A stretch of DNA of 63,101 bases, the filler included, from Chthonomonadaceae bacterium (GTDB lineage: Bacteria > Armatimonadota > Chthonomonadetes > Chthonomonadales > Chthonomonadaceae): assembly GCA_035650735.1 (NCBI GenBank). It is 6 parts of 6 records of this genome, joined end to end, with 100 filler letters (N's around TTAATTAATTAA, not from the genome) between each part and the next. Parts side by side here need not be neighbours in the genome. Positions count along the whole stretch, not along the records: positions 29,386 to 42,612 come from DASRGZ010000037.1; 5 more parts are not named here. The stretch is one strand, 5' to 3'. The notes beneath the pieces were generated by a model. It was not told the DNA's origin, made no database searches, and was given only the letters and a program-made list of their open reading frames with translations. This document shows positions 1-63,101 of this stretch, piece after piece. Made by a program: the position numbers and the translations under genes. Each line of letters opens with the position of its first letter. Position 1 is the stretch's first letter.

Positions 1-140
1 TCACGCGCCCAAGCACCAGCCACTTCCGGAGGCGGTGTGGATCAACCCGCCCGAAACCGGTCGGGCAGTGGCCGAACCAGGATCGGCTTTACTACAGTAA
101 AATCTTACGCTCGGCTGTCTCAAACTATTGACACGTTCCG
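1..140 (+). mobile_element. 3' end of an IS3-family element (transposase C-terminus plus right end)
   Basis: Frame 2..100 reads HAPKHQPLPEAVWINPPETG...LQ*; LPxAVWINPP resembles C-termini of IS3-family transposases; TGTCTCAAACTATTGACACGTTCCG (116-140) follows as a likely terminal repeat. Confidence 0.6.
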
Positions 141-228
141 CCATGTGAGCCAGTTCCCTGGCGGCTTGTCAGCGCGGACGCTGCCTGCATCCGTCCTTAT
201 AGATGCTTCCTCACAGGAGGCCACAGCG

Positions 229-732
229 ATGCGCATTCGCCCGGCAACCCATGCCGACCTGCCTGCCATTCTTGACATCTACAACGAGGCCGTACTGAAT
301 ACGACGGCCAGCTACGACTACGAGCCGCACACGCCCGAACAGCGCACGGCCTGGTTTGAGGAGCATATTCAGACCAACTACCCCGTCTTTGTCGCGCAAG
401 ACGGGACGGGGCGCGTGGTCGGGTGGAGTGCGCTCAGTCCCTACCGCAATCGCGTTGGCTATCGCTACACCGCCGAAACCTCCGTCTATGTGGCGTCGGA
501 TCGGCGCGGTCAAGGCATCGGGAAACTGCTTCTGCCGCCCCTGATCGAGGCGGCGCGGCAGACGGGCCTGCACGCTCTCGTAGCCGGGATCGATGCGGAG
601 GGCGAGGCTAGCCTGCGCCTGCACGCGGCCTTCGGCTTCGAGAAGGTCGCCCACTTCAAGCAGGTCGGCTATAAGTTCGGGCGCTGGCTGGACGTAATTT
701 TCATGGAACTGCTGCTGGGAGAGAGCGGGTAG
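229..732 (+). CDS. GNAT N-acetyltransferase, phosphinothricin acetyltransferase (Pat/YncA)-like
   Basis: AGGAGG RBS before ATG 229; MRIRPAT..DLPAILDIYN..AETSVYV..RGQGIGKLL..SLRLHAAFGF..VGYKFGRWLD. Confidence 0.9.
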   Translation: MRIRPATHADLPAILDIYNEAVLNTTASYDYEPHTPEQRTAWFEEHIQTNYPVFVAQDGTGRVVGWSALSPYRNRVGYRYTAETSVYVASDRRGQGIGKLLLPPLIEAARQTGLHALVAGIDAEGEASLRLHAAFGFEKVAHFKQVGYKFGRWLDVIFMELLLGESG

Positions 733-767
733 TGAATAGAGAGCCGTTTTTGAGGAGTTTGCTCTAA

Positions 768-2213
768 ATGCCTGAGTATGAGCCTGTCATCGGAATGGAG
801 TGCCACGCGGAACTGCTGACCGAGAGCAAGATGTTCTGCGGCTGCAAGAACGAGTTCGGCGGCGAGCCGAATACGCGCTGCTGCCCGGTCTGCACCGGCA
901 TGCCCGGCTCGCTGCCGGTGATGAATAGGCAGGCGGTGGAACACGTCATCCGCACCGCGCTGGCGCTCAACTGCGAGATCAATCGTAACGCCAAGTTCGA
1001 CCGCAAGAACTACTTCTATCCGGACCTGCCGAAAGGCTACCAGATCAGCGAGTACGATAACCCCATCGGCGTCAAGGGCTGGCTGGATATCGAGGTAGAG
1101 GGCAAGACGGTCCGCGTGCATATCCGCCGCGTCCATCTGGAAGAGGACACGGGCAAGCTGTTCCACATTCCCGGCGATGAGGCGGAAAGCTTCATAGACC
1201 TCAACCGCAGCGGCGTGCCGCTCATGGAGATCGTCACCGATTTCCCGCCCGACATACACTCTGCCGAGGAAGCCCGCGCCTACCTGGCCAAGCTGCGCGC
1301 CATCCTGACGTATCTGGACGTCTGTGACGGCAAGATGGAAGAGGGATCGCTGCGCGCCGAGCCCAACGTCTCCGTGCGCCTCAAAGGGTCGGATACCTAC
1401 GGCACGAAGACCGAGATCAAGAACCTGAACTCGTTTCGCGCCGTGCAGCGGGGCATCGAGTATGAGGTTCAGCGCCAGATCGAGCTGCTGGAGCGCGGCG
1501 AAAAGGTCGTGCAGGAGACGCGCGGCTGGAGCGAGGCCAAACAGGCCACCTTCTCGCAGCGGTCCAAGGAGGTCGAGCAGGAGTACCGCTACTTCCCCGA
1601 GCCGGACCTGGTGCCGCTCCAGATCTCCGACGAGTGGATCGAGGAGATCCACGCCACCATGCCGGAACTGCCGGACGCGCGCAAGGCCCGCTTCATGGAA
1701 GAGCACGGCCTGCCCTCCTACGATGCCGGGTTCCTGACGGAGACGCGCGCCCTGGCCGACTACTTCGAGGAGACGGCCCACCTCAGCGCCGACCCGAAGG
1801 CCACCGCCAACTGGATCATGGGCGACCTCGCCCGCCTGCTCAACGCCGAGGGCCGGGATATTACTCAGTGTCCCGTCACTCCCGCGCACCTGGCCTCTAT
1901 GATCAACCTGATCGCCGAAGGCGTCATCAGCGGCAAGATCGCCAAAGCGCTCCTTGAGGAGATGTACAAAACCGGCGAAGACCCGGTCTTCATCGTTGAG
2001 GAGAAGGGTTGGCGGACTATCAAGGACACGGCGGCCATTGCCGCGTTGGTGGACAAGGTCATCGCGGAGAACCCCAAGATCGTCGCCGACATCAAAGAGA
2101 AGGGCCTGGCGCAGAAGAAAGGCTTCCTGGTCGGGCAGGTGATGAAGGCGTCGCAGGGCAAAGCCGACCCGCAGGAGGTCAACCGCCTGATTGATGCGCG
2201 GCTGCAAGATTAA
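768..2213 (+). CDS. gatB: Asp/Glu-tRNA amidotransferase subunit B
   Basis: [62 protein letters not shown]. Confidence 0.98.
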
Positions 2214-2359
2214 TGAACCAACGGGCGCACATGGGCGTCAGGATTTTCGGGATTTATCTTCTGCCTGAACCAACGAGCGCGCAACGGCGTCAAAACCGGA
2301 AAAGTGTGAGGGGCTTGCCGACAGGCGGCAGGGCATCCCCACGAGAGGAGGCCGGGGTC

Positions 2360-2668
2360 ATGGTGGATTTTCGCGATTTCGTGCCGCAACTGTTGAACCG
2401 GGGCAAGGGCTTCGATTCCTTTTGGAAGGAAACAGCCCGTTATGAGAGCTTTGAGGATGCCGTCGCCGCAGCCAACGTCTGGATAGCGCAAAACTGTATC
2501 CGCGTGATTAACGTCGAGACGGTGGTGCTGCCCAACATCTGGTCGCCCAAAGAGGAGGGAACCCAGGATGCGGCGCTGACCGGGACCTTTGTGCCCTGGC
2601 ACCAATTTGTGCGCGTCTGGTTTGCCAAAGAGCCGGGTGAGGAGATCGAGCGGCGCGAAAACAGATGA
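2360..2668 (+). CDS. hypothetical protein
   Basis: GAGGAG RBS before ATG 2360; protein-like content (INVETVVLPNIW, WHQFVRVWF); stop overlaps next start (ATGA). Confidence 0.65.
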   Translation: MVDFRDFVPQLLNRGKGFDSFWKETARYESFEDAVAAANVWIAQNCIRVINVETVVLPNIWSPKEEGTQDAALTGTFVPWHQFVRVWFAKEPGEEIERRENR

Positions 2669-3927
2669 CAAAGCCCCACGCAAAGCCTCACGGCGGATTT
2701 CGGTTCGCACGCTCCATCGCACTCGCTCTCCTGATCGGCTGGATGCCCCTGAGCGCAGGCGCGCAGAACGTCGAGCGGCTCATCCGCGACCTCTCCTCGC
2801 CCAAAGTCGCCGTGCGCTCCGATGCGGCGGAGGCGCTGGCCCATGCCCGCAGTAAAAGAGCGCTGCCGGCCCTGATCCGCGCGATGGGCGACCCGGTGGC
2901 GTCCGTGCGCGGCCAGGCCGTGCGCGCCGTCGCCGCCACAGCGGACAGAACCAGCGTGCCGCTGCTGCTGGCGGCCCTGCGGGATAAGAGTTCATACCGC
3001 CGCCTGGGCGCGGCCACCGTGCTGGGCATCCTCGCCGATCCGCGCACGCTGGATCCGCTCGCTGCCGCAACGAAAGATGCCAACGCGAGCGTGCGCGCCG
3101 CCGCCACCGAAGCCCTGGGCAATCTGGACGACCCCCGCGCGGCGGCGGCGCTGCGCCCGCGCCTCACCGACCCGGCCCCGCGCGTGCGGTTGAAAGCCGC
3201 GACCGCGCTCGGTCGGCTGCGCGATACGCAGAGCAGCACCTCCCTGCTTCCCCTCCTGCGCGATAGAGACCGCGCCGTGCAGTCGGCGGCGGCCGTGGCC
3301 CTGGCCCAGATCGGCGACCGCCGCGTGGTTCCGGCCCTGATCCAGATCGCCGAGCATCCCACCCCCGGCGATACCTTCGGCGTGCGCTTCTATGCCGCCT
3401 ATGCGCTGGGCGCGCTGGGCGACCGCCGCGCCGTTCCCGTGCTCATTCAGGGCCTGAACGACCGCGACCCCTTCCTGCGCAGCGCCGCCGCCGGCGCGCT
3501 CGGCCAGATGCGCGTCCGATCCGCTGTGCCTCCCCTGTTGAAGGCTCTCCAGGATCGCCATTATTTGGTTAGATGGACCGCCGCGCAGGCCCTGGGGAAC
3601 CTGCGCGACCGCCGCGCCGTCCCATTCCTGATCCGGCGGCTGAAAGATCCGAACGAAGATATTCGGGAGCAGTCCGCCAAAGCGCTTGGCAAGATCGGCG
3701 ACCGCGCCGCCGTTCCCGCCCTCATCGGCGTATTTAAGGATGAGGATGAGGCCATTCCCAAGGCGGCAGCGCTGGCCCTGGGACGCATTGGCGACCGGCG
3801 CGCTGTCCCGGCCCTGCGCGGCCTCTTGAAACATGAGAACGCGACCGTGCGCCAGGCAGCCGCCGATGCCCTCCGTATGCTGGGCAGTAGCGGAGCCGCC
3901 GTCCTGCCGCGCCATCCTAGCCCATGA
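2665..3927 (+). CDS. secreted HEAT-repeat (PBS lyase-like) protein
   Basis: N-terminal signal peptide; about 12 ~31-aa repeats of the type VR..AA.ALG.IGDRRAVPALI..L.D. Confidence 0.9.
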   Translation: MTKPHAKPHGGFRFARSIALALLIGWMPLSAGAQNVERLIRDLSSPKVAVRSDAAEALAHARSKRALPALIRAMGDPVASVRGQAVRAVAATADRTSVPLLLAALRDKSSYRRLGAATVLGILADPRTLDPLAAATKDANASVRAAATEALGNLDDPRAAAALRPRLTDPAPRVRLKAATALGRLRDTQSSTSLLPLLRDRDRAVQSAAAVALAQIGDRRVVPALIQIAEHPTPGDTFGVRFYAAYALGALGDRRAVPVLIQGLNDRDPFLRSAAAGALGQMRVRSAVPPLLKALQDRHYLVRWTAAQALGNLRDRRAVPFLIRRLKDPNEDIREQSAKALGKIGDRAAVPALIGVFKDEDEAIPKAAALALGRIGDRRAVPALRGLLKHENATVRQAAADALRMLGSSGAAVLPRHPSP

Positions 3928-4640
3928 GGGTTCAGGGACAGAATGGAGAGAACCTAATGATGAATCGCTCCCTTTGCCTTAACCGCGCATCGGTCCTCTT
4001 GCGGGCCGTCGGCACCATTTGCTTGCTGGCCGCTGCCGCGCTGCTGCCTGTGACGGCCTTAGCCCAGGCATCGCGCGCCACCGTCCCATCGTCCGGCAAG
4101 GCCGGTCTGGCAACGTCGCCGTCCTCGCAGGAAGTCGCCGGGGAGATCCTGGCCGACGCTCTGGGCAACCTCTGGCTGGAAACAGATGCCCATATGCATG
4201 AGGGCGAGTATAACCACATTATCAACCTGTCCCGCATCATCGTCCAGGGCGATCCGCAGAACCTGCAAGCCTATGAGAACAGCGCGTGGCTGCTCTGGAG
4301 CACCCTGCGCAACGACGAAGCCATCGCTTTCCTCAAGCAGGGAATCCAGGCCAATCCCAATACGTATTATCTCTATGATGAGCTGGCGTTTCACTATTTA
4401 GACCATCTGAAAGATCCGGCCTCCGCCCTTCCCTACTACGAGCAAGCGGTCCGGTTCCCGTGCCCCTTCTTTACCTGGAACAACCTGGCCCGCTGCTACG
4501 AGAAGACAAACCAGTGGGAGAAGGCGGTCCAGACCTGGGAGCGAGCGGCGCAGATTAAGAACAACCCCGTGGCGTCTCTGCACCTGAAGCGCGCACAGGC
4601 CGAGCTCGCCCGGCGACAGGGCACGGGCGTTGGCAATTGA
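3924..4640 (+). CDS. TPR-containing exported/membrane-anchored protein (start may be 3957)
   Basis: Hydrophobic N-terminus; TPR-like helices (AIAFLKQGIQANP, WNNLARCYEKTNQWEKAVQTWERA). Confidence 0.8.
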   Translation: MRVQGQNGENLMMNRSLCLNRASVLLRAVGTICLLAAAALLPVTALAQASRATVPSSGKAGLATSPSSQEVAGEILADALGNLWLETDAHMHEGEYNHIINLSRIIVQGDPQNLQAYENSAWLLWSTLRNDEAIAFLKQGIQANPNTYYLYDELAFHYLDHLKDPASALPYYEQAVRFPCPFFTWNNLARCYEKTNQWEKAVQTWERAAQIKNNPVASLHLKRAQAELARRQGTGVGN

Positions 4641-4652
4641 GGAGAGCGTATC

Positions 4653-4919
4653 GTGTCCATACGGGACCTCTTTCTATTTATTACGCAGGCGTTGATCTGG
4701 CTGATCATCATTGATGCGGTGATCGCCAACATCATCGCCTTTGGCGGCAGGATCTCTTCCTATCATCCGCTGGTCCGGCTGCTGCGCCGCATCGTCAACC
4801 CCCTGCTGGACCCGGTGCGCCGCCTGGTTCCTCCCTATAAGACGGGCGGCTGGGACCTCTCGCCGATAATCGTGATTCTGCTGATAGTCATTTTACAGCG
4901 CCTCGTGATCGGCTACTGA
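4653..4919 (+). CDS. YggT family membrane protein
   Basis: HPLVRLLRRIVNPLLDPVRRLVPP..GGWDLSPII; next to DivIVA-like gene. Confidence 0.9.
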   Translation: MSIRDLFLFITQALIWLIIIDAVIANIIAFGGRISSYHPLVRLLRRIVNPLLDPVRRLVPPYKTGGWDLSPIIVILLIVILQRLVIGY

Positions 4920-5035
4920 TCGCCCTCTCTTTGTGCCCGCGCGATGAGCAATGAACGCGGTTTCGTGCTAGGGGTTTTGGTACTGATAATCCTCTCTGCG
5001 CCCGTGCGGCCCATTGCGGCCATCCAGGAAGCCCT

Positions 5036-5620
5036 ATGAGGCAAGACTTGACGCCCATTGACATCCTCAACGTAAACCTGCGGCGCAGCCTGCGGGGTTA
5101 TTCCGTCGCCGAGGTAGACGAGTTTAAGCGCCAGGCCGCCGCCGCGCTGGAGCACGCGCTGGCAGAATGCGCGGCGCTGCGCGAGCGCATGAGCAGCATG
5201 GAGCGTGAGTTGGGCCAGTTTCGGACGATGGAGGCCACCCTGCGCGATGCTCTGGTATTGGCTCAGAAGGCCGCTGATGAGACCCGCGCTGCCGCCCACA
5301 GCCAGGCGGAAGCGCGGCTTCAGGAGGCGCAGGCGCGCGCCCAGGAGCTTGAGGCCCGGATGCAGGCGCGTGTCGCCGAGCTCAATACGCGCATTGAGGC
5401 GCTGCGCCAGGAGCGCCGCCGCCTGGTCCGCGACCTCCGCGCGCAACTGCTCGCCCAACTGGAATGGCTCACGGCCGAGATGGAAGCTGATCCGGAGGGA
5501 ACGCCGCAGGGGGAAGGCCCGGCAGAGAGAGCGCAGGAACCGGCCGCAGCCCTAGGCGGTTCCGCGCTTGCGGCCATTGTCCGCGCCAACCCGGACGCCG
5601 GCACACCGGAGGAAGCATGA
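5036..5620 (+). CDS. DivIVA domain protein
   Basis: LTPIDILNVNLRRSLRGYSVAEVDEF followed by coiled coil (LRDALVLAQKAADE). Confidence 0.9.
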   Translation: MRQDLTPIDILNVNLRRSLRGYSVAEVDEFKRQAAAALEHALAECAALRERMSSMERELGQFRTMEATLRDALVLAQKAADETRAAAHSQAEARLQEAQARAQELEARMQARVAELNTRIEALRQERRRLVRDLRAQLLAQLEWLTAEMEADPEGTPQGEGPAERAQEPAAALGGSALAAIVRANPDAGTPEEA

Positions 5621-7248
5621 TCGGCGTGCCGGAAGGCGGGCCGGAACCGCCGGAGGCTCCAGCTGCCGTGACCCCTTCCTCGCAGGGACGCCGTCGCATC
5701 CGCGCCTGGCACGTCGGCGTGGCGCTGGCCGGCCTGCTGGCCTATCTTCTGCTCACCCCGTTCGCCCACTCCGCCTCGAAGTCGCGGCTGGCCTCCATCC
5801 AGAGAGCCGACTCCGTTCTCAGCGCTCTCCAGATTACCAAGCTGGCTTACGGCGCGCGGCAGGAAATAGAGACTGGGGCACCGTCAGGAAAGGCTGGCGG
5901 CTCGATCCAGAGCAAAGCCGCGTCGCTGGAAGAGAACGCTCTGGATCGCTGGCGCGCACTGGCCCAGGCCAAAACGGGCACCTTCGGCGACTGGCGGCGT
6001 CTGGGCATCCTGCTCTTTACGTTCCACCGGCAGGGCGGCATGGAGGCGCTGCTGCGCGCGACAACAGCCCGGCCCAACCCGGCTCTCGCCCGGCGCACGG
6101 GCGTGCCGGGGCAGCCAGGCAGTAACGCCGCACAGGAGAGCACGTCCGTTGCTCCTGAGCAAGAGCGCGCGCTCTGGGAAGCCCTCTATGGCACGGCCCC
6201 GCTGGCCCGGCAGCAGGTTCCAGCGCTGGAGACGACTCTGGCGCAGCTGCAACTTGGATGGTTTGCGCACCTGGCCGCCGAACAGCTTTATATCCGCGCC
6301 GGAATGCCCGCCGAGGCGGCTCACGCTCGCGCTGCCGCAGAATCCGGCGCGCGCCCGGTCCTCAACGTCCAGACGCTGCGTGTCGGCATGATGCTGGCAG
6401 GCAGCCTGGGCCTTCCGGTATTTGTCCTCTATCTCCTGCTGCGCCGGCGCGCGCAGCCTCCAGGGCGTTTCGATGCGCGGCAAGCTCTTGCGCGTCCACG
6501 CAAGGCTGTCTTCGCCGCCGACGCGCTGCTGCTGGCCTTCGTGTTCTATCTGGGCGCTTCGGTGCTGATCGCCCTGCCGCTGCTGCCGCTGCGCGCCTTC
6601 CTCCTGAGCCTGCCGGACGCCCTCGCGGGCCGCTGGTACATGGGCCTCAGCCTCGTCCTGTACATTCCGGTCGTGGCGTTCTCCCTGCTGGCGCTGCGCC
6701 GCCTGACGGCTCAGGAGGCGCCGGAGCGCCCGCAGCCTTCCCTGCGTGCCATGCTGGCCGCGTTGGGCTTGCGTTCCGGGGATCCGCCGGCAGCGCTGCG
6801 GACAGCCGTTGCCGCGTTTGTCCTTGTCCAGCCCGTGATTATCGCCGCTACAGCGCTCTCCAACGTCCTGTTCCATAAATTCCAGACGCCGCCCAACCCG
6901 GCGATTCTCTGGATTGTGGCAATGCAGACCCCACTAGATAAGCTGGTGCTGTTCCTGCAGGTCGCGGTGGCCGCGCCCATTGTCGAGGAACTGATGTTTC
7001 GGGGTATGCTATATCCGGCACTGCGGGCGCGATTGGGCATAGCAGCAGGCGTCGTGCTGTCGGCGGGGGTATTCGCCATGGTGCATCCGACGATGCCCGG
7101 CCAGTTCTTCCCGCTCTGGACGCTCGGCGTCGCATTGGCCCTCGCCAACGAATGGCGCGGCGGCAACTCTCTGCTGCCCTCCATTCTCATTCACAGCTTT
7201 AACAACGGGCTGATGCTGCTGAGCGCCTTTGCCGCGTTGGCGTCCTGA
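5617..7248 (+). CDS. CPBP (Abi/CAAX type II) intramembrane metalloprotease with N-terminal extension
   Basis: APIVEELMFRG, FAMVH, SILIHSFNN motifs; multiple TM segments. Confidence 0.9.
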   Translation: MIGVPEGGPEPPEAPAAVTPSSQGRRRIRAWHVGVALAGLLAYLLLTPFAHSASKSRLASIQRADSVLSALQITKLAYGARQEIETGAPSGKAGGSIQSKAASLEENALDRWRALAQAKTGTFGDWRRLGILLFTFHRQGGMEALLRATTARPNPALARRTGVPGQPGSNAAQESTSVAPEQERALWEALYGTAPLARQQVPALETTLAQLQLGWFAHLAAEQLYIRAGMPAEAAHARAAAESGARPVLNVQTLRVGMMLAGSLGLPVFVLYLLLRRRAQPPGRFDARQALARPRKAVFAADALLLAFVFYLGASVLIALPLLPLRAFLLSLPDALAGRWYMGLSLVLYIPVVAFSLLALRRLTAQEAPERPQPSLRAMLAALGLRSGDPPAALRTAVAAFVLVQPVIIAATALSNVLFHKFQTPPNPAILWIVAMQTPLDKLVLFLQVAVAAPIVEELMFRGMLYPALRARLGIAAGVVLSAGVFAMVHPTMPGQFFPLWTLGVALALANEWRGGNSLLPSILIHSFNNGLMLLSAFAALAS

Positions 7249-7277
7249 GCGCCTGCGCGAAGCGAGGAACCGGCACG

Positions 7278-7556
7278 GTGGCGGATTATCTCTTATTGCG
7301 GGTACGGTTAACCCCGAAAGGCGGGCGTGACGCGCTCATCAAGCGCGAGGGAGAGGTTCTTCATGCCCGCGTGGCGGCTCCGCCCGTGGACGGCGCGGCG
7401 AACAAAGCGCTGCTCACGCTGCTCGCCGACGTGTTGGATATTCCCAAATCGCGCCTCACGCTTCAATCCGGCCAGACGAGCCGGGAGAAGGTAATTCGCG
7501 TGGAAGGGCTGGATGCCCAAACGCTGGCCGCCCGGATTGAGGCCGCTTTGCGTTAA
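7278..7556 (+). CDS. DUF167 (YggU) family protein
   Basis: VRLTPKGGRD..RVAAPPVDGAANKAL..GQTSREK. Confidence 0.92.
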   Translation: MADYLLLRVRLTPKGGRDALIKREGEVLHARVAAPPVDGAANKALLTLLADVLDIPKSRLTLQSGQTSREKVIRVEGLDAQTLAARIEAALR

Positions 7557-7566
7557 CTCGGGTTCT

Positions 7567-7622
7567 GCCCTCACCCCTGGCCCCTCTCCCGCAGCTGCGG
7601 GAGAGGGGCCAGGGGTGAGGGC
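7567..7622. repeat. perfect 56-bp GC-rich palindrome (REP-like)
   Basis: GCCCTCACCCCTGGCCCCTCTCCCGCAG|CTGCGGGAGAGGGGCCAGGGGTGAGGGC. Confidence 0.9.
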
Positions 7623-7676
7623 CAAAACGGAACAGCCCTGCTCCGGTAGGAGGATGGTAAGGAGAGAAAGAAGAAG

Positions 7677-7922
7677 ATGCCGCAAGTGAAGGTGGTCATC
7701 ACGCTCAAGCCGACGCTCCTGGATGCGCAGGGCCGGGTCGTGCAGGACGCGCTGCACTCCCTGGGCTACGCGAATGTGGAGCAGGTCCGCATCGGCAAAT
7801 ACATGGAACTGGAATTGAGCCCCAACGACAACGGCGACATCGAGACGGAAGTCAAGGAGATGTGCGACCGGCTGCTCGCCAACCCGGTTATCGAAAATTA
7901 CCGCTTTGAGGTGGTGAAATGA
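7677..7922 (+). CDS. purS: phosphoribosylformylglycinamidine synthase subunit PurS
   Basis: [37 protein letters not shown]. Confidence 0.97.
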
Positions 7923-8677
7923 GCGCGACGATAGCAAACGCAAACCAAACACCGGCCAGGACGGGAGGGCGCAAGCCGAAATTTGCGGTCGTGCGCTTCC
8001 CCGGCTCCAACTGCGATCAGGACGCCTATTTCGTGGTCAAGGATGTCCTGGGATGTCCTGTTGAATATATCTGGCACCAGGACACGAGCCTGAAGGGCAT
8101 TGACATCGTGATTCTCCCCGGCGGCTTCTCTTACGGGGACTACCTGCGGACGGGCGCAGTGGCGCGGTTCTCGCCGATCATGGAGGCGGTGCGCGCCCAT
8201 GCCGAGCGCGGCGGCTTCGTCCTGGGCATCTGCAACGGGTTTCAGGTGCTCTGCGAGGCGCACCTGCTGCCCGGCGCGCTGGTCCGCAATACCAGCTGCC
8301 AGTTCCGCTGCAAGATGACGCACCTGCGCGTGGAGAACAACGAGACGCCGTTCACCCGCGCCTACGCGCCGGGACAGGTCTTGCGTATCCCCATCGCGCA
8401 CGGCGAAGGCCGCTACGTCTGCGATGACGAGACGCTGCGCGCGCTGGAGGAGGGCCGCCGCATCCTCTTCCGCTATGTGGACGCCAAAGGCACGCCCACC
8501 CCGGAAAGCAATCCGAACGGCTCGGTCGCTAACATCGCGGGCATTGCCAACGCCCACTTCAACGTTCTGGGCATGATGCCGCACCCGGAGCGCGCCAGCG
8601 AGACGATCCTGGACTCGGCGGACGGGCGCGGCGTCTTCGAATCGCTCGTCCAGGCGGCTCAAATGGCAATGAAATGA
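7919..8677 (+). CDS. purQ: phosphoribosylformylglycinamidine synthase subunit PurQ
   Basis: [34 protein letters not shown]. Confidence 0.98.
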
Positions 8678-9585
8678 AGGGATCCAAGTTGCTGACCTGG
8701 CTTCTGGTTTCCGGCGCGCTGCTGGGCGCGCTGGGCGCTGCCGTGAATGCGCTCAATGACAAAGAGAAACCGCTGCGCCTGTGGGAAGGCGATGCGCCCG
8801 GCGCCAAAGGCAGCGAAGACGCCGATATTCCCACGATCACCGTCTACTCTCCGCCTGCGGAGAAACGCACCGGCGCGGCGGTCGTCGTCTGTCCGGGCGG
8901 CGGCTATGCCATCCTGGCCCCGCATGAGGGCAAGCCGGTGGCGGAGTGGTTGAACACGCTGGGCGTCACCGGCATCGTCCTCAAGTACCGCCTCGGCCCG
9001 CGCTACCACCATCCGGCCATGCTGCAAGACGTCTCCCGCGCTCTGCGCACCGTGCGCTATCATGCGCAAGAGTGGGGGCTGGACCCGCACCGCATCGGCG
9101 TATTGGGCTTCTCTGCGGGCGGACACCTGGCCTCGACCGCCGCCACCCACTTCGACGAAGGTGATCCCGGCGCCGCTGACCCGATTGATCGCGTCTCCTC
9201 CCGCCCGGACGCCGCCATCCTCATCTATCCGGTCATCACGCTCTCCGGTCCCTACGCGCACGCCGGCTCCCGCCACAACCTGCTCGGCGACAACCCGCCG
9301 CAGGCGCTCGTCGAACTCCTCTCCAACGAAAAACAGGTCACGCCGCAGACGCCGCCGACTTTTCTGGTGCATACCGCCGATGATGAGGGCGTGGCCTGCG
9401 AGAACAGCCTGATGTTCGCCGAAGCCTGCCGGAAAGCAAGCGTTCCCGTCGAGTTGCACGTCTTCGAGCACGGCCCGCACGGCTTCGGATTAGGCGGCAA
9501 CGACCCCGTCCTGAGCCGCTGGCCCGTCCTCTGCGCCGACTGGCTCAAACAGCGCGGCTTCCTCGCGCCGCAAGCCAATCCCTGA
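8674..9585 (+). CDS. secreted alpha/beta hydrolase (esterase, BD-FAE-like)
   Basis: Signal peptide; CPGGGY oxyanion motif, GFSAGGHL nucleophile elbow, HGFGL. Confidence 0.9.
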
Positions 9586-9660
9586 CCACGCTTCGCACCG
9601 CCTGAACGCTCTCCTTAACAGACAAGACAAATTCAGCTAGGGCTAAGAGACGCACCGCTC

Positions 9661-9990
9661 ATGACCGACCTGGCCGCGATCCCCGACAATGCGAAGTGGG
9701 ATCACTTCTATACGCCGGGCGAAGATAGCCTAAAGCAGCAATGGCAAGGCGTGTACTGGCTTAATCCACCCTACGGTCTGGCGCTGCGTCAATGGGTGAA
9801 GAAGGTCCAGGAGAGCGCCCAGGCCGGAGCGGTCATCGTCTGCCTTCTCCCGGCCCGCACCGATACGCTATGGTGGCATGACTACGTTTTGCCCTATGCC
9901 GAGGTTCGATACATACGAGGCCGCATGAAGTTTAACGGCGTGGAGAACTCCGCCCCCTTCCCGTCCGCCGTCGTGATCTTTCGGCCATAG
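9661..9990 (+). pseudogene. phage-type DNA N6-adenine methyltransferase (Dam family), probably N-terminally truncated
   Basis: WLNPPYG catalytic motif, LLPARTDTLWWHDYV, GRMKF..SAPFPSAVVIF; only 109 aa and lacks the usual N-terminal W.TP segment. Confidence 0.75.
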
Positions 9991-10043
9991 CCGACCGCGC
10001 CCACGATTCCAGTTACGGAAAGCGGTATAGTCTTAGGGCTAGA

Positions 10044-11102
10044 TCATTGCGGCTGTCCGACCACGTCCGAATCTTCAGTATTCGGCTGTTGCGGCAGTTC
10101 ATGCAGATAGCCGTTGCGCGTGGTCTCTTTCGTAATTACCGAGCGAATATGCAGTTCCAGAGAGAGGCCCTTCGGCGCAGGCAGCTTCTTTTCCAGGGCA
10201 GCGACGCGCTCCGGCGAAAAGGAAAAGGGAGTACGCACCACCGCGATCACGATTTCGGTGTTCGTGTCTAACTGGAAGCGCAGATCAGCCAAGTGAACGC
10301 CGGGAAAAGCGCGCAGTTCCTGCTCCAACCGGGCGCGCAAATGCGCCTGAAACTGTTGCTTGGCAATGGACTGTGAAAAGTCATAGCTTAGCACTGAGGC
10401 CAGCCCGATCAACAGACCAAAGCTGATTGCGTTGCGCCTGGCGAGCAGACGACGACCAACCGCGTGCTTGCCCATCCGATGATAGCCGTGCAGGAACATT
10501 ACCACCGAAGAGGCGAACTGAATGGCGATGAAGTTGGCGAAGAACAGTAGGAAACCGCCGAACGCGAGCCGGGTTTCCCCACGTGCCAGGCAGATGCTGC
10601 ACGTCGAGAGGGGTGGAACCAGCGCCGTTGCGATAGCGACCCCGACCAGTCCCACGCTCAAGCGCGGCGATACCGTCGCATATGCGCCTGCCGCGCCCCC
10701 GGCCAGCGCAATCATCAGGTCGAGGATGTTAGGGGCAGCGCGGGAGAGAATTTGATCGGTGAGCGGCATATCTTGATGGATTTTGCCAATGACATAGGCC
10801 ACACACAGCACCGTCAGCACGCCCCCCACTTCCGCCAGCAGCCCCTTGCGGAGCAGTGCGTTATCCCCGCAGACCAGCGCCAGGGCAATGCCGGAGATCG
10901 GGCCGAGGAGCATGGCGATAATCATCGCCCCTATCACCACCGCCGTACTGTTTTGCAGCAGGCCATAGCAGGCGACGACGGTTGCTAGCGTGTTCATGGT
11001 GACAGAGGAAACGGTGAACGCCGAGTTCTGCCGGATGCTTTCGCAGATGACTTCTTTTTGATGCAGGGGATCAATCGGCGCATCTTGAATCGGGTTGCTC
11101 AA
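10044..11102 (-). CDS. DUF389 (TIGR00341-like) membrane protein
   Basis: GLLQNSTAVVIGAMIIAMLLGPI, DLMIALAGGAAGA, GVAIATALVPPL. Confidence 0.9.
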   Translation of the reverse strand: MSNPIQDAPIDPLHQKEVICESIRQNSAFTVSSVTMNTLATVVACYGLLQNSTAVVIGAMIIAMLLGPISGIALALVCGDNALLRKGLLAEVGGVLTVLCVAYVIGKIHQDMPLTDQILSRAAPNILDLMIALAGGAAGAYATVSPRLSVGLVGVAIATALVPPLSTCSICLARGETRLAFGGFLLFFANFIAIQFASSVVMFLHGYHRMGKHAVGRRLLARRNAISFGLLIGLASVLSYDFSQSIAKQQFQAHLRARLEQELRAFPGVHLADLRFQLDTNTEIVIAVVRTPFSFSPERVAALEKKLPAPKGLSLELHIRSVITKETTRNGYLHELPQQPNTEDSDVVGQPQ

Positions 11103-11135
11103 AGGCGGGTATCCTCGTGAGGAGCGGCAAGCCGC

Positions 11136-11366
11136 TTACTCCTGTCGGGGCGGTTCCGGCAACTTAGGGCGTCGGAACTGGATAATCAGACCAATCACCA
11201 TCAGCCCAATGCCAATCCCAAGCGCATAGGGAAGGTAGGCCGCGATTTTATTGATGAGCCGTCCCCCGGCCCATAGCGCGGCGGCCAAGACGGTGATCCG
11301 CAGTCCGGCCCGCACCACCAGATTGTACGGGCGCGGCTGTTTAGCCGGAGGGTGTTTGATGTTCAT
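11136..11366 (-). CDS. small hypothetical membrane protein
   Basis: 76 aa, two hydrophobic helices, co-oriented with neighbours. Confidence 0.6.
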   Translation of the reverse strand: MNIKHPPAKQPRPYNLVVRAGLRITVLAAALWAGGRLINKIAAYLPYALGIGIGLMVIGLIIQFRRPKLPEPPRQE

Positions 11367-11386
11367 AGGCGTCTCTTTCTGCCTGG

Positions 11387-11500
11387 GGCGCGATCTGCCT
11401 TAGCCGTTTCAAGAGGGGAATGACGCTTTAGCATGACGACCTACTTCCCGGAGCTTCAGCCGGCGCGATCTGCCTCAGCCGTTTCAAGAGGGGAATGACG
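11387..11500. repeat. 39-bp direct repeat (11387-11425 and 11462-11500), 1 mismatch
   Basis: GGCGCGATCTGCCT(T/C)AGCCGTTTCAAGAGGGGAATGACG; second copy lies in the antiporter 3' end. Confidence 0.9.
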
Positions 11501-12645
11501 GTCAATCCCTGGACGATGACGGAGAAGGCGACGACCGCGAAGGTGACGGTGATCAGTGTTTCGCGTTCCGTCATCGTACCCGGCAGCCCTAACGCCAGCG
11601 CCAGGGCCAGCGCCCCCCGCAACCCACCCCAAAACAGAATATGCTGCTGCGCCGCCGTGACGCGCCAGCGAGAACGGACAAATAGCGCGCAGCAGCCATA
11701 GACCGCGATGGCGCGGCCCAGGAGTACCAGCAGAATTGCCGCCAGCGCAGGCAATAAAACAGAGCCGAACGGGTGATGCGCCAACCGGATGCCGATGAGC
11801 AGGAAAATGAGCGAGTTCACCAGAAAGGCGATGTACTCCCAAAAGGAGAGGACTTCGGCCCGGCCTCTATCAGTCAACGCGCCGAGCGAGCCGAGATTGC
11901 CTAAGAGCAGTCCCGCCGTCAGCGTCGCCAGCACGCCGGACAGATGGAAATGCTCGGCCAACAGAAAGGAGCCATAGGCGGCAATCATTGTAAAGGTGAT
12001 CTCGACTAAGTGATCGTCGGTGCGACCCGCCAATAAGAGCGCGGCCCCGCCGATTAGTGCCCCACACGCAACGCCTCCGGCAACAGTCACCAGAAAACTC
12101 TGCGCCACGCCCCAGGCCGTGACACTGTTGCCTTGTGTCGCTGCCAGCGCCACCCCGAACAGAACTGCCGCCGTGCCGTCGTTAAAGAGGCTTTCCGCTT
12201 CGACGAGCAGCCGCAGCCTGCCGGTAATGCCTGCTTCCTTGAAAGTGGCAATGACGGAAACCGGATCGGTGGCCGCCAGGAGAACCCCGATCAGTATCGC
12301 CGTTTGCCAGGGCCAGCCCGCGATCCCGCGCAAGCCGAGAGCCGTTACGCCCGCCGAGAGGAACACGCCGAGCGTTGCCAGCACCAGAATAGGAAACAAA
12401 TCCCGGCGCAACTCCTGCCAGGGTATCTGAAAGGCCGCTTCAAAAATGAGCGGGGGCAGGAAGGCGGTAAAGATCAGTTCTTTCGTCAGCGTCGCATCCA
12501 ATGGAAACGGAGAGAGGGCGAGGCCGACCCCGGTAAGCACCAGGCCAACCGTATAGGGCAGGCGCAGCTTGCGGCCCAACATAGAGACGGCGGAGGCGAT
12601 CAGGAGCAGCAGGATCAGGCGCTCGATATTCAATTCCGCACGCAA
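11428..12645 (-). CDS. Na+/H+ antiporter, CPA1 (NhaP-like)
   Basis: FLPPLIFEAA, ATDPVSV, EAESLFNDG, WGGLRGA motifs. Confidence 0.95.
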   Translation of the reverse strand: MRAELNIERLILLLLIASAVSMLGRKLRLPYTVGLVLTGVGLALSPFPLDATLTKELIFTAFLPPLIFEAAFQIPWQELRRDLFPILVLATLGVFLSAGVTALGLRGIAGWPWQTAILIGVLLAATDPVSVIATFKEAGITGRLRLLVEAESLFNDGTAAVLFGVALAATQGNSVTAWGVAQSFLVTVAGGVACGALIGGAALLLAGRTDDHLVEITFTMIAAYGSFLLAEHFHLSGVLATLTAGLLLGNLGSLGALTDRGRAEVLSFWEYIAFLVNSLIFLLIGIRLAHHPFGSVLLPALAAILLVLLGRAIAVYGCCALFVRSRWRVTAAQQHILFWGGLRGALALALALGLPGTMTERETLITVTFAVVAFSVIVQGLTVIPLLKRLRQIAPAEAPGSRSSC

Positions 12646-12712
12646 CTCCTTTCTGCCTCCCTTCGTTTAGGTCAGATCGCAGCGCGTCTAAGCGGGCGAG
12701 GAGGAAAGCACT

Positions 12713-13585
12713 ATGTCTTCGTATTGGAAAGCATTTGTCAACCCGCTCGAAGAGACGCTTCGCCGTCTTATCTCTTTCGTGCCGCGTTTCTTCATAGCGG
12801 CCCTACTGTTTCTACTCTTCTACGGTCTGGCTTGGTTGATACGTCGCATCCTACGCCGGCCATTGGAGCGGGTTCCCCATCTGCCGCTTACCATTCGCAT
12901 CCTGATTGCCCGCTCCGCCTATATTATGACATTACTCCTGGGATTTATGGTCGCTTTGAGCGCGGCCAACGTGGACGTGACAACGGTACTGGCAAGCCTG
13001 GGAGTGGCCGGGTTCGCATTGGGCTTTGCCTTCAAGGACATTCTGGAAAACTTCATTGCGGGCATTCTGCTGCTGTTTTCGCGCCCGTTTGAAGTGGGGG
13101 ATCAGGTGACGCTCGGCAGCTACGAGGGAACCGTGACCGATATTGAAATCCGCATAACGACGCTTCGCACCTACGACGACCAGAAAGTTGCCATCCCGAA
13201 CAGCCATATCTACACGAACCCGGTGGTCAATCATACCACCCATGGGCGGCGACGATATATGATCGCGTTCGATACGAGCCTCACAGCCGACGCGCAGCAG
13301 GTAGAGCAGGAAGCCTTAGACGCGGCGACCGAGCATAGCGACGTGTTGAAGGAACCCGCTCCCTTCATTCGCATAGCAGGCGTGGATAGCGGGAATGACG
13401 TGCTGAGTTGGCATCTGTTCTATTGGGCCGCGCCGACCAAAGCAGTGGAAGTTAAGACCGTCTCAGAGATACTGGAACGGATCAAGGCCCGGCTCTACGA
13501 CGCCGGAGTACCGACGCCGACAGCAACCTCCGCGACAATCTTGCAGCGTCGAGGTTCTGCACAGAAGAACAGTCATTCAGAATAA
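12713..13585 (+). CDS. small-conductance mechanosensitive channel, MscS family
   Basis: LGVAGFALGFAFKDILENFIAG..RPFEVGDQV..GTVTDIEIRIT..IPNS. Confidence 0.95.
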   Translation: MSSYWKAFVNPLEETLRRLISFVPRFFIAALLFLLFYGLAWLIRRILRRPLERVPHLPLTIRILIARSAYIMTLLLGFMVALSAANVDVTTVLASLGVAGFALGFAFKDILENFIAGILLLFSRPFEVGDQVTLGSYEGTVTDIEIRITTLRTYDDQKVAIPNSHIYTNPVVNHTTHGRRRYMIAFDTSLTADAQQVEQEALDAATEHSDVLKEPAPFIRIAGVDSGNDVLSWHLFYWAAPTKAVEVKTVSEILERIKARLYDAGVPTPTATSATILQRRGSAQKNSHSE

Positions 13586-13851
13586 AACGTCTGAAACCCA
13601 TCCACCAACTGCAACTCTTGCCCGTTCGTCGGGTAGAGTGTAAGCGTGCAAACGTTCGTTTGCACAACTTACAGGACGGAAACAGACAAAAGGCTTGCAG
13701 TCCTTCCTACAGTTATGGCAGGAGGGAAGCAAGGCTCTTAGCGAAGGGACGCCAGTGCCGGGGGTAGGGTATCATCGTTTAGAAGCACGGAGGCAGCAGC
13801 GTTGAGAACGGAAAGATTACTATGCCCGCCCGTTGGTGGCGCGGCCTCCGG

Positions 13852-13881
13852 TTGACCCGCTTCGCCGGAATAGGTTATACT
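13852..13881 (+). promoter_or_regulatory. putative sigma70-type promoter of purL
   Basis: TTGACC-18 bp-TATACT about 55 bp upstream of the purL start. Confidence 0.5.
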
Positions 13882-13935
13882 AACAGTGCGCTGTCGCAGG
13901 CCAATCTGGCTGGGGGATAGGGAGGAAGAGACGTT

Positions 13936-16446
13936 TTGATCGCGCCGCCGATTTACCGCGAAATGGGCCTCAACGACGCCGAGTACCAGAAAATCCTCGG
14001 CATCCTGGGGCGGGAACCGACCCTCACGGAACTGGGCATGTTCGCCGTGATGTGGTCGGAGCACTGCGGCTACAAGTATTCGCGCCCGGTGTTGTCTCTG
14101 TTCAAGACCTACAGGGAAGCGCAGGAGACAGGCGCGCTGGAGAATGCGGGCGTCGTTGCCCTGGACGAGACGTTCGGGATCGTCTTCAAGGTGGAGTCGC
14201 ACAACCACCCGTCCGCAGTCGAGCCGTTCCAGGGCGCGGCCACCGGCGTTGGCGGCATCCTCCGCGACATCTTTACGATGGGCGCGCGGCCTATCGCCAA
14301 CCTCAACTCCCTGCGCTTTGGCCCCCTGGACGAGCCCCGCAACCGCTACCTGTTTGAGCATGTCGTCGCCGGAATCGGGCACTATGGGAACTGCGTCGGA
14401 GTGCCGACCGTCGCCGGCGAAGTCTACTTCCACCCCTGCTACAGCGGCAACCCGCTCGTCAACGCGATGGCCGTCGGCGTCGTGGAGCGCGACAAGATCG
14501 CCCGCGCCGCCGCCCAGGGCATCGGCAACCCCGTCATCTATGTCGGCAGCGCCACCGGCAAGGACGGCATTCACGGCGCGACCTTTGCCAGCGTCGAGCT
14601 CGGCCCCGATAGCGAGAGCAAGCGCCCCAACGTCCAGATGGGCGACCCCTTCATGGAGAAGCTGCTGATCGAGGCGACGCTGGAAGCTTTGGCGACCGGC
14701 GAAGTCGTGGGCATCCAGGATATGGGCGCGGCGGGCCTGACCTGTTCCACCAGCGAAACCGCCGCCAAAGCCGACAACGGCATGGAGATAGACGTCCGCA
14801 AGGTGCCCCTGCGCGAGCCGAACATGACGCCCTACGAGATCATGCTCTCCGAGTCGCAGGAGCGGATGCTGTGCATCGTGCGCCAGGGGGCCGAGCAGCG
14901 CGTCATGGACATCTTCACGAAGTGGGGTCTGAACGCCGCCGTGATCGGCCACGTCACCGGCGATGGCCTGGTGCGCGTCAAGGATAACGGCACAGTCGTC
15001 GCGGAGGTCCCCGCCAAAGCCCTCACCGACCAGTGCCCGACTTACTACCTGGAAACCGCCGAGCCGGAATACATCAAGCAAGTCCAGGCATTCGATTTCT
15101 CCACGCTGCCGGAACCAGTGCCCTCTTTACCTAACCCCCCGTCCTCCACTGCTAGGGAAGGGGGAGAGGCCCCCACCCCCATCCCCTCCCCCAAGAACAG
15201 GGGAGGGGAGAGTTCAGAGTTGGCTTCTCTTCTCCCGTCTCCCTTGGAGGGAGAAGGGCCGGGGATGAGGGGAGATAAGGGAGAACCGAACAACCTGGAA
15301 GGGGAGCCGCTCCCCTCTCCCTCTAAAGGAGAGGGGTCGGGGGTGAGATCAGGTGGGGAACTTACCTACGCCGACGTCCTTGTGCGGCTGCTCGACTCGC
15401 CCAGCATCGCCAGCAAAGAATGGGTCACCCAGCAGTACGATAGCATGGTGCAGACGCAGACGGTGATCGGGCCGGGCGCGGATGCGGCGGTGCTGCGGAT
15501 ACGCGGCTCGAAAAAGGGCATTGCCGTTAAATTGGACGGCAACGGGCGCTATTGCTATCTCGATCCCTTCGTCGGCGGGCAGATCGCCGTCGCGGAGGCA
15601 GCGCGCAACGTCGCCTGCGTCGGCGCCGCGCCCACCGCCATCACCGACTGCCTTAACTTCGCCAACCCGGAAAAGCCCACCGGCTTCTGGCAGTTCCGCC
15701 GCGCCGTCGAGGGCATCGCCAAGGCGACCGAGGCGTTCGGCACGCCCGTTGTCTCCGGCAACGTCTCCTTCTATAACGAGACGCCGGAAGGAGCTATCTT
15801 CCCGACCCCGACCATCGGGATGCTGGGCATTCTGGAGGACATCAACCGGCGCTGCCAGGCGGCGTTCCGGGAGGACGGCGAGGGGGACGTCATCGCGCTG
15901 CTCACCGCCTACGACGACCCGACCGGCGGGCTTGGCGGCAGCGAGTATCTGAGCGTCGCGCACGGCGTGGAGGCCGGCGTTCCGCCGCGCGTGGACCTGG
16001 AGGGCGAGAAGCGGCTGCACGCGCTGCTGCTGGAGTGCATTGGCGAGCGGCTGTTCGCCTCCTGCCACGATGTCTCGGATGGCGGCCTGGCCGTCTGCCT
16101 GGCGGAAAGCGCGATCCTGGGTCGTCAGGGCGCGCTGGTACTGCTCAATCCGGCAGATTTTCCCGGTAGCCTGCGGCCCTCCGCGCTGCTCTTCGGGGAG
16201 GCGCAGGGCCGCGTGGTCGTCACCGTCCGCACCGAGAAGCAGTTTGCGCGGCTCAAGCAGCAGGCCGAGAAAGCGGGCGTCCGCGTCGCCTGGATCGGCA
16301 CGGTCGGCGGCGACAGCCTGCGCCTCTCGCTTGGCCCAACCGTCCTGGCCGATGTGCCCGTGACGCAGTTGGCGGAAGTCTATCAGAACGCCATCCCCCG
16401 TCGCATGGGAGCGGCACACGCCTGCGTTGGAGATACTCTGATTTAA
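13936..16446 (+). CDS. purL: phosphoribosylformylglycinamidine synthase subunit PurL, with in-frame repeat-derived insertion (~15118-15363)
   Basis: [63 protein letters not shown]. Confidence 0.98.
15127..15348. repeat. cluster of four REP-like hairpin units inside purL
   Basis: TCCCCTCCCC-N8-GGGGAGGGGA, TCTCCCT-TGG-AGGGAGA, CCCCTCTCC-N7-GGAGAGGGG; 15127-15157 matches intergenic 42470-42500 at 28/31 nt. Confidence 0.85.
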
Positions 16447-16463
16447 TTCGAAGGCAAACGCAG

Positions 16464-16718
16464 ATGACAGTAACTATCCAGGAAGCCCAACGTAATCTCT
16501 CGGAACTGCTGGCGCGCATCGCTTCAGGCGGGAAAGAGATCATCATGGCCGAGGACGGTACGCCTGTAGCGCGCCAGGTTCCGATTATCGAAAAAGCCGC
16601 ACGGCGCGTGCCGGGGAGTGCGGCAGGTAAGCTAGTCATCCCGCCGGAGTTCTACGAGCCACTGCCGGAAAAGATCCTGGAGTCCTTTGTGCGCGGATAC
16701 GCTGATTGCCCAAGATAG
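16464..16718 (+). CDS. Phd/YefM-type antitoxin (no adjacent toxin)
   Basis: MTVTIQEAQRNLSELLARIASG..IIMAEDGTPVARQVP..RRVPGSAAGKLVIPPEFYEPLPE. Confidence 0.85.
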   Translation: MTVTIQEAQRNLSELLARIASGGKEIIMAEDGTPVARQVPIIEKAARRVPGSAAGKLVIPPEFYEPLPEKILESFVRGYADCPR

Positions 16719-16961
16719 CGTTCCGACCATCTGGCAGGAGATTCTACAGAGAAACTTTGGCGGGGTTGATTTCGTAAAGCTATAGGCTTTTTCTGTTTGG
16801 CAGTACCTTGCTCCGGCAGTGTCGCCGGAGGCCGACCTGACGCGGCCTGCGCCGCACACGCTGTTTCGTTGCGGCAGACTTGCACTTCAAGATATGCCTG
16901 CAAGCGCGCATTTCTCTTGAGACGTTCGGAAGGTCGTCCCGGCGAAGGAGCAACTCGGATC

Positions 16962-18530
16962 ATGGAGAATCAGCAGCACGCCCCGCAACAGCCGCATATA
17001 ATCCCTCTGGAGCCGCTACAGCGCCGGCCCGTGATGGCTCACTGCGCCGACGGGTGGGAACAGGATACCCCCAAAGAGGAGTGTGGCGTCTTCGGCATTT
17101 TTGCGCCCGGCGAGGATGTGGCGCGCATCACCTTCTTCGGCCTCTTCGCCTTGCAGCATCGCGGCCAGGAGAGCGCCGGCATCGCCGTCTCCAATGGGCG
17201 CGCCATCCGCGTTCACAAGGCCATGGGCCTGGTCACGCAGGTCTTCGACGAGGAAGTCATCCAGTCCCTGACCGGCCTCAGCGCCATCGGGCATACGCGC
17301 TACTCCACCACCGGCTCCAGCGTCCTCTGCAACGCCCAGCCGCTCGCCTGCGTCTCCCGCGCCGGGGACATCGCCGTCGCCCACAACGGCAACCTGGTCA
17401 ACGCCCATCTGCTGCGCGCCGAGTTGGAGGCCGATGGCTGCGCGTTTGAGACCACCAATGACAGCGAGGTTATTGCACAACTGCTGGCAAAACTGCACAC
17501 CGGCTGCATTGAGGAGGCGGTTCGGCAGGTGATGCGGCGATTGCAGGGGGCCTATTCGCTGGTCATCCTGACGCCGGACAAGCTCATCGGCGTGCGCGAT
17601 CCCTACGGCGTTCGCCCGCTTTGCATCGGGCGCATCAACGGCAGCAAGTACGTGCTCGCCTCCGAGTCGTGCGCGCTGGGGCCGGTTGGCGCGCAGTATC
17701 TAAGAGAAGTCGAGCCGGGCGAGGTCATCATCATTGATTGCGAGGGCCAGCACGAGTTCCAGGCCGTTCCCACCGCGCGTCACGCCACCTGCCTGCTGGA
17801 GTTCATCTATTTTTCCCGCCCGGATACGATGCTCTATAACCGCTCTCTGCACGCGGCCCGCCGCCGCATGGGCCACGAGCTGGCGCGGGAGCATCCCTGT
17901 CCCGGCGCGCACGTCGTCGTGCCCATCCCGGATACGGGCATTCCCGCCGCGCTCGGCTACGCGGAGGCATCACGCATTCCCTACGGCGAGGGCGTCATCA
18001 AGAACCGCTATATTCAGCGCACCTTTATCCAGCCGAACCAGCGTATGCGCGACCTGGGCGCGCGCATGAAGTATACGCCGCTCAAGGATACCCTGGCCGG
18101 GAAGAAGGTCGTGATGGTGGACGACTCCATCGTGCGCGGCACTACCACCGGCAAGCTGGTGCGAATGCTCTTCGATGCGGGCGCCGTCGAGGTCCATGTC
18201 CGCATTACCGCCCCGCCCGTGCGCCATCCCTGCTACTACGGGATAGATATGGCCAACCAGGACGAATTGGTGGCCGCGTGTCACTCCGTGGAAGAGATTC
18301 GCAAGATGATCGGCGCCACCTCGCTCGGATATCTCTCCCTGGAGGGCGTGGTGCGCGCGGTTGGGATGCACAAGGACAAGTTCTGCCGCGCCTGCTTCGA
18401 CGGTAAGTACCCCATCGCCGTGCCGCAGGATGTGCGCGTGAGCAAGCTAATGCTGGAGCGCGAGCGCAATCGGTTTGAGCCCGAACATCGCGAGGGCGGT
18501 CCCGACGACGGCTCCCCGGATGTGGATTAG
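16962..18530 (+). CDS. purF: amidophosphoribosyltransferase
   Basis: Propeptide then EE|CGVFG, LQHRGQESAG, GHTRYST, VDDSIVRGTT, Fe-S cysteines (CYYG, CRACF); AAGGAG RBS. Confidence 0.98.
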   Translation: MENQQHAPQQPHIIPLEPLQRRPVMAHCADGWEQDTPKEECGVFGIFAPGEDVARITFFGLFALQHRGQESAGIAVSNGRAIRVHKAMGLVTQVFDEEVIQSLTGLSAIGHTRYSTTGSSVLCNAQPLACVSRAGDIAVAHNGNLVNAHLLRAELEADGCAFETTNDSEVIAQLLAKLHTGCIEEAVRQVMRRLQGAYSLVILTPDKLIGVRDPYGVRPLCIGRINGSKYVLASESCALGPVGAQYLREVEPGEVIIIDCEGQHEFQAVPTARHATCLLEFIYFSRPDTMLYNRSLHAARRRMGHELAREHPCPGAHVVVPIPDTGIPAALGYAEASRIPYGEGVIKNRYIQRTFIQPNQRMRDLGARMKYTPLKDTLAGKKVVMVDDSIVRGTTTGKLVRMLFDAGAVEVHVRITAPPVRHPCYYGIDMANQDELVAACHSVEEIRKMIGATSLGYLSLEGVVRAVGMHKDKFCRACFDGKYPIAVPQDVRVSKLMLERERNRFEPEHREGGPDDGSPDVD

Positions 18531-18546
18531 TCCTGCCAATCGGGTT

Positions 18547-18766
18547 CGGCCTTGAAGCGGCAGGCTAAACCCCATACTCGTCGAATGGCCGTTCGCTCGT
18601 AGCGCGCTGTTGTCTGTCCTTGAGTGTTACCGACAGCAGAAAATTCAATGCTTGCCATCAATAACCGCTCTGCTTCGGGTACAACGTCTGTCAATAGGGC
18701 GTAACAACGTCAGTTAGTAGGCGAGCATTCAACAGTTATGGGCTAAACCCTGCCGCTTCAAGGCCG
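18547..18766. mobile_element. MITE-like non-coding element with IS4-like ends
   Basis: Perfect 18-bp inverted repeat CGGCCTTGAAGCGGCAGG / CCTGCCGCTTCAAGGCCG; inner ends GGCTAAACCCCATA and TGGGCTAAACCCTGCCGCT shared with the element at 56924-58252. Confidence 0.75.
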
Positions 18767-18809
18767 GACCATCCTGCTGTTCAACTGATACCAACGAGGA
18801 AAGGCGCGT

Positions 18810-19595
18810 ATGATCCCGATTGCCAAACCAGGCCCAATGACCGAGGAAGAGCGGTTCCTGTTCGACGTGGCGGGCTATCTCGTCATCCCGGACGCGCTGA
18901 CGCCGGAAGAGGTGGCAGCCTGCCTGGAAGCGGCCCGACGCTCCCATGCGCCTTACCCGAAAGACGAGTGGCGGCAGTTGGGCGCGGTGTATGAGCAGGA
19001 GCCCGCCGTCGAGAAGCTGATCGATCATCCTTCCATCCTGCCGAAGGCGCGGGCGCTGTTTGGCGATTACTTTATTTTGCAGAGCAGTTGGTGCACCGTC
19101 GTGCCGCCGGGCTTCAAGGGCGGCGGCTACCACCAGGACGGCTCCGGCGTCTACGAGTTCCGTAAACTGGCAACCCCGACGCCCCTGGTGCAGCTGCGCG
19201 TCGGCTACTTCCTGACGGATCAGACGCAGCCGAATATGGGCAACATGGTCATGATCCCCGGCAGCCACAACAGCTCCGTTCCCATGCCGCGCGGCGTGGA
19301 CAAGGACTGGCCCATTCGCGAGGTTATCTGCGGTAAGCCGGGCACGGCGCTGATGTTCCATCAGGGCGTCTACCATTGCGGCACGCGCAACGAGATGGAT
19401 TTCCACCGCTATATTCAGCACATGGTCTACGCTCCGCCCTGGCTTATCCCATCCGACCGCAAGCGCAACGACCCCGCGTTTTTGGAGCGCACCACGCCGC
19501 TGCGCCGCGCGCTGCTGGGCGAGTGGAACCGCCCGGAGGAGCCGTTCGGCATGGGCTATCAGCGCCCTCCCTTCGAGGACGAACGTAACCGATGA
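18810..19595 (+). CDS. phytanoyl-CoA dioxygenase (PhyH) family Fe(II)/2OG dioxygenase
   Basis: FDVAGYLVIPDALT, HQD, MIPGSH, FHQGVYH facial-triad pattern. Confidence 0.9.
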   Translation: MIPIAKPGPMTEEERFLFDVAGYLVIPDALTPEEVAACLEAARRSHAPYPKDEWRQLGAVYEQEPAVEKLIDHPSILPKARALFGDYFILQSSWCTVVPPGFKGGGYHQDGSGVYEFRKLATPTPLVQLRVGYFLTDQTQPNMGNMVMIPGSHNSSVPMPRGVDKDWPIREVICGKPGTALMFHQGVYHCGTRNEMDFHRYIQHMVYAPPWLIPSDRKRNDPAFLERTTPLRRALLGEWNRPEEPFGMGYQRPPFEDERNR

Positions 19596-19746
19596 AGCCG
19601 CCGGTGCCGGCGCTTCGTCTAGAATAGAAACGATGTTAACCGAAAGCGGGGGCGCGGCGTCCAACTGAAAGAGCGTCGTCAAGCCGGAGGGCGTCGTCCG
19701 GAAACGAGGGTGACCTGCGCTTCCCCGCATACGCGGGGGTGAACCG

Positions 19747-20496
19747 ATGCCTGAAATTCAATTGCCCACAAAGCGGGATGTTGCGAAGGTCGCGCTGCTG
19801 GCTTCGGCGGCGCTCGGTACTGTGGTCGCCTCACGCTATCTGGGAACCCGCAAGATAAGCGCGGCGGAGCGGCTGGCGGAGAGCCTGCTGGACGTGGGGC
19901 GCGTGCCCGAAATGGCCCGCGATATGCCCCAAGCCACCGAGACGGTGCTGGCCGCCTGCGCTGCCTATCTGATCGGCGCGGCCTATCGGGCCTCCGAGGG
20001 ACTGGGCGTGGCGAGCGGCGCGGAAGACCCGGTTGGCTTCAGCCGCACGCTCACCCATCCTTACACCCATGCGGCGGTCACCGTGCTGACGGAAGCCACC
20101 TCGCCAGAGCCTATCTTAACCTATGCCGTCCGCATCCCGGACGTGGGCGAGGTGCGCGGCACCCGGCGCATCGGGCCGCTGCGTCTGGCGGGGCTTTCCC
20201 TGGCGCGGCCCACGCCCGATACCGCCCAGATTACCCTTGCCAACGGCTACACGGCGCAGCTTGAATCCGAGTTTGAGGTGGCCGAATATCTCGTGGCCGG
20301 GCGCACCCGCTTGTTTGGCACGGCGACCCTGCGCGATAATCGTGACAATGTCGGGCGTGTCCATCTCGGCTACGATGGCGCTGTCTCCGGCACCATCACC
20401 CGCGAGGGCCGCGTCATTGGCCGCTTTGAAGGCCAGCTTCAAAACGGCGTGAACTTCAAGCAATACCAGATTCCACCAGGAGATAAAGGGGAGTAG
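19747..20496 (+). CDS. hypothetical protein
   Basis: 249-aa ORF with genome-like codon usage, hydrophobic N-terminal helix and beta-rich C-terminus. Confidence 0.7.
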   Translation: MPEIQLPTKRDVAKVALLASAALGTVVASRYLGTRKISAAERLAESLLDVGRVPEMARDMPQATETVLAACAAYLIGAAYRASEGLGVASGAEDPVGFSRTLTHPYTHAAVTVLTEATSPEPILTYAVRIPDVGEVRGTRRIGPLRLAGLSLARPTPDTAQITLANGYTAQLESEFEVAEYLVAGRTRLFGTATLRDNRDNVGRVHLGYDGAVSGTITREGRVIGRFEGQLQNGVNFKQYQIPPGDKGE

Positions 20497-20576
20497 GCCT
20501 CTGGCAGCCGACAGCAGGAAAGAGCCTTTTGCTTTTCCGATTGCCTGCTGCTGACAACCTGACTCCCCGCTCTGCT

Positions 20577-21623
20577 ATGTCTGAGGAGCGCATGACCTAC
20601 CGCGATGCGGGGGTAGATATTGATGCCGCCAACGAAGCCGTGCGGCGCATGGGCGATTATGTCCGCAGCACCTTCACGCCCGGCGTGCTGACCGACGTGG
20701 GCAGCTTCGGCGGCATGTTCTCGCTGGCCGGGCTGTCCGCCTACCAAAGCCCGGTGCTTGTCTCCAGCATAGACGGCGTGGGCACCAAGCTCAAGGTGGC
20801 CGTCCTAGTCGGCAAGCACGATACGATCGGGCGGGACCTGGTCAACCACTGCGTCAACGATATTCTCGTGCAGGGCGCGCGGCCCCTGTTCTTCCTGGAC
20901 TACTTCGCCACCGGCAAGCTCTCGCCATCGGTGGTCGTGGATGTCGTGAAGGGGCTGGCCGAAGCCTGCCGGGAGGCCGGCTGCGCGCTGATCGGGGGAG
21001 AGACGGCAGAGATGCCGGGCCTCTACGCCGAAGGTGATTATGACCTGGCCGGGTGCATCGTCGGCGTGGTAGATCAGCACCGGATCGTGGACGGTTCGCG
21101 CATTGAGCCGGGCGATACGGTGGTCGGATTGGCCTCCAGCGGCCTGCACACGAACGGCTACTCGCTGGCCCGCCGCGTCCTGCTGGAAGCGGGCGAGAAC
21201 TCCCTGTCGCCCTACGAGCACATCCCCGCGCTGGGCCGCACGCTCAGCGAAGAGCTGCTGATCCCGCATCGCTGCTACGCCCCGGCGGTCTTGCCCCTGC
21301 TGGACGAATTCGACATTCGCGGTATGGCCCATGTCACGGGCGGCGGCTTCTACGATAATATCCCCCGCATTCTGCCCGCCGATTGCAGCGTCACCATCGA
21401 GCGGCGCACCTGGCCGATCCCGCCCATCTTCACGCTCATTCAGGAGCGCGGCAACGTCCCAGAACCGGAGATGTACCGCACATTCAACATGGGCATCGGC
21501 TTTATTCTGATCGTCGCCCCGGAGCAGGCTCCGCTGCTGGCGCATCGCCTCAACGCCGTCGGCGAGTCGGCCTATATCATTGGCAGCGTCCATCGCGGCG
21601 TGCATGAAGTGGACATCGTTTAG
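20577..21623 (+). CDS. purM: phosphoribosylformylglycinamidine cyclo-ligase
   Basis: TYRDAGVDID, DGVGTK, GARPLFFLDY, GGETAEMPG, HTNGYSL, TFNMGIG. Confidence 0.98.
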   Translation: MSEERMTYRDAGVDIDAANEAVRRMGDYVRSTFTPGVLTDVGSFGGMFSLAGLSAYQSPVLVSSIDGVGTKLKVAVLVGKHDTIGRDLVNHCVNDILVQGARPLFFLDYFATGKLSPSVVVDVVKGLAEACREAGCALIGGETAEMPGLYAEGDYDLAGCIVGVVDQHRIVDGSRIEPGDTVVGLASSGLHTNGYSLARRVLLEAGENSLSPYEHIPALGRTLSEELLIPHRCYAPAVLPLLDEFDIRGMAHVTGGGFYDNIPRILPADCSVTIERRTWPIPPIFTLIQERGNVPEPEMYRTFNMGIGFILIVAPEQAPLLAHRLNAVGESAYIIGSVHRGVHEVDIV

Positions 21624-21631
21624 AAAGGACA

Positions 21632-21758
21632 AAGGCGGAAGGATGAAGGATAAAGACAAGCTCTTGTTCTTTTCATCCTTCTGCCTCAGGCTCACCGGTA
21701 TTGCCCTCCTCAGAGATTACAGGTTTTAATTCATCCTTCCGCCTTCATCCTTCCGCCT
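21632..21758. repeat. heptamer-based inverted repeat (AAGGCGG/AAGGATG ... TTCATCC/TTCCGCC)
   Basis: Related copies at 26417-26459 and 32836-32889. Confidence 0.75.
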
Positions 21759-22340
21759 TAATTTGGGACGTGGACGGCACGCTGATTGAGACGACCGGCC
21801 TGATCACCGAATCGCTAGATCATATCTACCGCAAGCACTTCGGGCGCACCCTGCCCTATGAGGAACTGCGCGCGCTCATCGGCACGCCGCTCAAGAAGCA
21901 GATACGGGTCTTCGGCGATCTGGAAACGTGGGGCGTGGATGAGCAGGCCATCACCGCCGACTTCATCGCCTACTATGAGGCGCACCGCTCCCGCGAACGT
22001 ATCCTGCAAGATGTCGTCGCCGTGCTGATCGAGGGCAAGCGGCGCGGCTTCCCGACGGCCCTGGTGACCTCTAAGAACCTCGAAGAACTCACCAACACGC
22101 TTCCCCGCCTGGGCATCGCCGACTTTGTGGACACCGCGATCAACGCTGATGATGTGGCCCGTCCCAAGCCCGATCCCGAAGGGCTACGCCTGGCCCTACG
22201 CCGCCTGAACATCCCGCCGGAGCACCTTTCCGCTGCCTGCTACATCGGCGATACCATACACGATATGCGCGCCGCCCGCGCCGCCGGCATACGCGCCATC
22301 GGCGTCACCTGGGGCGCGGCCCCGCGCGCCCTCCTGGCCG
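21701..22340 (+). CDS. HAD-superfamily hydrolase (PpaX/Gph-like), truncated at contig end; start uncertain
   Basis: WDVDGTL motif I, LVTSK, KPDP, YIGDTIHD. Confidence 0.9.
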
Positions 22341-22440
22341 NNNNNNNNNNNNNNNNNNNNNNNNNNNNNNNNNNNNNNNNNNNNTTAATTAATTAANNNN
22401 NNNNNNNNNNNNNNNNNNNNNNNNNNNNNNNNNNNNNNNN
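22341..22440. other. artificial contig linker
   Basis: N-run + TTAATTAATTAA + N-run, 100 nt. Confidence 0.98.
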
Positions 22441-24182
22441 TTGCTGGCAGGCAAGGTATAGCTGAAGCTGGTGCCGCTGTAGCGCTCGCTTAAGTACAGT
22501 GTGGGGTCGCTGGTGTTGGCGATAGTGCGCGTGCCCACCGAGTAGGTGCTCCCGCCGCTGTAGTAGCTGTCCCCGGACCAGATGCCGCTATTGAAGCTGA
22601 TATATTGGCCGCCGCCGCTGTTGACGCGCACGACGTTGACCGGAGTGGCCCGGACCTGAGCAGAGTTAGCGCTCTCCCCGATAGAGTTAACCGCAGAGAC
22701 CACGTAGTAGTAAGTCGTACCGTTCGTAAGGCCCGTATTCAGGTAGCTGGGGGAGGCGACGTTGCTGGCGATGGTGGTATAAGGCCCGCCGCTGGTGGTG
22801 GCGCGCTTGACGTTGTAGCCGGTGGCGCCGGTGCTGGGGTTCCAGGCCAGATAGACCTGGCCGCTGCCTGTGGCGGCAGCCAGATTAGCCGGCACGTTAG
22901 GAGCCGTCGTGGCCGGCGTGGCCGCCAGCAGCGCCCGATAGACGTTGATCCGACCCCGGCCCGTCGCCAGTGTATGCGTTCCATTCGGCACGTAGGGGTC
23001 CACGTTGCCAATGATCAGGTTATAGACCTGGCTGTTGGTCAGGTTGGGGTTCTGCGCCAGCAGCAGCGCCGCCTCTCCGGCCACATGCGGGGTCGCCATC
23101 GAGGTGCCCGAGGCAGAGGCGTAGTTGAGCGGCCAGCCGGTGGAGTAGGTCGGGGTCGTCGAGACAATGTTGACGCCGGGTGCGGCCACCGAGACCCAGG
23201 AGCCGTAGTTGGAGAAGGAGGCCAGCGTATCGGTATTATCGGTAGCCGCCACAGAGATCACGTTGGGATAGGCCCCCGGGTACGAGAACGCCGAGCTGCC
23301 GCTGTTGCCCGCCGCCGCAGCGATGACGCAGCCTTTGCTCCAGGCGTATTGCACGGCGTTAGCCATCGTATCGGAACTGGTGTCCGAGCCCAGGCTCATG
23401 CTGATGACTTTGGCGCCGTGATCGGCGGCCCAGATGATGCCGTTGGCGACGGAGATATCGGTGCCCGAGCCGGTGTTGTCCATGACCTTGACCGGCATGA
23501 GCTTGATATGATCGGCATCGGAAGAATTGGCCTGCCCGTTCCACCCGGCGATACCGGCCACGCCCACCCCGTTGTTAATCTGGGCGGCGGCAATGCCGGC
23601 GCAGTGGGTGCCGTGGCCATTATCATCCAGGGCGTTGCTGCGCAACTCGGTAAACCCATTGTAGCCGACGATGCCGTTGACATCGCGGTAGATCTTGTTG
23701 GTCAGGTCGGGATGGGTGTTGTCAATACCGGTATCCACGATAGCGATGACCACTGTGGTCTGCGGGTTCCAGAGGCCCCAGGCCAGGTTAGCCTGCACCT
23801 TCTGCGGGCCGTACTGCTGGCCGTAATAGTAGTCGTTGGGCGTAGCGAAGATATGGAGGATATGGTTAGGCTCGGCGTAGAGAACTTCGGGGCGCTGCCG
23901 GAGTTGGGCGAGCGCCGTGTCGATGGAGAGGCCGGGACGCAAGCGCAGGCGATAGGCGTGGATCGCATGCAGGTGGCTGGTGCTGGCGCCGAAATCGGAG
24001 AGCCGCTGCGCGATACCCAGGCTATCGCTTTCGGGGCGCAGGCCCACCACAACTTCGCCGGGCACGACCTCTTCCTGCGTGACGGCGAAAACTCGCTGCG
24101 GCAAGCCCAGCCAGAGGCCGAGCAGCGCAACAAGCAAGCAGGTAAATGCCCTCAACGGGCGCGTTGAGTTGGTATCGTTCAT
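22441..24182 (-). CDS. secreted S8 (thermitase-like) serine protease with fibronectin-III and malectin-like C-terminal domains, truncated at contig end
   Basis: Signal peptide and prodomain (YAEPN); triad VDTG / HGTH / GTSMATPH; Fn3 (ATGYNVKR..TYYYVVSAVN); VRVNSGG..DPTLYLSERY. Confidence 0.93.
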
Positions 24183-24364
24183 CTCAGCGTCTTTCCTTAG
24201 CTCAAATGCCTTTCCTTAGAATTGGGGAACCTGATTCCCTCAGAGTATCGTTACATGACGACTTGTACTGCAATTGTAGCAATACAGGCTGTAAACAGAT
24301 TCCCCGGAGTATCATGGCGTCCCACGCGCGCCGCACAATCCAGCTTCGGATCGGCAGCCGGCGC

Positions 24365-26386
24365 TTAACGGAGACGGCCTCCGTGCCGCAGCGTGGGAGA
24401 ACCGCCGAGTGGGCGGATTTTGACCGGCCCGACGGGCCAGATTTGCGCCGCCGGCGCCAGCGAGATCACGGTCGCCGAGTAGGGCGGAAAGGTCGCCATG
24501 AACGACGGACCGGCGTTCAGAAGGGCCGTCTGCTGGATGTCGGGCGAGCCGACGCCGGTGCGCGCGGCCTCATCCTGCGGGATGCCGTAGGCATAGACGT
24601 GCGCCTTGGCCCGCGGCACGAAGCCGTGCAGAACGATCTCAGCATTAAGCGCAACCTGCGGGCTTTTATTGAGGACCAGCAGGGACAGCATGCCGTTGAT
24701 GCGCCGCACGGCATAGATCGAAAGCAATAGATAATCGCTGGAGGCCGCAACAACCTGGTCCCCGCCGCGCGCAAAATGCGCCAGGAGCTTCTGGAGGTAG
24801 TAGGTCGGATAGGGCTCGTTGGTGGGCGAGACGATGCCGTAGTCGCCGTACTGCCGCCAGCCATACAGGGACGGGGCGTTATTGTGATCGGCCTCCTGAG
24901 CGTTGTGCAGGTTCCACCAGATCAGCGCGTTGAACTCCGACTCTAGAATGCTGCCTATACTATCGGCTAGAAACAGCCCGTTAACCAGGCTGGTAGTCTG
25001 CTTGCCGGGATTATAGGAGACGGAGTTGTTCTCAGTGCAGAGCAGCTCCACGCGCGCCCCCGCCGCGCCCAGGTAGTCGGTTAGTTGGCGGCGCAGGTCG
25101 GCGGAGTCGGCCTTCCAGGAGCGCGCGGACTGGAGCAGCGCCGCATCGCTCTCCTCGCCGGGATTCTGCTCATAGCGGTGATGGATCACGAAGTCCGGCG
25201 TCACGCCCAGCGCCTTGAGCGTGGCAAGCAGCACGGGCGTCCAGCCGTTGTGTGTCTGCCCTGTGCGCGGATTGGTCGCCGGATGATCGGTATAATTTAC
25301 ATAAGAATCCTCGCCCGGCACGACGACCACGCCGACCTTGATGTTCGGGTCCGCTGCCTTCATGCGCGTGATGTAGTCTCCGGCGAGCGTGGCATAGGTA
25401 TAGGGGTCGTGCGGGTGCGCATGGTTATCTTCTTCCCAGGAGCCGTAGACCTCGTTGCCGATCTCCCAGTACCGGAAGCCGTAGCCCTGGGTCACGTTGG
25501 CATAAGCGACCCAATCGGCGGCCTCCTGGGGCGTTCCGCTGCCGTAGTTGGCCGTGATAAAGACCTGCGCGCCGACGGCTCTGGCGACACGGGCGAAGGC
25601 GTCAAATCCGGTGGCCCACTGCCAGGTGTTGCTATCGGTGGTGTTGGTCCGCCAGTGGTAGCCGTCGGAGAGCGAGCCGCCGGGGAAGCGCAGCGCCTGA
25701 ATCTGTGCGGCCTTGAGCAGCGCAATCGTTTCGGGCGTATTAAAGACCGCATCCCAGACGGCCGTGTTGACGCCGAACAGACGCGCGTCCACGCTGCGCC
25801 GGATACGCCCGGCGTCCACGCCCAGATGCACGATGGCAGGGGGCGCGCTTCCGGTAAAGACGACGTCATCCACGTAAAAGGCCGGCTGCGCGCTCCCGGT
25901 GTTCTCCTGCAGCCAGAAGCCCGTGACGTTGGACTTGTTGGCAATATGCAGCGCGTCGAGCGGGATCGTTACCTTCCGCCACTCACCGGCGCCCACGGCA
26001 CCGCCCTCGACGTAGTTGTTGAGCGGCACGCCCGGCTGCTGTGCATCGTCAATCAGCCCGGCCACAAGGATATTGCGCCCGCTCACCGTGCCGCCGTGAA
26101 TCCAGAAGGTCAGCGCGCTGTAGAGCGAGGTATCGAACGGCGCGTGGTGCAGGTAGAAGCCCTGCCAGCCGCCCGTATAGGTGATTTTGGCGCTGTGGGT
26201 GCCGACCAGGGCGTAATCGGTAGAGGCGAAATCCACAGTACACCAGGACCAGTTCTGCCAGCCGTTGATGAGCGCCTCATCGTAGACCGGTTGACCGCCC
26301 TGCGCGCGGGCAGCGAGGGCAAAGCCCGTCAGCAGCAGGCAGGATAGAGCGATATGAATTAGCAGGAGGAGCGCGTGTCGCCGCAT
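24365..26386 (-). CDS. secreted clan GH-A glycoside hydrolase (alpha-L-arabinofuranosidase-like) with N-terminal carbohydrate-binding module
   Basis: GGAGG RBS; signal peptide; LRFPGGSLSDGYHW, YWEIGNEVYG, LCTENN. Confidence 0.8.
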   Translation of the reverse strand: MRRHALLLLIHIALSCLLLTGFALAARAQGGQPVYDEALINGWQNWSWCTVDFASTDYALVGTHSAKITYTGGWQGFYLHHAPFDTSLYSALTFWIHGGTVSGRNILVAGLIDDAQQPGVPLNNYVEGGAVGAGEWRKVTIPLDALHIANKSNVTGFWLQENTGSAQPAFYVDDVVFTGSAPPAIVHLGVDAGRIRRSVDARLFGVNTAVWDAVFNTPETIALLKAAQIQALRFPGGSLSDGYHWRTNTTDSNTWQWATGFDAFARVARAVGAQVFITANYGSGTPQEAADWVAYANVTQGYGFRYWEIGNEVYGSWEEDNHAHPHDPYTYATLAGDYITRMKAADPNIKVGVVVVPGEDSYVNYTDHPATNPRTGQTHNGWTPVLLATLKALGVTPDFVIHHRYEQNPGEESDAALLQSARSWKADSADLRRQLTDYLGAAGARVELLCTENNSVSYNPGKQTTSLVNGLFLADSIGSILESEFNALIWWNLHNAQEADHNNAPSLYGWRQYGDYGIVSPTNEPYPTYYLQKLLAHFARGGDQVVAASSDYLLLSIYAVRRINGMLSLLVLNKSPQVALNAEIVLHGFVPRAKAHVYAYGIPQDEAARTGVGSPDIQQTALLNAGPSFMATFPPYSATVISLAPAAQIWPVGPVKIRPLGGSPTLRHGGRLR

Positions 26387-27060
26387 GGCCGTGCCTCCAT
26401 ACGCAACCCAAAGGAGGAAGGCAGAAGGATGAAGAAAAGCCCTGGCTCTTTTCATCCTTGCCCCTTCCTGAGCCTATGGTTTGAAAGATTTAAGAACTGC
26501 TGTAAAACTGCAATAACGCCCGCGCGTTACAGCCTGCAGGTGGTCAGAGCTCGATGCCGCCAGGGTCGGATAGGGATGCAGATGTGGTCGGCCAGCGTAG
26601 GAACGCCGTCGTGCCTTTGAGCGTGGAGTAGGGGATTGGCAAACGGTTCCGGTATTACCTGATGGAAGCAGCGGCGCCTGTGCATCGAGGAGGCATCAGG
26701 GCGACCCCTCTTCGCGGACAGACAGCGGCGGACGACGCTATCTGCCAACGCGGGAACGAAGACACAGGACCGTGCGGATGGATGCGCATGACGGAAACAG
26801 CACGGCTTCCGCTGCAACCCAACAAACCCAACAAACCAAACAAATTATACCCTATTGGGGGCGCTTTGGCTAGGCCCCTGTGACCTTTCTCTCAAGGGCG
26901 GCGCAGGAAGAATAGCCCCGACGGATAATAGAAGTTTATGCCTCTTTTGTACGGTAGACTATCTCCTGGCCCCGGCTTGCTTTCACAAGGCGGCGATTTG
27001 CCGAGCAGCTGGCCCACTGGGGCCATTATTACGCTTGGAGAGAGCAGAAGAAAGGGTTCC

Positions 27061-27774
27061 ATGCGTCTTTCGATTATCTTGCCCGTTTTGAATGAGGAGC
27101 GATGCCTCCTCGCTACGCTGGAGAACGTGGCGGTTTGCGCGCCGGAAGCCGAGGTGGTCGTCGTGGATGGGGGCAGCACGGACGCAACGCCCGACCTTGT
27201 GACGGCCTTCCTCGCGCGGCGCGCAGCGCAAACCGGAGATGGTTCCTGGCGCCTGCTGCGCTCGGAGCGGGGGCGCGGGCGGCAGATGAACCTGGGGGCA
27301 GCGGCGGCGAACGGCGATACCCTGCTTTTCCTCCACGCCGATACGCACCTGCCCCCGGAGGCGCCGCGTCTGATAGAGACGGCCCTGCGCGATTCGCGCG
27401 TTCTCGGCGGTAATTTTCGTATTCGCTTCGTTCCTCCCTCCCCCATCGCCAACCTCTACACGGCCATCTACAACGCCCGCTCCCGCGTCCGCATCTTCTA
27501 CGGCGACTCGGCGCTCTGGGTGCGGCGCTCTACCTTCGAGGCGCTTGGCGGCTACCCGCTGGAGCGTGTGATGGAGGACTTTGCGCTGGTGCTGCGGCTG
27601 CGCAAAGCGGGCAAGCTGGCCTATCTCCCGGCAACTGTGGAGAGCAGCGCGCGGCGGTTCCAGGGAGCGCGGCGCAATACGCGCACTCTGCTGCAATGGG
27701 GCTGGCTGCATCTGCTGCTGCTCTTCGGGGCGGGCGATGAGACGCTGGAACGCTTCTACCCGCCCGTGCGCTAG
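27061..27774 (+). CDS. GT2 glycosyltransferase (TIGR04283-like)
   Basis: LSIILPVLNEE, VVDGGSTDAT, GRGRQMNLGA, LFLHADT, YGD, MEDFAL, SSARRF. Confidence 0.9.
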   Translation: MRLSIILPVLNEERCLLATLENVAVCAPEAEVVVVDGGSTDATPDLVTAFLARRAAQTGDGSWRLLRSERGRGRQMNLGAAAANGDTLLFLHADTHLPPEAPRLIETALRDSRVLGGNFRIRFVPPSPIANLYTAIYNARSRVRIFYGDSALWVRRSTFEALGGYPLERVMEDFALVLRLRKAGKLAYLPATVESSARRFQGARRNTRTLLQWGWLHLLLLFGAGDETLERFYPPVR

Positions 27775-27789
27775 AACAACTTTTCTTTG

Positions 27790-27901
27790 CAGGATTGACA
27801 GGATTAAAACCAAAGACAGAAGCCTTGTAGTCCAAAGGCATAGGGACTTGGTTGGGTAGGTTTTAGAAATCCTGTTTAATCCTGTCTAATCCTGTTCATC
27901 C
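27790..27901. repeat. inverted repeat of CAGGATT / AATCCTG units
   Basis: CAGGATTGACAGGATT ... AATCCTGTTTAATCCTGTCTAATCCTGTTCATCC; same family at 39620-39713. Confidence 0.7.
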
Positions 27902-29111
27902 GGTAGCACCGCATTAAGCGGTGAAAAGTCAGGCAAGGAGGTATGTGGGTTCGGCTTTCCGTAAGTTTGATTGCCACATCAGACTATGGGGAAGCGCTCA
28001 TGAACCCACAACCTTCCTTCTGTCCTAATCTGGCCTGTCCATCAAGAGGCGTGATCGGCGCAGGGAACCTGCGGGTCCACGATAGCCTCCGAAACCGCTG
28101 GCGCTGCACCGTCTGCCACAAGACGTTTTCGGGTCGGAAGGGAACGCCCTTCTATGGCCTCAAGACCGATCCCCAGAGGGTCGTGTGGGGGGTGGCCCTG
28201 CGGGCTTATGGCTGTCCGCCCAAAGCCATTGTCGCCGCCTTCGGCCTGGATGAACGCACCGTGGCCGACGGGCAGAAGCGAGCAGGCTAACATTGGGAAA
28301 CGGTGCATACCACGCTGGTACAAACGCCTCAAGACTTGAGGCAGGTGCAGGCCGACGAGATCCGCGTTCGCTGTCAGAAACGCCGGGTCGTCTGGTTGGC
28401 GATGGCGCTTGGTGTCCCGACCCGCCTCTGGTTAGGCGGGGTGGTGTCGGCCCAACGCGACAAAAGGTTGGGGCGCGCCCTGGCAAAGAAGGTCCAAGCC
28501 TGTGCCCGTCTTGCCGCCGTCCTCGTGGTGACCGATGGCTGGACGGCTTACAAAGACGCCCTGGTCAACGCCTTCCGTCAGAGCGTGCCCACGGGCAAGC
28601 GCGGGCGACCGCCCTTGATGGCCTGGCCCGATTTGGTGCTGGCCCAAGTCGTCCAATGGCAAGCAGCCGGACGCACGCTCGGCTTTCGGGTCTGTCATCT
28701 GGCGGGCAATGTGTCCAAGAGTGCTGGCCTGCTTCCAGAGGATCAGGTGCTTTCCACGGCTTACATCGAGCGTCTCAATGCCCCCTTCCGGCAGCGGTTG
28801 GCGGGCCTGTGTCGGCGCACGCGCGCGCTGCTGCGTTCCCAGGAGAGCGTGCAGACGGGCCTGTATCTGGTGGGAACCGTCTACAACTTTTGTACGCCCC
28901 ACCAGAGTTTGCTGCAAAACAAGCAGGCGCGCCCCCCGCGATGGCGGCCGGCTTGACCGGGCATGTCTGGAGCGTGGGCCAACTGCTGGGTTACCAGATC
29001 GCGCCCCCGCCGTTCGTGGCTCCGAAGCGGCGGGGGCGTCCGCCGGGAAAGAAGGCACGACCACCACACAAGGGAGCCGACGTACTTGTCACCGCTTAAT
29101 GTGGTGCTACC
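27902..29111 (+). mobile_element. IS1-like insertion sequence with pseudogenised transposase
   Basis: 23-bp terminal IRs GGTAGCACC(G/A)CATTAAGCGGTGA; zinc-ribbon N-terminus from 28000 (FCPNLAC..CTVCHKTFS), QADE, TDGW..Y, TAYIERLNAPFRQRL; in-frame TAA at 28288-28290 and a frameshift near 28930. Confidence 0.85.
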
Positions 29112-29144
29112 ATCTGTGTAATCTGTGGATTTTATTAGAAAGGG

Positions 29145-29285
29145 ATTCACTACCGTACACTTTTTCTGTCGGGGCAAAGTCTCCGTATGCTCAACAGAAC
29201 TGGAATAGGTAATCCTTCGTTGAGGCAATGCTCAATCCAGAGCAGCCCGATCTGAAAGAGGCTCAAATCGCACCGATCTCTGCGG
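29145..29285. repeat. 141-bp sequence whose exact reverse complement opens the next contig (29386-29526)
   Basis: ATTCACTACCGTACAC...GATCTCTGCGG versus CCGCAGAGATC...GTAGTGAAT. Confidence 0.95.
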
Positions 29286-29385
29286 NNNNNNNNNNNNNNN
29301 NNNNNNNNNNNNNNNNNNNNNNNNNNNNNTTAATTAATTAANNNNNNNNNNNNNNNNNNNNNNNNNNNNNNNNNNNNNNNNNNNN
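29286..29385. other. artificial contig linker
   Basis: N-run + TTAATTAATTAA + N-run. Confidence 0.98.
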
Positions 29386-29526
29386 CCGCAGAGATCGGTG
29401 CGATTTGAGCCTCTTTCAGATCGGGCTGCTCTGGATTGAGCATTGCCTCAACGAAGGATTACCTATTCCAGTTCTGTTGAGCATACGGAGACTTTGCCCC
29501 GACAGAAAAAGTGTACGGTAGTGAAT

Positions 29527-29661
29527 AGGGCAGTTTGGAGTAGGAGGTGTTTCGGAGCCGTAGACAACCTTATTAATCCTCTGAGCAACGATCTGTTGCT
29601 CGATGGGAGCTTGATTGTTTAACGTCGTCGGCTGTGAAGTTGCCTGCTTAGAAGGGTCCAT
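29527..29661 (-). pseudogene. N-terminal fragment of an interrupted gene (possible STAND/NLR ATPase with N-terminal amyloid-like motif)
   Basis: MDPSKQATSQPTTLNNQAPIEQQIVAQRINKVVYGSETPPTPNCP runs directly into the 141-bp repeat. Confidence 0.45.
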
Positions 29662-29724
29662 CTACATCACCTGGCATACCATCCCTCTTATGTGGAATTT
29701 ACTATACAAGCAAAACAAGCTTGC

Positions 29725-30165
29725 TTAAGCCTTCGGGTTGTAGGTAATCGGGGCGGTAATTGTTTCGGCTATAATCTGCTGTCCAATCTCGCCTAGATTT
29801 TGGATGTTGAAAACGGTTCCTGCGCCTGCCTGGTCGGCTTCCTTGAGGAGTTGGGCAAGCTGGCTGGCAAAGGCAGGCTCCGCTTCCAGCCTCTTCTTGA
29901 GTTGTGCGCGAACACTGGCTTGTGTATCTGCATCCTCCGGTTTCTCGGTTAAGTCTTCCATTGCCTCCTTGCCCGCAGGAGAACCGTGCAACTTGTCTTT
30001 GACTAGCTCAAAGACGTGTCCGGCTTTTGCCAGAGCGCCCTCGGTAGCGGACTGGCCGACTTCTTTGCCTGCCTTCTTGGCAGCGCCGGAAGCCATCTCC
30101 TTGAGATAGGGAGCGAGCAGCTTGACAGTAGCCACAGCCAGTGCGGTAATGGTAGCCGGTTCCAT
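29725..30165 (-). CDS. small helical protein (Bell-domain-like) with C-terminal N/Q/I-rich low-complexity tail
   Basis: MEPATITALAVATVKLLAPYL..AAKKAGKEVG..VKDKL..EAMEDL..PED..LKKRLEAEPAFASQL + FNIQNLGEIGQQIIAETIT. Confidence 0.75.
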   Translation of the reverse strand: MEPATITALAVATVKLLAPYLKEMASGAAKKAGKEVGQSATEGALAKAGHVFELVKDKLHGSPAGKEAMEDLTEKPEDADTQASVRAQLKKRLEAEPAFASQLAQLLKEADQAGAGTVFNIQNLGEIGQQIIAETITAPITYNPKA

Positions 30166-30656
30166 CGTTATCTCCACAAAAAACTCAAGTCAACAACATG
30201 GATTCGGTGACAGCCTCTGACATTCCTTATGTAAACAGAGAAATAGTGAGCAAGAGGGCAGGCAAGCAGTGCTTCGAGTGGTAGATGACGACTGCGCTAA
30301 AAGAGGGGCGTGGAGAAGAGAAGCCTCTATTGCCATTGGTTCCGACGGCGGGTATACTGAAGCCACAATTGTCGCTGTCTCCTTCGACGTTCAGGCCCTC
30401 CTTTGTGCGGCCTGTTCTCCTGCGAACAGCGCCCCATTCCCGTGCGATTCGATTTCGACCGCGCCCATTTCCAGCGCGTTCCGCCAGGCCGCTTTCGGAT
30501 GGTGCAGGGCTTTGCCTTCTGCCCGATGGGAGGGGCCACTGGCAAGCGCTGGCCCCCTGGCGCCAGAGACCGGACGACGGCCCACTCCCAAGCCGGGTTG
30601 CCGGAGCCCTGTATCAAGGCAAGGATACGTAACCGATGAACCGAGGTGAGGATAGC

Positions 30657-31769
30657 ATGTCCGGCGATGTCCGGGAGGGGCTACGCGCCGTGGAAGCGTT
30701 CTGGCATGGGCGGCTACCGGAACCGTTCTGCACGCTCTACGCGCATCTGGACTACCCATTTCTGGCCCCCTGTGAATTCTTTCCACTGGAGGCCATTGCC
30801 GGCGGCGCCGGGCGCAGCTTCGGCATGCTCCCTCAGTTTCTTCCGTTTGGGCGCGCGGTAGACGAAGGCGGAACGTATGGATTCTATGTAACGCGTGAGA
30901 ACGCGCAGGGGCGGTGGCCGGTTCTCTATTGGGATGAGGATGAGATGTTCCTGCGTCCCGTCGCCTCCGAATTCGGCGCGTTCCTGCGCTACTGCCTGAT
31001 CGTGGGCCGGTATGAGACGGAAGAGCAGTGGCCGGAGGAGGGGCCGAATCGGCAGGAGGAGGCTGAGCGGCGGGAGTTCGCCCGCCGAATTGGTCTGCCG
31101 GTCGAGTTGGCGCTGGGGCCGATACCACGCAACGATACCGAGCTCTACGAGCATCTGGTGCGCTCCGATCCGCAGGACGCGGTGAGCCTCTGTCACCTGG
31201 GCAACATGTGGCGGGCACGCGGGGATGCAGAGCACGCGCTGGATTTCTTCCATCGGGCGGGCGAGGCGGCGCCCTGGTTCGGCGACCCACTCTATCTGGT
31301 GGCTGATGTCTACCGGGAGCGCGGCGACTATGGCCGCGCGATTCAAAGCTGGTGGGGCGTGGTGCAGCGCCTGTTGCCGCTGTGCACGCGCACCTGGGAA
31401 TGGGATTTAGGCGAGGAGCACCCGGAGGCCGATATCTATGAGGTGGCCGCCGATGCGCTGGCGCAGTTCTGCGATGCCGCCGATCCCGACCTCAAGGCGA
31501 AGCCGCTCTGGCGCGTGGTCGTTCATGAAGACCCTTACAATCCGGATGTGCACGAGGCCCTGGGCGATGCGTTGCTGGCCCAGAACGACCTGGCTGGGGC
31601 GGAGCGCGAATACCTGAATGCGCTTTCCCTCTGCTTTGCCGAGCGCAGCAAGCAGCCCGAACGGCTTTACGCCAGTCTGCTCGCCCTCTATGAGCGCATG
31701 GGGCCGAGCCGCACGCGCGATGCCGCCCTCGTCCGCTTCGACCGCACGCTGCCCCGCCCGGCCTTCTGA
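30657..31769 (+). CDS. hypothetical protein with SUKH/SMI1-like N-terminus and TPR-like C-terminus
   Basis: FLPFGR..GGTYGFY..WPVLYWDED..PVASEFGAFL; TPR-like helices (LCHLGNMWRARGDAEHALDFF, HEALGDALLAQNDLAGAEREY). Confidence 0.7.
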   Translation: MSGDVREGLRAVEAFWHGRLPEPFCTLYAHLDYPFLAPCEFFPLEAIAGGAGRSFGMLPQFLPFGRAVDEGGTYGFYVTRENAQGRWPVLYWDEDEMFLRPVASEFGAFLRYCLIVGRYETEEQWPEEGPNRQEEAERREFARRIGLPVELALGPIPRNDTELYEHLVRSDPQDAVSLCHLGNMWRARGDAEHALDFFHRAGEAAPWFGDPLYLVADVYRERGDYGRAIQSWWGVVQRLLPLCTRTWEWDLGEEHPEADIYEVAADALAQFCDAADPDLKAKPLWRVVVHEDPYNPDVHEALGDALLAQNDLAGAEREYLNALSLCFAERSKQPERLYASLLALYERMGPSRTRDAALVRFDRTLPRPAF

Positions 31770-31850
31770 GAGTGTCTATGGAAACCTGGCTCGACCCACC
31801 CCTAATGCAGTGGGCGGCTAGAAGTTAGCATATACACCTTAAGGGAAATT

Positions 31851-32831
31851 GTGTTGGCTGTTCCGCTGTTAGAAGTCGAAAATTTGCAGGCTGAGTTCCG
31901 TACGCCGGGCGGCATCGTGCAGGCGGTGCGCGGCGTGTCGTTTCGAGTCGAGCGCGGCGAGACCGTCGGGATCGTCGGCGAGTCGGGCTCAGGTAAGAGC
32001 GCTACGGCGCTGGCGCTGATGCGGCTGATTCCGACGCCGCCCGGCTCCATTACCGGAGGCGCCGTGCGCCTGGATGGGGAGGAGCTGCTGAGCCTGCCTG
32101 AGCGGCAGATGCAGAGGGTGCGCGGCGCACGGATGGCAATGGTGTTTCAGGACCCCTTCTCCTCGCTCAACCCGACGATGACGCTGGGGGAGCAGGTGGC
32201 CGAGTCGATCCGGCTGCATACCGGCGCGAGCCGGGCCGAGGCGAAGGCGCAGACCTTGCGGCTGTTCCAGGCGGTGCGCCTTCCCTCCCCGGAGATACGA
32301 TATCGGCAGTACCCGCACCAGGTCTCCGGCGGGCAACGGCAGCGTGTGATGATCGCGATTGCCTTCGCCTGCAACCCCGAGCTGCTGATCGCCGATGAGC
32401 CGACGACGGCCCTGGACGTGACCGTGCAGGCGCAGGTGCTGGCGCTGATGGGCGCGCTGCAAAAGCGCACCGATGCGGGCGTCCTGCTCATCACGCATGA
32501 CCTGGGAGTGGTCGCCGAGGTCTGTGACCGCGTGCTGGTGATGTATGCGGGCACGATTGTCGAGAGCGGCACGGTGGAGCAGATCTTCACCGCTCCCAAA
32601 CATCCCTACACGCAAGGGCTGCTCGCCTCTTTGCCCCAGATCAACGTCGAGCGGAATCAGCGGCTGCCCAGCATTCCCGGCCAACCGCCCGACCTGGCGC
32701 ATCTGCCGCCGGGGTGCCCCTTCTATGACCGCTGCCCCAAACGGATGCCTGACATCTGTCCGAGCCGCGAGCCGGAGCCGACGACGCCCCAGCCCGGCCA
32801 GAGGGTGCGCTGCTTCCTCTACGGCGGCTGA
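31851..32831 (+). CDS. oligopeptide/dipeptide ABC transporter ATP-binding protein (OppD/DppD-like)
   Basis: GESGSGKS, FQDPFSSLNP, YPHQVSGGQRQR, IADEPTTALD, HPYT..GCPFYDRC. Confidence 0.95.
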   Translation: MLAVPLLEVENLQAEFRTPGGIVQAVRGVSFRVERGETVGIVGESGSGKSATALALMRLIPTPPGSITGGAVRLDGEELLSLPERQMQRVRGARMAMVFQDPFSSLNPTMTLGEQVAESIRLHTGASRAEAKAQTLRLFQAVRLPSPEIRYRQYPHQVSGGQRQRVMIAIAFACNPELLIADEPTTALDVTVQAQVLALMGALQKRTDAGVLLITHDLGVVAEVCDRVLVMYAGTIVESGTVEQIFTAPKHPYTQGLLASLPQINVERNQRLPSIPGQPPDLAHLPPGCPFYDRCPKRMPDICPSREPEPTTPQPGQRVRCFLYGG

Positions 32832-32910
32832 AAGAAAGGCGGAAGGATGAAAAAAGCAAGGTCTCTTTCATCCTTCCGCCTTCATCCTTATACAAACGGA
32901 GGAGAAACGA

Positions 32911-33558
32911 ATGGCAGGTAAGCTCCAGGGTACTCTTTGCGTGTTGGCCTTGTGCCTGGCAGCGGGGACTTCCGTTGCCGCAGGCCCGCCCAACCAGGTC
33001 AAGGTGGCGCGGCAGCAGCCCGGTATGCGCGCGCCGAGATCACCCCTCCAGCACGTGATGGGTGCCGTCGCCGCGAAGGGACAGGGCTTCTACATCGTGC
33101 GTGGAACGGAGCCGATGACGCCGACCGCGCATATTCTGGTAGGGCCAGACACGCATTTCTTCTTTCTCAAGCCCGCGCCTCTCTCAGCGATACGCAGCGG
33201 CTGGCAGGCGCACGCTATCGGAGAGGCGATGGCGGGGAGCCTCCAGGCGCGAATGATCGTCCTGTTTCCGGGGCGATCCCGGTCGGGCGTTCCCCCGCCA
33301 TCGAGCGGCATGAGCGGGATAGGGACAGTGGTGCAGACCCATCCTCTGGTTCTCCAGACGCCTAGGGGCGAGCGTATTCGGGTGGTTGTCACCACGGCTA
33401 CGGGCGTGCGCGTCGCCGAACCGATGCCCTTTTCGGCCCTGCGTATTGGCGACCATGCGATGACCTTCGGCAACCCTACCAACAGTGGACTGCACGCCAC
33501 CATCGTCCACGTTCGCCGGGAAGCGACCACGATGCGTTCGCACGGACAGATGCGGTGA
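32911..33558 (+). CDS. secreted hypothetical protein with two DUF5666-like beta repeats
   Basis: GGAG RBS; signal peptide; ILVGPDT..PLSAIRSGWQAHAIG..LQARMI versus VVVTTAT..PFSALRIGDHAMTFG..LHATIV. Confidence 0.7.
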   Translation: MAGKLQGTLCVLALCLAAGTSVAAGPPNQVKVARQQPGMRAPRSPLQHVMGAVAAKGQGFYIVRGTEPMTPTAHILVGPDTHFFFLKPAPLSAIRSGWQAHAIGEAMAGSLQARMIVLFPGRSRSGVPPPSSGMSGIGTVVQTHPLVLQTPRGERIRVVVTTATGVRVAEPMPFSALRIGDHAMTFGNPTNSGLHATIVHVRREATTMRSHGQMR

Positions 33559-33568
33559 TGGGACCGCG

Positions 33569-34777
33569 TTACTCCGCCCGCCGAATGCGATAGAGATGGA
33601 CATCGTAGGGCCGGAAGTCGTCGGCGAAGCGGCCTCCCTGGACCGGCAGGCGGCGTCCCTCGCCAAGCACTTCGGCAACGGCTCTCTGCGGCAGACCGTC
33701 TACGACAAAGGAGCCTCGGGCTGGGCCGTTGCGCATCCCGACAGCAAACAGATAGGTGGCGCCTCCATAACGCTTCTCCATCAGCGCAATCGGCACCTGC
33801 GCGGAGGAGGAGGTGACCGCAGCCTTCCCCTTGACGGTAGGGCTGTTGAGAACGGGCGCCAGCGCGTGAATCTGTTGGTTAATCGCCGTCACGGCGGCCA
33901 GCATCTCCGGATCGTCGAGCAGCGCGTGCTCGTTAAAGCTGGGCTTGAACTGATGCACGAAATAAATCAGGCCCGTCGAGCCGTGGGTGAGCGCCATCCA
34001 GACCTCGGCGCGGACCTGATGCGGCGTCGCTTTGGCCCGCGCATCGCCGATATGGGTGCATTCGATGCAGTTCCAGACCCTCTTTTTGCCCTCAGTCCAG
34101 CGGACAAGCCGCTCTACCCCTTTGGCCACATACCAGAGATAGTTCTCGCCGTCGGGCCTATCCAGGCCCGCCACCGGGTAGACATCAAAGGAGACGATGT
34201 CGCCGCCCTTGACGTAGGTAAGATAGTCGTCCGGGCGCGCTCCCGGCCCCCGCCCGATCCAGGCATCATTGGCGACTCCCTGCCCCAGGTTGAGCATCAC
34301 CGGGCGGGTCGGGTCGAGCGCGCGCATTCTGGCATAGTCGGCCACGATCCGGGCGGGGGGCACAGGCGGGCCGTAGGTGGTCTTTCCGGTGCTGGGGTCG
34401 GTGATGGGCTGCGCGTTATCCGGCTCGTCGCCGTGCATCCAGCCGACAATGGTCGGGTCGGACCGATGCGCCAGGCCGACCGCGTTCTGCTCACAGATGA
34501 CCGGCATCCCGGCGGCTTTGAGTGCGGCCAACTGCGCCTCCGTCGGCCCTTGCCACAATCCGACATAGAGGTTGATCCCGGCTGCCTGATAACGTTTGGC
34601 ATTCTGCGGGTCCTGCAGCCAGACGGCGATAGGAAAGTAGGTTGCGTCTGGAGGCGGCCCGTGCTTCCATTGCTTATAGGCCGTAGCGGGCGCTTTACGC
34701 GCGTCCTCAGGCCGTGCGCCCGGCATGGCGAGAGCGCCACCCAGGAGCATTGTCATCAGAACAAGCGAACGCTTCAT
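33569..34777 (-). CDS. secreted putative glycoside hydrolase-like (TIM barrel) protein
   Basis: Signal peptide; IVGWMHGDEPDN, DIVSFDVYPV, WNCIEC, VWMALTHGSTGLIYF. Confidence 0.7.
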   Translation of the reverse strand: MKRSLVLMTMLLGGALAMPGARPEDARKAPATAYKQWKHGPPPDATYFPIAVWLQDPQNAKRYQAAGINLYVGLWQGPTEAQLAALKAAGMPVICEQNAVGLAHRSDPTIVGWMHGDEPDNAQPITDPSTGKTTYGPPVPPARIVADYARMRALDPTRPVMLNLGQGVANDAWIGRGPGARPDDYLTYVKGGDIVSFDVYPVAGLDRPDGENYLWYVAKGVERLVRWTEGKKRVWNCIECTHIGDARAKATPHQVRAEVWMALTHGSTGLIYFVHQFKPSFNEHALLDDPEMLAAVTAINQQIHALAPVLNSPTVKGKAAVTSSSAQVPIALMEKRYGGATYLFAVGMRNGPARGSFVVDGLPQRAVAEVLGEGRRLPVQGGRFADDFRPYDVHLYRIRRAE

Positions 34778-34839
34778 AGTTTCTCCCTATCTAAGAATGG
34801 GTGCGTAACCTCCTGGTCGCCCACCTCTTTAGGGCTGGG

Positions 34840-36849
34840 CTAATGCGGGAAGACCATGTACTGCTGCTGGTGGGTCAGCATCCCCCACATTCCCCACAGG
34901 CTCGGCACGACATAGTCCCCCAGGATAAGCCCCAGAAAGAACGGCAGCGCCCGGCGGTAGGCTTTAATGCCTCCATAGCGCACCGTCAGGTACTTGGCAA
35001 GCCAGGCCAGAAAGAACGGGCACCACATATAGTCCATGCTCGGCGTCACCGCCAGCGCGTAGCCCAGTGGATGCAGCGGCCACCAGGAGAATTGAAGCCG
35101 CAGCCGCCACAGCAGCAGCGCCAGTACCAGCCCGAACCCGGCGGCGACAAGCCCCGTCGTATCCTGCGGCGTGGGGGTACTGAGCAGCGCGCTCACCTCC
35201 CGGAACTGCGCCAGACCGAGGCTTGCCAGCCAGGGGCGCACTTTGGCGCTGCTGGCCCCATAGATATAGTAGATATGCAGATGCGCCCAGAAGGCGCACA
35301 GGATGCCGAAGAGCGAGGCCCAGACCAGCGGCCAGAGAAAGCGGCGCGCACAGACGCCGGTGGCGTGTCCGAGCTTCATGCCCTGCATCTGCTGAGGCAG
35401 CGGGTTATCGCGCATATCCGACAGCCATTCGGTGTAGCCCTCCAGCAGAACGAGTGTACGCGGCGAGAGCCTATCCGCGCCGAAGGCATCCATCGTGAAG
35501 GAGGAAGGCGACCAATCCGGCGCAAAGGCCCAGCCTGCGCCCGCCTCAGAGACGATGCGCGCCAGAGTCAGCGCAAAGCAGAGATAGATGAGGACGAGCA
35601 GCACCACCACCGGCAACGGCAACCCCATCGCCGCCAGAAAGCCGATGAGAAAGAGCAATCCCGTGCCGCCGCCAAGCAGCGCCAGCCGGGAAGACATCAG
35701 ATCGTCTCGATCCGCGCCGGTGGGCCGCCATGCCTCCTGCCAGGCCCGCGCCAGCGTCCGCCGCGCCATCCAGAGCGAAAAGAGGGCGATCCCGACAAAG
35801 GCCCCGACCGCCTGCTCGCGAATGTAGGGAGCGCGGTTCGCCATGCCCGCTCCTCCCACCTCCGAGAGCCCCAACACGCTGCTGCCGATGTTGGCGAGCT
35901 TGACGCAGAGATAGAAGAACCAGCAGGAGAACGAGACATCCAGCGAGAGCAGGTAGGCGATGCCGATGGCAAACGGATAGAAGGCCAGACGCACCATGCC
36001 CGCCGCATTCCAGGGATGCTGCGTGAGCCATACGTCCAGTTGGTTGGGGCCGATGGGCTTGATGGGAATGGAAGGAATGGCGGGATAGAGGAAGCTCAGG
36101 AAGTTGATGCTCTCCAGCAGCCCGGCTATCAGGAAGCCGGCCCACATCCAGGGGCTTTTCCAGAACGCGCTCGCTCCACCCCCGTCGGTCATCTCCAGGG
36201 GCAGGTAGGCCAGAGGGAACGTCAGCCGCTCCTCCTCGATCCACTGCCGGCGCAGCAGCGTGGTCGCGCACAGCAGCACCCAGAAGATCGCAAAGATAAA
36301 CGCCGTCCAGGCCAGCACCGGCACGGCCCAGCTTGCCAGCACGGCGCCATCATAGAGGGTCGCATGGCCGCGATAGAACGCTTTCAGCGCGCCCTCCTGG
36401 CGTGGGGCCAGCCATGCGGGGATATGCGGCCAGAGCCGCTCCTGCCATCGGTTGCTGCTGGAAGCGAAGTAAAACGGGGCGGTCATCTGGTTGATGAGGA
36501 ACTGAACGAAGCCGAGCCCACCCGCGCAGGTGCTCAGGCAGAGCATGGCGTAGAGGATCACCAACTCGGCCTGGGAGAGTGCCCAGCGCTTTGCAGCGCG
36601 CAGCACCAGCATATTCGCCACCACCAGGAAGAAGAGGACGACCACCGGGCCGCGCAGCAGCGACGTCTGCGTCCAGAGCAGGGCCTGCACCACGACGTAG
36701 GCGTAGGTGCCGAAGTAGGCGTTGGCGAGAATGAGCAGCGTGCCCAGCAGCCAGATAACCGTGCGGCGCGGCGCAACGGCTGCCGTCGGAAGCGTCGCCT
36801 GCGGCGGCACCGGGGCAGATTTCAGTCTCGAATGGGGCGCAGCGCTCAA
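34840..36849 (-). CDS. DUF6785/DUF6784-like polytopic membrane protein
   Basis: LRRQWIEEERLTFPL, YLLSLDVSFSCWFF, RIVSEAG, WWPLHPLGY, YRRALPFFLGLILGD; many TM helices. Confidence 0.8.
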   Translation of the reverse strand: MSAAPHSRLKSAPVPPQATLPTAAVAPRRTVIWLLGTLLILANAYFGTYAYVVVQALLWTQTSLLRGPVVVLFFLVVANMLVLRAAKRWALSQAELVILYAMLCLSTCAGGLGFVQFLINQMTAPFYFASSSNRWQERLWPHIPAWLAPRQEGALKAFYRGHATLYDGAVLASWAVPVLAWTAFIFAIFWVLLCATTLLRRQWIEEERLTFPLAYLPLEMTDGGGASAFWKSPWMWAGFLIAGLLESINFLSFLYPAIPSIPIKPIGPNQLDVWLTQHPWNAAGMVRLAFYPFAIGIAYLLSLDVSFSCWFFYLCVKLANIGSSVLGLSEVGGAGMANRAPYIREQAVGAFVGIALFSLWMARRTLARAWQEAWRPTGADRDDLMSSRLALLGGGTGLLFLIGFLAAMGLPLPVVVLLVLIYLCFALTLARIVSEAGAGWAFAPDWSPSSFTMDAFGADRLSPRTLVLLEGYTEWLSDMRDNPLPQQMQGMKLGHATGVCARRFLWPLVWASLFGILCAFWAHLHIYYIYGASSAKVRPWLASLGLAQFREVSALLSTPTPQDTTGLVAAGFGLVLALLLWRLRLQFSWWPLHPLGYALAVTPSMDYMWCPFFLAWLAKYLTVRYGGIKAYRRALPFFLGLILGDYVVPSLWGMWGMLTHQQQYMVFPH

Positions 36850-37145
36850 ATACGATCCTCCCTGTGCTATGCGGCAGCCAAGGTCCTTCCGTTTGCTTTT
36901 AGGGCGGCTAAAACGGAACCGCTATATATTCACCGGCAGCGGGCCAATTTCCCTGCGGCGTGCGCGCGGTCATTCCGCTGCGCGGCGGCGATTCTGGTAG
37001 AATATGAGGAGGGCGCTCTGCGTTCGTGCTTTCAAGTAGGCGCAGACGAACTATTATACAAAAAGCTCGGATTCACATCGCTTTCTTCAGTTGGCGCTTT
37101 AACGGAGACGCCTGCTTCGGACCTGCCTCGGAATAGAGAACTTGC

Positions 37146-38798
37146 ATGACTCAAACCGAACCACTACCTAAAAAAGAGATCGTGGCGACGCGCCAACCAG
37201 CTTCGACCGCGCGAGAGGAACGCCGCCTGCCGGGTTTGCGGCTGGCAGTGCTGGCGGGCGTGCTGCTATGGCTGGCCTGCCCGCCGGTAACGGCCTGGCC
37301 GCTCGCCTGGATCGCCCTCGCGCCTTTGATTTTGAGCGTGACGCGGGCGCAGCGGCTGCGGCAGGCTCTCTGGCGCGGCTACGTGTTCGGCTGGGTCTAT
37401 TTAGGGATGGTCTGGTACTGGATCGGGCTGACCATCGTGGCCTGGCTGGATGGTTCTCCGATTGGCTGGGCGGCCTGGTTTGGCCTGACGCTGCTGATGG
37501 CCGGGTTCTACGCGGCCTGGGGCGGGGCAGCCTGGTGGCTGGCAAGGCGCACCACCGGCGGCGGGCGTATCGTGGCGCTGGCGGCGGCGTGGGTGATCAT
37601 GGAGTGGGCGCGCTCCCTCGGCACGCTCTCCATGCCCTGGGCACAGTTAAGCTACACGCAGTACCACTTCCTGCCCGTGCTTCAGGTAGCCGACCTCACG
37701 GGCGCCTACGGCGTCAGCTTCCTGCTGATGCTGGTCAACGGCGCGGTGGCGGAGTGGTGGTCCCGACGCGGACAGCCGGGCAGTGCGCGCCGGGTCTGGG
37801 GTTCCCTCGCGGTGGCGGCTCTGGCCTGCGTCTACGGCCTGGCACGTCTGGCACAGCCGGAGGGAGGCAGGCCGCTCTCCGTGGCGGCCATGCAGCCCAA
37901 TTTTCGCTTGCACGAGACGCGCCAGGACCTCTTCCGGGATTTGCAAACCCTGGACGACCTGACCCGCCGCGCCTACGCCGCGATAGATCCACCGCCGGCC
38001 CTCTACGTCTGGTCAGAGTCGGCGGCGCCGGTGGATGCGCTCAACTATCTGCCGACCCGCAACACGCTGACCCGGCTGGCGCAGGTCTACCATGCGCCTC
38101 TGCTGGTGGGCTCGCGCGTCGAAGACCCGCAGACGGGCGCCGAGTCGAACGCCTCCGTGCTCTTTTGCCCGGACGGCGCGGCGCCGGCGCGCTATAACAA
38201 GCGGCATCTCGTGCCCTTTGGCGAGTTTATCCCCTTCCGGCACGCGCTGCCGGCCTTCCTGGATAGCACGTTCCACTTCTTTGATACCGACGTCATGCCC
38301 GGCGAGGGGGCGGCGGTGCTGCGCTTTACCGACCCACACGCCGGGACGGTTGCGCTGGGCCCCTTTATCTGCTACGAGGCCGTCTATCCGCACTTCGCCC
38401 GCGAGATGACGCGCGCCGGGGCGAACCTGCTGGTCACGCAGAGCAACGACGGCTGGTTCCACAGCGAGGCGGCGATGGAGCAGCACCTGGCCGCCGTCGT
38501 GCTGCGCGCCATCGAGAACCGCCGGAACATCGCCCGTTCCACGCTGACCGGCGTCACCTGCCTGCTCGATTCCAGAGGCCGCGTTCTGGCGCGCGCTCCT
38601 ATCAACACGCCGGCCTTCGTCGTCCATGCTTTGCAGTTGCAGGAGGGCCAAACCCTCTATGCCCGCCTGGGGGATTGGTTCGTTGCGCTCTGCGGACTGG
38701 GGCTGATCGTCCTTGCCTGGCGGGGGAAGGGGAGACCGGGGAGGCGCGCAGACGCGCCGGATTCACCCAAACCAAGCCAGACTGGAGCGTCCGCATGA
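37146..38798 (+). CDS. lnt: apolipoprotein N-acyltransferase
   Basis: MPWAQLSYTQ, GAYGVSF, VWSES, YNKRHLVPFGEFIP, FICYEAVYP, SNDGWF, RAIENRR. Confidence 0.95.
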   Translation: MTQTEPLPKKEIVATRQPASTAREERRLPGLRLAVLAGVLLWLACPPVTAWPLAWIALAPLILSVTRAQRLRQALWRGYVFGWVYLGMVWYWIGLTIVAWLDGSPIGWAAWFGLTLLMAGFYAAWGGAAWWLARRTTGGGRIVALAAAWVIMEWARSLGTLSMPWAQLSYTQYHFLPVLQVADLTGAYGVSFLLMLVNGAVAEWWSRRGQPGSARRVWGSLAVAALACVYGLARLAQPEGGRPLSVAAMQPNFRLHETRQDLFRDLQTLDDLTRRAYAAIDPPPALYVWSESAAPVDALNYLPTRNTLTRLAQVYHAPLLVGSRVEDPQTGAESNASVLFCPDGAAPARYNKRHLVPFGEFIPFRHALPAFLDSTFHFFDTDVMPGEGAAVLRFTDPHAGTVALGPFICYEAVYPHFAREMTRAGANLLVTQSNDGWFHSEAAMEQHLAAVVLRAIENRRNIARSTLTGVTCLLDSRGRVLARAPINTPAFVVHALQLQEGQTLYARLGDWFVALCGLGLIVLAWRGKGRPGRRADAPDSPKPSQTGASA

Positions 38799-39535
38799 GA
38801 CTGGAGGCGGTGCGAATACCGAGCGGCGGCGTGGAGCTGGCCGCGCTGCGCTACGTGCCGGACAGGCCGCTGCGCCCGACCGCCCTGATCTACGCGCACG
38901 GCTTTACGTCGGGCAAGTACAGCCTGGATAATCTCGCTAACTACCTGGCGGGACGCGGCTATCCGGGGCTCACGTTTGACTTCGTAGGGCACAAGCTCGG
39001 CTGCACGGGCGGGGAGATGCGGCATATCTCCCAGGCCGCCGAGAACCTGCAAGATGCGCTGCGCTGGCTGCGGGCGCATTCGGAGGCGGAACAGGTCGTT
39101 CTTATCGGCCACTCGATGGGCGGGGCGGCGGTGCTGGAGGTGGCCGCGCAGGAACGGCGGCACCCCTCTAATGATGGAGCCCGATTGGCGGGCATCGTCT
39201 GCATGAGTATCGGCCTGGAGCCGACGCGGGGATTTGATAACGCGGTCGGGCGGACGATGCTGGCGCAGCGCAGCGATTATGTGGTGGGTGCGCCCGCCCT
39301 GGAACTACTGTCCGGGCTGGACACTCTAATTCTGGCGACCCGCGAGATTGGAAATTTACCGGCGCTCTTCATTGCCGCCCGGCAGGATGTGCTGGTCTCC
39401 GTAGCGCGCGTGGAGCAGTTGGCCGCGCTCGCCGGCCCTGCTGCCTCCGTCACCACTCTAGATACCTCGCATCTCGATGCGCCCGACCGCTCCCGATCCA
39501 CCATTGCCCAGTGGCTCGACCAGCAAAACTTATAA
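38795..39535 (+). CDS. alpha/beta fold hydrolase
   Basis: HGFTS, FDFVGH, GHSMGG nucleophile elbow; start overlaps lnt stop. Confidence 0.88.
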   Translation: MRLEAVRIPSGGVELAALRYVPDRPLRPTALIYAHGFTSGKYSLDNLANYLAGRGYPGLTFDFVGHKLGCTGGEMRHISQAAENLQDALRWLRAHSEAEQVVLIGHSMGGAAVLEVAAQERRHPSNDGARLAGIVCMSIGLEPTRGFDNAVGRTMLAQRSDYVVGAPALELLSGLDTLILATREIGNLPALFIAARQDVLVSVARVEQLAALAGPAASVTTLDTSHLDAPDRSRSTIAQWLDQQNL

Positions 39536-39796
39536 ACCACCCGCTAACGCTAGAGACACAGAGACACGGAGGAAACACGGAGAAAAGCAAGGACAAAGAG
39601 AGAAAGACAAAACCCGTTGGACAGCGATGAACAGGATTAACCGGATTTCAACAACTCAGACAAGCTCTGTTTCTCCGTCTTTGTGTAATCCTGTAAATCC
39701 TGTTCATCCTGTCTAAAAATCTTGTCTTTCTCTTTGTTTTTCTCCGTCTTTGTTATTCCTCTGTGTCTCTGTGCCTCTAGCGTTAGCGGGTGGTTT
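39534..39796. repeat. nested ~260-bp inverted-repeat element between convergent genes
   Basis: Outer arms AAACCACCCGCTAACGCTAGAG(A)CACAGAGACAC / GTGTCTCTGTGCCTCTAGCGTTAGCGGGTGGTTT; middle AAAGAGAAAGACAA / TTGTCTTTCTCTTT; inner GATGAACAGGATT / AATCCTGTTCATC. Confidence 0.85.
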
Positions 39797-39798
39797 CT

Positions 39799-40596
39799 TT
39801 AGGCAGCGGCGATGATGGCGGCAAAATCAGCCGCTTTCAGGCTGGCGCCGCCGACGAGCGCGCCGTCAATGTTGGGCCGGGCCAGCAGGTCCGCCGCGTT
39901 GTCTGGCTTGACGCTGCCGCCGTACTGCACGCGCACCGTCTCCGCGGCCTCCGGGCCATAAAGTTTGCCGACCGTCTGGCGCACCAGGCCGCAGACCCGA
40001 TCTGCCTCCTCCGCCGCGCAGACGTGTCCCGTGCCAATCGCCCAGACCGGCTCATAGGCAAAAATGAGTCTGGCCGCCTGCTCTGGAGTCACCTCGCGCA
40101 GCGCCGCCTCCGTCTGCCCGGTCACGACGGCATCCGTGCGCCCTTCCTGGCGCTCCTTCAAGGTCTCTCCTATGCAACAGATCGGAATCAGCCCTGCCGC
40201 CAGGGAGGCGCGCAGCTTGCGGTTGACGGTCACATCGTTATCGGCGAAATAGGCCAGCATATCGGCGTCAAAGTCCGGCTCGATAACCCCAAAGCGCCCG
40301 CGCGGCTCGGAGTGGCCCACAATCACGTACTCACAGCCGACATCCAGAAGCATACGGGACGAAATCTTGCCCGTGTAGGCCCCCTTATCTTTCCAGAAAA
40401 CGTCCTGCCCGCCCAGCGCGACATCCGTTCCTGCGAGCAGGGCGTGGACGGTCTGCAGCACGGTAAAGGGCGGGCAGAGGACGACCTGCGCCGCGCGGTC
40501 TGGGGCCAGGCGCGGCAGCAGGTCGCGCACCAGGCTCTCGGCCTCGGCGCGCGTGCCGTTCATCTTCCAGTTGCCCGCGATAATGGGTTGACGCAT
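39799..40596 (-). CDS. tpiA: triosephosphate isomerase
   Basis: [46 protein letters not shown]. Confidence 0.98.
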
Positions 40597-40748
40597 TAAA
40601 AGCGATTCTCCTTGCCGGTGGGACTCATGAATTCCTACGGCTTACTGCTCGATTCTCTTTGCGAATAGGGGATCAAGGGCTTATGCCAGGCTGCCGCCCA
40701 GGTACTTAGCACCCTGGCACCCTCAAACCCTAGCACCGTGAAGAGGGC

Positions 40749-41165
40749 TCAAGAGCTTACGCCAATCTGCCGCAGCACCGTGTTGAGATCCCAATACTCC
40801 CGGTTCTCCGCGATCTTTCCGCCGCGCAGGCTGCAAAAGGAGGCGCCGCGCAACTGGACGGCGTTGCCGGTGGCGGGGATGCCGTTGAACTCGCCCCGGT
40901 GCGTGGCCGTGATGATCCATTCCCAGGCCAGGCAGTCGGCCTGCTGGGCGCGGTTGCCGGCGGTCATCACCAGATCAGGAAAGGCGTTAAAGAGGGCGGT
41001 AAACATCGCCAGCAGCGCGGCCTGGCCCCGCACCGGATGGCCCAGCGGAACCTCCTCGAAAACGGCATCCTGGGTGTAGCAGGCCGCCAGCCGCGCCGGA
41101 TCGTGGCTGTTCCAAGCCGAGACCAGCGTATCAATGGTAACCGGGGGGGAAACGGGTGTGTCCAT
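40749..41165 (-). CDS. SnoaL-like/NTF2-fold ester cyclase family protein
   Basis: AWNSHD..YTQDAVFE..AFPDL..THRGEFNGIPATG..GKIAENREYWD. Confidence 0.9.
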   Translation of the reverse strand: MDTPVSPPVTIDTLVSAWNSHDPARLAACYTQDAVFEEVPLGHPVRGQAALLAMFTALFNAFPDLVMTAGNRAQQADCLAWEWIITATHRGEFNGIPATGNAVQLRGASFCSLRGGKIAENREYWDLNTVLRQIGVSS

Positions 41166-41271
41166 CCTAGCGCCTCTCCTTTTCAGTCCGGCACGAGCTA
41201 CTCAGAGGAAACCGGTTCTTCGCTTCGCTCACGCGCGCTGCTCCAGCCCTCACGCCCGGAGGCGGCCCGAC

Positions 41272-42459
41272 TCACTTCTCCTGCAACGCCACGACGCCGG
41301 GAAGCGGCTTGCCCTCCAGGAACTCCAGGGAAGCGCCGCCGCCCGTGGAGATATGGGTCATCTGATCGGCGAATCCCAACTGCTGCACCGCCGCCGCCGA
41401 GTCGCCCCCGCCGACAATCGTGGTCGCGCCCGACTCGGCCAGGGCGCGCGCGATGGCGCGGGTGCCCTCCGCAAACTTGGGAAACTCGAAGATGCCCATC
41501 GGGCCGTTCCAGACGATGGTGGCCGCGCCCTTGATAATCTCGCTGTATCGGGCGATGGTCTGCGGGCCGATGTCGGCGCCCTCCCAGCCCGGCGGGATCT
41601 GCGAGGCCGGCACGACCTGGGTCTGGCAGGCCGCCTCGCCGACGTCAAACGGGTTGGCGCTGGAGACGACCACATCCACCGGCAGAAGCAGCTTATCGCC
41701 CGCGTGCGCCATGACTTCCTTGCAGAAATCCAGGCTTGACTCGTCCAGGAGGGATTTGCCGATCTCCCAGCCCTTAGCTTTGAAGAAGGTATAGGCCATG
41801 CCGCCGCCGATGAGGAGTGTATCCACTTTCGCCAGCAGCGCCCGGATGACGCCGATCTTGTCCTTGACCTTGGCGCCGCCGAGGATGGCGACGAAGGGCC
41901 GTTTCGGGCTCTCCAGCGCGCCGCCCAGATAATCCAGCTCCTTCTGCATCAGAAAGCCCGCGACACCGGGAACAATCCTAGCGACGCCCTCCGTAGAGGC
42001 GTGCGCCCGATGCGCCGTGCCGAACGCATCGTTAACGAAGACGTCGGCCAGGCGGGCTAGCTTCTGGGCAAAGGTGGGGTCGTTCTGCTCCTCTTCCGGG
42101 TGGAACCGCACGTTTTCCAGCAGAGCGACATCGCCCTCTCGCATGGCGTTGACGCGCGCCTCCACCTCCGGGCCGACGCTGTCGGACAGCAGCGGCACTT
42201 CCTTTCCCAGCAGTTGCGACAGGCGCTCCGCGACGGGAGCCAGCGTGTACTTGGGCGTGACGCCCTTCGGACGGCCCAGGTGCGAGACCAGGATCGTTTT
42301 CGCCCCATGATCGATCAGGTACCGGATGGTGGGCAGCGCGGCCACAATGCGCGTGTCGTCGGTGATGCGGCCGTTGTCGTCCTGGGGCACGTTGAAGTCC
42401 ACCCGCACCAGCACGCGCTTGCCGCGCACATCTATATCTTCCACGGTCTTCTTGTTCAT
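41272..42459 (-). CDS. pgk: phosphoglycerate kinase
   Basis: [55 protein letters not shown]. Confidence 0.98.
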
Positions 42460-42469
42460 GGCTCTTCTC

Positions 42470-42612
42470 TTACCTAACCCCCCGTTCCCCACTGCCAGGG
42501 TCGGCGCTACAATGGTTCGGGTCACTGCCAGGGTCGGGCCTGCAATAATTCGGCCCTCCGCCTTGCGACACCTTACGGCCCTACTGCGTTCGCTTCGCTC
42601 ACAGGGAAGGGG
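42470..42612. repeat. REP-like repeat with an internal degenerate 33-bp tandem duplication
   Basis: TTACCTAACCCCCCGTTCCCCACTGCCAGGG (as in the purL insertion); CACTGCCAGGGTCGG twice; ends AGGGAAGGGG at the contig break. Confidence 0.7.
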
Positions 42613-42712
42613 NNNNNNNNNNNNNNNNNNNNNNNNNNNNNNNNNNNNNNNNNNNNTTAATTAATTAANNNNNNNNNNNNNNNNNNNNNNNNNNNNNNNN
42701 NNNNNNNNNNNN
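42613..42712. other. artificial contig linker
   Basis: N-run + TTAATTAATTAA + N-run. Confidence 0.98.
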
Positions 42713-43864
42713 GTGGATGCCGCTGCGATGGCAGCCGACCAGGCGCGGACGGGCCTGGAGGCGTTTCAGAGCCAGGTCAATGCGGCGCTAGCTAAGAAGG
42801 TAGACGTCGCGACAGGAAGGCTGCGCATCAGCGGCCTGATCCAGATCTGGTACGGCACGGCCTTCGGCGACACGCTCGGCGGAAACGTGCCCACCAACAC
42901 CAGCCCGGTGCCGCACGGGCGCAACTATGGCGGAGGCGTCGGGGATACCTTCCGCCTGCGGCGCGGCCAGATCATCCTGGATGGCAGCTTCAATCCCCGG
43001 CTCGACTACCGCGTGATGTTTGACCTGGCTCGCATGCCCAATCCGCTGCGCGACCTGGTTCTCGGCTATCAGTTTGCCCCGCACTGGCGGATCGAAGTCG
43101 GCCAGCAGAAGACGGGCCTGAGCGAAGAGGGGACGCGCTCCGCCCGCGACCTGAAGACCATCTCTCGCGCGGTGATGAACGAAGACCTCCCGCTCAACGT
43201 CGGGCGGGTCGGCGCGGTGCGCGATACCGGCATCGCCCTGCGCTACGGCAGCGCGCCGTTCCGCCTGCTGCTCGGAATCTGGAACGATAACGGCCTCACG
43301 GAAGACCGCGTGGACATAGACCGCTTCAAGTTTTTCAGCTACGCGGCCTACCTCACGCTCTTTCGACACCTGACGCTCGGAGTCTGGGGCGGCACCAATG
43401 TCGGAACGTCCTCCCCCCGCCCGATACGCGACCGCTTTGGCGTGACCTTTCTCTGGCAATCCGGCCCGCATTTCTTTGAATCGGAGCTAGCGCTCTCGCG
43501 GGACAGCGTTCCGCCGATGCCGGGATTTGCAGAGCGAGCCAGCACCACCGAGGATGCCTACTTTCTCTATGCGTACCGCTTTTCGCGCCAGTGGGAATTC
43601 GTGATACGCTACGAAAACATCAATCCCTTTGAGAACACGCGCGTGGAGAATGAGGGTGGGCTCGGATTTCTGCCGGATGGCACCGTAATTCGGGCGCTGG
43701 ATCATAAGCTGAAAGAATACACCCTTGGATTCACCTACTACTTGAACGGCAATAACGCCAAGATCCAGTTAAACTATGTGCGCGAGGATGTCGAGATCTA
43801 CGGCCCGGTTTTCTTCGGCAAGCCGCGCAACATCCTGCTTGTCAACTATCAGGCGGCGTTCTAA
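42713..43864 (+). CDS. outer-membrane porin (OprO/OprP-like), 5'-truncated
   Basis: TFRLRRGQI..G, GQQKTGLSEEG, RDTGIAL, amphipathic beta strands, C-terminal Phe (NYQAAF). Confidence 0.8.
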   Translation: MDAAAMAADQARTGLEAFQSQVNAALAKKVDVATGRLRISGLIQIWYGTAFGDTLGGNVPTNTSPVPHGRNYGGGVGDTFRLRRGQIILDGSFNPRLDYRVMFDLARMPNPLRDLVLGYQFAPHWRIEVGQQKTGLSEEGTRSARDLKTISRAVMNEDLPLNVGRVGAVRDTGIALRYGSAPFRLLLGIWNDNGLTEDRVDIDRFKFFSYAAYLTLFRHLTLGVWGGTNVGTSSPRPIRDRFGVTFLWQSGPHFFESELALSRDSVPPMPGFAERASTTEDAYFLYAYRFSRQWEFVIRYENINPFENTRVENEGGLGFLPDGTVIRALDHKLKEYTLGFTYYLNGNNAKIQLNYVREDVEIYGPVFFGKPRNILLVNYQAAF

Positions 43865-43925
43865 GAGGAATGTGTGGCTTCGTTCTCCATCTGCCTTGCG
43901 CCGTCCGGTCGGAAAGGAGTCCGTC

Positions 43926-44156
43926 ATGGGCCAGAGAAACGATAGGTACCACGCAGAGGTTAATCTGCGCTTGCGCCTGGTATGGGACGTCGAGGGAAAG
44001 GACCGCGCCAAAGCGCTGACAAAGAAGATCGTCGCCCTGCTCGAAGAGCAGATAGAGACCTATCAGGCGGAGGGACTGCTCCTGTGCGATTGCGAGCACT
44101 CCGGCATTGACGTGGTCACCGAAAGGCACGCGCAAAAAGCAGGGAGTAGGGTGTAG
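43926..44156 (+). CDS. small hypothetical protein
   Basis: AAGGAG RBS before ATG 43926; 76 aa. Confidence 0.55.
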   Translation: MGQRNDRYHAEVNLRLRLVWDVEGKDRAKALTKKIVALLEEQIETYQAEGLLLCDCEHSGIDVVTERHAQKAGSRV

Positions 44157-44335
44157 GGTATAGGGGGTAGGGTAAAGACCCCTCGACTGGCAGGCGCGTG
44201 CGTTTGATGGAAAGCCCTGCCAATAAGAAGGTTTTTGACTACACCCTACACCCTAACCGGGGGAGGGAGCGCTGGCTCCCTCCCGCCATTTCGGTGGTTT
44301 TTGACTACACCCTACACCCTAACCCCTATACCCTG
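44141..44335. repeat. heptamer-based inverted repeat (GGGTGTA / TACACCC) with 29-bp direct duplication and internal hairpin
   Basis: GGTTTTTGACTACACCCTACACCCTAACC at 44230-44258 and 44296-44324; GGGAGGGAGC-GCTG-GCTCCCTCCC between them. Confidence 0.8.
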
Positions 44336-44365
44336 TTTTTCGCGCTGTGCGAAACGCAGGCCGGT

Positions 44366-44394
44366 TTGACTACGTAAGGACTGAATGGTATACT
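44366..44394 (+). promoter_or_regulatory. putative sigma70-type promoter of secA
   Basis: TTGACT-17 bp-TATACT with extended -10 TG. Confidence 0.65.
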
Positions 44395-44499
44395 AGATCG
44401 GCAATCGAATTAGGCTGTGTTTCCGCCCATTTCCGCCGATTATCCTACCACACAACGTCTGCACACTCGCTGCACGCCGATTTGAGGTGAACCCTTACT

Positions 44500-47400
44500 A
44501 TGGTTGCATTGCCCGGATTTTTAACAAAATTGTTTGACTCGAATGCGCGCGACCTGGCCCGCTACCAGGCCAACGTCGCTAGAATCAATGCCCTCGAACC
44601 CGAGTTCGAGCGGCTGACGGACGCGCAGCTACGCGAGAAGACCGACGAGCTGCGTCAGCGCGTCCAGAGCGAGTACCAGGCCAAGCGCGCCGCCGTCGAG
44701 CCGGAATGGGAGGCTCTCAACGACCAGGAGCGGCGCGAGGCAGACCGCAAGATCTACGACCCGATCCTGGATGCGGTGCTGCCGGAGGCGTTTGCGCTCG
44801 TGCGGGAGGCGGCCAAGCGCACTATCGGCCTGCGCCACTACGACGTGCAGTTGATTGGCGGCATGGTCCTTCACGACGGGCGGATCGCGGAGATGAAGAC
44901 CGGCGAGGGCAAAACGCTGGTCGCCACGCTGCCGCTGTATCTCAACGCGCTTTTAGGCAAGGGCGCTCACCTAGTCACGGTCAACGACTATCTGTCCAAG
45001 CGCGACGCCGTCTGGAACGGCCCCATCTACCATCTGCTGGGCATGAGCGTGGGCATCATCCAGGGCCAGTCGCCCGAAACCGGCGACGAGGGCGGCTCGT
45101 ATCTGTACGACCCGGAGTACCAGGACCCGGATCCGCGCTTTGACCAGGCCCGCCCGATCACGCGCCACGAAGCCTACATGTGCGACATCACTTACGGCAC
45201 TAACAACGAGTTTGGCTTCGACTACCTGCGCGACAACATGGAGTTCAGCAAAGACGAGCTGCGCCAGCGCGAGCTTCACTACGCCATCGTGGATGAGGTA
45301 GACAGCATCCTCATTGACGAGGCGCGCACGCCGCTGATCATCTCCGGCATGGTCGAGCAAGCTAACGACTGGTACACGCGGGTGGACCGCGTTGTCGCTC
45401 AGATGCGGCGCGGCATTGACGATCCCAAGAAAGATAAGGACAACCCGGACGCCGACAAGCTCAACCCCAACATCCACTACGTCGTGGACGAGAAGGCCAA
45501 AACCGCCACCATCACCGACGCGGGCGTGGCGTTCGTGGAGAAGGCGCTCGGAATTCAAAACCTGGCCGAAAACTACGAGGTCATGCACTACCTGACGGCG
45601 GCGATGAAGGCGCACGGCGTCTTCCGCAAGGATGTGGATTACGTCGTCAAGGACGTTGACCCCAACGATGATACCGGGCCGGAAATCATCATCGTGGATG
45701 AGAACACGGGCCGCCTGATGTTCGGGCGCCGCTACTCGGATGGGCTGCACCAAGCTCTCGAAGCCAAAGAGCACGTCGAAATCAAACACGAGAGCCAGAC
45801 GCTGGCCACTATCACGTTCCAGAACTATTTCCGCCTCTACTCCAAGCTGGCGGGCATGACGGGCACGGCCAAGACCGAAGAGGATGAGTTCCGCAAAATC
45901 TACGCACTGGACGTCGTGCAGGTTCCGACCAACAAGCCGGTCATCCGCCAGGACCATCCCGACGTCATCTACAAGACGCAGGAGCACAAGATGCGGGGCA
46001 TCGCGGCGGAGATCCTGCGGCTCTACTGCAAGCAGCAGCCGGTGCTGGTCGGCACGCGCTCGGTGGAGATGAGCGAGAAGGTCAGCGCGCGGATGCGGCC
46101 CTCCAGCCTGGCCACGCTCTGCATGGTCGAGGCTGTCCGCAACCGCATGGAGTTCAGCAAGGCGATCCCCAGCGAGAAGAAGCGGGAGTGGACCAACCTG
46201 CTCAATACCAACCTGGATCAGTTGAGCCTCATTCGCCTGCGGCCCCTGATCAAGGAACTGGGAATGAGCGAGGATCCGTTGTCGCCGGAGAACATGAACG
46301 AGATCGCTCGCCTCTTTGAGATCCCCGACTCGGGCCTGGAGTTTCTGGAGGAGGCGCTCACGCATGGCATCCCGCACAACATCCTGAACGCCAAGTTCCA
46401 CGAGAAGGAAGCTATCATCATTGCGGAAGCCGGGCGCAAGGGCGCGGTGACGATTGCGACCAACATGGCCGGGCGCGGCGTGGACATCCTGCTCGGCGGC
46501 AAGCACATCAAGCAGGAACTGCCGACGGTGGATGGCAGCCTGCGCTCGCTGGCCAGCGCCGAGCACGCCGTGGAAGAGGCGCACTCCGAGGACGGCGCGG
46601 AAGGTGATGGCGCGCAGCCGGAGGAGCCCAGCTTCCGCCGCTATGGCAAGCCGCGCGTGCTCGATGCCGTCACCACCGGCGCGCTCACCGATGAGGAGCA
46701 CAAGCGCGCCGCCGACGAGGTGCGCAAGCTGGGCGGGCTGTTCATCCTGGGCACCGAGCGCCATGAGAGCCGCCGCATTGACAACCAGTTGCGCGGACGC
46801 TCCGGGCGCCAGGGCGACCCCGGCGAGAGCCGTTTCTATGTCTCCCTGGAAGACGAACTGTGGCGGCTCTTCGGCGACCGCTCCAACCATCCGCTGCTGC
46901 GAACCTGGGACGAGCACCTGGCGATGGACGCCAAGATGCTCTCCAGCATGATCCAGCGGGCGCAGAAGAAGGTTGAGGAGCACTATTTCGAGGCCAGAAA
47001 GCATGTCCTCAACTACGACGACGTGATGAACCGGCAGCGCGAGCTTATCTATAAGGAGCGCCGCCGCATCCTGGAAGGCGTGGATCTCAAGCCCACCATT
47101 CAGGAGTATATCCGCCAGAACATCCACTCGGCGGTGATGGCCTATGCGCCAGCCGACGCGCACCAGAACGAGTGGGAGCTCGACGAGTTGTTCCGGGACC
47201 TGGACGACTACTTCATGCTCTATCCGGCCCTGACGGTCAACGACCTGCAAGGCAAGTCCCGCGAGGAGATGATCGACTTCCTGACCCAACACGTCCTGGC
47301 CGTCTACGAGGCGCGCGAGCAGGAACTCGACGAGATGCAGGGGCCGGGCACGATGCGCGAGTTGGAGCGCTGGATGGCCCTGCGCGCCGTCAACACCCGC

Positions 47401-47817
47401 TGGATGGAGCATCTGGCCAACATGGACTACCTGCGCGAGGGCATCCATCTGCGCGGTTACGAGCAGCGCGACCCGCTGCTGATCTACCAGAAGGAGGCTT
47501 TCGACGAGTTCGAGCGGATGCAGCAGGCCATCCAGGATGATATCGTACGCGGCATCTTTCGCGTTCAGGTCGTCCAGGAACCGCCGCAACCGCAGGTGAC
47601 GGTGGCCCCGGCCATTCCGCTGCCGGAGGACCTGCCCCGCTTTGCCGACCTGGCGGACATGGATATGCCCCGCGCCATCACGACCAACCGGGACGTGGTG
47701 GGTGCGGGCACCGGCACCCGCCGCAAGGATGGGGCTCCCGCCGACTGGAAGGGTGGGCGCAACGATCCGTGCTGGTGCGGCAGCGGCCTCAAGTACAAGA
47801 AGTGTCACGGCAAGTAA
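44500..47817 (+). CDS. secA: preprotein translocase ATPase SecA (long form)
   Basis: EMKTGEGKT, FGFDYLRDN, DEVDSILIDEARTPLIISG, GMTGTA, ATNMAGRG, RHESRRIDNQLRGRSGRQGDPG, SEC-C GRNDPCWCGSGLKYKKCHG. Confidence 0.98.
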   Translation: MVALPGFLTKLFDSNARDLARYQANVARINALEPEFERLTDAQLREKTDELRQRVQSEYQAKRAAVEPEWEALNDQERREADRKIYDPILDAVLPEAFALVREAAKRTIGLRHYDVQLIGGMVLHDGRIAEMKTGEGKTLVATLPLYLNALLGKGAHLVTVNDYLSKRDAVWNGPIYHLLGMSVGIIQGQSPETGDEGGSYLYDPEYQDPDPRFDQARPITRHEAYMCDITYGTNNEFGFDYLRDNMEFSKDELRQRELHYAIVDEVDSILIDEARTPLIISGMVEQANDWYTRVDRVVAQMRRGIDDPKKDKDNPDADKLNPNIHYVVDEKAKTATITDAGVAFVEKALGIQNLAENYEVMHYLTAAMKAHGVFRKDVDYVVKDVDPNDDTGPEIIIVDENTGRLMFGRRYSDGLHQALEAKEHVEIKHESQTLATITFQNYFRLYSKLAGMTGTAKTEEDEFRKIYALDVVQVPTNKPVIRQDHPDVIYKTQEHKMRGIAAEILRLYCKQQPVLVGTRSVEMSEKVSARMRPSSLATLCMVEAVRNRMEFSKAIPSEKKREWTNLLNTNLDQLSLIRLRPLIKELGMSEDPLSPENMNEIARLFEIPDSGLEFLEEALTHGIPHNILNAKFHEKEAIIIAEAGRKGAVTIATNMAGRGVDILLGGKHIKQELPTVDGSLRSLASAEHAVEEAHSEDGAEGDGAQPEEPSFRRYGKPRVLDAVTTGALTDEEHKRAADEVRKLGGLFILGTERHESRRIDNQLRGRSGRQGDPGESRFYVSLEDELWRLFGDRSNHPLLRTWDEHLAMDAKMLSSMIQRAQKKVEEHYFEARKHVLNYDDVMNRQRELIYKERRRILEGVDLKPTIQEYIRQNIHSAVMAYAPADAHQNEWELDELFRDLDDYFMLYPALTVNDLQGKSREEMIDFLTQHVLAVYEAREQELDEMQGPGTMRELERWMALRAVNTRWMEHLANMDYLREGIHLRGYEQRDPLLIYQKEAFDEFERMQQAIQDDIVRGIFRVQVVQEPPQPQVTVAPAIPLPEDLPRFADLADMDMPRAITTNRDVVGAGTGTRRKDGAPADWKGGRNDPCWCGSGLKYKKCHGK

Positions 47818-47863
47818 CCGACGGCCTGTGACGCGGCGAAATCACTAAACGGGCAAACAAGAA

Positions 47864-47896
47864 GGTCCGGCGGGAACTTCCCGCCGGGCCATTTTT
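47864..47896 (+). terminator. probable intrinsic terminator after secA
   Basis: GGTCCGGCGGG-AACTT-CCCGCCGGGCC followed by ATTTTT. Confidence 0.6.
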
Positions 47897-48098
47897 GCGG
47901 CCCTCACCCCTTCAGAAGGATAAGTAGGCCCGTTCGGCACCTCTGCGAATACAAGGGAATAAATTGAGACCCAGACATAATTCTTGGCGCCCTCTCTTGG
48001 CACTGTGTATACGCTTAAGCTCAGGCCACCCGTAAGAACGGTTTTAACCCCGCCCGCAGCGGTTGCTTGTGGAGGGCCCCAGACCACAGAGCCCTCTG

Positions 48099-48260
48099 CT
48101 AGACCCGCACCGCCCCTAACACCGGGCGGGCCCTAGCAGCCTGGCCGCGGGTGGGAACCGGCTCGTAGGCAGCGAAGAGACCCTTCAACTGGGCCTGGAA
48201 GTTCTCCAGGGGCCGCGACCCCAACCCATAAAAGACCCGGCCGACTTCGTCGTGGGGATG
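48099..48260 (-). pseudogene. possible transposase C-terminal remnant
   Basis: RSRPLENFQAQLKGLF-like segment (GSRPLENFQAQLKGLFAAYEPVPTRG..VLGAV) resembles the post-catalytic-Glu region of DDE transposases. Confidence 0.35.
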
Positions 48261-48460
48261 GACAACTGCAGGATACGGGGGCAACCGGCCAGGTCAAGTC
48301 AGGAAACTGCCAAAACCTGGCCGGTTTATTTTTGTCCGGGTCTCAATCAATTCGCCCGCAACCAAAACGGAAGGGACCTTGCCAGGCCGAGCGATTGAGA
48401 AGGATTTCCGCCTCCGGAAACGCAATAATCCGGGCAGAAAAACCATTTGGAGGCTGGCCC

Positions 48461-49462
48461 TTGCCTGAGATTATTGCGACCGCGCCCGGACGGTGCGGCA
48501 TCGTCGGCAATCCTTCCGATATGTATGGTGGCTGCGTGCTCTCCTGCACCGTACAGGAGCGCGCGGAGTGCCGCCTGACTGCCCCCGCAGAGGCGCTGCG
48601 CATCACCAACCAGGGCGAAGCCGCAACGCTTCACAGCCGCGACGACCTGCGTCTGCAAGGCGATAAGCTGGACCTGGCCCGCGCCGCGCTTACCTATTTC
48701 GAGATTGATCCCGCTGCGGCCCGGTTCTCGCTGCACCTGAACACCGAGATTCCCATGCAGGCCGGGCTGGCCGGTTCGACCGCACTGCTGGCGGCCATCG
48801 TAGGAGCGCTCAACGCCCATTACAATTGGGGACTTTATCCGCACGCCCTGGCCGAAACGACCCGCAAGATCGAGGCGCGCGTCATGCACATCGTCTGTGG
48901 CTTCCAGGATCAGTATATGGCCGTGTTCGGCGGGCTCAACTTTATGGATTTTGCCGGCAAAGAGAGCCTGGAGCAGCGCGACACGGAGCCGCTGGCGGTG
49001 GTCGAGCCGCTGGCCGCCTGCCTGCCGCACCCGCCGCTGCTGCTGGCGCACACGGGCCTCAAGCATCATTCCGGCACGGTCCACAAGTCGCCGCGCGAGC
49101 GCTGGCTGGCCGGGGAGCCGTTGGTGCGCACCAACTACGCGCGCCTCGGACAACTGGCACGGCGCGGGAAGCGGACGCTGCTGGAGCGCGACTGGGCCAC
49201 GCTGGGCGCGCTGATGAACGAGAATCACGCCCTGGTCGCCCAGTTGGGCGGCTCCGGCCCCGCCAACGAGCGGCTCATCGCGGCGGCGCGAGAAGCGGGC
49301 GCCTGGGGCGCCAAGCTGGCGGGCGCGGGCGGTGGCGGGACCATCATCGCCCTGACCGATAGCCCGGAGCGCGTGGGCGCGGCGCTGATGGAGGCCGGCG
49401 CGGAGCGCCTGCTGACTCCAGAGCCCCAGCCCGGCCTGACAATAATAGAGAGTGGAAAATAG
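48461..49462 (+). CDS. GHMP-family sugar kinase (glucuronokinase/HddA-like)
   Basis: APGRCGIVGNPSDMYGG, IPMQAGLAGS, CGFQDQY, GAKLAGAGGGG; TTG start assumed. Confidence 0.9.
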   Translation: MPEIIATAPGRCGIVGNPSDMYGGCVLSCTVQERAECRLTAPAEALRITNQGEAATLHSRDDLRLQGDKLDLARAALTYFEIDPAAARFSLHLNTEIPMQAGLAGSTALLAAIVGALNAHYNWGLYPHALAETTRKIEARVMHIVCGFQDQYMAVFGGLNFMDFAGKESLEQRDTEPLAVVEPLAACLPHPPLLLAHTGLKHHSGTVHKSPRERWLAGEPLVRTNYARLGQLARRGKRTLLERDWATLGALMNENHALVAQLGGSGPANERLIAAAREAGAWGAKLAGAGGGGTIIALTDSPERVGAALMEAGAERLLTPEPQPGLTIIESGK

Positions 49463-49533
49463 AGCAGGGGACAAGGCAACCGCACCAGGCGTTTCCTTTT
49501 CCCGGCGGCGAAGGAGGCTTCTGTCATGCGCAT

Positions 49534-49633
49534 NNNNNNNNNNNNNNNNNNNNNNNNNNNNNNNNNNNNNNNNNNNNTTAATTAATTAANNNNNNNNNNN
49601 NNNNNNNNNNNNNNNNNNNNNNNNNNNNNNNNN
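49534..49633. other. artificial contig linker
   Basis: N-run + TTAATTAATTAA + N-run. Confidence 0.98.
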
Positions 49634-50961
49634 GATTTCTCCTGCGACCAGGCCGTGAAGGCGCGAATATCGGCAAATAGCACCGTGATATCGTAGCTGC
49701 GGCCGTCCGCTTCCAGGGCGCGCGGGTTGCGGCGGATTTCGCTCAGCACAATCGGGCCGACGTACTGCCGCAGTGGCCCCATCTCGCGCTCGGAGACCAT
49801 CTGCCGCCAGAGCAGCGCCGCGCCGAAGGCCAGCGGCACCGTCAGCGTCGGCTGGATCACCGGAATCCAGCGATCATGGGCCAGAAAGGCCCACCACGTC
49901 CCGCCCAACCACGCTTCCAGCAGCAGCAGGCCGCACAGCGCCGCCCGCACGGGCCCCGCCGTCGTCACCAGGACGCCCAGCGCCGTCCCGAGAAGCAGCA
50001 GGCCCCAGGCAACGCGCCCATCTGCGGCCAGATTCTGGATGGGGCGCCCGTCCAGCAGGGTAGCGATGATGTTGGCCTGCGCCTCGGCGCCCTCCATACG
50101 GCCCAGGGGCGTCTGGTGGAAATCTTTGGCAAACCTGCGGTCCGTATAGCCGAGGATGACAATTGCGCCCGCGATCTGTTGGCGGATCGCCGCCAGTTGG
50201 CGTCGGGTGGCCTCTCCCGGCTGCGCACCCGACTGTAGCGCCTGCCAGAGCGCCTCAATACGCCGGAAGGAGAGATGGGGAACGGTGTCCGGATAGCCCA
50301 GATAATTGATCACGAATGGATGGGTGGGCACCTGTGGCCGAACGCGGCGGGCCAGCAGCAGCGAAAAGGCGGGGCGCGGCTGGCCGGGGTCGCCCTGGAG
50401 CGGAGCGAATTCGCGCAAGATGCCGTCTTCATCGGCATAGGAGTTGGCCACGCCCACCCCCTCGCCGGGCGCGGCGGCTTCCGCCGCCGTGTTGAGGGCA
50501 TCCAGCCCCCGTACGAGATGCAGATGGCCCTCGTCGTCGCTATAGAAGTATTCCGGAAGCACCACGCGGCCCTGTGCCTGAAGGATGGCGCGCGACCACT
50601 CCGTAATGCCCTGACTCGGCACGTCCAACTGCATATCTATGCCGATGGCCGCCGCGTGCAGGCGGCTCAGCGCGTCTATGGCGCGGGCGACATAAGGCCC
50701 CCAGTCCTTCATGGCGACATCGGAATGGAGATCGGAAGAGACGTCATCAATAGCGACTACGACGACGCGGGCCCGGGACGTCCGCCTGCCCCGCAGCTTG
50801 AAACGCCAGTCCAGCGTGTATTTCTCCACCTGCTGAAAATAGGCGGTCTGGCTGAGGGCGGCCGCGAGCAGCCCCATCGCCAGGCCGATCAGGGCGCCAG
50901 TGACGAGTCGGTGCAGAGAGGGATGGGCCAGAAATAGCTTCAGACCTTGCGGGCGTTTCAT
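49634..50961 (-). CDS. CHASE2-domain class III adenylate/guanylate cyclase, truncated at contig end
   Basis: LDWRF..VVVVAIDD..IGID..DEDGILR..DFHQTP..GAEAQAN; three TM helices; ITVLFADIRAFT. Confidence 0.9.
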
Positions 50962-51029
50962 GGAGCTCTATTTCTATGGTGGCAAGGCCGGACTCCTGCC
51001 GCGCCGATGTGCAATAGTTCACAGGGCGG

Positions 51030-51512
51030 CTATGAATGGGGCCACTCCCGCCACTCGATGCCCCGGGACCACCAGCGGCAGCGGCCCAGCAGACGCAGCA
51101 GGTGGAAATAGAGGGCGTAGGGGTAGGAGAAGCGGGCTAACAAGGCGGCGAGGCAACGCTGGCGGGGCGTATCCAGGGAGCGGATGCGGAACTGAGGGTC
51201 TATGAGGCGGGTGACGCGGCCCAAGACCTGGGACCAGACGACCGGGGGGTCGGCCCAGAGGTTGGTATCGCCCTTGAGGTAGCAGAGGCGGTGCGCCTTG
51301 CGGATCAGGCGATGGCAGACGATGCCGCGCCCGTCATAAAAGACCACCAGATCGCCGACGGCCAGCTCGTCGTAGGCGACCGGCTGGACCTCCACGCGCG
51401 TGCCGTTGCGGAGGGTAGGGTACATGCTGCGGCCCTGCACGCGCACGACGGTGCGCCCGCGCCGCCGCAGCGCCTCAAGAACGGCTTCCGTAAAGTCGGG
51501 ATTAGCGGCCAT
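51030..51512 (-). CDS. S24/S26 peptidase-like protein
   Basis: VQGRSMYPTLRNG, GDLVVF, VCHRLI, KGD..D..V..VLGRV. Confidence 0.85.
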   Translation of the reverse strand: MAANPDFTEAVLEALRRRGRTVVRVQGRSMYPTLRNGTRVEVQPVAYDELAVGDLVVFYDGRGIVCHRLIRKAHRLCYLKGDTNLWADPPVVWSQVLGRVTRLIDPQFRIRSLDTPRQRCLAALLARFSYPYALYFHLLRLLGRCRWWSRGIEWREWPHS

Positions 51513-53037
51513 GCGCAGCCTCCTCGCCGTGCCCCTCTCCGACGCTCTCCTCGTCCTCGGCTTCCCGGTAGCGCAGATGCGTCAGATCGGCTCCAGCATA
51601 GTAGCGCCGCAAGATGGCCTGGAAATCGCTGGCCGATGGGCCTGCCGCCATCGCCATCGCCCCCGCCTGGCACATCCCGCGCCCGTGTCCCCAGCCGTGC
51701 CCCTCAAAAACGAACGCGCCGCCGGGCGCCCGATGCACGGTGAACAGCGTGCTGCGCAGGGTATCCACGCCAAGCAGCTTCCGCAGAAGATTGCCGGTGA
51801 TCTCGCGCACCACGGGCGGCGGGGCGGGAGGCGCTTGCCGAGGTGCGGGCGCGCGTTTCTGGCTCTTGCTGGAGGAGGGGGCTGGCGTCGGCGGCGTATC
51901 GGCCCCGGCATTCTTATCCGGCGCAGGCGTCCGCTGCGGGGCCTCTAGGGAAGCTGCTTCCCCATCCTGAGGGCGGTCGGGGATGTCTTCCGGCGTGTCG
52001 GGAAGCGGTACGGCGGGGGGCTTGGGCGGCTGCCGCCAGGTAAGGCGCAGGCGGCGCACACGCCCGGAAACGTCGGTTTCCGCGACCTCCACCGCCGAAA
52101 GCGTGCCCGGCGCGCGCAGGGCGGGCTGGCGGCCCAGGAGGGCCGCGAGGCGCTGGGGCGTATAGCGCAGAGTCCAGGTATGGTAGCGCGAACGCGAGCC
52201 GACATGGGCGTCGGCATCCACGACGGATCGCGGGCACGCCTCGGGGGTGGGGCCGGGCGCGGTCACGCCGCCGCAGTCGGCGCAGAAGGCGGCAACGATG
52301 GGCTGGTTGTCCACCGTCAGGATCAGGCCGGAGGTCTCACGGATGGCGCGGTCGCAGTCGGGCTGCTCGGCCTCGACGCCGCCGTAGACCTGCGAATCGG
52401 TGCTGTCGCGCAGGTCATAGCCTTCGGAGGCCCACTGGCCCAGGCTGCGCAGCGCATAGGTGCGGGAGGCGACCGCCTGCGCTTTAAGCGCTTCGAGGGG
52501 CGCACCGCCGCCCATCTCGCTGCCCACGACTCCGCGCAGGTAGGTCTCCAGGGGAACCTCGTTGACGACCCGCAGGCGTCCTGCGGCTACGCGGACCTCC
52601 AGGCTGCCCCGGTAATGGCGCGGGGGCCGGCCCGGCGCGGCCAAGCCCAACACCGTGTCGGCGGCGTCGCTTTGCAGTCGCCAGACGGCCCCGGCGGGCG
52701 CGGTTCCGAGTTCCTGCCCTTGCGCGTCAGAGGCGCGCGCGCCGGCCTGGGTGACGGTGATCGTCCAGGGGCCCATGCCCGCCGCACGCTCTCTTCCCTC
52801 CGGCCCCAGCAGACGCGCGCCCGGCTCCGCCGTCAGGGTCAGGGCGGTCGCCCCGGCAAAGCGCATCAGGCCCACGCGCACCAGTGGCGAGTCGGCTATA
52901 TAGCCGGCAGAGGGGGCGGCGTGCGCCCGCGAAGAAGCGAGAGCGCAGGCGAGCGCCAGGAGGGCAAGAAGGCCAAGGATAAGATACGAACGAGCAGGCA
53001 GAAAATGATGGCAGGCAGACGTCCGGGCGCGTTTCAC
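51502..53037 (-). CDS. SpoIID/LytB domain protein (peptidoglycan lytic enzyme)
   Basis: YRGSL, VVNEVPLETYLRGVV..EM, EALKAQAVASRTYA, QVYGG, GWGHGRGMCQAGA, ILRRYY; GTG start after GAGGAG. Confidence 0.92.
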   Translation of the reverse strand: MKRARTSACHHFLPARSYLILGLLALLALACALASSRAHAAPSAGYIADSPLVRVGLMRFAGATALTLTAEPGARLLGPEGRERAAGMGPWTITVTQAGARASDAQGQELGTAPAGAVWRLQSDAADTVLGLAAPGRPPRHYRGSLEVRVAAGRLRVVNEVPLETYLRGVVGSEMGGGAPLEALKAQAVASRTYALRSLGQWASEGYDLRDSTDSQVYGGVEAEQPDCDRAIRETSGLILTVDNQPIVAAFCADCGGVTAPGPTPEACPRSVVDADAHVGSRSRYHTWTLRYTPQRLAALLGRQPALRAPGTLSAVEVAETDVSGRVRRLRLTWRQPPKPPAVPLPDTPEDIPDRPQDGEAASLEAPQRTPAPDKNAGADTPPTPAPSSSKSQKRAPAPRQAPPAPPPVVREITGNLLRKLLGVDTLRSTLFTVHRAPGGAFVFEGHGWGHGRGMCQAGAMAMAAGPSASDFQAILRRYYAGADLTHLRYREAEDEESVGEGHGEEAAHGR

Positions 53038-53294
53038 GACGTCGGGCTCCTCCGCGCAGCGGCGCGGCAGTGGGTAGTATGCTCCGCCATTATAGCACAC
53101 TGGCCCGTCAGACGGCAAGCGGCAATTGGACCGGAATCACCGGCAGAAAATTGCAAAAAAGGGTGCAGGCTGTGACAAATGGCCCCGCAAAAAACGTACA
53201 AGAAACGAGCGGCTCCAATTCGCGCCAATGCGAGCGGACGGCGAAAGATGCGGCAACGCCTGCCAATATTTGCTAAGCCGGCAATGCTTGCAAG

Positions 53295-53323
53295 TTGACA
53301 AACGCCCCTCACGTTGGTATAAT
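53295..53323 (+). promoter_or_regulatory. consensus sigma70 promoter of the ABC/TPR operon
   Basis: TTGACA-17 bp-TATAAT with extended -10 TG. Confidence 0.8.
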
Positions 53324-53576
53324 ACCCGATGGCGTGGCAAACTCTATCTGGCACGCGGCTGTGCCGCGCCTGTCTTCGTGACGGGGGTGGATCTTCCTCA
53401 AATGCCTCGGTAACGCCGACTCCGGGCCTGGACGCCCCGCTTCGTAACGCCGCTGGCAAGCGCGGCCTCATCGCGGTTTCGGTTTCGCGAATAGCCATGC
53501 GACGAAACCGAGTTTGCTCTCTTGCATCTATTCTCACTGTATTTCCGTCCCAAGGACGGAGGGAGGACTCTATTTA

Positions 53577-54557
53577 ATGGCTGCTGCGATCTCTATCCAC
53601 GGCCTCACCAAAAAGTACGTGGATGTCTGGCAGAAGCAGGAGGTTGTTGCCGTCAACAATCTCAACCTGGACGTCGAAGAGGGCGAAATCTTCGGCTTCC
53701 TGGGACGCAACGGCGCCGGCAAAACCACCACGATTAAGATGCTGCTCGGGCTGATCTTCCCGACAGCCGGTGACGCCACCATCCTGGGTCGGCCGATGGG
53801 CGACAACAACGTCAAGCGCGAGCTGGCCTATCTGCCGGAAGAAACCTATTTCTATGACTCGATGACCGGTTGGGACCTGCTGGACTTCTATGCCCGCCTG
53901 TTCCGCATTCCCGAGCCGGAGCGAAGCCGCCGCGTCCAGCTGGCGCTGGAGAAGGTGCGCCTGCAGCCGGAGGCGTGGAAGCGCAGCGTGCGCGGCTACT
54001 CTAAGGGTATGCGCCAACGCATCGGCATCGCCCAGGCGCTCATCAATGACCCCAAGCTGCTCTTCCTCGATGAGCCGACCTCCGGCCTGGACCCCATCGC
54101 CCACGCCGAACTGCGCGATATCGTCGCCAGCCTTAAGGAGGAAGGCAAGACCGTCTTTCTCTCCTCGCACCAACTGGCCGACGTCGAGCTGATCTGCTCC
54201 CGCGTGGCCATCATCCACAACGGCAAGCTGCTGCGCACCGGCAAGATCAAAGACCTGCTGGCCGGCGAGCGCACCGAGATCATCGTGCAGGGGCGGGAAC
54301 TGGGCAACGGCATGCTCCAGAAGCTCAAGGATCTCGTGCCCGTCGTCGAGCCGATCTACGACCATACCGAGGCCGACGATGCGCTGGGCGGCGTGCCCAC
54401 GGACATGCTGCGCCTTAGCTCCGACGACTTCGAGAAGACGACGGCGGTGATTGACCTGGTTCGCGGCGTCAAAGGCCGAATCGTTTCGATTGTGCCGCAC
54501 AAGCGTACCCTGGAGGATGTGTTCGTGGAGACCGTCCGCAAGGAGGATGGTGTTTAA
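53577..54557 (+). CDS. ABC transporter ATP-binding protein (ABC-2/PilH-like)
   Basis: GGAGG RBS; GRNGAGKTT, YSKGMRQR, FLDEPTSGLDP, LSSH. Confidence 0.95.
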   Translation: MAAAISIHGLTKKYVDVWQKQEVVAVNNLNLDVEEGEIFGFLGRNGAGKTTTIKMLLGLIFPTAGDATILGRPMGDNNVKRELAYLPEETYFYDSMTGWDLLDFYARLFRIPEPERSRRVQLALEKVRLQPEAWKRSVRGYSKGMRQRIGIAQALINDPKLLFLDEPTSGLDPIAHAELRDIVASLKEEGKTVFLSSHQLADVELICSRVAIIHNGKLLRTGKIKDLLAGERTEIIVQGRELGNGMLQKLKDLVPVVEPIYDHTEADDALGGVPTDMLRLSSDDFEKTTAVIDLVRGVKGRIVSIVPHKRTLEDVFVETVRKEDGV

Positions 54558-54560
54558 GTC

Positions 54561-55334
54561 ATGGTTGCATTAGCTATTGCCAATCAAACCGTTCGCGAGG
54601 CCCTGCGACGGCGCGTCATGTGGATCTTCCTGATCATCGGCGTTTTCCTGATCGCGCTCGGCCCGGTGTTCGGCTTCCTCAATCCCCGCGACAGCCAGGT
54701 AGTGTTGAAGAGCCTGGGGCTGGCCGCTATTCTGCTGGCCGGTTTATTCATTACCATTGTCACCTGCATCTACCTGATCCCCATCGAGATCGAGCGGCGC
54801 ACGATCTACACCGTGCTTTCCAAGCCGGTGCAGCGCTATGAGTTCGTCCTGGGCAAGTTCCTGGGCGGGTTCGCCACGGTCTTCGTCAACATTGCGGCCA
54901 TGGGCGTCGTATTTCTGGCGATGCTCTGGCTCCAGACGCCCGGCCATCATGTCCCGCCGGATATGTTCAAGGGCATTATGCTGACCTTCTTCCAGATGCT
55001 GCTGCTGGCGGCGCTGACGATCTTCTTCTCGACGTTCGCCACGCCGGTAGTCAACTTCTTCCTCTCGTTTGGCATCTTCCTGGTCGGCAACCTGAGCAGC
55101 GTCACCGACTCGCTGACCACCAGCCGCAACGCGATTGCGCGCGGCGTAGGCACGCTGGTGCACTACCTGCTGCCTAACTTCGGCAACTTCAACATTCAGA
55201 ACTCGATCATCCATCCCCAGATTGAGATCGCCAACGCCAACGCCTTTATGATGCAGAGCATTGCTTATGCCCTCATCTACTCTGCGGTTCTGCTCATTCT
55301 GGCTATTCTGATCTTTGACCGCCGGGAGGTCTAA
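54561..55334 (+). CDS. ABC-2 type permease (PilI-like)
   Basis: IANQTVREALRRR, EIERRTIYTVLSKPVQRYEFVLGKFLG, IFDRREV. Confidence 0.9.
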   Translation: MVALAIANQTVREALRRRVMWIFLIIGVFLIALGPVFGFLNPRDSQVVLKSLGLAAILLAGLFITIVTCIYLIPIEIERRTIYTVLSKPVQRYEFVLGKFLGGFATVFVNIAAMGVVFLAMLWLQTPGHHVPPDMFKGIMLTFFQMLLLAALTIFFSTFATPVVNFFLSFGIFLVGNLSSVTDSLTTSRNAIARGVGTLVHYLLPNFGNFNIQNSIIHPQIEIANANAFMMQSIAYALIYSAVLLILAILIFDRREV

Positions 55335-55337
55335 CAT

Positions 55338-56840
55338 ATGGCGGCAACAACTAAAATCTATACCCAGGACAGTATCCGGCGGCGCAAGATGCTGCTGCCG
55401 CTGATGCTGGTCTTGCTGCTGATAGTGGTGCCCTTCTTGCAGAAGACGATTGACCCGACGGCGGAGGAGTACCACAAGGGCGAGAAGAGCCTGGTTACCG
55501 CTGGCATGGGGCTTAACAATGAGTTCCTGCTGCTGCCGATGCTGGGCTTCCGCGAGGCGGCGGCGGGCCTGCTGTGGGTGCGCTGCGATGAGTTCTTCCA
55601 CAGCGGCGACTACGACGCCATTCTGCCGCTGGTCCGCCTGATCACCTGGCTGGACCCGCACGCCGATAACGTCTACGTCACCGGCGCCTGGCACCTGTCC
55701 TATAACTTCACTGACTCGTCGGAGCGTTCCGACCGCCGCTATATTCCGCCGGCCATGCGCCTTCTGGATGAGGGGATTCAAAACAATATGAACATCCCCG
55801 ACATCAAGTTTGAGAAGGGCTGGCAGCTTTACGATAAGGTCAAGGACTTTAACGGGGCGGAGGATGCCTTCAAGCTGGCGCTGGCCACCAAGCCCTCGAA
55901 AAACAGCGACGACTATCCCTATGGCGCGCCGCTGCGCATCTGGCACACGCTGGCCCACGCCTACGAGAAGCAGGGCCGCATCCCCGAAGCGCTGGCTACC
56001 TGGCAGAAGGCGATGCAGCGGGCGCACGAGATGCTGGGGCGCAACCCCAAGGACTACAGCACCAAGCAGCTCCTCGCGGCGGAAAAGCATAACTACGAGC
56101 TAACCCTGCAGCGCTACCAGGACCGCTATCAGACCAGCGGCCACGACCATACCAACCCGACGCCCTATCCGGCGGTGCTGATGCCTGCGGCGGGCAGCAA
56201 AACGCTGGGGCCGTGGGACGGCAGCTTCGAGCCGCACGTCGAAATCACCCGCCCGAAGGTGTTCAAGGTCTCGGGACGGTTCGCGGTAGCCGACGGTGCG
56301 CGCGTAGATGTGCGCATTGAGGACGAGGACTACAAGCCGATTGATGTCTCCAATGCGCGCGACGCCTTCAATATCCCCCTGGATCAGACGATCCTGGTGG
56401 ATACGGTCTCGGTGCGCAAGACCCGATTCGAGCGCGAGATGGATATGAGCCGGGATGCCAAGATGTATAGCTTCAGCAAGCCCTACCTCAAGGTCATCCT
56501 CTCCTACAATCCGCGCACGACCTCGCCGCACTTGCAAGACCGCTTCGGCTGGAGCGGCGAAGGTCTCACCGACCGCAATCCCAATTACGTCTACTACGAT
56601 AAGCGCCCGGAACTGCTGGGCACCAAGCTGATCGAGGGACAGCAGGGGGATGGGCCGAAGTGGGACGGCAAGGATGAGACGTGGCGGCAGGGCGGCAGAC
56701 GTCCGGAAGGCAGCACGGAGGAGTGGAAGCCGGGCGGACAGCCCCCGCGCCTGATCAAGGTGACCTACCGGGTCAAGGCGGAGGACGTCCTCAACGGCGG
56801 CAAGGTCCTGACGGACAAGGACATCGTCCCGAACGACTGA
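55338..56840 (+). CDS. membrane-anchored TPR-like protein
   Basis: N-terminal TM; LGFREAAAGLLWV..ITWLDPH..Y..GAWHLSYN; TPR-like helix WHTLAHAYEKQGRIPEALATWQKA. Confidence 0.85.
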   Translation: MAATTKIYTQDSIRRRKMLLPLMLVLLLIVVPFLQKTIDPTAEEYHKGEKSLVTAGMGLNNEFLLLPMLGFREAAAGLLWVRCDEFFHSGDYDAILPLVRLITWLDPHADNVYVTGAWHLSYNFTDSSERSDRRYIPPAMRLLDEGIQNNMNIPDIKFEKGWQLYDKVKDFNGAEDAFKLALATKPSKNSDDYPYGAPLRIWHTLAHAYEKQGRIPEALATWQKAMQRAHEMLGRNPKDYSTKQLLAAEKHNYELTLQRYQDRYQTSGHDHTNPTPYPAVLMPAAGSKTLGPWDGSFEPHVEITRPKVFKVSGRFAVADGARVDVRIEDEDYKPIDVSNARDAFNIPLDQTILVDTVSVRKTRFEREMDMSRDAKMYSFSKPYLKVILSYNPRTTSPHLQDRFGWSGEGLTDRNPNYVYYDKRPELLGTKLIEGQQGDGPKWDGKDETWRQGGRRPEGSTEEWKPGGQPPRLIKVTYRVKAEDVLNGGKVLTDKDIVPND

Positions 56841-56879
56841 TTACGCTTCCTTACGATATTGGCAAGCATCTAAAGTCAC

Positions 56880-56909
56880 GGGGAGGGCCTTTTGGTCCTC
56901 CCCTTTTTT
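56880..56909 (+). terminator. intrinsic terminator
   Basis: GGGGAGGGCC-TTTT-GGTCCTCCCC followed by TTTTTT. Confidence 0.85.
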
Positions 56910-56923
56910 GCCTAACCCTCTCC

Positions 56924-58252
56924 CGGTAGGCTAAACCCCATAGTTGTTGCTTGGCCGTTGGCTTGCTTGCCGAGAGTGGGCCGTTGGGATAGCATCTGGG
57001 CATGATTGCCCTGGAAGAACTCCTGGCGGTTCTGCCCGCCCACCAACTCCAACACCTGGCGGTGCGCTTCGGTCTGGAACCGGATGCCTACGTTGGCCTG
57101 CCGGGGCACGTCGTGTTCGTCTGTCTTCTGAATGCCTTGGTCAACCATCCGCTGGCCACCCAGCGGCGGCTGGAGCAGACCTACACCCAACAGACGGGCA
57201 CCACCGCCGATCACAGCAGCGTCACTCGGGCGTTGGCTCGCCTGAACCCGGCCTACTTTGAGGCTGTATTCGACACGCTCTACCCCCGGATCGCCCCCAA
57301 GATGCGCCCCGGAGAAGCCAACGCCCTGCGGATACGCCGGAGCGACGCGACGCAGGGGACCCTCTCGGCCAAGCGGCTGGCCTTTGGCATCGGCTATGGG
57401 ATGCGCAATGGCACGGCCCAGCGCTCCGTCAAGAGCGTCATCGAACTCCCAGAGGAGCGCCTGCCCCGCCTGCTGCACCGCTGTAGCCAGCAGACCGAGC
57501 ACAGCGACAATCGGGCTAGCGGCAGCCTGCTGCCAACAAAGACCCGTCCCGGCGACCTGTAGCTCTTCGACGGCGGGGTGCCTGGGCAGGCGCATCTGCT
57601 GGGCATGCATGAGGCGGGCGGGTTCTTCCTGACCCCGCTGCACCCCCAGCAGACCTGGCAGGGGCTGGCCCGGCTCTGGCAGGCGCCGCAGGGGCTGCCG
57701 GCCCCCACCGATCCGACCTTTGGGCTGCTTTGAGTCGAGCAAGTGCGTCTGCCCCCCAGCCCCCGTGGCCGCTCGGGCAAGCACGCAGAGGCTGACTTTG
57801 ACCAGCGCCTCAGCCCGATGCGGCTTATCCTGGTGCATGGGGAGGGCTTTGATGGGCCAAGCAAGCAGGGGAAGCCATTGCCGCTTGTGACCAACCTGCC
57901 GCTTAGTCCGGACCAAACCCAAGCCGGGCCCTACCGCTTCTGGGAGTTGGCGGCCCTCTCCAAGAGCCGCTGGGCGCTGGCGAGCTTCTTTTAAGTTTGT
58001 CAAGCAGCCTCTGCGTTGCGATCATTTGCTTAGCCGCAACGCGAAGAGCCTTCGGATCAGCCTCTACAGGAGCCTGAGCGCCGCCTTGTTGCTGCTCTGG
58101 TATCCGCGCCGCACCGGGATAGACCGGGGAGGGCGCTCGGTCAAGTTGTGGTTGGCCCAAGATTTGCAGGCGTGGACCCGGTAGGCGCTCACGAGCGTAT
58201 TCGCGCCTAGCGGCTGAATGAGCAATCAACACTATTGGGCTAAACCCTGCCG
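56924..58252 (+). mobile_element. IS4-like insertion sequence with pseudogenised DDE transposase
   Basis: Imperfect IRs CGGTAGGCTAAACCCCATAGTTGTTG / CAACACTATTGGGCTAAACCCTGCCG; ORF from 57002 with DAT, LFDGG, LVTNL..ELAALSKSRWALASFF motifs broken by stops (57560, 57731, 57992). Confidence 0.8.
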
Positions 58253-58356
58253 CTGGGGGGCCTGCGGCCTGCTGCCCACCTACGCGGGCAAGTACCGATT
58301 TAGAATAGCAAAGATCATCAAGGGAAGGGGGACCCAGCTTGCGATGGTTCTCGCCC

Positions 58357-58932
58357 TCACCCTCGGCCGCTCTCCTTATCGGCAATCCTGATGATGCGAT
58401 AGTCGAGCCAAGAGAGCACGATATAAGAGGGGCAGGCCAACCGCTCCCAGAGCACAAAGGGCTCTAGCCCATTCGCTCGCGCCACAAACAGGCTCATGAC
58501 GGTACCGTGCGTCACGATGGCGAGGTTTTGGTCAGCGTGTTCTTGTATGACATGCTCCACCGCCCCGGCAAAGCGGCGATACGCCTGATCGGCGGTCTCT
58601 CTGCCGATGACCAGTGCCTGTGGATTGGCGAAGAAACGGGAGAACGCGGCCTTCCAGGTGACGCTATCCAGGAAGGGAAAGCCGGTACGGTCGTTTTCAT
58701 GCAGTCTTTGCGCTACTTCCCACGACACGCCCAAGAGATTGGCAATTATCTGCGCCGTTTCCCGTGCCTTCGGCTCGACGCTGGACACGACGGTGGCGAG
58801 GTCCCATCCAGCAAGCTCCTGCGCCAGAGCGTGACAGGAGCGACGGCCCTCCTCAGATAGAGGCCACAGGTTGGATGCTTGCTCTGGCCGCACAACCGGC
58901 ATGGCATGTTTGACCAGGATAAGGTGTTGCAT
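58357..58932 (-). CDS. histidine phosphatase (phosphoglycerate mutase-like) family protein
   Basis: LILVKHA, LSEEGR, SSVEPKARETA, LHE, IVTHG. Confidence 0.88.
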   Translation of the reverse strand: MQHLILVKHAMPVVRPEQASNLWPLSEEGRRSCHALAQELAGWDLATVVSSVEPKARETAQIIANLLGVSWEVAQRLHENDRTGFPFLDSVTWKAAFSRFFANPQALVIGRETADQAYRRFAGAVEHVIQEHADQNLAIVTHGTVMSLFVARANGLEPFVLWERLACPSYIVLSWLDYRIIRIADKESGRG

Positions 58933-59067
58933 GTCTTGTTGATCTCACTGCCGCCTCGTGCTCAGTTAAGCGAGATTTTATACTCTTCGAGGCGATAGAA
59001 CCTATCTCGACATAAAACTCAGAATTCAGCTTAATGGAGCCCGGGTGTCGGGGTGAGGCGGCATAAT

Positions 59068-59102
59068 AAAACGGCTGGAAGTCTATGACCTCCAGCCGCT
59101 TT
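59068..59102. terminator. probable terminator downstream of the RRM gene
   Basis: AAACGGCTGGA-N-TCCAGCCGCTTT hairpin. Confidence 0.55.
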
Positions 59103-59130
59103 GTCTCAAAGGTTGGGTGGTATCTAGAAA

Positions 59131-59478
59131 CTACCAGCGCCCACCACTACCGCGATTGCGGTTGGTGTTGCGAGCGCCGCCGCCATAGCCGCCGCCCCGA
59201 TTGCCACCGCCGTAGGAGGAGGAACGCTCCTCGCGCGGCCGGGCCTCATTGACCGTCAGCGTGCGGCCGCCCAGCATGGTGCCGTTGAGCGCCTGGATCG
59301 CGGAGTCCGCCTCGGAGTCCGTGGACATCTCCACGAAGCCGAAGCCCTTGGATTGGCCGGTAAACTTATCGGTGACGATAGCCACGGAAGTCACGGTGCC
59401 CTGCGAAGCAAACAGGTTCTCCAGATCCTCCTCAACGGTGGAATAGGGCAGCCCGCCCACATAGATGCGCTTTGCCAT
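59131..59478 (-). CDS. RRM RNA-binding protein with Gly-rich tail
   Basis: RNP2 IYVGGL, RNP1 KGFGFVEM, LTVNEARPRE; AAGGAG RBS. Confidence 0.96.
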   Translation of the reverse strand: MAKRIYVGGLPYSTVEEDLENLFASQGTVTSVAIVTDKFTGQSKGFGFVEMSTDSEADSAIQALNGTMLGGRTLTVNEARPREERSSSYGGGNRGGGYGGGARNTNRNRGSGGRW

Positions 59479-59764
59479 TCGAGATGGCTCCTTTCTTGGC
59501 TTTCCCTTACGGAAAGAGAGATGCGTCCCCTTCGGGGAACAGGATAGAGGTGAAGCCTGTCGTTATCTTCACCATCTGAGACGCACGGCAGGAAAGCAAG
59601 AAAGAGCCGAAGACAGAGCAGAGGGGCCAGAGTGGCGGGGCTGCATCCACAGCGGTTCTATTGCACTTCGTGTCGTCGCACAGACAGTTTAGTATACCAC
59701 AGAAATCGGGGCGCTACAGGAAAATTTGCGCTTTTTGAGAAATTGGATGCCCGGACGACCTAGC

Positions 59765-60007
59765 TCAGAGGTCCATCGGGCCATACTGCATATCGCCATA
59801 GAAGGGATGCTGTACCCATCCTTCCGGCGATTTCTCTTTGGGCTCTCCTTTCCTCTCCAGGATGCAGTGTTTCCAGCCGGGATAGGTCGAATCCATCCAG
59901 GCGCACCAGGAGGCATTCTGCGCCACCTGGTCCTGCGGCAGCCAGAGGCCATGTCCGGTCTCGCCTTTGGGGCCCACCCAGGCGATGCAACGCCAGGTTT
60001 TCAGCAT
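59765..60007 (-). CDS. small hypothetical protein
   Basis: Trp-rich ORF MLKTWRCIAWVGPKGETGHGLWLP...; no recognisable motif; start uncertain. Confidence 0.35.
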   Translation of the reverse strand: MLKTWRCIAWVGPKGETGHGLWLPQDQVAQNASWCAWMDSTYPGWKHCILERKGEPKEKSPEGWVQHPFYGDMQYGPMDL

Positions 60008-60070
60008 ACAGATACGCATGCGACACCTCACATCCTTGTTGCCTCAATCAGCGCCAATATCCTTCCGTTT

Positions 60071-60228
60071 TAGGTTGCGGGCGAATAAATTCGCGGCAAC
60101 AAAAGCACAAAGTCGCCCTGCGGCGACTACAGACCTCCCCCCCGGCCCCTCTCCTTGGGAAGGAGAGGGGAGAAAGGAGTCCGCGAAGGCGGACTTGGTG
60201 CCTTTGTTGCTGCGGCTGATGACCTTGG
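60071..60228. repeat. composite inverted repeat enclosing a REP-like hairpin
   Basis: GCGGCAACAAAAGCACAAAGTC / GACTTGGTGCCTTTGTTGCTGC arms around CCCCTCTCCTT-GGG-AAGGAGAGGGG. Confidence 0.75.
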
Positions 60229-60328
60229 NNNNNNNNNNNNNNNNNNNNNNNNNNNNNNNNNNNNNNNNNNNNTTAATTAATTAANNNNNNNNNNNNNNNN
60301 NNNNNNNNNNNNNNNNNNNNNNNNNNNN
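60229..60328. other. artificial contig linker
   Basis: N-run + TTAATTAATTAA + N-run. Confidence 0.98.
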
Positions 60329-60642
60329 CTGCTTCATGGATGCTTGGCTCCTTTTACGATGGAGTCTATCACATCCAATGGCCTAAATTCTGGGAGTCAG
60401 ATCACTTAAGATGAGTCGATGGTACAGTGTTTCTACCAGGTTGCTGTCATTATACGACGGAGTTGCGATCTTGTCAAGAGGGTTTTTGCTTTTTTTTTTC
60501 GGCAATTTGGTTGCTCCCACATGGACATCTGTACGTACAACGCTATCGCATCGCTACCACGCATACACGATTAATCGCTCGCCCGCTACCCGCCTTTTTC
60601 ACGCCGCGCGCGTGCCGAACCCGGAGGAGAGAAAGGAATACG

Positions 60643-61614
60643 GAGAATCGCGACTGGGGCGGGGCGTTCGCGGTCTATCGGGGGCTAACGGAGGCGCTGC
60701 CCTATCACCGCCTGTTCAACAGTCCCATCGCCGAAGGGGCCATCGTCGGCACGGGCGTCGGCTATGGCCTAGAAGGGGGCCGCGCGCTGATCGAACTGAT
60801 GTACTGCGACTTTCTGGGCCGCGCCGGAGACGAGATCTTCAACCAGCTTGCCAAGTGGCAGGCGATGTCCGGGGGGCTGCTGAAGATGCCGGTCGTGCTG
60901 CGGGTGTCGGTGGGCAGCAAGTACGGGGCCCAGCACAGCCAGGACTGGACGGCGCTGTGCGCGCACATTCCGGGCCTCAAGGTCGTCTTCCCCGCCACGC
61001 CCTACGACGCCAAGGGGCTGATGTACGCCGCCTTGACCGGAACCGATCCGGTCGTCTTCTTCGAGAGCCAGCGCCTCTACGATCAGCCGGAACTGTTTCA
61101 TGGCACACAGGGCGTGCCGGAGGGCTATTACGAGGTTCCGCTCGGCGAGCCGGACATCAAGCAGGCGGGCGCAGACCTGACGATCCTGACGGTCGGCGCG
61201 ACGCTCTACCGGGCGCTGGAGGCGGCGAAGACGCTCAAGGCGCAGTACGGCCTGAGCGCGGAGATCATAGATGCGCGCTCCCTCGTGCCGTTCCACTACG
61301 AGAAAGTCATCGAGAGCGTGCAGAAGACGGGGCGCATCCTGCTCTGCTCGGACGCCTGCGAGCGGGGCAGCTTCCTGCAGACGATGGCGGCCAGGATCGG
61401 CCAGTTCGCCTTTGATTATCTGGACGCGCCGCCGGTGGTGCTGGGGGCGAGGAACTGGATCACGCCGCCGGACGAGGTGGAGGACAGCTTCTTCCCGTTC
61501 CCCTCCGACATTCTGGACACGATCCATACGCATCTGGAGCCGCTGCCGGGGTATGTTGTCCAGCGTCCGTGCGACACGGCAGAGTTGCTAAGGAGAAGCC
61601 GGGAGGGGATCTAG
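60643..61614 (+). pseudogene. 2-oxoacid dehydrogenase E1 beta/transketolase C-terminal module lacking its N-terminus
   Basis: [59 protein letters not shown]; homology starts abruptly without a standard start codon. Confidence 0.8.
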
Positions 61615-61637
61615 CCGCAAAGCCGTTGGTTGCGGTA

Positions 61638-62024
61638 CTACGTCCGCATTATACGAAGCGGGATGAGCATGACGGGATCGAAGGATAAACGGGAGGGGGC
61701 GCTACTGTCCCGTAGGGCGACTGTAAGCAAGAGGGGAAGAGAAGGACTTTCTGCCACGTTCCTCGGTAGCGCCTCCCAGGGGATCCACATCTGTAACGCG
61801 CAACCCGCTTCCGAAAAGGAGGCACGGACATTCTCCAGCCCGAGGTGCCAGTACTCGATCCCGCGCGGGCTGACATTTACCGTATAGTCCATATCGACAG
61901 GCTGGCCCGCAGGAAAGTAGCGTCCACCCCGCAGCGAGATATGATACTCCTGGCTCTCTCCCTTAAGAGGCGACAGCAACCAAAACTGAAACATGAGGGA
62001 CTTGGCTCCCCAGGTTACATCCAA
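61638..62024 (-). CDS. hypothetical protein, possibly a fragment cut by the IS3 element
   Basis: 128-aa ORF directly next to the IS3 end. Confidence 0.4.
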   Translation of the reverse strand: MDVTWGAKSLMFQFWLLSPLKGESQEYHISLRGGRYFPAGQPVDMDYTVNVSPRGIEYWHLGLENVRASFSEAGCALQMWIPWEALPRNVAESPSLPLLLTVALRDSSAPSRLSFDPVMLIPLRIMRT

Positions 62025-62053
62025 CTGAACCGAAATGCGCTCCCTGAGCGTAG

Positions 62054-62960
62054 TGACCTGCCCGCGAAATTCTGAACCACAGAGAATGTTAGTCCTCGGT
62101 GGTCTGTGACTGCTCTTGCAGCCATTGCTGCTTGAACTCCTGTGGGGTCAGATACCCCAACGATTGGTGCGGACGGGCTTCATTATACTCCCGACGGTAG
62201 GCTTCAATCAGCGCACGCGCTTCGACGACAGTGGCAAAAAGATTGGCAGCCAAGCATTCGTCACGGAACTTGCCGTTGAAACTTGCTGCAAATCCGTTTT
62301 GCCAGGGGCAACCCGGATCAATATAGAGCGTTCCCGTCTGCTGCTCCCGCAACCAGACTTTGAGGGCTTCGGCGATGAATTCCGGCCCGTTGTCGCTGCG
62401 AAGAAACTGGGGAACCCTCTGCCCTGCCACCAGGCTCTTCAGCACCGCGATCACCTTGTTGGCGGGCAGCGAGGTCGCCACTTCAATGGCCAGGCATTCG
62501 CGGGTGAACTCGTCCACAACGGTCAGGCATTTGAGTTTGCTGCCATCCATACAGGCATCGTGAACAAAGTCATAGGTCCAGACGTGACCAGGATACTGTG
62601 CCTGGGTGGGCAACGTCCTCGGCTCTTTTGGCGGCTTGCGCCTGCGACGCGCACGACGCGGCGCTTGCAGCCCCAAGCGCTTCCAGAGCCGATGCACCCG
62701 CGTGTCGCGTGGGCGTTGTCCCTGGCGGTGCAACAGCGCCCACGCGCGCCGAGAGCCATAGCGACGATGCCGCCCTGCGATAGAGAGCAAACGCACGCTC
62801 ATATCCGCATTGTGATCGGGGCGCGGTTGGTAATGCAGGGTCGAACGGGACACGCCGATGATCTGACAAGCCCGTCGTTGGGAAAGCCCGCGTGCGGTAA
62901 AGAAGTCCACCCCTTCTCGGCGCGCGGCAATATCGGCTACTTTTTTGCCAGGAACTCTTT
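62054..62960 (-). mobile_element. IS3-family element (orfB integrase/transposase 62089-62910), orfA interrupted by IS5
   Basis: WTYDFVHD, VVDEFTRECL, RSDNGPEF, PWQNGFA.SFNGKFRDECL, RPHQSLGYLTP; end TGACCTGCCC; orfA tail EFLAKK* on an A6G slippery run. Confidence 0.92.
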
Positions 62961-62961
62961 A

Positions 62962-63101
62962 GAGCGCCTAACAAAACCTATTTGAGCTTGGCGAGGAAGT
63001 TCCAGCAGATGAGGGCACCACCCAAGGTCAGGAACGCCTCATGAATGTCGTCGCGACGCTCATAGCGCACCTTCAACCGCCGAAAACGATTGAGCCAGGC
63101 A
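62962..63101 (-). mobile_element. IS5-family element right end (transposase C-terminus, stop at 62978-62980)
   Basis: AWLNRFRRLKVRYERRDDIHEAFLTLGGALICW; terminal GAGCGCCTAACAAAA next to TA. Confidence 0.9.

Follow-up and report, generated by a model that had tools for sequence, protein, structure and literature searches.

A probable decayed amyloid-signalling pair of a Bell effector and an NLR sensor in Armatimonadota

The gene pair at the end of contig C37 of a Chthonomonadaceae genome is very probably the decayed remains of an amyloid-signalling death pair composed of a Bell effector (gene A) and an NLR sensor (gene B), judging from sequence comparison with related loci and from analogy with published systems. 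It lies in a window of 63,101 nucleotides, the whole stretch of DNA analyzed here, which is composed of six contigs joined by N linkers (Table 1). Matching tags carried by the two proteins likely once formed a common amyloid through which the sensor relayed a death signal to the effector. A sequence-only reading of the same DNA had proposed a prion-like effector/NLR module. Its assignment of the family and of the layout stands, but it missed that three separate lesions have turned the sensor gene into a pseudogene, so the module cannot work as described in the window genome. The kind of system is already known, while its occurrence in this phylum and its HEAT-repeat sensor may be new.

Table 1. 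Coordinates and strands of the features of the pair (window positions unless a contig is given)
Feature	Position	Strand	Description
Gene A	29725..30165	-	Intact 146-aa effector gene, Bell family by sequence relationship
Bell domain of gene A, residues 1-115	29821..30165	-	Predicted helical; acidic residue 2; hydrophobic first helix
Effector-side tag, gene A residues 117-143	29737..29817	-	BASS2-like; N/Q/G/V/I fraction 0.56
Gene B, native 5′ part	29526..29661	-	45 codons of a NACHT-HEAT NLR pseudogene; remainder on C223
Sensor-side tag, gene B residues 10-36	29554..29634	-	Score 33 against gene A tail
Target-site duplication, 9 bp	29526..29534	-	Second copy beside the opposite IS end, contig C223
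IS end breaking gene B and contig C37	29386..29525	.	Multicopy IS, DDE_Tnp_1 transposase family
Gene B, remainder	G000:C223:35486-34882	-	Start of NACHT ATPase

The effector gene and its family

The helical nature of the 146-aa product of gene A is supported by its AlphaFold2 model (pLDDT 81.5, pTM 0.71), in which six helices (residues 3-25, 28-35, 41-59, 63-74, 79-95 and 97-115) form a bundle across residues 3-115 and the tail is unstructured in the monomer. The protein starts with MEPAT, which places a glutamate at position 2, and has a best 19-residue hydropathy of 1.4. A phmmer search returned 905 representative relatives at E ≤ 1e-3. Among the best 150 of these 905, 131 are 115-165 aa long, and this length class has an acidic residue (D/E) at position 2-3 in 106 of 131 cases, an N/Q/G/V/I-rich tail in 94 of 131 and a middle of such composition in none (0/131). 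A short helical effector with an acidic residue 2-3 and a C-terminal motif corresponds to the description of Bell proteins (10.1101/2020.01.06.895854). The link of gene A to Bell is indirect and runs through an intermediate: its residues 1-112 share 34% identity over 110 aa with a Streptomyces plasmid protein (pairwise E 7.7e-10; profile E 7.8e-24), whose tail agrees with the published Bell-side motif C02_s063 at all but 4 of 31 residues and whose gene stands upstream of an NB-ARC gene. Because this intermediate carries a near-published Bell-side tail, and in agreement with the homologue features and the model, the earlier proposal of a Bell-domain effector holds: gene A is, by sequence relationship, a Bell-family protein predicted to damage membranes.

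Family model scans assigned gene A to no family of Pfam, NCBIfam or PADLOC; a Bell model is absent from Pfam and NCBIfam. A word-indexed homologue search recovered only gene A itself (1 of 53 candidates). Pattern scans, which are insensitive, found no relatives in metagenome contigs (0/587 candidates) or in viral contigs (0/75), and one metagenome locus was found with a narrower alignment pattern (1/114). An Atlas search returned unnamed, mostly cyanobacterial clusters at 0.94-0.96, with no structural match over TM 0.5. The comparison with Bell/HeLo-like folds suggested by the earlier reading, widened to MLKL, plant CC death domains and Babybell, was carried out with Foldseek and gave nothing at E ≤ 0.001; the best hit of a wide fold search has a Z of 6.5, and the plant resistosome chain 6j5t_G (residues 22-127), ranked second (Z 5.8, rmsd 3.6, 78 aligned residues), lies within the background of helical bundles. 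Sequence and fold searches of the PDB found no clear relative, a result that excludes no fold. A tree of 87 Bell domains, obtained by a quick search and poorly resolved at most forks, places gene A together with the Bell protein of another genome of the same family, G075 (support 84), within a clade of eight members (support 96). There is one Bell gene in the window genome. The promoter scan of the locus gave a single site, on the opposite strand and at chance level. The AT-richness noted earlier was borne out, with a G+C content of 0.56 for gene A and 0.49-0.50 for gene B versus 0.63 for the genome.

Three lesions in the sensor gene

Gene B begins with an ATG at position 29661, 63 bp past gene A and on the same strand, in agreement with the co-oriented gene first placed about 60 bp downstream. 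The putative NLR had been described as cut after about 45 codons, which is indeed the length of its native part; the cut was made by an insertion sequence (IS), not merely by the contig end. A simple assembly cut was rejected on the grounds that the IS end starts at 29525 and forms the last 140 bp of C37, which stops inside the repeat. The frame of gene B continues for 36 codons into the IS, giving an 81-aa ORF (29661-29416, minus strand) that keeps the whole tag. The end type found on C37 occurs at 8 contig ends and the opposite type at 10, and the repeat was identified as an IS because a whole variant copy on C158 joins both end types and encodes a DDE_Tnp_1 transposase (PF01609, E 9.5e-11). 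When flanks were paired by target duplication, 7 of 9 ends (8 of the IS and 1 of the variant) gave 8-9-bp matches, and the best partner of the C37 flank was C223 (9 bp; next best 6 bp). We infer the C37-C223 join from this 9-bp duplication and from the common neighbourhood rather than from a spanning read.

Recovery of the rest of gene B, as advised by the earlier reading, was thereby possible. Beyond the IS on C223, the frame runs for 24 codons to a TGA, followed by 175 codons that encode a Walker A motif and the beginning of a Walker B motif. This remnant gives a partial NACHT match (E 0.05), and its best longer relative is the sensor of G075, a NACHT-HEAT protein (42% identity, E 1.6e-14), all of which fits the STAND gene that had been predicted. 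The predicted type did not survive: the stretch PPTPNCP had been likened to the linker before the CPYxGL motif of certain STAND ATPases, a type that we rejected since the motif is absent from both the C223 continuation and the intact relative. A recoded TGA was rejected because the codon is located inside a 70-bp element that has inverted ends of 8 bp and is flanked by a target duplication of 8 bp. Past Walker B, the reading frame skips to one HEAT-like repeat, after which it stops. The match to the intact G075 sensor ends at residue 197 of ~727, which leaves ~500 codons missing, up to the last HEAT repeat, and this missing middle was not found elsewhere in the window genome assembly. Three lesions make gene B a pseudogene: the IS, a miniature element with an in-frame stop and a ~500-codon deletion. 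Four sequencing runs proved identical to the C223 part, and the deletion junction is crossed by contigs from two runs, both of which may be the source of the window DNA. Among the sequencing-run contigs listed, none bridges the IS site and an IS-free allele was not seen. The sequencing runs listed as carrying the DNA include none of RNA.

The 70-bp element is found at G000:C223:35364-35433 (L001:15365-15434) and at 22 other places in the window genome; from its sequence we take it to be a miniature inverted-repeat element (MITE). Its 23 full-length copies are 97-100% identical, with perfect 8-bp ends and 8-9-bp duplications in 23/23, and stem from a recent MITE burst. The MITE shares its first five bases with the left end (27902) of an element spanning window positions 27902-29150, presumably IS1-like given its sequence, whose ORFs (27943-28290 and 28303-28956) have weak DDE matches; this element is a possible source of transposase for the MITE. 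Some 40 bp past this element, where contig C36 terminates, lies an end of the IS type that breaks gene B. A REP-like repeat of ~54 bp at 27851-27904 has dozens of genome copies that are 83-96% identical. Pairing by target duplication predicts six scaffold joins across collapsed copies of the IS: C36/C215, C50/C217, C91/C116, C190/C186, C202/C17 and C37/C223.

The shared tags and their recurrence

The peptide first noted in gene A is present, although the protein does not strictly end in it: it spans residues 120-137, with nine further residues to the C-terminus. That of gene B begins at residue 13. As reported earlier, no gap is needed to align the two, and 7 of the 19 columns are identical. 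The ungapped BLOSUM62 score of the gene A tail and gene B head is 33, a value that 7 of 1000 shuffled versions of this head attain, and 15 of the 8017 ORF heads of the window genome score at least as high against the gene A tail; the match is above chance, though modestly. A new motif class, as suspected at first, was rejected because the closest homologues of gene A have tails of the type F-x-T-x-I-x-G-x-V-x-K-L-V-Q-I-G, near-copies of which are contained in the published BASS cluster C02 (PMC8086366). This pattern, of our own making, fits 41 of the 131 relatives. The same cluster also contains a glycine-poor variant, N-Q...E-K-Q-I-N-I-Q, that resembles the head of gene B, whose tag copy is without the usual glycines. 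From the set size of 329, C02 would be BASS2. We built a family profile from 42 homologue tails, many of C02 type, with the two Armatimonadota proteins left out; it is distinct from the published BASS2 profile. With it, the gene A tail scores 10.8 bits (matched by 1/1000 shuffles) and the gene B head 1.1 bits (49/1000), while the tail and head of G075 are matched by 6/1000 and 0/1000 shuffles, respectively. In a genome scan with a motif profile, the gene B head fell outside the top 15 hits. The tag of gene A thus appears to be a divergent BASS2-like variant, with a provisional formal class assignment.

G075 (Chthonomonadales, Armatimonadota) has an intact pair, in which the Bell gene is directly followed by a NACHT and HEAT-repeat gene (145 and about 728 aa; NACHT 28.1 bits for a cut-off of 26.7). 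Its tags match each other in letters that differ from those of the window pair, and a small neighbouring gene is found near the cassette in both genomes. The Bell profile detected a Bell-like gene in 8 of 401 genomes of the phylum, window genome included. Only G075, G184 and G303 among the seven others have a two-gene pair; G398 carries a Bell-STAND fusion, G263 a Bell domain fused to a domain of no recognised kind, and G142 and G286 give weak Bell matches with no NLR seen nearby. A match in G300, judged by eye to be an unrelated membrane protease, was rejected. The NACHT core of G075 matches 6 of 401 genomes, and the Bell profile found no neighbour in the four other genomes with this core. 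An insensitive pattern scan of genome contigs for relatives of the intact sensor recovered only itself (1 of 26 candidates). In G184, a single Bell gene stands between two large STAND-like genes, both apparently starting with similar Q/I/V-rich tags (L008:2216-8849). Four NACHT-HEAT genes lie within ~24 kb in G096 (C1:787000-812000, L065-L066), two of which presumably start, as judged by eye, with a CHAT-like domain. Together with the G398 fusion, these N-termini point to all-in-one forms in Armatimonadota and match the two-component versus all-in-one pattern described for the Bell/NLR family (10.1101/2020.01.06.895854).

The earlier reading had advised a search among homologues for a co-varying N-terminal motif. 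We scored nine hand-picked and related pairs, four from Armatimonadota (window included) and five from plasmids and a metagenome, leaving out two Nostoc loci without a directly adjacent partner, fusions, unpaired loci and two weak plasmid matches. The cognate tag is the best in 7 of 9 rows and in 8 of 9 columns, and the cognate pairing ranks at the top of 362,880 permutations, a figure that is overstated given that the pairs were chosen and are related. The exceptions are Arthrobacter and G184; the cognate score of the latter (24) is reached by 72/1000 shuffles, and its partner was recognised as STAND-like by eye only. The G075 pair scores 54 (0/1000 shuffles). The score of the window pair is 4 points above that of the gene A tail against the G075 sensor head. 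These comparisons indicate that related pairs repeatedly carry a shared tag whose two copies co-vary, in a set that supports co-variation rather than measures it. The highest tag score among the pairs (72) belongs to L019:4001-5546, where a Bell gene precedes the gene of a HEAT-repeat protein (~380 aa) that bears a tag and in which no NTPase is visible, possibly an NTPase-free sensor. The earlier reading had asked whether downstream genes encode STAND proteins with TPR or WD40 repeats; the repeats of the G075 sensor are HEAT, and the gene B remnant keeps one HEAT-like repeat.

Proposed pathway and relation to known systems

In an intact pair such as that of G075, the HEAT repeats would bind a phage-derived or stress ligand, upon which the NACHT domain would oligomerise and gather the N-terminal tags into a cross-beta seed. 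This seed would template the C-terminal tag of the Bell protein, freeing its helix 1 to enter the membrane, and the infected cell would die by abortive infection. The biochemical steps are borrowed from the published relatives Bab/Agp and HET-S, and amyloid formation, toxicity and phage defence are likewise attributed to the window pair by analogy. In the window genome (6.5 Mb), this pathway most likely no longer operates. The Bell protein is most likely an orphan, as no other tag-bearing sensor was found: none of the heads of the 25 STAND-like ORFs scores above 29 against the gene A tail, and the motif profile matches nothing else above 9.1 bits.

Co-variation demonstrates matching, not amyloid, and in the literature found, fibril data concern BASS1, BASS3 and BASS11 only, that on BASS2 amyloid being computational. 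The two genes could hence be functionally linked through tags that are an ordinary beta-strand docking interface within a finite complex, not a self-propagating amyloid. We consider this unlikely, as the composition and position of the tags fit the tested BASS classes and the motifs of BASS1, BASS3 and BASS11, when tested, formed fibrils. It is considerably less probable that the Bell gene has been kept because of another trigger, which would be a sensor encoded at a different locus or a free seed provided by the 81-aa remnant. Gene A is intact despite three hits in gene B, the remnant ORF retains the whole tag, and from an assembly that is 97.6% complete in 224 contigs a gene could be absent; against this stand the scores of the STAND-like heads and of the motif profile given above, and the fact that gene B was a ~5-fold larger target, so that by chance all three hits would fall in B more than half of the time. 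We give slightly less credit still to the specific proposal that this remnant, with a whole tag and no NACHT brake, serves the intact Bell protein as a free and heritable amyloid seed; if true, it would be the bacterial counterpart of the step from HET-S/NWD2 to the [Het-s] prion and allorecognition in Podospora. Least credible of all is a chance likeness between low-complexity N/Q/I-rich stretches of neighbours with no signalling link, an explanation favoured by the unrelated ORF heads and shuffles that score as high as the window pair and largely refuted by the pair scoring, since the same two families adjoin in G075 with a different and better tag pair and the layout is repeated at 7 other loci. 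The decayed amyloid pair, which we prefer, has points against it as well: the cognate score of the window is the second-lowest of the nine, the gene B head barely fits the family profile, 3 of the 7 other Bell-matched genomes of the phylum have no visible NLR partner, and the experiments of the 2020 preprint itself bear on BASS1 and BASS3, which are other motif classes.

Bell-domain/NLR pairs with BASS motifs were described by Dyrka et al. (10.1101/2020.01.06.895854), and the window pair resembles them in its helical effector of the 120-150-aa class, with an acidic residue 2-3, a hydrophobic first helix and a C-terminal N/Q/G/V/I tag, and in its collinear downstream NACHT gene with a tag at the N-terminus. 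It differs from them in its host, the hosts found named for published pairs being Actinobacteria, Cyanobacteria, Chloroflexi, Bacteroidetes and Methanosarcinales, in sensor repeats of the HEAT rather than the published TPR or WD40 type, in a divergent tag with a glycine-poor sensor copy, and in having a sensor pseudogene; a full-length sensor is absent from the window genome and present in G075. We found no literature on Armatimonadota with NACHT and amyloid, or with a Bell domain, in line with the earlier remark that the lineage was not known for such pairs. “Armatimonad” and “HEAT” are absent from the main text of the preprint, whose supplementary tables may list cases, and “HEAT repeat” is absent from the accessible text of the literature found on Bell domain, NACHT and BASS; the supplement of PMC8086366 labels sequences by accession, so that the phylum is not readable from the labels. 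A Nostoc plasmid also carries a Bell and NACHT-HEAT pair (L023:3998-8276), the sensor of which is likewise split by a transposase.

In Bab/Agp of E. coli ECOR25 (BASS11), a Bell-related effector is activated through a shared amyloid tag; in the literature found, it is the only such bacterial pair with a demonstrated antiphage function (10.1101/2024.11.07.622273). The N-terminus of Bab is of the “MEPIS” type, similar to that of gene A, whereas its domain is of ~80 aa, its motif belongs to another class, and Agp has a TPR-GreA/B-PIN architecture instead of a NACHT. HET-S/NWD2 of Podospora anserina (PMC3321046) likewise combines an effector with an adjacent NACHT sensor carrying a matching motif, and differs by its HeLo domain, WD40 repeats and two-repeat motif. 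The transposon inactivation of nwd2 in het-s isolates, which orphans its partner (PMC3321046), is a precedent for the orphaned window effector, except that the het-s effector is also mutated while gene A appears intact. NACHT with C-terminal HEAT is among the architectures listed for bNACHT antiphage proteins (10.1101/2022.07.19.500537), a text from the accessible part of which the word “amyloid” is absent; unlike these proteins, the window pair has its effector in a separate gene joined by a tag.

These observations would extend Bell/BASS amyloid signalling to Armatimonadota and point to a HEAT-repeat NACHT sensor as the partner. The role of the classical Bell/NLR pairs is a question posed in the Bab/Agp study (10.1101/2024.11.07.622273). 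With its intact and compact pair, G075 offers a candidate for studying this function and the BASS2-type tag, and the window copy mainly illustrates the decay of such defence genes.

Two further features of the window genome were observed. Its STAND-like proteins have undergone a large expansion (25 loci, ~900-1250 aa), and most of them presumably start, as judged by eye, with cyclase-like or transcription-activator-like domains. The divergent neighbour of the pair (30636-31769) encodes a SMI1/KNR4 (SUKH) and TPR protein.
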